The notes below the pieces were generated by a model. It worked only from the letters and a program-made list of their open reading frames with translations, had not been told where the DNA came from and made no database searches. Made by a program: the position numbers and the translations under genes. From the IMG/VR virus record IMGVR_UViG_2724679541_000003: a stretch of DNA of 13,325 bases. The stretch is one strand, 5' to 3'. Origin of the DNA: a virus (lineage: Duplodnaviria; Heunggongvirae; Uroviricota; Caudoviricetes). Positions 1 to 13,325 of the stretch are shown here, one piece after another (within the stretch, counting starts at the first letter, position 1; each line of letters begins with the position of its first letter).

Positions 1-233
1 AGCATATTGTGTTCACACTCCCCTGCCAGTACTGGTCCCTGGTGTTCCACAACCGGTGGTTACTGGCAGAGATGAGCCGCATTGCAGCGGATGTGATACT
101 GGAAATCTGCCATCAGGCAGATGTGGAGCCGGGGATATTCACGGTGATCCACACATGGGGTTACTTAACGTCAAACGCCCGAATTGAAGCCAAATCATCC
201 AGACTGCTCAGCTCCTCTTTCATCTCCCGCTGA
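1..233 (+). CDS. Possible 3' end of a convergent gene entering from upstream of the window (hypothetical protein, 5'-partial)
   Basis: The frame of ORF 9..233 is open from nt 3 (cat att gtg ...), so the ORF may continue beyond the window start. I do not recognise the product. Its last ~24 codons overlap the 3' end of the minus-strand tfa-like gene and are low-complexity (SSRLLSSSFISR). Lambda has leftward b-region genes convergent with the tail operon, so this orientation is plausible, but the coding status is unproven. Confidence 0.2.
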   Translation, partial: HIVFTLPCQYWSLVFHNRWLLAEMSRIAADVILEICHQADVEPGIFTVIHTWGYLTSNARIEAKSSRLLSSSFISR

Positions 234-724
234 CGGCGATAAATCTCATCGTTGCGATCGACCTGCGCCTGCACCATTGCTGCCGCCAGTTCTTCCAGTT
301 CCGGCATCGACAGTTTCACCTGCTGATTATCCGCATCACTCCACACCATATGTGTTTGTGCCGCGACAGATTTTGCCAGCATGACCACCGGGGACAGGCG
401 GGCCACTGACGAGGCGTCAGCGTTCCACGTGCGGCCGTTCCATTCAAACGTGAACGGCTTCGCCTCCTGTTCTGTGCGCCATGCTTCAATTTCCTGACGT
501 CTGGCCTCTCTGGCCGCTTCCAGCATTTCTGGTGTCACAGTGAATGGGGCTATCTCACCCCATTTGCCACTTTGCAGTTCCTGCCAGATTTGCTGACCCG
601 TCGGTGCAACATCATCAGCGGTGGCTGTGTAGGGAACTGCCTGGTCCCTGTCGTCAAAAAAAACGTCACAGTCTACTGCGCCACTTTCGGTATAACGGGG
701 ATTAATGATTTTTTTAATTTCCAC
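161..724 (-). CDS. Tail fibre assembly-like protein, possibly DUF4376-like C-terminal region (about 187 aa from a GTG start)
   Basis: ORF 161..784 with TAA stop at 161-163. Preferred start is GTG at 722-724, preceded on the minus strand by GAGGAA with 6-nt spacing, giving N-terminus (M)EIKKIINPRY. The alternative ATG at 782-784 lacks a good Shine-Dalgarno and would overlap the upstream ORF. The C-terminal half (FEWNGRTWNADASS ... charged helical tail) resembles phage tail-fibre-assembly / DUF4376-type proteins from memory only. Position directly downstream of stf matches lambda tfa. Confidence 0.55.
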   Translation of the reverse strand: MEIKKIINPRYTESGAVDCDVFFDDRDQAVPYTATADDVAPTGQQIWQELQSGKWGEIAPFTVTPEMLEAAREARRQEIEAWRTEQEAKPFTFEWNGRTWNADASSVARLSPVVMLAKSVAAQTHMVWSDADNQQVKLSMPELEELAAAMVQAQVDRNDEIYRRQREMKEELSSLDDLASIRAFDVK

Positions 725-734
725 GGTGCATTCC

Positions 735-1088
735 TCACGATGTGCGAATAAAAAGCCCGGGCATTGCGCCAGAGACATGTGCATCCGGCACCCCGGACAG
801 GGCGCAATATGACCCCGGTAATGAATGCTCTGAACATCCCGTAATGAAAAATTGTGGGGATGCTATATACGTTCCGGTGGGAGTACCGGGCACTGAAATC
901 CCCACCGGTCCCAGTCGTGAGCCTCTGTATGACTGCCCCCTGACAAGTCTGATGACTTTATCACCGTCAGCTTCTCCCTGGTACGCAGCAATAATCAGCC
1001 CGCCAATGTCAGGGTCTCCCCATCTGTTGCGGACAGAGCTCGCCACGATTCTGTAAATAATATCTTCTGTGGTTATATTTATTTTCAC
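735..1088 (-). CDS. Hypothetical 117-aa protein between stf and the tfa-like gene
   Basis: ORF 735..1088. The GTG start at 1086-1088 overlaps the stf TGA stop (1085-1087) as GTGA, which suggests translational coupling. The first ~55 aa (MKINITTEDIIYRIVASSVRNRWGDPDIGGLIIAAYQGEADGDKVIRLVRGQ) look protein-like; the C-terminal half is Pro/Gly/Ser-rich and may be non-coding read-through. No family recognised. Confidence 0.3.
   Translation of the reverse strand: MKINITTEDIIYRIVASSVRNRWGDPDIGGLIIAAYQGEADGDKVIRLVRGQSYRGSRLGPVGISVPGTPTGTYIASPQFFITGCSEHSLPGSYCALSGVPDAHVSGAMPGLFIRTS
763..808. repeat. Perfect 8-bp inverted repeat ATTGCGCC ... GGCGCAAT separated by 30 nt
   Basis: Plus strand 763-770 attgcgcc and 801-808 ggcgcaat are exact reverse complements; the spacer contains two CCGG motifs. 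It lies 39-85 nt upstream of the preferred tfa-like GTG start and spans the alternative ATG at 782-784. Confidence 0.5.
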
Positions 1089-2146
1089 CCAGTCAGTCTG
1101 GATATGGGCCAGTAGCGGTAGCGGGTGTGATAAATGGGGCCGTTAATGCCGTAAAAAGTAAGGGATTTGGCTCTGTACCGCGGTTCTGTTGTCTCAGGGC
1201 GTGCATCAGTCCACCGGATGCTGAGCACCCCTTCAAACCGTGTGTCGGGTATGATGATGCCGTAGGGGCCAGCAACGGAATATTCACCTGGCAGCGCATT
1301 CCTTACCCAGGCCAGGAAATCACTCTTAGTGTCAAAACGGATAACATCTTCAGGCAGAAAAGCACACCCAAAGCCGAATGCGCCGGGTATCGCCAGACGG
1401 CCTTTTGTCCGGTCGTAAATGTCGCTCTGTGCTTCCATCGTGGCCGCACTTTTCAGCCCCAGATTATCCCGGGACTTCTGTTGTGCCTTTTCGCCTGCTG
1501 CTGCGATTTCTGACAGATGGTTAGCCATTTTCAGAGTGCCGGTCAGCGCAGCATCAATGTCATTTTTGGCCTGTTCTGCTGCGCGGGCATAACCTGCGGC
1601 ATCCTGTGCGCTCTGTCCGGCTGCGGCTGCATTTGCTCCTGTGCTTGTCACATCTTCCGCAGTGGCCTTTCTGTCCTCAGCTGTGACGGTTGCATCCTGT
1701 CGGGCTTTCTCCGCAAAACGTTGTGCATCATCACGGGCCGTTGCGGCTGCCGCCACATCCTGCGCCGTCTGCTGTGCGTTTCCGGCTGCAGCCCCGGCAC
1801 TCTGCTGCGCCTGCGCCACCATTTCCTCAAAGCGCTTCATCACCTCCGGACGTAAATCACCATCCTTTGGTGCATTCAGAAACGCGTTCAGTGTCCCCGG
1901 TGCATCAGTCGGTGCCACATCAATATCCCCGACACGGGTTGGCTGCCAGCCGTTACAGTGAAGCGCAACCTCGTAATACCCCGGCTCAGCCTCAATCACA
2001 TAAGCACCGTTATTGTCCGTCACGCAAGTGGCAACAACGTGTGCCACAACGGTCGGACTGGTTCTTCTGGCCCGCAGTTCAATCGCACAATTTACGACAG
2101 GTTTACCCGCCCCATCTTTCAGTACACCTGAAATCTTTACTGCCAT
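1085..2146 (-). CDS. stf: Side tail fibre protein, Stf-like, short form (353 aa)
   Basis: N-terminus MAVKISGVLKDGAGKPVVNCAIELRARRTSPTVV closely matches the lambda Stf N-terminus as recalled (MAVKISGVLKDGTGKPVQNCTIQLKA...). ATG at 2144-2146 is preceded by GGGGTG. The ORF's upstream 14 codons (to 2188) run through the intergenic terminator hairpin and are rejected. An Ala/Gln-rich low-complexity middle is followed by a C-terminal ~110-aa domain I do not recognise. Confidence 0.8.
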   Translation of the reverse strand: MAVKISGVLKDGAGKPVVNCAIELRARRTSPTVVAHVVATCVTDNNGAYVIEAEPGYYEVALHCNGWQPTRVGDIDVAPTDAPGTLNAFLNAPKDGDLRPEVMKRFEEMVAQAQQSAGAAAGNAQQTAQDVAAAATARDDAQRFAEKARQDATVTAEDRKATAEDVTSTGANAAAAGQSAQDAAGYARAAEQAKNDIDAALTGTLKMANHLSEIAAAGEKAQQKSRDNLGLKSAATMEAQSDIYDRTKGRLAIPGAFGFGCAFLPEDVIRFDTKSDFLAWVRNALPGEYSVAGPYGIIIPDTRFEGVLSIRWTDARPETTEPRYRAKSLTFYGINGPIYHTRYRYWPISRLTG

Positions 2147-2153
2147 ATTCACC

Positions 2154-2183
2154 CCACAAAAAGCCCGCCTGAACCAGCGGGCT
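2154..2183 (-). terminator. Intrinsic terminator-like hairpin between lom and stf
   Basis: Minus-strand RNA: AGCCCGC-UGGUUCAG-GCGGGCU (7-bp stem, plus coordinates 2162-2168 / 2177-2183) followed by UUUUGUGGGG. It sits 27 nt after the lom stop and just upstream of the stf RBS. Confidence 0.5.
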
Positions 2184-2209
2184 GTCATAACACTGTGTTA
2201 CCTGGCTAA

Positions 2210-2809
2210 TCAGAACTTATAACCGACACCCACGATGAAACCGTCAGTGCGCCAGTCGCCACTGCCGGAACCTTCATAAGCAAGGTCAATGGCCACGGAT
2301 TCGGTCGGGTTAAACTGCACGCCAGCCCCCCACGCCAGAGACGTGTTGCTGTGGCGGTTGTCATCACTCCCGGTCAGCACATCGTGCGTTTTCCCCTTGT
2401 TGTCAGTTACGCGGAGATAATCCCCGGAGAAGGTCGACACACGGCTGTAAGCCACGCCCGCCATCGCATACGCGCTGAACCATTCATTCACGCGCACAGA
2501 CAGCCCCGCCATCACGCTGAACCAGCGGTTACGCACGGAATCCTCATGCCAGCGGGTATCACTGTAATGCGTTTTTTGCTCATCTTCAGCGTTGGCATAG
2601 CTGAATGACGTCACCAGCCCCAGCGTGTCCGTAAACTCATAACGGTATTTCACGTTAATCCCGTTCAGATCATCACTGCCGGGAGCGTTCGTCGAGGCAT
2701 GAAGATACCCCGCGCTCAGCGTGGACTGATGTTCAGACGCCCATGCAGGCGCACCGGATACAGCCAGACAGATGGCTGCGGACAAAATGGCAGCATAAAG
2801 TTTACGCAT
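2210..2809 (-). CDS. lom: Lom / Ail / PagC-family outer-membrane beta-barrel protein (199 aa), lysogenic-conversion moron
   Basis: Signal peptide [24 protein letters not shown]. The C-terminus [20 protein letters not shown] and the internal GINVKYRYE and SVMAG motifs match lambda Lom as recalled. RBS GAGAGG is 5 nt upstream of the ATG at 2807-2809. Position immediately after J is as in lambda. Confidence 0.9.
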
Positions 2810-2830
2810 AATTACCTCTCGCTTTTCTGC

Positions 2831-2857
2831 AATAAAAAAGGCACCATTTCTGGTGCC
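2831..2857 (-). terminator. Rho-independent terminator between J and lom
   Basis: Minus-strand RNA: GGCACCA-GAAA-UGGUGCC (7-bp stem, plus coordinates 2840-2846 / 2851-2857) followed directly by UUUUUUAUU (plus 2831-2839). Strong canonical architecture. Confidence 0.65.
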
Positions 2858-2876
2858 CGTATCTGGGTTATAAAAT

Positions 2877-5800
2877 TCAGCTGATACTGATACCTGCTGT
2901 GGATTTCTTCATCACAACAACCAGCAAATCGCTGATACTTGCTGTGGGATACCAGCCATTTACCAGCCATGCCGATACAGAAAACTCCAGCGTCATGTGA
3001 CCGTGACCGGCAGGCATATCAATAACACCCGTATATATCAGCGTATTATCCAGGGTCGTTCGGTTATAAATTTCAGCACCGTTTTTCTTCACTATCAGGC
3101 GGCATGACGAATAAATATTGTTATTCTTCCGCTCATGTTTAGCACCGCGAAACGCCACCGCGGGAATAACAATTTGCCGATCAAACGGCTGATCGTCATA
3201 AACCCTGACGGTAATGGTCCCTGATGGCCACCTCTCCGGTGCCCGGGAGTCCCGTGGGAAAGGTTTGCCCACTGTTTTAACGAGATCGCCTTCAATCTGG
3301 TTCGCGGACAATTTTCCCAGAACCCGACAGTTCTTATTAATCGTGACGTTGTTGAGCGTCCCGGAGTTCGCGTTCACGTTACCGCTGATATCGGCATTTT
3401 TCGCCGTCAGCCGTCCGCCAGGTGTCAGGGAAAATGCCGGAGGATTACCGCCGCTGGTAATGGTCGGAGCCGTCAGGCGTTTCAGGAACACGTCGTTCAT
3501 GAATATCTGATCGCCCTGACCAACAAACATCGGCTTTGTGTTGCCATTCGCAGGATTAATCATCGCAATCCTGTCTGCCGCCAGCAGCACCTGACTCTGC
3601 ATTCCTGCTGGCGTATTCTCAATACCGGCACCGATACCCGCAATATAAAGGCGTCCGTCCTTCATCTGTTGCAGCTTCACAGCCCACATGCTGTTCAGGT
3701 TATTATTTGTATCAACCTGAACTTTCTGTATCTGCTGGATTGCAGCACTCTGATTTTCCAGTTTTTTATTGACGGTTTGCGTGATTTCATTGCTGACATT
3801 CGTAATGGACGTCCTGATTTCAGTCAGGTCCGGCGCAAGCTGACCGTTATCAATCTGCGTCCACAACTCCTTGCCGAGATGCGTTTTATTGATCAACCCT
3901 TTATAAAAACTCAGATAACCTTCCGCATCATCGCTCGCCCGACCGACGGCCTCCACAAATGCCGATTTGCCAACGGTGTTCACACTGCGAACGTAAAAAT
4001 AATAATCATGGCCCGGCCTGATATTGATACTGGCGGCTATCCAGTACAGCGCCGTGCCAAGATAGCGGGCGCTGGTTTCAACCTGCCTGATATCCGCAAT
4101 CCGCTTTTCCGAAAACCAGAACTCAAACTGCACCGTCGGGTCATATACAGCCAGTTTCGGGACCACCGTTATCTGAAAATACCCCGGTATCAGTTCAATA
4201 GTGACAGGCGCTGCCGGTGCCGCAATCCGGAACGATACCGACGCCGGATCGCCCTGCTGCCCCCGGGCATTTACCGCCCGGACTGTCAGACTGTAATTCC
4301 CCAGCGCCAGCTGCCTGAAGCGGTATGTGGTTTCCGTCGTCCTGGCTGTGCTGACCAGCCGCTCACTGCCGTCGTCCGCTGCCACGGTCAGGCGAAGCAG
4401 GAAGCTCACACCCTTCACCACCTTCGGCGTGTCCCATCGCGCCAGCACCTGATATTCCCCGCTGTCTGCGGTGACTTCGGCGGTCAGATGCTGCACCGCT
4501 GGCGGCGTGACACCATTCACCGTGCCGCGCCGGTCACCGTCAAAGTGTGCCCCGTTATCCACGATGGCCTCTTTTTCCGGCACATGCTGCACGGCGGTGA
4601 TGGCATACGTGCCGTCGTCGTTCTCACGGATACTCACGCAGCGGAACAGGCGCTGGCGCAGCGTCGGCAGCTTCAGCCCCCACACGCTGTATTCTGCAAC
4701 GCCGTCAGGAACCCGGCTCACTTTCACCTTCACGCCGTCGGTGACGGACTGAACCTCCACGCTGACCGGATTGCCATTTCCGTCAACCAGGCTTATCAGC
4801 GTGGTACCGGAGGACGGCAGCGTGATTTCACGGTCGAGCGTCAGCGTCCGGGTCTGGCTGTTCACCGCCAGTACGCGACCACCGGTGCTGATACCGGCAT
4901 AATCATCATCGCAGATTTCAATGACATCACCCGGTACATGGCGAAGCCCTTCTGCGCCGACGCTGAAGTCCACGGTCTGCGTTTCCAGCAGTTCCGTTTT
5001 AATCAGCCACAGCCCGGCGCGGTGCGCCTGTCCCCGGCTGGTACAGCCAAAGGCATCCATCTTCGTGACGTTACGACCGTAACGGACAATGGCCTGCGTG
5101 TCCTCCACAAGCTCTGTCGCCGTCTCATGACCGTTGTCCGGATCAATCCAGTTCACCTCAACGACATTATGGCGGTCCTTCAGGGCGCTGAAGCTGTAGC
5201 GGAACGGCGCGCCATCATCCGGCATCACCACATTACTGCGGTTATAGGTCCACACTTTATCCGACGGTCGGTCCTGCACGAACGTCAGCGTCTGCCCGTT
5301 CCATACCGGCATACAGCGCATCGCCGAGCAGAAATCACTGAGAACATCCCACGCCTTACGCTGTGTGGTCAGGTAAGCGTTACAGGTGATGCGCGGCTCC
5401 GTGCCGCCAAATCCGTCCGGCACTGACTGGTCGCAGTACTGGCCGATGACATACAGCGCCCATTTGTCCACATCTGCCGCACCAAGACGTTTCCCCATGC
5501 CGTAGCGCGGATGAGTGAGCATGTCCCACAGACACCAGGCCATGTTGTTGCTGTATGCTGGCTTAAGCGTTCCGTCCCAGATACCGCTGTATTGCCGCGT
5601 CTGCGGGTTATAGTTCGACGGCACCTGCAGAATGCGCCCGCGAAGATGATAATTGCGACTCACCTGCTGGTTACCGAACTGCTCTGAATCCACCTGCACG
5701 CCGACCAGCGCCGTGTTCGGGTAGCACTGTTTCACATCGATGATTTCGGTGTACGACGACCAGAGCGTTTTGTTCTGCAGCTGGTCTGTGGTGCTGTCCG

Positions 5801-6356
5801 GTGTCATCCTGCGCATCCGGATATTAAACGGGCGCGGCGGCAGGTTACCCACCACCACCGAGGCCAGATACTGCGAAGTGGTTTTGCCCTTAATGGTGAT
5901 GTCTTTTTCCGTCACCCAGCCACCGTTACGCTGTATCTGAACCAGCAGGCGGACTTCCGACGGATTCCGGTCCCCCTTTGAGGTGGTTTCCACCAGTGCC
6001 TGCACACCGAAGGTCAGGCGCAGACGATCAATGTTTGCCGACGTGATGGTCCGGGTGATCGGCGTGTCGTATTTCACTTCCGTACCCAGCACAGTCTCTG
6101 AGCCGGAAGATTCAAACCCCTCCGGCGGTGTCTGCTCCTGCTCGCCGGCGCGGAACACCACCGTAACACCGGAAAAGTTTGTCTTCCCCTCGCTATCCAG
6201 GACCGGCGTACCGTTCAGCAGCACGCTTTTTAATCCATCCACCGGACCGTCAACCGGCCCTTCGCTGATGGCATCAATCACACTCAGCAACTGCGTGGAT
6301 TTCAGGTTGTCCTTCGCTTCGCGCGGGGTATGCCCCTTACTGCTGCCTTTACCCAT
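2877..6356 (-). CDS. J: Central tail fibre / host specificity protein J (1159 aa)
   Basis: N-terminal ~850 aa is near-identical to lambda gpJ as recalled ([34 protein letters not shown] ...), including fibronectin-III-like segments. ATG at 6354-6356 with GGAG 8 nt upstream; TGA at 2877-2879. The C-terminal ~250-300 aa diverges from lambda. Confidence 0.95.
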
Positions 6357-6365
6357 TCCTCACGC

Positions 6366-6398
6366 TCCATAAACGACAAAACCGCCCGCAGGCGGTTT
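6366..6398 (-). other. GC-rich hairpin in the I-J intergenic region (weak terminator or attenuator-like)
   Basis: Minus-strand RNA: AAACCGCC-UGCG-GGCGGUUU (8-bp stem, plus coordinates 6379-6386 / 6391-6398) followed by UGUCGUUUAU, then the J RBS. The U-tract is interrupted, so termination is doubtful. Confidence 0.3.
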
Positions 6399-6416
6399 CA
6401 CATGAAACATTTTGCA

Positions 6417-7058
6417 TCAGCGACCAATCACCACAACCTGACCACCATCCCCTTCGTCTGCCGTGCTGATCTCCTGAGATACCACCCGCGACCCCACGCG
6501 CATTTCACCGTACAGAACAGGCAGAACATTGCCCTGGGCAACCATGTTATCCAGTGAGGAGAAACAGGTGTTCTGTTTGCCGTTATCCGTTGTCTGTGTA
6601 CGGGGAGTTCTGGCTTTCGGTGCCAGCATCTGTGCAACACCGCCAAGCGTCATACTGGCACCGAGAGAAAACAGCAGATTACTCGCCATAATTCCTACCC
6701 CCGGCATCCATATAGCAACCGCCATAACAGCTGCCCCCAGCACCGCCTGAAACACACCGCCACTTTTAGCTCCCACCAGACGCGGTACTATGTGGATCAC
6801 TGCACCATTTGCCAGCGGCTCATTAAGACGGGCAGACAATTCGGTTTCACCTGCATCACGCCCGGCAATGCGCACCTGATACCAGCCGTCACTCAGTTTC
6901 TGACGAAACGCCGGGAGCTGTGTGGCCAGTGCGCGGATGGCTTCAGCCCCCGTTTTCACACGAAGGTCGATGCGGCGGCCAAATCGTTGCAAATCCCCGT
7001 AAAGGCAGATGCGTGCCATTCCCGGTGACGCCAGAGGGAGTGTGTGCGTCGCTGCCAT
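6417..7058 (-). CDS. I: Tail assembly protein I (213 aa)
   Basis: MAATHTLPLASPGMARICLYGDLQRFGRRIDLRVKTGAEAIRALATQLPAFRQKLSDGWYQVRIAGRD and the C-terminus NGKQNT.FSSLDNMVAQGNVLPVLYGEMRVGSRVVSQEISTADEGDGGQVVVIGR match lambda gpI as recalled. The 5' end overlaps the K 3' end by 103 nt. Confidence 0.9.
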   Translation of the reverse strand: MAATHTLPLASPGMARICLYGDLQRFGRRIDLRVKTGAEAIRALATQLPAFRQKLSDGWYQVRIAGRDAGETELSARLNEPLANGAVIHIVPRLVGAKSGGVFQAVLGAAVMAVAIWMPGVGIMASNLLFSLGASMTLGGVAQMLAPKARTPRTQTTDNGKQNTCFSSLDNMVAQGNVLPVLYGEMRVGSRVVSQEISTADEGDGGQVVVIGR

Positions 7059-7699
7059 TTGTCGGTATACCTCTCTCGTTTACTCAGTTGTTCAGGAATA
7101 TGGTGCAGCAGCTCACCATCGCCGCAGTAAATGGCGGCATGATTCGGCACCGATGAACCAAAACAGCACAGCAGCACATCGCCCGGTTGTGCTGATGACA
7201 ACGGCACCTGATACAGCCCTGTGGCCTCCAGATTATCCAGATAGAGATTCTGACCGTGACGCCACCAGTCATCCCCGCGATGAAAATCCGGCATCTCAAT
7301 CCCCGCCAGATGATAAGCATCCCGGAACAGCGTGTAACAGTCCGTCACCCCGTGCTCAAAGCGCCGCCCGGTGAGATGCGGCACACAGCGGAACTTGTGA
7401 ATCGTCCCCCGGCAGACCAGCCACCACGGCAAATCACTCTGCACCTGCAGCCGCCGGTCAGCCTCACTCAGCCAGGGCAGACCACCGGGATGACTGTGGA
7501 CCAGTGCCACAATCTCACCCTGCATTTGTGCCCGCAGCCAGTCCTCCGGAGCCATCCGGAACCGTTCCTCCGGCTCACCGGAGATATTCTCGCTGGGAAG
7601 ATACCTGTCTCCCTCCGGCGTTCTCACCACGAAGCCACACGACTCCGCTGGCGCACATCGCCGGGCGTGCGCCAGAATCGCTGATTCTGTCTGTGTCAT
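6956..7699 (-). CDS. K: Tail assembly protein K (247 aa as called here): N-terminal JAB/MPN metalloprotease-like domain plus C-terminal NlpC/P60-like domain
   Basis: Near-identical to lambda gpK as recalled. JAMM motif H-S-H-x7-S-x2-D is present (EIVALVHSHPGGLPWLSEAD); the NlpC/P60-type Cys (GVTDCYTLF) and downstream His residues (NHAAIYCGDGELLHH) are present. Start chosen at ATG 7697-7699 (MTQTESAILAHARRC), 5 nt after the L stop; the ORF-track start at 7963 would overlap L and is rejected. Confidence 0.9.
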   Translation of the reverse strand: MTQTESAILAHARRCAPAESCGFVVRTPEGDRYLPSENISGEPEERFRMAPEDWLRAQMQGEIVALVHSHPGGLPWLSEADRRLQVQSDLPWWLVCRGTIHKFRCVPHLTGRRFEHGVTDCYTLFRDAYHLAGIEMPDFHRGDDWWRHGQNLYLDNLEATGLYQVPLSSAQPGDVLLCCFGSSVPNHAAIYCGDGELLHHIPEQLSKRERYTDKWQRRTHSLWRHREWHASAFTGICNDLAAASTFV

Positions 7700-7703
7700 G
7701 GAT

Positions 7704-8402
7704 TTACTGAGAAAGTTTATTGATGGAAAGGAAACCGCCGAAATTACCGGTATTGTTGCGCAACTCACACCCGCGCATACACTTGCTGCATTTGTCCTTC
7801 CGGATATCCGTTGTTGGTTTGTCGAACTCGTCAGCCACTGCCCTGCCCGTGTAACCACACTCATCAGAACGGTAAGTCCACATACAGGTATTCGCCAGCA
7901 TGATACGCCCCGGGAAAACCGCGCCATCCGTCTCCGTTGGTGTGGCCAGCACAAAAGAGGCACTGACCGCGCTCAGTTCGCTGCACTGCTCGATGCGCCA
8001 GCGGCTGATCACCTCCTGTTCCGGATCGGCGTCGCTGTTTCCGTTGACGAAGTTCACCGCATCCAGAAAACGGGCGTAAACCTTACGCCGGACCACCGTT
8101 CCGCCGACCAGACTCTGCAGATCTTCCGCCATCCCGGTGACCATGCCGTGCAGGTTAGAGACCGTCAGTGTCGGACGGGCAGCACAGCCCCTGCCGTTCA
8201 GTTCAAACCCCGACCCCTGAATGGGGTATGCCTGATACTGCCGCCCCTGCCAGGTGACCGGCTCACCTTTTTCGTTCTGCTCATTACAGAAAAAATAACG
8301 CTCACCACCGACCTCTGTCAGATCGATTTCCCAGAGCTCCACCCGGGCTGACTGCTCCGCACGGGTGCATTCATTCAGTGTTTCCTGCCGGATATCCTGC
8401 AT
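7704..8402 (-). CDS. L: Tail tip protein L (232 aa)
   Basis: Near-identical to lambda gpL as recalled (MQDIRQETLNECTRAEQSA ... NFGGFLSINKLSQ). The C-terminal Cys cluster (CSKCMRGC plus upstream Cys) is conserved. The ATG overlaps the M stop by 1 nt. Confidence 0.95.
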   Translation of the reverse strand: MQDIRQETLNECTRAEQSARVELWEIDLTEVGGERYFFCNEQNEKGEPVTWQGRQYQAYPIQGSGFELNGRGCAARPTLTVSNLHGMVTGMAEDLQSLVGGTVVRRKVYARFLDAVNFVNGNSDADPEQEVISRWRIEQCSELSAVSASFVLATPTETDGAVFPGRIMLANTCMWTYRSDECGYTGRAVADEFDKPTTDIRKDKCSKCMRGCELRNNTGNFGGFLSINKLSQ

Positions 8403-8731
8403 CAGTTCACCACCTGTTCAAAATCGGCCGTTACAGTCACCCATAACGCCCCCACGCTTGCCGACCATTTACGACAAACCACCCTGATCAGTTTCCAGTC
8501 ATAAGGTGGCGTCCACTGAAATGCGCGGACGCCACCGTGCCGTTCCAGAAAGGCTTTTAAAGATGGGTGTTCACCTTTACGAACACGTATCGTCACGCTG
8601 TAAGTCGACAACTGGTTATTCAGTCCCGCCGCACGACGCTGTTCATAACCATCGCCCAGCTTCACTGTCACCACTTTCGGCTCTGATACCACATTCATAT
8701 CCGGGCGCACTTTCCAGTGAAACGTCTCCAT
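8402..8731 (-). CDS. M: Tail tip protein M (109 aa)
   Basis: Matches lambda gpM as recalled (M.TF.WKV.P ... GDGY.QR..AGLN ... WTPPY.W ... FEQVVN). The ATG at 8729-8731 overlaps the H stop (TAATG). Confidence 0.95.
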   Translation of the reverse strand: METFHWKVRPDMNVVSEPKVVTVKLGDGYEQRRAAGLNNQLSTYSVTIRVRKGEHPSLKAFLERHGGVRAFQWTPPYDWKLIRVVCRKWSASVGALWVTVTADFEQVVN

Positions 8732-11700
8732 TACCGGTATGCTCCACTTAACCGGCCACCATCACGGGCCTGCTGTTGCATAAAGTCCGCGGCCGCTTTT
8801 TTCCCGAGGTCATAAACCACCTTCAGGGCAGCCGGACCTATCTGCCCGTTCGTGCCGTCGTTATTGATCTCAATGTTGTACTGCGGGGCAAACATCACCA
8901 TGCCTGAACCACCAGTATCCGCCACAACCCCCAGCTTACCATCAGCACCGCGACGCAGTGGCAGAATGGCTTCAGGTCCCGCTTCCCCCATCACACCCGC
9001 GCCTTTTGCAAAAGCAAAAAACGTCGGACGGTTAACCACCGTGCCACTGTAGCGACTCAAATCAGCAGACTGGTAAACACCGCCATCAGCATTAGTCGTG
9101 AAGCCGAATAAAGAACCGACGCCCTTTACCGCCTGCATCATGGCCATCTGTGCCATAATTCTGGCCATATCTGACAACAGGGAAGAGGTGAAGGATTTAA
9201 AATTCAGCTTACCGGTGGTACAGAATGTCGCCAGTGCATTACCGGCACTGCTGAATGCCACTGTAAACATCTGTTCTGCCGTTCCCGCCGCATTATCCGC
9301 ATCCGCCGTAAAATTCTGAAACGCCCGCATGGCACCGTTTTTCCAGTCGCCCTGCGCCACTTCCAGTTCCTGCCAGTAGCGTTTGTTTTCATTCAGTTGT
9401 CGCTTCAGGCTCCCCTTCAGCACCTCCTCAGCCCTCCGGTAGTCCTCCGTCCCGTAAGTGCCTTTCTGGCGACTGTCATTCTCAAGCTGTTGCAACTGTT
9501 GCCGGTATTCCTGCCGGATGCGCAACTGTGCCTGGTAGCGCTGCCGCTGCTTATCCCCCATACCTGCAGTGGCAATATCCAGATTGTGCTGCTCACGCAG
9601 TGCACGTTCTTTGTCTGCCAGCTGGCTGGTCAGCTGAACCGTTTTTTTTCTCAGGTCGTTAAGCGCTGTCTGTTTCTGCAGCTCCTGCTGTTTCACATCC
9701 AGCAGCGTCAGCGCCTGAATCAGCTCATTCTTACGGGCCAGCACACTCTTTTCATCTGCCGTCAGCTTTTTCCCGTCCAGGTCGCTGATGCGCTGCTGCA
9801 GGGCCAGAAGCTGTTTATGCGCTTCAGTCATCCTTTCAGTGGCAATGCCTGCTGACTGTCTGGCAGCAGCAATCTGCCCTTCCACCTGTGCCTGCTGCTG
9901 ACTGTACTGCAGCAATAACCGGGTGGCCTCATCATTACGGGTTGCCCGTGTATTTTTCTTAATGGCTTTTTCGTAACGTTCATTTTCACGCTGTATCGCC
10001 GCATCCCTGACAGCCTGGTCGGCGTACTGCATGGCATTAATACGCGCAATTTCCCGCTGATGTCGTGCAGCTTCCGTTTCATTCATCCGGTTCAGCGCGG
10101 CATTTTCAGCATTCCGGCGTTTCTGTTGCTCCTGGTAATTCCGTTCTGCCTGCGCTTTTGCATCCTGCAAATCCTTCCGGCGTTTTTTCTCCTGAAGATC
10201 GTTAAGACGCTGCTGATCGTACTCCACCTGTGTGGAGGCGTTTGTCCACGGATATTTTTTCGCGCGCTGAATTTTTTCCTGTAACGCATCAATCTGCGCA
10301 TCCAGCGAGTCTTCACGACCAATATTCATGGCCGCATCCCAGAACTGCTTCCACCAGTCAGACAAGGTTTGCAGCGTACTACCCAGCGCATTGAGATTAT
10401 TATCAATATCAGATGTGCGTTTACCGGTTTCCTCTGCCAGCGCAGACATGGCGATCCGGGCCGCATCACTGGACCGCCCCTGCTCCCCAAGGACGCGTAT
10501 CTGCTCAAGCTGAGTGGCATTCAAAAAATGCAGCGCATTGTCCAGCGCCTTCGCGGCATTTACAGGATCATCCTTCAGCCGCTTAAACTGATTTATGGTA
10601 TCGCTGACCGACTGGCCAACCGATCGCTCCATCTGTGCGGCAGCTTTCGCCACCATACCAATATCGTTTCCATGAAATGCCCCACTGCCCACCACCTGTG
10701 CCAGCGCACCGGCTGCCGCATGTTGCGTGATACCATTCCCGGATATGGCCCGGCTGAGTTTCCACAACTGCCCGACAGTGACACCGGCATAATGTCCCGT
10801 CAGCGCCAGCTGACGGTTAAATTTCTCGCCCTCCTTCCGGCCGTCATGCCAGGCTTTACCCAGACCCAGGACCGCCGCGACAAGTCCGCCAATAACGCCG
10901 CCAGTCATCATGCCTTTCGGCGACATCAGTGCGCCTGTCCATCCGGCACGGTTAGCCAGCGTTATCCCGGATCCCCTCAGCGCACCAAAATTGCCTCGCG
11001 CCATCTGACTGATTAACACCCCCAGCTCCCGCCGGGCTGCCGCACTTTTCAGCCCCAGCGAATGTGTGGCTTTTCCTGCCCGCTCCATTTTGCGGATATA
11101 CACTTCTGCAGCACTGCTTACCCCCAGCTGAGCCGCCCTGGCGCGAAGCAACTCAGAAGACGACAGATTCTGGCGGGTTGCCTGCTCTTTAAGCTGGCGG
11201 ATAAACGCCGCTTTCTGCCGGGTGGCCTGTTCCTCTGCCTGCGTCAGGGCACGGGTTTTCGCCGTGATCTCCGAAATCAGCGCCAGATAATCCTGCTGAC
11301 CAACCCCGCCACTGTTTCTGGCCTGTCGGATCTGCTGCTGAATACGCTGTAATTCCTGAAGCCCCGCACCGGCCTGTTTCACACTGTCAATCTGGCGATA
11401 AAAGGCGGCAGCCGCTTTATCCTGCGCCTCCGCCAGTGCCCTGGCCTGCGCCTGTTCCTCGCGCATTTTCTGATTCAGGGCATCCACGCGCAGACGGGTT
11501 TGTTCCACCTCACGGGCCATGCGTTCATGAGCCCGTGCATTCTTCTCCACCGTCTGCGCATGGGCTGATGCTGCTGTTGCAGCCGAAGAAGCCGCCTGCA
11601 TTGTCTGCCGGGCCGCCTGAGTCTGACGCTCCATAAAACGCTGCATACGGGCAGAAGACCGTTCTGCATCGCTGGCTGCACCATTCAGAAGGTTTTTGAT

Positions 11701-11772
11701 ACGGGGAATTTCATTTTTAAACTCTGCCGCATCAATCCCCAAATCAATGACCAGGTTGGCTATCTGGTCCAT
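8731..11772 (-). CDS. H: Tail tape measure protein H (1013 aa from preferred start; 1023 aa if the upstream ATG at 11802 is used)
   Basis: The C-terminus INNDGTNGQIGPAALKVVYDLGKKAAADFMQQQARDGGRLSGAYR matches the lambda gpH C-terminus as recalled. A long Gln/Arg/Glu/Ala-rich helical region and Gly-rich hydrophobic segments are typical of tape measure proteins. Preferred start is ATG 11770-11772 (MDQIANLVIDLGIDAAEF, aligning with lambda MAEPVGDLVVDLSLDAARF), preceded by GGAGG with 8-nt spacing. Confidence 0.9.
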   Translation of the reverse strand: MDQIANLVIDLGIDAAEFKNEIPRIKNLLNGAASDAERSSARMQRFMERQTQAARQTMQAASSAATAASAHAQTVEKNARAHERMAREVEQTRLRVDALNQKMREEQAQARALAEAQDKAAAAFYRQIDSVKQAGAGLQELQRIQQQIRQARNSGGVGQQDYLALISEITAKTRALTQAEEQATRQKAAFIRQLKEQATRQNLSSSELLRARAAQLGVSSAAEVYIRKMERAGKATHSLGLKSAAARRELGVLISQMARGNFGALRGSGITLANRAGWTGALMSPKGMMTGGVIGGLVAAVLGLGKAWHDGRKEGEKFNRQLALTGHYAGVTVGQLWKLSRAISGNGITQHAAAGALAQVVGSGAFHGNDIGMVAKAAAQMERSVGQSVSDTINQFKRLKDDPVNAAKALDNALHFLNATQLEQIRVLGEQGRSSDAARIAMSALAEETGKRTSDIDNNLNALGSTLQTLSDWWKQFWDAAMNIGREDSLDAQIDALQEKIQRAKKYPWTNASTQVEYDQQRLNDLQEKKRRKDLQDAKAQAERNYQEQQKRRNAENAALNRMNETEAARHQREIARINAMQYADQAVRDAAIQRENERYEKAIKKNTRATRNDEATRLLLQYSQQQAQVEGQIAAARQSAGIATERMTEAHKQLLALQQRISDLDGKKLTADEKSVLARKNELIQALTLLDVKQQELQKQTALNDLRKKTVQLTSQLADKERALREQHNLDIATAGMGDKQRQRYQAQLRIRQEYRQQLQQLENDSRQKGTYGTEDYRRAEEVLKGSLKRQLNENKRYWQELEVAQGDWKNGAMRAFQNFTADADNAAGTAEQMFTVAFSSAGNALATFCTTGKLNFKSFTSSLLSDMARIMAQMAMMQAVKGVGSLFGFTTNADGGVYQSADLSRYSGTVVNRPTFFAFAKGAGVMGEAGPEAILPLRRGADGKLGVVADTGGSGMVMFAPQYNIEINNDGTNGQIGPAALKVVYDLGKKAAADFMQQQARDGGRLSGAYR

Positions 11773-12468
11773 AACGCACACCTCCGGAAATACCTTCCCC
11801 AAGATGCATCAGTTCTTCGTCCGTTCGCTCCGGTATCCCGTTCTCTTCCGGTAAAAGGCTGAAATCAGCCACCGCAGCATCGCTGCTGCCGGACACCATT
11901 CTCACGATCAATGCCTTCAGCGAGGCAAACTGCGCATCCATCCACACATCACTGAAGCTCTGCATCCGGAAATAATCGCCCCACTCACCAAGCTCAGTGG
12001 CCGACATATCCGACAGCATCCGCCGCCAGTCTGCCCGCCGGAACTCCCGGGCAAGCCGCATGACAAACTGCATTTCCCGCGTCAGGACTTTTCCGGCGTC
12101 AGCGCCTCATGATCATCATCCCCGGCATTCTCAATGGTCCCCATACCGCTCAGCGACAGAACCCTCTCCGCCCCCGCGCCCAGCGCATCATACGACCATG
12201 TTGTCATAATGGATGCGCAAAGCGTCTCAACATCCTGAGACTGCTCAGCATTCCACAGTGAGCGGGAAACCAGCCAGGCATTGATATCCATTCCCATACG
12301 CAGAAAAGCAATCTGTCGTTCAGCCTCCGGCAGTTCTCCCTCTTGTGCATCAAACTTTGCCGTTCGCTGCTGAACAAACGTCAGATATTCAATTCTCTGC
12401 AGCCCGGACAGCTCACTGAGCACCACGGACTGTTTTTCATAATTAAACGTATCCTGTTTCAGAAACAT
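11744..12468 (-). CDS. T: Tail assembly chaperone GT fusion, made by programmed -1 ribosomal frameshift from G into the T frame
   Basis: The T frame (ORF 11744..12073) is -1 relative to G and is open upstream to 12106, overlapping the last 8 codons of G. A slippery-like heptamer lies in the overlap (12088-12094). Arrangement is as in lambda G/GT. The T segment MQFVMRLAREFRRADWRRMLSDMSATELGEWGDYF ... follows the junction. Confidence 0.65.
12082..12468 (-). CDS. G: Tail assembly chaperone G (about 128 aa)
   Basis: MFLKQDTFNYEKQSVVLSELSGLQRIEYL resembles the lambda gpG N-terminus as recalled (MFLKTESFEHNGVTVTLSELSALQRIEHL). Preferred start is ATG 12466-12468 with GGAG 6 nt upstream. The ORF-track TTG start at 12486 lies inside the upstream terminator U-tract and is rejected. 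TGA at 12082-12084. Confidence 0.85.
   Translation of the reverse strand: MFLKQDTFNYEKQSVVLSELSGLQRIEYLTFVQQRTAKFDAQEGELPEAERQIAFLRMGMDINAWLVSRSLWNAEQSQDVETLCASIMTTWSYDALGAGAERVLSLSGMGTIENAGDDDHEALTPEKS
12088..12094 (-). promoter_or_regulatory. Candidate -1 frameshift slippery site G-GAA-AAG (lambda has G-GGA-AAG)
   Basis: Minus-strand sequence GCC GGA AAA GUC in the T frame and CCG GAA AAG UCC UGA in the G frame. The A-site Lys AAG can re-pair on AAA; the P-site Glu GAA re-pairs on GGA with one G-U pair. It sits 2 codons before the G stop. Confidence 0.5.
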
Positions 12469-12484
12469 CATGTTCTCCGGATGC

Positions 12485-12507
12485 AAAAAGCCCCGGATAA
12501 CCGGGGC
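12485..12507 (-). terminator. Rho-independent terminator-like hairpin between V and G
   Basis: Minus-strand RNA: GCCCCGG-UUAU-CCGGGGC (7-bp GC stem, plus coordinates 12490-12496 / 12501-12507) followed by UUUUU (plus 12485-12489), then the G RBS and start. Confidence 0.55.
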
Positions 12508-12526
12508 AATGATGAGTATCGTCCTG

Positions 12527-13267
12527 TTATGGTGCGCTGACGGTCACCGCAGCCACTGCCACAAACTCTCCGTCAGAGGTCATGCCCACGATGCTGACAC
12601 TGCCCTGCTTCACGCCTTTCACCGTGGCCACAAGCCCGCTCAGGGTCACCGAAGCAGTCTGAGGATCTGACGAATGCACACTGATCGCTTTGTCACTGGC
12701 CCCGTCAGGTTTTACTGTAAAGGTCAGTGTGGTGGTTGCTCCCGCTTTGACACTGACAGATGCCGGTGCCACCGTCAGTCCGGTAACACCCACGGTTTCA
12801 GTGCCTTCCTCTGCCAGATACGGACGCCCCACACCGCTGATTTTCACAGTGCGGGTCATCACGTCTTTTGAGGCAATGGTTTTACCCAGTGAGCTCAGCC
12901 AGCCGCGGAAAACATCAACAGTGCCGTTGGGATATTTGATACGAAACGCGCAGACTTCACCGGAGTCGAACAACTGAACCAGTTTTTTCTGCCCGCTGTC
13001 ACCCGGACGCCAGGCCAGCGTCGCCGAAGTATCACCAACGGATTTCTGCCCCTGGGTTGTCGTTTTCCAGTCTGCATCTTCATCATCGAGATAAGTGTCA
13101 TCTTCTGCATCAGCGGTCATTTCGCCAGGTTGCAGATCCTTCACCATCGCAAGACGCAGCCAGTCAGTGTCCGACAAAGGGTTCGCAAACGCATCGCCGT
13201 TGCCGGTATACATCCAGAACGTCGTCCCCGCACCTTTCGTCTTTGCCAGTGGATTTGGTGTGGTCAT
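12527..13267 (-). CDS. V: Major tail tube protein V (246 aa) with C-terminal Ig-like (Big_2-type) domain
   Basis: Similar to lambda gpV as recalled (.KGAGTT.W.Y.G.GD..ANPLSD.DW.RLA.VKDL.PGE ... YLDDEDADW ... GTVDVFRGW). Preferred start is ATG 13265-13267, 5 nt after AAGGAGG; this gives 246 aa, the same length as lambda V. TAA at 12527-12529. Confidence 0.95.
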   Translation of the reverse strand: MTTPNPLAKTKGAGTTFWMYTGNGDAFANPLSDTDWLRLAMVKDLQPGEMTADAEDDTYLDDEDADWKTTTQGQKSVGDTSATLAWRPGDSGQKKLVQLFDSGEVCAFRIKYPNGTVDVFRGWLSSLGKTIASKDVMTRTVKISGVGRPYLAEEGTETVGVTGLTVAPASVSVKAGATTTLTFTVKPDGASDKAISVHSSDPQTASVTLSGLVATVKGVKQGSVSIVGMTSDGEFVAVAAVTVSAP

Positions 13268-13272
13268 TACCA

Positions 13273-13279
13273 CCTCCTT
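13273..13279 (-). promoter_or_regulatory. Shine-Dalgarno AAGGAGG for V
   Basis: Plus strand cctcctt at 13273-13279 gives AAGGAGG on the minus strand, 5 nt upstream of the V ATG. Confidence 0.6.
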
Positions 13280-13325
13280 AATTCGTGTACGTGATCTGGT
13301 ACGTGATTTCCGCCATCGCCCAGGT
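13278..13325 (-). CDS. U: Tail terminator protein U, C-terminal fragment (3' end only; gene continues beyond the window)
   Basis: The minus-strand frame ending at TAA (13278-13280) encodes ...TWAMAEITYQITYTN*. This resembles the lambda gpU C-terminus as I recall it (...LTYVITYEM), and the position immediately upstream of V matches lambda. Only 15 codons are visible. Confidence 0.4.
   Translation of the reverse strand, partial: TWAMAEITYQITYTN

Follow-up and report, generated by a model that had tools for sequence, protein, structure and literature searches.

Gene content and features of the locus

The window, the whole 13,325-nt stretch of viral DNA that was analysed (IMGVR_UViG_2724679541_000003), has the minus-strand gene order H-M-L-K-I-J-lom-stf, as in lambda, which places stf at the end of a lambdoid tail operon, with a DUF4376 gene immediately downstream (Table 1). 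The other tail genes called in the corresponding S. flexneri loci (H, M, L, K, I, J, and lom) are all full length. In addition to the terminator-like hairpin between lom and stf, a second terminator-like hairpin with a T-run occurs after J (2839–2858, minus strand); if the hairpins work, lom and stf would be transcriptionally separate unless late transcription is antiterminated. At the other end, positions 1–160 hold part of a transposase gene of the IS91 family (99.4% identity to copies carried by many E. coli plasmids), which abuts the DUF4376 stop codon at 160/161. Beyond 160/161, the two S. flexneri reference loci (Table 1) and the E. coli relatives described below continue into other DNA, usually an ipaH effector gene, which makes the window a third form of the locus, with its cargo region either replaced or interrupted.

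Table 1. Features of the window and positions of two S. flexneri reference loci
Feature	Position	Strand	Basis or remarks
DUF4376 gene, presumed tail-fibre chaperone	161..784	-	PF14301, E=8.7e-17; phrog_1141, E=7e-89
Out-of-frame stf remainder, 117 codons, encoding distal tip domain D2	735..1088	-	phrog_2636, D2 HMM, CDS of relatives
stf ORF, frameshift-shortened	1085..2146	-	353 codons + TGA; exact protein is S. flexneri AAN43437.2 / AAP16232.1
Domain D1, residues 245-353, alpha/beta knob, end incomplete	1088..1414	-	D1 HMM, W109, model pLDDT ~90
Site of 4-bp loss, reads GACTGACT	1091..1098	-	alignment with intact relatives
Conserved joint motif, residues 204-244 (..LSEIAAAGEKAQQKSRDNLGLKSAATM..)	1415..1537	-	family alignment; profile positions 1-45
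Ala/Gln-rich shaft, residues 132-203	1538..1753	-	composition; alignment to Ala-rich part of 7kjk collar spike protein
N-terminal lambda-Stf-type anchor domain, residues 1-131	1754..2146	-	PF08400, lambda Stf identity, 9e7m
Terminator-like hairpin between lom and stf	2162..2183	-	8 pairs + T-run; 16 nt before stf ATG
lom	2210-2809	-	intact; Ail_Lom, E=6.6e-125
J, host-specificity gene	2877-6356	-	intact; gene calls and Pfam in identical S. flexneri loci
2457T locus (L009)	AE014073.1 733907-750968		beside ybhB and bio genes
301 locus (L011)	AE005674.2 1912777-1929838		beside ipaH, DinI, aspS

The product of the shortened stf ORF (2146..1085, minus strand) begins with MAVKISGVLKDG. An alternative 367-aa ORF from ATG 2188 starts within the upstream terminator-like hairpin, and the translation start of stf is therefore the ATG at 2146 and not that at 2188. 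The initial annotation, made from the sequence alone, had placed a 353-aa ORF here without stating its strand, and the ORF is present on the minus strand together with most of the features then described. The first ~130 aa, regarded as lambda-Stf-like, match Pfam PF08400 ‘Prophage tail fibre N-terminal’ over residues 1–131 (E=1.1e-48; cut-off, 26.6 bits), the tail-attachment domain of a lambda-type side tail fibre, and share 50% identity with lambda Stf over residues 1–121 (BLASTP). A PDB chain deposited as ‘Tail fiber protein’ (9e7m) matches the anchor at E=3e-22 and matches lambda Stf over the residues aligned. The Ala/Gln-rich linker was likewise recovered, with 42 Ala and 14 Gln amongst the 131 residues from 110 to 240, and this shaft is presumed to form a trimeric coiled coil. 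The ~110-aa Trp/Tyr/Arg-rich end is present as it had been quoted and, by BLASTP, is unlike the lambda Stf shaft or tip, so that the description of a lambda-type anchor fused to a non-lambda distal part holds, in a family that is short even when intact (470 aa).

Shaft length differs amongst close relatives through in-frame deletions, with the protein P0001 (421 aa) 49 aa shorter and the L013 protein (see below) 40 aa shorter, and the repetitive coiled-coil shaft therefore appears prone to recombinational length change. The joint motif that follows the shaft (LSEIAA..SRDNLGLKSAATM..DRT.GRLAIPGAFGFG) stands before the distal module in all members of the family.

Intact relatives and the 4-bp deletion

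Ten close E. coli relatives from complete genomes, mostly of human origin, match the region at 93–99% DNA identity, and ipaH adjoins the locus in those inspected. All four of the annotated relatives inspected have a single RefSeq CDS of 1413 nt (470 aa), equivalent to window positions 2146..735, followed by the DUF4376 gene; in L001–L004 the 353-aa part and the D2 remainder are contiguous in one CDS. At 1091..1098 the sequence in intact relatives is GACTGACTGACTGGG, encoding Asp-Trp, or GACTGACTGGCTGGG, encoding Gly-Trp; in wider context the relatives have ...CCAGACTGACTGACTGGGTG (Asp-Trp) or ...CCAGACTGACTGGCTGGGTG (Gly-Trp) and the window ...CCAGACTGACTGGGTG. The window sequence is derivable from either ancestor by the loss of one tandem-repeat unit, (GACT)3 to (GACT)2 or (CTGG)2 to (CTGG)1. 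Relative to the intact relatives aligned there, the stf stop codon (TGA, 1087–1085) is the product of this 4-bp frameshift, which falls exactly at the junction of domains D1 and D2. The frame ends after 353 of 470 codons and does not continue uninterrupted through the tip as in a lambda-type Stf, which makes the window stf, in all probability, a pseudogene copy of a member of this family.

Profile matches follow the same division. The intact 470-aa protein matches phrog_2636 ‘tail fiber protein’ at E=1.2e-216, while in the window, in place of a full-length match ending at the C-terminus, the match is divided between two frames. The two ORFs correspond to consecutive parts of phrog_2636, with the C-terminal segment of the 353-aa ORF at positions 327–442 and the 117-aa ORF at positions 456–567 (E=7.5e-45), the latter also recognised by the D2 HMM (E=1e-43). 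In homologues down to ~27% identity, amongst them the 416-aa fibres that begin with PF12571, the frame runs through the junction. A Trp at the junction (W109) is invariant across an alignment of 45 sequences, the members of which are 26–86% identical to the first, and is missing from the 353-aa product of the window. Consistent with the position of the lesion, the D1 HMM matches residues 245–349 (profile positions 1–105 of 113), so that D1 in the window stops 8 profile positions early, with the invariant Trp gone.

Architecture of the distal module

A profile of the distal part of the fibre (its C-terminal ~270 residues), run against 1.84 billion representative proteins, matched only 169 representatives, 72 of them at E<=1e-30. 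Wherever complete in these 169 representatives, D2 (~110 aa) is at the extreme C-terminus, and D1 (~110 aa) is internal, in one, two, or three copies per protein. Rac-SA53 tail3 (1061 aa), for example, consists distally of three D1 and one D2, and phiP27 L56 (490 aa) of one of each. A few family proteins have D1 without D2, with other C-terminal domains coming after D1, and D1 ends the protein only in representatives that have this frameshift allele or that match D1 in part, the latter likely being incomplete sequences. No homology between D1 and D2 was detected by HHalign (probability 0.8%), and an internal duplication was rejected as the source of the pair on this value.

The distal half has no match in Pfam or NCBIfam, and a sequence search of the PDB with the protein returned no match beyond the N-terminal ~190 residues. 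An AF2 prediction with a 10-sequence alignment (pLDDT 62) was replaced by a monomer model built with the 45-sequence alignment (pLDDT 89.9). The best structural neighbours of the modelled D1–D2 are the phi812 receptor-binding protein (9euf), phage K gp144 (5m9f), the R2 pyocin fibre (6cu2/6cl6), and Mu fibre S (8ju3). Only fibre and receptor-binding domains, and no enzyme-like fold, occur amongst these neighbours, and the catalytic folds sought as signs of an enzymatic tailspike or depolymerase tip (beta-helix depolymerase, esterase, and lyase) were not found. The D1–D2 tip has neither a Pfam or NCBIfam model nor a solved structure and is the part still undescribed.

Distribution of the broken allele

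The identical 353/367-aa protein is found on ~140 contigs, including those of S. flexneri 2a strains 301 (AAN42355 and AAN43437) and 2457T (AAP16232), and the 117-aa remnant on 311 contigs. Window positions 161–10146 are 99.99% identical to two distinct chromosomal loci in S. flexneri (Table 1), which identifies the window as an S. flexneri lambdoid prophage, with the broken allele in both prophage copies. Other copies of this prophage carry an ipaH effector gene beside the fibre module. S. flexneri 2a has two copies of the ~10-kb tail module at different chromosomal sites, both with the stf frameshift, which implies a recent duplication or a gene conversion after the mutation.

L013 (CP026839.1 2320183–2329163), part of another, Shigella-sized genome (4.27 Mb), shares the 4-bp loss on a different haplotype. 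In comparison with window positions 1091–1283, the SNPs of L013 at 1117 and 1257–1283 match the intact E. coli alleles. L013 has also decayed further, having lost 120 bp of the Ala-rich shaft in frame and 1 bp of DUF4376 (a frameshift). Additionally, IS elements replace J at this locus. The presence of the 4-bp loss on two haplotype backgrounds is explained equally well by recurrent slippage or by recombination.

By megablast, the phage collection yielded matches only to lom, J, and the first ~90 nt of stf, and phage relatives surfaced at the protein level only. The literature on tail fibres of S. flexneri ipaH prophages yielded nothing specific to the window stf gene. In kind, the gene is already known, as PHROG 2636 is catalogued, its phages are sequenced, and the S. 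flexneri ORFs already have named database entries. In source records the 353/367-aa ORF goes by names such as ‘putative tail component’ and ‘prophage tail fiber N-terminal domain-containing protein’, and the 117-aa ORF by ‘phage tail protein’; these ORFs should be merged in annotation into one frameshifted pseudogene.

A probably inactivated side-tail-fibre gene

The reading to which the deletion, the split match, and the relatives point, with a probability of about 0.88, is that the window stf is the side-tail-fibre gene of an S. flexneri lambdoid prophage, inactivated when a short tandem repeat lost 4 bp. The intact 470-aa fibre comprises, in order, the lambda-type anchor, the Ala-rich shaft, the joint motif, and then the D1 knob and the D2 C-terminal tip. 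Extrapolating from lambda Stf and from chaperone-assisted fibres, it would dock at the tail tip through its N-terminal domain, with D2 presumably binding a surface receptor and the DUF4376 protein probably aiding folding and trimerisation. The deletion removes the invariant Trp, halts translation after 353 aa, and strands D2 as an out-of-frame remnant of 117 codons. Trimer folding is usually driven by the distal domains and their chaperones and, with D2 missing, the 353-aa product is therefore most likely non-functional; no functional side fibre would be produced, presumably at no cost to the bacterium.

Amongst the possibilities raised in the initial annotation, that of a deletion remnant came nearest to the truth, the deletion being one of 4 bp. 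It had allowed that related genomes might expose the gene as a pseudogene fragment, which the intact E. coli relatives do. The idea of a short 353-aa Stf survives as far as the ORF is concerned; the protein itself would naturally run on, but for the 4-bp deletion, through the next 117 codons (1088..735). Similarly, what had been described as a compact terminal tip is D1, the penultimate domain of a D1–D2 distal module broken by the frameshift at the domain boundary, and the suggestion of an enzymatic tip was not borne out, with structural neighbours confined to fibre and receptor-binding domains. A simple truncation, in which the C-terminal region would align within ordinary Stf shafts, had also been entertained; no such alignment to the lambda Stf shaft exists, but D1 is indeed an internal repeat in longer fibres of its own family (three copies in Rac-SA53).

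Three points stand against the pseudogene reading: the little decay of the remnant, a stop-start overlap that may permit some reinitiation, and the existence of members with D1 but without D2. Upstream of the DUF4376 overlap, the D2 remnant has one substitution (position 887) relative to intact L001; the broken allele has thus hardly decayed further, and either the deletion is recent or some constraint remains. Further, the GTG of the remnant (1088–1086) overlaps the new TGA stop codon (1087–1085), giving GTGA. These two features, together with the same 4-bp loss on the S. flexneri and CP026839.1 backgrounds, which is compatible with recurrent slippage, would fit a gene that is split but functional, with D2 supplied separately through GTGA reinitiation or a -1 ribosomal shift, or an on/off switch operated by GACT/CTGG slippage. 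When the sequence was read for the corresponding signals, however, neither a Shine-Dalgarno-like sequence before GTG 1088 nor a canonical -1 slippery heptamer was seen, and the invariant junction Trp is in neither product. The repeat has just 2–3 units, whereas known contingency loci hold far more, CP026839.1 has decayed further, in both stf and DUF4376, and recombination accounts for the two backgrounds equally well. A split or switching gene is accordingly considered very unlikely. Slightly harder still to credit are its more specific forms, in which D2 made by GTGA reinitiation would complete the fibre non-covalently with the DUF4376 protein, or a (GACT)n/(CTGG)n hotspot would toggle Shigella side fibres.

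The third point bears on whether the 353-aa Stf could be a complete and functional short fibre, with D1 as a compact receptor-binding or enzymatic tip. The identical ORF recurs in many S. flexneri genomes, D1 is predicted to fold well as an autonomous domain, and some fibres do contain D1 without D2. Yet every intact relative runs in frame into D2, the ORF stops 8 profile positions before D1 is complete and without the invariant Trp, and D2 sequence lies directly behind it in another frame. The absence of an enzyme-like fold from the structural search and the nature of the D1-terminal representatives, limited to the same allele and to partial matches, weigh in the same direction, and a native short fibre is highly improbable. 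Lastly, an error of the record is a negligible prospect: indels in short repeats are a common type of sequencing or assembly error, but two reference genomes that were finished independently, 301 and 2457T, encode the same truncated protein, at two loci that each share 99.99% identity with the window, and the protein recurs in well over 100 further assemblies, so that an artefactual 4-bp gap can be discounted. As an inactivated fibre gene, the window stf is ordinary biology, one more decayed Shigella prophage gene, closely paralleled by the stf frameshift of laboratory lambda.

The DUF4376 partner gene

The DUF4376 gene is annotated from ATG 784 and so overlaps the end of stf by 50 nt, while the phrog_1141 alignment of its protein begins at residue 19. 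The sequence around this point reads ...TCG TGA GGAATGCACC GTG GAA ATT..., with GAGGA-N7-GTG in which the GAGGA overlaps the stf stop codon. Given the start of the alignment and the GAGGA before GTG 727, the annotated start is likely wrong; the real start is probably GTG 727, just past the stf stop, with the annotated one 19 codons too far upstream. From GTG 727 the protein has 188 aa, as in SE11 and phiP27, and the placement of this start directly behind the stf stop would be compatible with translational coupling.

In all loci examined, the fibre gene has a DUF4376 gene behind it, in lambdoid and Mu/P2-type prophages alike, and also in the phages phiP27, Rac-SA53, SerU-LTIIb, and Av-05; the window, with its cognate DUF4376 gene directly downstream, conforms to this arrangement for PHROG 2636 fibres. 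DUF4376 proteins have experimental support as chaperones of tail fibres: they are so described in the Alteromonas phages V22 and A5 (PMC7289586, PMC10579305), and a functional Campylobacter CJIE1 H-fibre requires a DUF4376 protein (PMC7882524). In V22 (gp26/gp27) and CJIE1, a fibre gene is followed by the gene for a DUF4376 protein needed for function; the likeness to the window lies in this gene pairing, and the requirement for a chaperone here is putative. By analogy, the window DUF4376 protein may act as the chaperone of Stf.

Comparison with known tail fibres

The window stf resembles lambda stf, its closest analogue, in its PF08400 anchor, its position after J and lom, its Ala-rich shaft, and the dedicated assembly gene that follows it. 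The resemblance extends to the state of the gene in the lambda reference, where stf is annotated as two ‘tail fiber protein’ CDS, orf-401 and orf-314, a split in lambda (PaPa) that Hendrix and Duda reportedly recognised in 1992 as a frameshift relative to Ur-lambda. The lesion differs, in the window being a 4-bp deletion by repeat slippage where two domains meet, unlike that of lambda. Lambda Stf is ~774 aa in length, while the intact relatives of the window stf have 470 aa, and BLASTP against orf-401 and orf-314 found no similarity past residue ~121 and none to the lambda shaft or tip. On the same comparison with both halves of lambda Stf, D1 was rejected as an internal piece of a lambda-type shaft. 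The gene downstream also differs, lambda orf-194 being annotated ‘tail fiber assembly’ and the window having DUF4376, so that the window stf has neither a lambda-like distal shaft and tip nor a lambda-type assembly gene.

The window stf also belongs with the PHROG 2636 fibres of sequenced phages. Both phiP27 L56 (with L57) and Rac-SA53 tail3 (with tail4) have D1, D2, and a DUF4376 partner in common with the window; both genes are intact, Rac-SA53 having three D1, whereas the window copy is broken after D1. P2/Mu-type myophage fibres of 416 aa in E. coli prophages share the joint motif, D1, and D2 at 42–46% identity over 100% of the length and are followed, as in the window, by a DUF4376 gene. 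They differ in having a PF12571 (tail-collar) N-terminus, a contractile baseplate tail, and intact genes. The occurrence of the joint, D1, and D2 on both PF08400 and PF12571 fibres suggests that the module is a portable tip swapped between tail types; mosaicism of fibre genes is familiar. The D1–D2 tip (~245 aa) and the DUF4376 protein (~190 aa) may together represent a compact receptor-binding cassette common to lambdoid and P2/Mu-type fibres, a pairing that offers a small lead for annotation and for the engineering of phage and pyocin host range but is no discovery.

In L005 (STEC313) and L006 (SE11), prophages with a baseplate and thus of the contractile-tail type, a PF08400 fibre paired with a DUF4376 gene occurs as the second fibre gene, which lies downstream of a different fibre gene and the assembly gene of the latter. 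Their occurrence in such prophages suggests that the PF08400 ‘lambda-type’ anchor is not confined to the tails of lambdoid siphophages.

Follow-up and report, generated by a model that had tools for sequence, protein, structure and literature searches.

The tail-tip attachment (host-specificity) gene J in this stretch of phage DNA raised the questions of how far its product departs from that of lambda, how the departure arose and which receptor its tip would bind. The window, as used here, is the whole stretch of DNA analysed (13,325 nt). J lies on its minus strand (2877–6356) as an intact open reading frame of 1159 codons plus stop, according to the ORF list and translation. The protein matched the NCBIfam model lambda_TipJ (NF049904) end to end (protein 1–1159, model 1–1163) with 2356.8 bits, against a cut-off of 1950. 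Pfam domains were FNIII-A_GpJ (aa 86–207), Phage-tail_3 (330–498), Ig_J (611–714) and Ig_J_second (716–817) in the N-terminal part, and Phage_Tail_Tip (872–1000) and Ig_GpJ_C ("C-terminal receptor binding domain", 1030–1159) in the C-terminal part. Their order runs from the hub through two Ig/FNIII domains and a tail-tip fibre to a receptor-binding Ig domain at the C-terminus, as in lambda TipJ/gpJ.

J sits in a lambda-like prophage, and the tail cluster H-M-L-K-I-J-lom-stf is common to a near-identical FDAARGOS_943 locus, lambda, phage 21 and PhiR55_1. A consensus scan, the only basis for this feature, indicated a hairpin resembling a terminator, with a run of T after it, in the interval from the J stop codon to lom (2839–2858, minus strand). 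An annotated terminator follows J at the equivalent position in phage 21. Promoter-like sites in and near the J region occurred only at chance level in the consensus scan, and Rfam gave no matches across the whole window. An antisense ORF of 585 codons located wholly within J (3669–5426) is most probably spurious, a by-product of the G+C richness of the coding strand.

The initial annotation described a J protein that is lambda-like except for its last 250–300 residues, with a sharp transition and a few conserved islands. Comparison with lambda J (NC_001416, NP_040600; 1132 aa) agreed with this outline. Overall identity was 82% (BLASTP). In MAFFT-based counts, 780 of 815 residues were identical in aa 1–815 (95.7%), against 168 of 344 in aa 816–1159 (48.8%; Fisher exact p = 2.5e-74); the C-terminal part is thus far less conserved than the rest. 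The transition is indeed sharp, with nucleotide identity dropping from 0.94 to 0.57 to 0.18 in successive 90-nt windows. All four islands that had been quoted are present and conserved with respect to lambda (MWAVK, a 29-mer that is identical, a 15-mer and DMPAG). The extent of the divergence had been underestimated. It covers 344 residues, starting at aa 816 (window position ~3911); the range originally given, 2877–3700, spans only aa 886–1159, and the divergence begins about 210 nt beyond it. The peptide quoted as its start (SFYKGLINK...) lies outside that range as well, at 3840–3911. Moreover, the divergent part is bipartite: identity to lambda is 23% in aa 816–871, 68% in aa 872–1005 and 40% in aa 1006–1159, so that a better conserved beta-prism separates two divergent pieces, a helical shaft and an Ig-like receptor-binding domain (RBD).

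With the domain names of the lambda cryo-EM study (PMC11101478), J was divided into four modules, all on the minus strand. The lambda-type N-terminal module (aa 1–815; 3912–6356) consists of the hub domains and two FNIII/Ig domains. It is 95–96% identical in amino acids to the J proteins of lambda, 434, 21, 2G7b and PhiR55_1 and 72–74% identical to those of Stx phages. The alpha-helical shaft (AHS, aa 816–871; 3744–3911) is of the phage 21 type, with 23% identity to lambda versus 83–85% to phage 21, PhiR55_1 and WGPS6. It is about 28 residues longer than lambda's, 81 nt being absent from lambda, and its GC content is 0.435 compared with 0.589 in the N-terminal module. Helices were predicted at aa 811–823, 826–836 and 844–899 by AlphaFold2 in a single-sequence monomer model, which may overextend the helix into the beta-prism of the trimer. 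The 5' recombination junction lies at about 3866–3912.

The beta-prism, or central straight fiber (CSF, aa 872–1001; 3354–3743; Phage_Tail_Tip at aa 872–1000), is 94–95% identical to those of phage 21, PhiR55_1 and WGPS6, compared with 68% for lambda; the 29-mer shared with lambda lies within it. Window J thus combines the extra helical segment of about 28 residues with the high prism identity that characterize the phage-21-type shaft. A conserved linker of 28 residues (aa 983–1010; 3327–3410) marks the CSF/RBD boundary. In nucleotide alignment, the J genes of phage 21, PhiR55_1 and WGPS2 are near-identical within this linker and differ on either side. Over aa 985–1024, five RBD classes have a mean pairwise identity of 0.81, and in the A8 chimera lambda-like sequence gives way to donor-like sequence here as well. 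The linker is therefore likely the crossover site for RBD exchange. Beyond it lies the RBD (aa 1002–1159; 2880–3353; Ig_GpJ_C at aa 1030–1159), an Ig-like beta-sandwich of the class found in 2G7b, WGPS2, PhiR55_1 and VT1-Sakai. RBD identity is 91–92% to 2G7b, WGPS2 and PhiR55_1, 65% to phage 21, 62% to the Stx1/A8 class, 41% to 434 and 40% to lambda.

The modules assort among phages. Expressed as amino acid identity to window J over aa 1–815, 816–871, 872–1005 and 1006–1159, respectively, values were 95, 23, 68 and 40% for lambda and 434, 95, 23, 69 and 92% for 2G7b, 95, 83, 94 and 65% for phage 21, 96, 83, 95 and 91% for PhiR55_1, 74, 85, 94 and 40% for WGPS6, 72, 55, 69 and 92% for WGPS2, and 73, 51, 70 and 62% for Stx1_120412. 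Across these eight other phage J genes, shaft and RBD assort independently. The dS to lambda is 0.23 in aa 1–815 (dN/dS 0.10); it is saturated in the shaft and reaches 1.08 in the prism and 2.0 in the RBD. Together, the jump in dS and the independent assortment of shaft and RBD point to recombination rather than fast point mutation. A module swap had been suggested from the sharp transition; recombination is well supported by the dS step and by the recombined modules elsewhere, and at least two exchanges (shaft and RBD) are needed instead of one. Within the RBD, an internal patch (aa 1051–1110) diverges and also has raised dS, which again indicates recombination.

Two explanations would dispense with such exchanges. 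Diversifying selection is known to have hot spots in the receptor-binding regions of phages, and among 1207 J homologues variation clusters in residues 960–1132 (PMC6646904), so the divergence might have arisen in place by rapid point mutation. This is extremely unlikely, since dS to lambda increases 5- to 10-fold or reaches saturation precisely at the boundary, with dN/dS remaining at 0.1–0.3, and since the breakpoints, visible at the nucleotide level, fall in conserved linkers. The same RBD (91–92% in amino acids, dS 0.34–0.40) also occurs on the WGPS2 backbone, where dS is ~1.0 in the N-terminal part and 0.34 in the RBD, and on the lambda-type shaft of 2G7b. Gene-wide positive selection within the RBD class was likewise rejected at a dN/dS of 0.10–0.16; the values of 0.10–0.11 indicate purifying selection. 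The other explanation is drift in a non-functional gene of a decaying prophage. The side-tail-fibre gene stf is frameshifted and split by a 4-bp deletion, an IS91 element adjoins the prophage end, and the tail genes of related copies in other strains contain IS insertions and frameshifts. Given the stf frameshift and the IS91 element, this prophage may be defective, so that the function of this J copy is not guaranteed. Drift is nevertheless very unlikely as the source of the divergence, because J is an uninterrupted ORF of 1159 codons with full-length matches to curated family models, because RBD dN/dS is 0.10–0.11, and because the RBD recurs with 100% identity in a 351-sequence cluster and with 91–92% in plaque-forming phages.

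That cluster consists of Shigella and E. coli sequences, and the RBD amino acid sequence is unchanged in its Shigella entries. About 2,530 E. coli genome records contain the class as a whole at ≥90% nucleotide identity. It occurs in roughly half of the complete E. coli genome records, where it is the most common J tip found. The window RBD belongs to it with 91–93% identity and no indels (tblastn and pairwise alignment). Recombination of shaft and RBD in J is real but ordinary: this variant is very common in prophages of E. coli and Shigella, and the phenomenon is already well documented. Exchange of modules and hypervariability in the specificity region of J are on record in the study of 1207 natural homologues (PMC6646904), in a paper on deep mutational scanning that explicitly cites the divergent 2G7b tip (bioRxiv 10.1101/2020.06.25.171868), in engineered gpJ chimeras retargeted to OmpC (PMC11338833) and in the solved structures 8XCJ and 9WCB.

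Structure prediction of the C-terminal domain gave an Ig-like fold. The AlphaFold2 model, a monomer for which the underlying alignment was shallow (19 close homologues), had a pLDDT of 76 overall and 80–96 in the core. The best Foldseek matches were A8 gpJ in the closed state (9wca) and in the open state with OmpC (9wcb), followed by lambda gpJ in the closed state (8xck) and with LamB (8xcj), with TM scores of 0.70–0.72. These four entries also headed the sequence matches among solved structures. The initial annotation had assigned LamB binding to the whole of the last 250–300 residues of lambda J; only the last ~155 residues of window J correspond to the LamB-contacting domain of lambda J. 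As the RBD is 40% identical to lambda over aa 1006–1159, it does not qualify as a lambda-type LamB-binding RBD (lambda J ~975–1132, L1–L4) in the sense of close identity.

Variation among the five RBD classes is concentrated in four loops, in which inter-class identity is 0.11–0.39, compared with 0.63–1.0 in the intervening loops. Loop A (aa 1032–1045, 14 residues; 3222–3263, minus strand; mean identity 0.29, six indel columns) corresponds to the lambda residue-1012 hot spot, S1012 of lambda mapping to P1040. Residue 1012 is critical for gain of OmpF function in lambda, and both indels and entropy peak there in the 1207 natural homologues (PMC6646904). Loop B (aa 1071–1080, 10 residues; 3117–3146, minus strand; 0.29, six indel columns) corresponds to lambda 1048–1049, which map to 1076 and 1077. 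It holds four differences between the window and PhiR55_1, WGPS2 and 2G7b (K1077E, N1078H, N1079T and N1080D), a cluster that falls in the divergent internal patch and marks a sub-variant. Loop C (aa 1102–1105, LDNT; 3042–3053, minus strand; 0.11) corresponds to lambda 1077–1078. Loop D (aa 1133–1143, 11 residues; 2928–2960, minus strand; 0.39, indels at the edge) corresponds to the hot spot at lambda residue 1107, also critical for gain of OmpF function (PMC6646904); D1107 of lambda maps to W1135. These loops and their edges hold almost all indel columns of the RBD, and the loops coincide with the entropy and indel peaks at lambda 1012, 1048/9, 1077/8 and 1107 in the 1207 homologues. Compared with lambda, 28% of the residues in the four loops are identical, versus 45% in the remaining Ig core.

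A receptor other than lambda's LamB, as the initial annotation had suggested, is plausible judging from the sequence. A8 gpJ and the 434-class phi330 use OmpC, as does a second gpJ chimera, 1A2 (Brodel et al.), with OmpC of the EDL933 type rather than that of K-12. An RBD identity of ~40% alone does not predict loss of LamB, because phage 21, equally far from lambda, has LamB as its reported native receptor. The phage 21 RBD is as close to that of the window (65%) as A8's. A single J mutation gives phage 21 OmpC, and both OmpC and OmpF can be reached by mutation; receptor identity is thus not readable from overall similarity. It follows that the window RBD could be a divergent allele that still uses LamB; its differences would then have arisen as it adapted to variant forms of LamB or escaped exclusion. 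The example of phage 21 and its one-step move to OmpC speak for this. We nonetheless consider it rather unlikely, because the closest solved structure and a nearly equally close natural class (A8/Stx1, 62–65%) bind OmpC, and because all four receptor-contact loops differ between window and phage 21, with indels in A and B. Less probable still, and doubtful in our view, is that the class recognises a receptor or a spectrum of receptor alleles not assigned to any lambdoid J, which may be, for example, a set of OmpC alleles that excludes that of K-12 or a porin other than LamB, OmpC and OmpF. The loop-B patch in the Shigella/EIEC-like sub-variant may then retune specificity, and the longer shaft could alter the relay. 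The literature on member phages, long-tailed Stx phages and gpJ/OmpC, in a search that took in 2G7b, PhiR55_1, vB_EcoS-640R1, Chlobot and PPompW, named no receptor for this class. None of the six class members among the PhiR phages is recorded with K-12 MG1655 as propagation host, versus 5 of 24 PhiR-type records overall; the probability of this by chance is ~20% (hypergeometric, calculated by hand), and the comparison was not used as evidence.

Taken together, the 3' third of J is assembled from exchangeable modules in mosaic fashion and is not a locally fast-evolving lambda J, and it probably forms a porin-docking tip for which altered specificity is to be expected. A lambda-type hub/FNIII part (aa 1–815), a phage-21-type shaft (aa 816–~1001) and a widespread RBD class (aa ~1002–1159) were probably joined by homologous recombination at conserved stretches, namely the end of FNIII-2 and start of the shaft, and the linker before the RBD. 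In lambda, gpJ has the order HD-FNIII-AHS-CSF-RBD, its four bottom loops L1–L4 insert into LamB and a conformational relay follows (PMC11101478). By homology with the lambda–LamB and A8–OmpC complexes, three RBDs would stand at the tip of the trimeric fibre, with four distal loops inserted in a trimeric porin of the outer membrane. A distal rather than a proximal position of these loops is suggested by strand order, the published lambda description and the published variation peaks. Binding would be relayed up the prism and the helical shaft, leading to opening of the tail tip. Since the four loops are where the RBD differs most from other classes, its binding specificity would be expected to differ from that of lambda. 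OmpC would be the most likely receptor, with LamB as a possible one. With a receptor assigned to this class, the host range of lambdoid and long-tailed Stx prophages would become easier to predict, and engineered lambda-based delivery particles would gain an extra tip option.

Among known systems, lambda gpJ (8IYK, 8XCK, and 8XCJ with LamB) belongs to the same family and shares the full domain order and the RBD fold (TM 0.72). It differs in its shorter shaft (by ~28 residues, 23% identical) and in its RBD (40%), in which all four receptor loops differ, and dS is saturated in these parts. Phage 21 J has the same long shaft (83%), prism (94%) and lambda-type N-terminal part (95%), but its RBD is only 65% identical (dS 2.3), with all four receptor-contact loops different and indels in loops A and B. 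The J proteins of the OmpC users 434 and WGPS6-phi330 belong to the same family and have the same Ig-like RBD fold class; that of WGPS6 has a phage-21-type shaft like the window's (85% and 94%), yet at 40–41% identity both RBDs form a separate class.

The best solved match was A8 gpJ, a chimera of the Stx1-phage class (9WCA, and 9WCB with OmpC of E. coli EDL933; sequence E = 5.6e-120). It is 64–65% identical to window J over the 175 modelled residues (TM 0.70–0.72), and its C-terminal strand of 19 residues is identical. The RBD proper is 62% identical, and loops C and D differ in sequence. Loop lengths differ in A (11 residues in the window versus PRTN----SY in A8) and B (KHERKNNN----- versus KHENFNSNNQQSYW). 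With 62–65% identity and these indels, the window RBD lies outside the A8/Stx1 class, for which near-identity and equal loop lengths were taken as the criterion. The same RBD class as in the window (91–92% in amino acids, dS 0.34–0.40) occurs in 2G7b, Stx2a_WGPS2, PhiR55_1 and VT1-Sakai, from which the patch at aa 1051–1110 sets the window copy apart. A published account gives the 2G7b RBD 40–60% identity to that of lambda and links it to a distinct host range. 2G7b J differs from window J in having the short shaft of lambda, and WGPS2 J in its Stx-type backbone, while PhiR55_1 J has all four modules in common with it, at ~93% nucleotide identity across the gene.

The window is a lambdoid prophage tail module. 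The best-matching complete E. coli genome was 98.8% identical over 99% of the window length; the genes run in the order tail tube ... G, T, H, M, L, K, I, J, lom, stf, tfa. The J gene (2877–6356, minus strand) was a 1159-codon ORF whose product matched the NCBIfam lambda_TipJ model end to end (2356.8 bits; cut-off 1950). Pfam placed FNIII-A_GpJ and Phage-tail_3 N-terminal to Ig_J (aa 611–714), followed by Ig_J_second (aa 716–817), Phage_Tail_Tip (aa 872–1000) and Ig_GpJ_C (aa 1030–1159), the latter described as ‘C-terminal receptor binding domain’.

The interval separating the stop codon of J from lom held a hairpin with a T run after it, resembling a terminator (2839–2858, minus strand); in phage 21, a terminator is annotated at the equivalent place. 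A 585-codon ORF with a TTG start (3669–5426, plus strand), antisense to J and wholly within it, is most probably an artefact, caused by the high G+C content of the coding strand. Downstream, stf (735–2188, minus strand) was split into two ORFs in different frames (1085–2188 and 735–1088) due to a 4-bp deletion at about 1099, as compared with the intact 470-aa gene of E. coli FDAARGOS_943. Laboratory lambda has a similar stf frameshift, and the deletion could be a sequencing error. Positions 1–160, adjoining the tail-fibre assembly gene (DUF4376, 161–784) at its stop codon, were 99.4% identical to the end of a mostly plasmid-borne IS91-family transposase element, in place of which related E. 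coli strains carried an ipaH effector gene.

J was 82% identical overall to lambda J (NC_001416; BLASTP), and the identity was very unevenly distributed: 780/815 residues (95.7%) in aa 1–815 versus 168/344 (48.8%) in aa 816–1159 (Fisher exact p = 2.5e-74). Nucleotide identity to lambda, in steps of 90 nt, fell from 0.94 to 0.57 to 0.18. The C-terminal divergence described in the initial annotation was thus confirmed by pairwise alignment, and all four short conserved islands named there were found in J. Its extent had been underestimated: the range 2877–3700 covers only aa 886–1159, whereas divergence started at aa 816 (window 3911) and spanned 344 rather than 250–300 residues. The divergent part was not uniform. 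Identity to lambda was 23% in the alpha-helical shaft (AHS, aa 816–871), 68% in the beta-prism ‘central straight fiber’ (CSF, aa 872–1005) and 40% in the Ig-like receptor-binding domain (RBD, aa 1006–1159). The AHS was about 28 residues longer than in lambda, with 81 nt absent from the latter. The GC content of the AHS module (3744–3911) was 0.435 versus 0.589 for the N-terminal portion of the gene; that of the lambda shaft was also lowered, but less (0.494).

We compared J with those of eight phages, by amino acid identity in the hub plus FNIII domains, AHS, CSF and RBD, respectively: lambda (95, 23, 68 and 40%), lambda h434 (95, 23, 67 and 41%), 2G7b (95, 23, 69 and 92%), phage 21 (95, 83, 94 and 65%), PhiR55_1 (96, 83, 95 and 91%), Stx2a_WGPS6 (74, 85, 94 and 40%), Stx2a_WGPS2 (72, 55, 69 and 92%) and Stx1_120412 (73, 51, 70 and 62%). 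Since the module identities varied separately, backbone, shaft and tip assort independently. Two junctions were seen at the nucleotide level. At the 5′ junction (about window 3866–3912), the sequence was lambda-like through GAAGGTTATCTG, followed by a short unique patch and then phage-21-like sequence. The RBD junction lay inside a conserved 28-residue linker (window 3327–3410), in which J genes unlike on either flank converged to near-identity. In the engineered chimera A8 gpJ, the switch from lambda to donor is at the same point. Within the second Ig/FNIII domain, 4107–4196 (J aa 721–750) had only 79–82% nucleotide identity to every lambda-type J gene and 86–87% to Stx-phage-type genes, which suggests a small gene-conversion patch in an otherwise lambda-type backbone.

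Accelerated amino acid change in place would also make the C-terminus of J diverge. This was contradicted by the steps in synonymous divergence and by a dN/dS of 0.10–0.11 inside the RBD class of the window. Relative to lambda, dS was 0.23 in the N-terminal part, saturated in the AHS, 1.08 in the CSF and 2.0 in the RBD; relative to WGPS2, it was about 1.0 in the N-terminal part and 0.34 in the RBD. This pattern is a signature of recombination between diverged lineages. A similar choice arose inside the RBD, which differed from those of 2G7b, WGPS2 and PhiR55_1 by 11–13 residues, 8–9 of them in aa 1051–1110 (window 3027–3206). In these same-class comparisons, non-synonymous difference was raised there relative to the flanks, and pS was raised too (0.43–0.48 vs 0.16–0.22), which marks the segment as a further small recombination patch rather than a site of local positive selection. 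The module swap proposed in the initial annotation was therefore supported by module identities and dS, and resolves into two exchanged modules and one patch inside the RBD. The RBD sequence, patch included, was present unchanged in Shigella entries, and the best-matching EIEC-like E. coli genomes were 98.7–99.8% identical to it at the DNA level.

In the cryo-EM structure of lambda gpJ, which extends from hub domains and two FNIII domains to an Ig-like RBD, four bottom loops (L1–L4) are inserted into LamB, and binding is relayed up prism and shaft to tail opening (PMC11101478). In a single-sequence AlphaFold2 model of aa 800–900, the inserted segment was helical throughout, and a second model, of aa 985–1159, showed a confident beta-sandwich core (pLDDT 80–96). 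The top PDB matches of the latter were A8 gpJ 713, closed (9WCA) and open with OmpC (9WCB; 64–65% identity, TM 0.70–0.72), followed by lambda J, closed (8XCK) and with LamB (8XCJ; 46% identity). A PDB sequence search gave the same ranking.

When five RBD classes were compared by one representative each (window, 21, Stx1/A8, lambda, 434), mean pairwise identity was lowest in four loops: A (aa 1032–1045; 0.29), B (aa 1071–1080; 0.29), C (aa 1102–1105; 0.11) and D (aa 1133–1143; 0.39). Almost all indel columns fell inside these loops or at their margins, and the intervening loops (YDDQPFD, NG, PAGHGH) had identities of 0.63–1.0. In loop B, the cluster K1077E, N1078H, N1079T and N1080D set the window RBD apart from 2G7b, WGPS2 and PhiR55_1. 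Lambda positions 1012, 1048/1049, 1077/1078 and 1107, which are peaks of amino acid and indel entropy among 1207 natural J homologues (Maddamsetti et al., PMC6646904), mapped to 1040, 1076/1077, 1105/1106 and 1135, each within or directly beside one of loops A–D. Residues 1012 and 1107 were critical when lambda gained OmpF use in the laboratory (PMC6646904). We infer that loops A–D would correspond to the distal loops L1–L4.

For related tips, experimentally supported receptors are LamB for lambda, OmpC for 434, the 434-class phage phi330 and A8 (its RBD near-identical to the Stx1-phage class), and OmpC plus others for Gifsy-1. Phage 21 natively uses LamB and gained OmpC via a single J mutation. 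The window RBD was about equally distant from the A8 (62% identity) and phage 21 (65%) classes, with all four loops unlike both, and therefore similarity cannot decide the receptor. Our literature search found no paper assigning one to this RBD class, to which 1A2, a second chimera that uses OmpC, might belong. The receptor is very likely a trimeric porin. By rough estimate, OmpC has about an even chance, LamB is possible but rather unlikely, and another receptor takes the remainder. A receptor switch relative to lambda, thought probable in the initial annotation, is a reasonable hypothesis. The six plaque-forming phages of ECOR origin that carry this RBD class (PV340545, PV340560, PV340565, PV340566, PV340570 and PV340571) all had E. 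coli C or ECOR13 as recorded host and none had K-12 MG1655, an absence that is not significant (about 0.2 by chance, hand-calculated). These records would fit a receptor allele absent from K-12.

RBD DNA was matched in 3782 of 5426 complete E. coli genomes, with about 2,530 records at an identity of at least 90%. At the amino acid level, the RBD matched at 100% identity the representative of a cluster with 351 members, among them entries from Shigella sonnei, flexneri, dysenteriae and boydii. The class was carried by 54 records of the phage collection (90–95% amino acid identity), including many long-tailed Stx2a phages, PPompW prophages, VT1-Sakai, 2G7b and several plaque-forming ECOR prophages. 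Both J tip exchange and this RBD allele class are already known. Andrews & Fields cite for 2G7b a distinct host range and a J protein >97% identical to that of lambda over 982 residues, but only 40–60% identical in the last ~150 (bioRxiv 10.1101/2020.06.25.171868).

Follow-up and report, generated by a model that had tools for sequence, protein, structure and literature searches.

Two overlapping tail genes in the window, the whole 13,325-nucleotide stretch of Caudoviricetes DNA that we analysed (IMG/VR record IMGVR_UViG_2724679541_000003), are best explained as encoding a 247-residue K protein with two predicted peptidase domains and a three-part I protein, made as a precursor that the JAB domain of K would clip. 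We give this reading as a whole a probability of roughly 0.6. The pair is an ordinary, very common lambda-type tail-assembly unit, already known and holding no new biology: the pairing of the protease with a ubiquitin-like protein was published in 2003-2006, and the idea of cleavage dates from 2006. The gene layout is as follows.

K gene: 6956-7699, minus strand, 247 amino acids (248 codons including the stop), from the open reading frame and its translation
L stop codon, spacer and K start: 7697-7706, minus strand, from the sequence
Codons 1-48 of K: 7556-7699, minus strand, the stretch absent from the 199-residue lambda annotation
Met49 and the GGAGG before it: Met49 at 7553-7555 and GGAGG at 7567-7571, minus strand, the start used in the lambda annotation, spacing 11 nt
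I gene: 6417-7058, minus strand, 213 amino acids counted from the first ATG, from the open reading frame and Pfam Lambda_tail_I
K/I overlap: 6956-7058, minus strand, 103 nt, I being read in the -1 frame relative to K
Alternative I starts: ATG of Met14 at 7017-7019 and GTG at 6957-6959, minus strand, from the sequence

Every feature that an earlier note on this DNA had described is present where it was placed. The K frame opens directly behind L, as that note said: the TAA of L (7704-7706) and a 4-nt spacer, ATCC, precede the K ATG (7697-7699), and translation from there begins MTQTESAILAHARRC. Inspection of the sequence before this ATG found no Shine-Dalgarno motif, and K is therefore probably translated by coupling to L. 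The L-K spacer measures 4-5 nt in almost all of 85 relatives, and K also starts near the L stop codon in a distant clade (45-49% identity, 239-242 amino acids). Taking the first ATG past the upstream stop gives exactly 247 amino acids in 96 loci; this form dominates among K homologues and is the one RefSeq calls in the nearest E. coli genome. The earlier note had proposed judging the long form by the conservation of its first 48 codons, and the outcome was in its favour: across 85 distinct sequences these codons show a dN/dS of 0.26-0.29 and zero stops, against 2.0-2.1 in the other frames, where the controls contained 250 and 86 stops. From these sequence comparisons we conclude that the 247-residue K is a real protein and that codons 1-48 are coding. 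A longer open frame of 335 codons, stretching K into L from a GTG at 7963, was rejected as a chance frame, most relatives having an in-frame stop there. The L-K and K-I fusion proteins in databases were set aside as sequencing or pseudogene artefacts; they are mostly singletons, and frame errors are visible in the K-I fusions inspected.

The K protein carries the following predicted domains and residues.

JAB/JAMM (MPN+) metalloprotease domain: 7388-7693, minus strand, K residues 3-104, Pfam Prok-JAB PF14464
Glu19, the upstream JAMM glutamate (ESCG): 7643-7645, minus strand, from the alignment
HSHPGGLPWLSEAD, the H-S-H-x7-S-x2-D of the JAMM motif: 7457-7498, minus strand, K residues 68-81, from the translation
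NlpC/P60 (C40) cysteine peptidase domain: 7028-7369, minus strand, K residues 111-224, Pfam PF00877
NlpC/P60 catalytic residues: Cys121 at 7337-7339, His187 at 7139-7141 and His199 at 7103-7105, minus strand, from the alignment

The N-terminal half of K is, as judged from profiles and a structural model, a complete predicted JAMM/JAB zinc metalloprotease domain. When residues 1-110 were checked against JAB profiles, Prok-JAB matched residues 3-104 over profile positions 3-112 of 114 (E 4e-14; 52.9 bits against a cut-off of 25), and this full match needs the N-terminus. The 199-residue form reaches 23.6 bits, under the Pfam cut-off, on positions 63-112 only, and residues 1-48 alone score 23.2 bits on positions 3-41; the claim that the JAB domain is complete only in the 247-residue form thus holds. 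The intact JAMM motif reported before is likewise there, the full pattern E-x(n)-H-S/T-H-x7-S-x2-D falling on Glu19, His68-Ser69-His70, Ser78 and Asp81. In an alignment of 50 sequences, with identity down to 42%, Glu19, H68, S69, H70 and D81 show no variation, and conservation of S78 reaches 90% or more. Of 107 full-length cluster representatives, 91 have an E-x-C-[GA] motif (median position, residue 21), and the JAMM motif occurs in 91-99 of 107 distant representatives. PDB 2KKS aligns with K residues 7-105, its EACG lying opposite the Glu19 motif. The AlphaFold2 model of K (pLDDT 90.1) places a helix at 3-15 and strands at 21-27 and 30-36 within the JAB core, with pLDDT 90-96 over the block of residues 1-40 and 73 over 41-50. 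Its best Foldseek matches are Pyrococcus furiosus JAMM1 alone and bound to the ubiquitin-like SAMP2 (5LD9/5LDA), the TM-score on the 5LDA target being 0.66 over 110 columns of a 130-residue target, an alignment length that K needs residues 1-48 to reach. Rpn11 and CSN5 are further matches, and the NCBIfam desampylase model NF041370 matches weakly (31 bits against a cut-off of 130).

The earlier note was right that the lambda reference annotates K at 199 residues from an internal Met. In NC_001416/J02459, K is annotated at 14276..14875 (199 amino acids) and I at 14773..15444, and the upstream 47 codons lie in a different frame. Behind C14266 these records lack a G that is present in nearly all the re-sequenced lambdas we compared, and once this G is restored lambda K also has 247 residues, its ATG falling at 14134 and the internal start at 14277 in the corrected numbering. 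By this comparison the short lambda K traces to one base missing from the reference record, so that the deposited sequence itself imposed the 199-residue call instead of leaving it to a free choice of start. The variant '14266 C>CG' has been listed for lambda gt10 with no remark about K (PMC6760142), and several re-sequenced lambda derivatives still copy the 199-residue call. The literature searched, which left out Casjens and Hendrix 2015, yielded no paper that gives lambda K as 247 amino acids or faults the reference there. An HHpred survey saw only a peptidase domain in the '199 residues' of gpK (PMC7291167), and the JAMM paper worked from AAA96551 (PMC300881). Anyone using NC_001416, J02459 or a 199-residue gpK entry has a K that is without the catalytic Glu of its first protease domain.

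Could K nevertheless start at Met49, the 48 upstream codons being an untranslated spacer and the JAB similarity a truncated relic? This reading draws on the GGAGG 11 nt before Met49, whereas the upstream ATG has no such motif, on the records of lambda, DE3 and lambda imm434, all of which give K 199 residues (the last with an annotated ribosome binding site before Met49), and on several large clusters of 199-residue proteins. We nevertheless regard it as extremely improbable: the skipped codons are under purifying selection, free of stops in all 85 sequences, and contain the invariant Glu19; the product would miss the Pfam JAB cut-off; the distant clade has Ile (FRISD) in place of Met49; and the lambda call depends on a reference without the G found in nearly all other lambdas compared. 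Neither the peptide MTQTESAILAHAR nor initiation at 7697-7699 would be expected from a start at Met49 only. Production of both forms, the long one through coupling to L and the short one from Met49 with an active NlpC/P60 and a dead JAB domain, is improbable to a lesser degree, as GGAGG is a strong site whose 11-nt spacing is long yet usable and Met49 is kept throughout the lambda clade. Against two forms, the conserved peptide GEPE also accounts for GGAGG, Met49 is not kept in the distant clade, and we found no report of two K products.

The second domain of K is, from its profile match and conserved residues, a predicted NlpC/P60 cysteine peptidase. The NLPC_P60 profile matches residues 111-224 over positions 1-105 of 105 (E 1.6e-12; 47.7 bits against a cut-off of 23), and the Cys/His residues noticed earlier are present as Cys121, His187 and His199, invariant in the alignment of K homologues. 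Foldseek aligned this part with the Spr/MepS, LytE and Acd autolysins. Since NlpC/P60 domains are typically peptidoglycan endopeptidases, as in the Spr/MepS and LytE matches, and the literature names no lambda enzyme that breaches peptidoglycan, K might be a virion-borne cell-wall hydrolase whose NlpC/P60 domain acts at DNA injection. We consider this very improbable, given that mass spectrometry of lambda virions did not detect gpK, that no tail structure resolves it, and that the F-pyocin homologue is likewise missing from particles.

The gene order was confirmed, with I between K and J. The two genes are overlapping neighbours in every relative examined, a range that runs from E. coli to Comamonas (38% identity in K), and 4409 of the 5426 complete E. 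coli genomes contain the pair. Their overlap had been said to match that of lambda, and NC_001416/J02459 indeed gives the same length, 103 nt, a figure that presupposes the first ATG as the I start. Public records also place the start at Met14, at a TTG or at a GTG, which shortens the overlap to 64, 37 or 4 nt respectively. The codon-1 ATG is kept in 85 of 85 sequences and the codon-14 ATG in 84 of 85, Met14 being missing in E. albertii; the overlap, read in the I frame, gives a dN/dS of 0.106, and read in the K frame one of 2.16. Late I starts are frequent in automatic annotation and cut into the ubiquitin-like domain. We considered a programmed frameshift from K into I and dismissed it, because 6956-7058 contains no X XXY YYZ slippery heptamer in the K frame, the start codon of I is conserved and clades differ in the length of the overlap (103, 58 and 8 nt). 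The G/T pair of the same operon does use a programmed -1 frameshift; K/I differs from it in being without a slippery heptamer and in I having its own start. A promoter and terminator scan of 6200-8000 gave nothing beyond chance.

The I protein is made up of three parts, a predicted beta-grasp domain (approximately residues 14-96), a Gly-rich hydrophobic two-helix segment and a plug domain.

Predicted ubiquitin-like (MoaD/ThiS/SAMP-type) beta-grasp domain of I: 6768-7019, minus strand, residues 14-97, Pfam PF06805
Gly96 of I: 6771-6773, minus strand, invariant glycine ending the ubiquitin-like domain
Gly100-Gly101 of I (the GG of VGAKSGG): 6756-6761, minus strand, from the translation
Gly/Ala-rich hydrophobic segment of I: 6624-6755, minus strand, residues 102-145, from the translation and the alignment with 8IYK chain I
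C-terminal plug domain of I: 6420-6623, minus strand, residues 146-213, forming a trimer in the tail-tip lumen

Lambda_tail_I matches residues 14-97 (E 8e-24; 84.3 bits against a cut-off of 23.8), and PDB 8IYK chain I, lambda gpI, matches with 86% identity (E 4e-108). The Pfam matches of I and of both K domains lie far outside what chance would give. A PSI-BLAST link of I to the beta-grasp fold, together with a functional link between K and I, is published (PMC1779556). The AlphaFold2 model of I has a pLDDT of 43 overall and 55-66 over residues 14-94 and gives a weak indication only, its confidence being low with a shallow alignment; all of its top 50 Foldseek matches are beta-grasp proteins, led by MoaD, SAMP1 and CysO, at E values of at least 0.013. 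ThiS Pfam matches were found in 2 of 12 members, reaching E 0.08. PDB 25vf_9 and 9l9p_A are also homologues of I. The earlier description of a Gly-Gly and a hydrophobic stretch behind this N-terminus is accurate, VGAKSGG occupying residues 95-101 and the hydrophobic stretch 102-145, and its beta-grasp reading agrees with what is published; the conserved glycine, however, is Gly96 and not the Gly-Gly. Together with P92, G96 is invariant in 12 relatives with identity down to 29%, and hhalign sets it, weakly (MoaD probability 26%), opposite the penultimate glycines MoaD G80 and ubiquitin G75. Gly100-Gly101 is confined to the lambda clade and a single relative from Comamonas, the Erwinia/Rahnella clade being without it. 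A Gly-Gly terminus of the ubiquitin, SAMP or MoaD kind was not found at the aligned position, where the pair is Gly96-Ala97 (Gly-Ala or Gly-Ser in relatives). In lambda the hydrophobic segment forms helices H1/H2, for which membrane insertion is predicted (PMC11101478, PMC10721106). Residues 126-212 correspond to the whole length of the 90-residue gpI chains of 9E7M with almost no differences.

Structures and proteomics fit a loss of the ubiquitin-like domain of I in tail-tip maturation. Models of lambda gpI begin at residue 101 in the closed tail (PMC11101478) or at 134/135, and in work on lambda and F-type pyocin the mature tip shows I only from about residue 101, as a trimer that plugs the tip and holds the tape measure protein by its C-terminus. 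Mass spectrometry of virions gave a single gpI peptide, whose 9.87% coverage is matched by the C-terminal 22-mer alone (residues 202-223). Missing cryo-EM density of the I N-terminus could also arise from a domain that is flexible but has stayed attached. Lambda virions lack gpK, which tip assembly requires, just as its F-pyocin homologue PA0639 is essential for tips and missing from particles. [quoted passage not shown] That region persists in tips stalled by deletion of the tube, Dit or tape-measure genes despite an intact K homologue gene, so K is not sufficient, and the cleavage is either gated or the work of something else. Recombinant PA0640 produced alone loses its N-terminal region to E. 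coli proteases.

We propose that I would be made as a precursor in which the ubiquitin-like domain may keep the hydrophobic plug part soluble or shield the tip. The JAB domain of K would clip I after Gly96 or Gly101 during tip maturation, in the manner of a desampylase or deubiquitinase, and K and the released ubiquitin-like domain would then leave. With its full length, two intact predicted active sites and a gene beside that of the substrate, K is the obvious candidate protease. The literature searched held no biochemical data on gpK and no experiment in which K cuts anything. In a more specific version, the JAB domain would act as the protease of a 'proteolytic checkpoint' at the tip, removing the I prodomain only once tape measure, Dit and tube have docked; to this we give a little less than even odds. 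Were this version borne out, K/I would be a case of a virus-encoded deubiquitinase-like enzyme and a ubiquitin-like domain that together switch assembly in the tails of the lambda type and in F-type pyocins.

A serious though unlikely contender is that something other than the JAB domain removes the ubiquitin-like domain, be it the NlpC/P60 domain, a protease of the host or a further phage protease, or that the ubiquitin-like domain just stays flexible, with K serving as a chaperone or processing something else, for instance the tape measure protein (gpH to gpH*). The pyocin results lend themselves to this, host proteases sufficing when PA0640 is expressed alone and the N-terminal region staying in stalled tips though the K homologue gene is intact; moreover, the literature names no protease that cuts gpH, and papain-like folds also serve as deubiquitinases (PMC1779556). 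The JAMM catalytic residues, however, are invariant family-wide, which argues for catalysis. Also on the side of the JAB domain, a JAB protease with a glycine-ending ubiquitin-like protein is a recurrent unit, exemplified by PfJAMM1-SAMP2, the top structural match, and K and I keep their adjacency and overlap in every relative examined. The role of gpK is among the last open points of lambda tail assembly, and we favour cleavage of I by its JAB domain.

Among known systems, phage lambda gpK/gpI has the same order H-M-L-K-I-J and the same 103-nt overlap, with K 93.4% identical in DNA and I 86% in protein; lambda I has 223 residues and the I described here 213, the 10 fewer residues lying in the hydrophobic linker. 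Lambda gpK is tail tip assembly protein K, UniProt P03729, and gpI is tail tip assembly protein I. The TAPK/TAPI pair of Iyer, Burroughs and Aravind 2006 (PMC1779556), described from lambdoid and T1-like phages as a JAB plus NlpC/P60 protein beside a ubiquitin-like tail assembly protein, has identical architecture and neighbourhood and differs in nothing substantive; those authors proposed that the JAB domain frees the ubiquitin-like domain at its C-terminal glycine. In the P. aeruginosa F-type pyocin (PA0639/PA0640), likewise, the mature tip shows the I homologue with its C-terminal part only, although this is a tailocin and not a phage, and its sequence is only distantly related. Archaeal JAMM1/SAMP (5LD9/5LDA) has in common with K the E...HSH...S..D motif; SAMP is a MoaD-like beta-grasp partner with a glycine end, as is predicted for the domain of I. 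JAMM1, however, is a single-domain enzyme that cuts isopeptide or linear bonds of free modifiers, while the JAB domain of K is fused to NlpC/P60; and SAMP is a free modifier, whereas the ubiquitin-like domain here would form the N-terminal end of the precursor of a structural protein. The MPN+ deubiquitinase Rpn11 and deneddylase CSN5 have the fold and catalytic motif of K (PMC300881) but act in large lid complexes with MPN- partners and without a fused cysteine peptidase. Finally, the Spr/MepS, LytE and Acd autolysins resemble the C-terminal domain of K in fold and Cys-His-His triad; they are secreted peptidoglycan hydrolases, whereas K is without an evident signal peptide, cytoplasmic and not part of the virion.

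A lambda-type tail module fills the window on the minus strand.

Tail-module genes of the window
12527-13273, minus strand: V
12082-12486, minus strand: G
11744-12073, minus strand: T
8731-11802, minus strand: H
8402-8731, minus strand: M
7704-8402, minus strand: L, stop codon TAA
6956-7699, minus strand: K, 247 residues, ATG at 7697-7699, TGA at 6956-6958
6417-7058, minus strand: I, 213 residues, ATG at 7056-7058
2877-6356, minus strand: J
2210-2809, minus strand: lom
within 161-2188, minus strand, after lom: a tail-fibre N-terminal gene, then a DUF4376 gene

The K start codon lies 4 nt past the TAA of L, directly after that gene as the earlier note had it, and the encoded protein opens with MTQTESAILAHARRC. 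A Shigella flexneri chromosome encodes a protein identical to this K, the E. coli O121 sequence (NZ_CP119441.1) matches the window at 99.1% across the K/I DNA, and of 5426 complete E. coli genomes 4409 carry the pair, the median copy number being three per genome.

Elsewhere in the module, the tape measure protein H has 1023 residues against 853 in lambda, which predicts a proportionally longer tail. The side-fibre region (161-2188, minus strand) holds a 367-aa protein whose sole domain is the prophage tail fibre N-terminal one, and a 207-aa DUF4376 protein; the stf/tfa side-fibre arrangement of lambda is much longer. J is intact in the window (an ORF of 1159 codons) and in E. coli O121, the closest E. 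coli relative of this prophage (positions 1665-1904 of that comparison stretch, L146), gpJ is annotated as a pseudogene with an internal stop. At the end of G (about 12085-12100, minus strand) the sequence reads CCG GAA AAG TCC TGA and T goes on in the -1 frame, so that the G/T slip site is likely GGAAAAG rather than the GGGAAAG of lambda; the latter heptamer occurs once in the window, at another place and on the opposite strand. The 60-nt spacer between I and J contains a GC-rich stem-loop (AAACCGCC-UGCG-GGCGGUUU, 6375-6398, minus strand) followed by a U-rich tract. The 76-nt stem-loop region has a folding energy of -27.3 kcal/mol (z = -2.9), and in phage 21 a terminator is annotated at this I-J position, within the late operon.

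K matches the Pfam family Prok-JAB over residues 3-104 (52.9 bits, cut-off 25; positions 3-112 of the 114-position profile), followed by a full-length match to NLPC_P60 at residues 111-224. The JAMM motif, HSHPGGLPWLSEAD, occupies residues 68-81, and was rightly described as intact: in an alignment of 50 homologues from two clades, with identity down to 42%, the invariant residues include Glu19, Cys21 (E-x-C-G), His68-Ser69-His70 and Asp81, as well as the Cys121, His187 and His199 expected of an NlpC/P60 enzyme. Residues 7-105 align with a solved JAB protein, PDB 2KKS, pairing ESCG with EACG and HSHP with HSHP. The AlphaFold2 model built from the same alignment (mean pLDDT 90.1, pTM 0.84) finds its best solved-structure matches in Pyrococcus furiosus JAMM1, both free and in complex with SAMP2, a ubiquitin-like protein; Spr/MepS and LytE, which are NlpC/P60 enzymes, rank lower, and Rpn11 and CSN5 come after them. 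The archaeal desampylase family of NCBIfam matches K weakly. By motif, profile and fold, K is thus a JAMM protein, and its JAB domain is predicted, by analogy, to act like an archaeal desampylase or an Rpn11-type enzyme.

That K starts at the ATG beside L, giving a 247-residue protein with a complete JAB domain, is our main reading, at a probability of about 0.95. It rests on five independent lines: selection, a catalytic residue, profile score, fold and a conserved start. Pooled pairwise dN/dS over 85 distinct 247-codon genes was 0.26-0.29 for codons 1-48, 0.12 for codons 49-110 and 0.085 for codons 111-213; the first 144 nt gave 2.0 and 2.1 in the other two frames, which contain 250 and 86 stop codons there against none in the K frame. 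The first 48 codons are therefore under purifying selection. They also encode the JAMM glutamate, residue 19, and among 107 full-length representatives of 50%-identity K clusters the H-S/T-H...S/T-x-x-D motif is retained in 99 and the upstream E-x-C-G/A in 91 (median residue 21). The earlier note's claim that only the longer form completes the JAB domain holds: that form matches nearly the full profile, the 199-residue form scores 23.6 bits, under the cut-off (profile positions 63-112 only), and residues 1-48 alone score 23.2 bits (positions 3-41). Clusters of 199-residue proteins carry NlpC/P60 as their sole precomputed Pfam domain. In the model, a helix (3-15) and two strands (21-27, 30-36) of the extension are core elements of the fold, as judged from pLDDT of 90-96 over residues 1-40 and 73 over 41-50. 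Finally, in a distant clade (Erwinia, Rahnella, Hafnia, Pantoea, Enterobacter; 45-49% identity, 239-242 aa) the K start likewise lies just past the L stop codon, and Ile stands at the position of the lambda clade's Met49, where the 199-residue form begins.

No Shine-Dalgarno sequence precedes the upstream ATG and the 4-5 nt spacer between L stop and K start is conserved, from which we infer that K is translated by coupling to L. In the nearest E. coli genome, RefSeq already gives K 247 aa, as a 'C40 family peptidase'. The K frame stays open for 88 codons upstream into L (7700-7963, minus strand) in the window's lineage; a 335-codon ORF from GTG 7963 was considered as a longer K and rejected as a chance extension, interrupted by a stop in most relatives.

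The lambda reference (J02459/NC_001416) does annotate K at 199 aa, as stated in the earlier note (14276..14875, with I at 14773..15444). There, 47 upstream codons (ATG 14134) are out of frame with annotated K, and a TGA interrupts the K frame six codons ahead of the annotated Met. Alignment shows GAGGCT at 14262-14267 where the window, phage 21 and mEp332 have GAGGCGT or its equivalent; the gap, after C14266 (1263-1268 of our lambda comparison stretch, L001), corresponds to about 7561-7567 (minus strand) of the window. Restoring the G gives lambda a K of 247 aa from 14134, and the 199-aa annotation and split K arise because this one G is missing. Every other identical-flank sequence of the first comparison set reads GAGGCGT. 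The G is carried by re-sequenced lambdas (LC730321, 48,503 bp; PV340536; KT232076), the DE3 prophage, lambda imm434, imm21, h434 imm21 and HK629/HK630, and by at least 18 contigs from unrelated assemblies (Shewanella, Pseudomonas, Bradyrhizobium, Neobacillus and others), most of which differ from the reference by zero mismatches and exactly one gap. In the MutaMouse lambda gt10 transgene, '14266 C>CG' is among the constitutional differences from the reference (PMC6760142). Two later records read as the reference does: one is flagged UNVERIFIED, and the reference-identical coordinates of the other suggest a reference-guided assembly. On sequences bearing the G, K is annotated at 199 aa (DE3, imm434), 211 aa (KT232076) or 247 aa (PV340536, phage 21). 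Resequencing reports give '+G at 14,266' among the differences, placing it between L and K as intergenic. We found no paper in the literature drawing its consequence for K.

Lambda DNA forms many low-coverage contigs in unrelated bacterial assemblies, most without one mismatch to the reference, some near genome length (48,542, 48,442 and 48,392 bp; Shewanella, Pseudomonas) and others shorter (Bradyrhizobium, Streptomyces, Kitasatospora and others). These are presumably contaminants from the laboratory or spiked-in DNA. In mEp332 (PV340541.1; about 607-616 of its stretch, L003) a G-run is one base short (GGAGGGG) near K codon 29, through either a sequencing error in the homopolymer or a genuine frameshift, and K is annotated at 233 aa from a different start.

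K and I share 103 nt (6956-7058), with I in the -1 frame relative to K, as first noticed, and the lambda annotation gives an equal overlap. Within it, the K frame has a dN/dS of 2.16, compared with 0.106 in the I frame for I codons 1-33 and 0.063 for codons 14-33. This constraint shows that the overlap is real and that translation of I begins no later than Met14. All 85 sequences have the first ATG, and 84 of the 85 have Met14; in the E. albertii relative without Met14, the whole domain could come only from the first ATG. The distant clade starts I at the equivalent of Met14, preceded by GGAGG, with a 58-nt overlap, and the Comamonas genes overlap by 8 nt, so that 103 nt, though the preferred reading for the lambda clade, is no family constant. 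The overlap contains no slippery heptamer. For the nearest E. coli genome, PGAP gives I a length of 180 aa (GTG start, 4-nt overlap; L146 1062-1604, corresponding to window 6957-7058, minus strand), and elsewhere it gives 191 aa (TTG) or 200 aa (Met14). The two shortest calls, 180 and 191 aa, leave out the initial strands of the ubiquitin-like domain, and the codons so lost show strong purifying selection when read in the I frame (dN/dS ~0.06).

Compared with lambda gpI, I shows 86% identity and has a hydrophobic linker 10 residues shorter; it matches Lambda_tail_I (Pfam) at residues 14-97. Iyer and colleagues used iterated profile searches to connect its N-terminus with ThiS/MoaD, and described a conserved C-terminal glycine in the domain (PMC1779556). 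Our own tests are weaker than that link, yet agree with it: the AlphaFold2 model is poor (pLDDT 43), and its 50 best Foldseek matches are all beta-grasp proteins, with MoaD, SAMP1 and CysO at the top. The published beta-grasp reading of the N-terminus is probable. The earlier emphasis on Gly100-Gly101 does not hold, since that pair is absent from the distant clade. Across 12 relatives, with identity down to 29%, the invariants at the domain end are Pro92 and Gly96, and hhalign pairs ...VIHIVPRLVG96 with ...VAFFPPVTG80 of MoaD and with ...LHLVLRLRG75 of ubiquitin.

During tip maturation, K would clip this domain off I. The N-terminal domain of lambda gpI is 'unseen' in the literature, and gpK has not been detected in virions; virion mass spectrometry gave one gpI peptide at 9.87% coverage, a figure compatible only with the C-terminal 22-mer (residues 202-223). 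Tips require PA0639, the gpK homologue of the P. aeruginosa F-type pyocin, which is not present in the particles. Taken with the JAB fold and the invariant active site, these facts make clipping by K the best-supported mechanism, though at even odds or slightly less; removal of the domain by some protease is probable. Against K as that protease, the N-terminal region of an I homologue persists in stalled tips despite an intact K-homologue gene, recombinant PA0640 (the gpI counterpart) loses this region to host proteases, and the NlpC/P60 domain has no assigned role.

The K/I finding is real, was correctly interpreted and is already known; we add only the explanation of lambda's 199-aa annotation, the correction to Gly96 and the mis-started I annotations. 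Set beside the published TAPK/TAPI pair, K/I of the window is an ordinary member.
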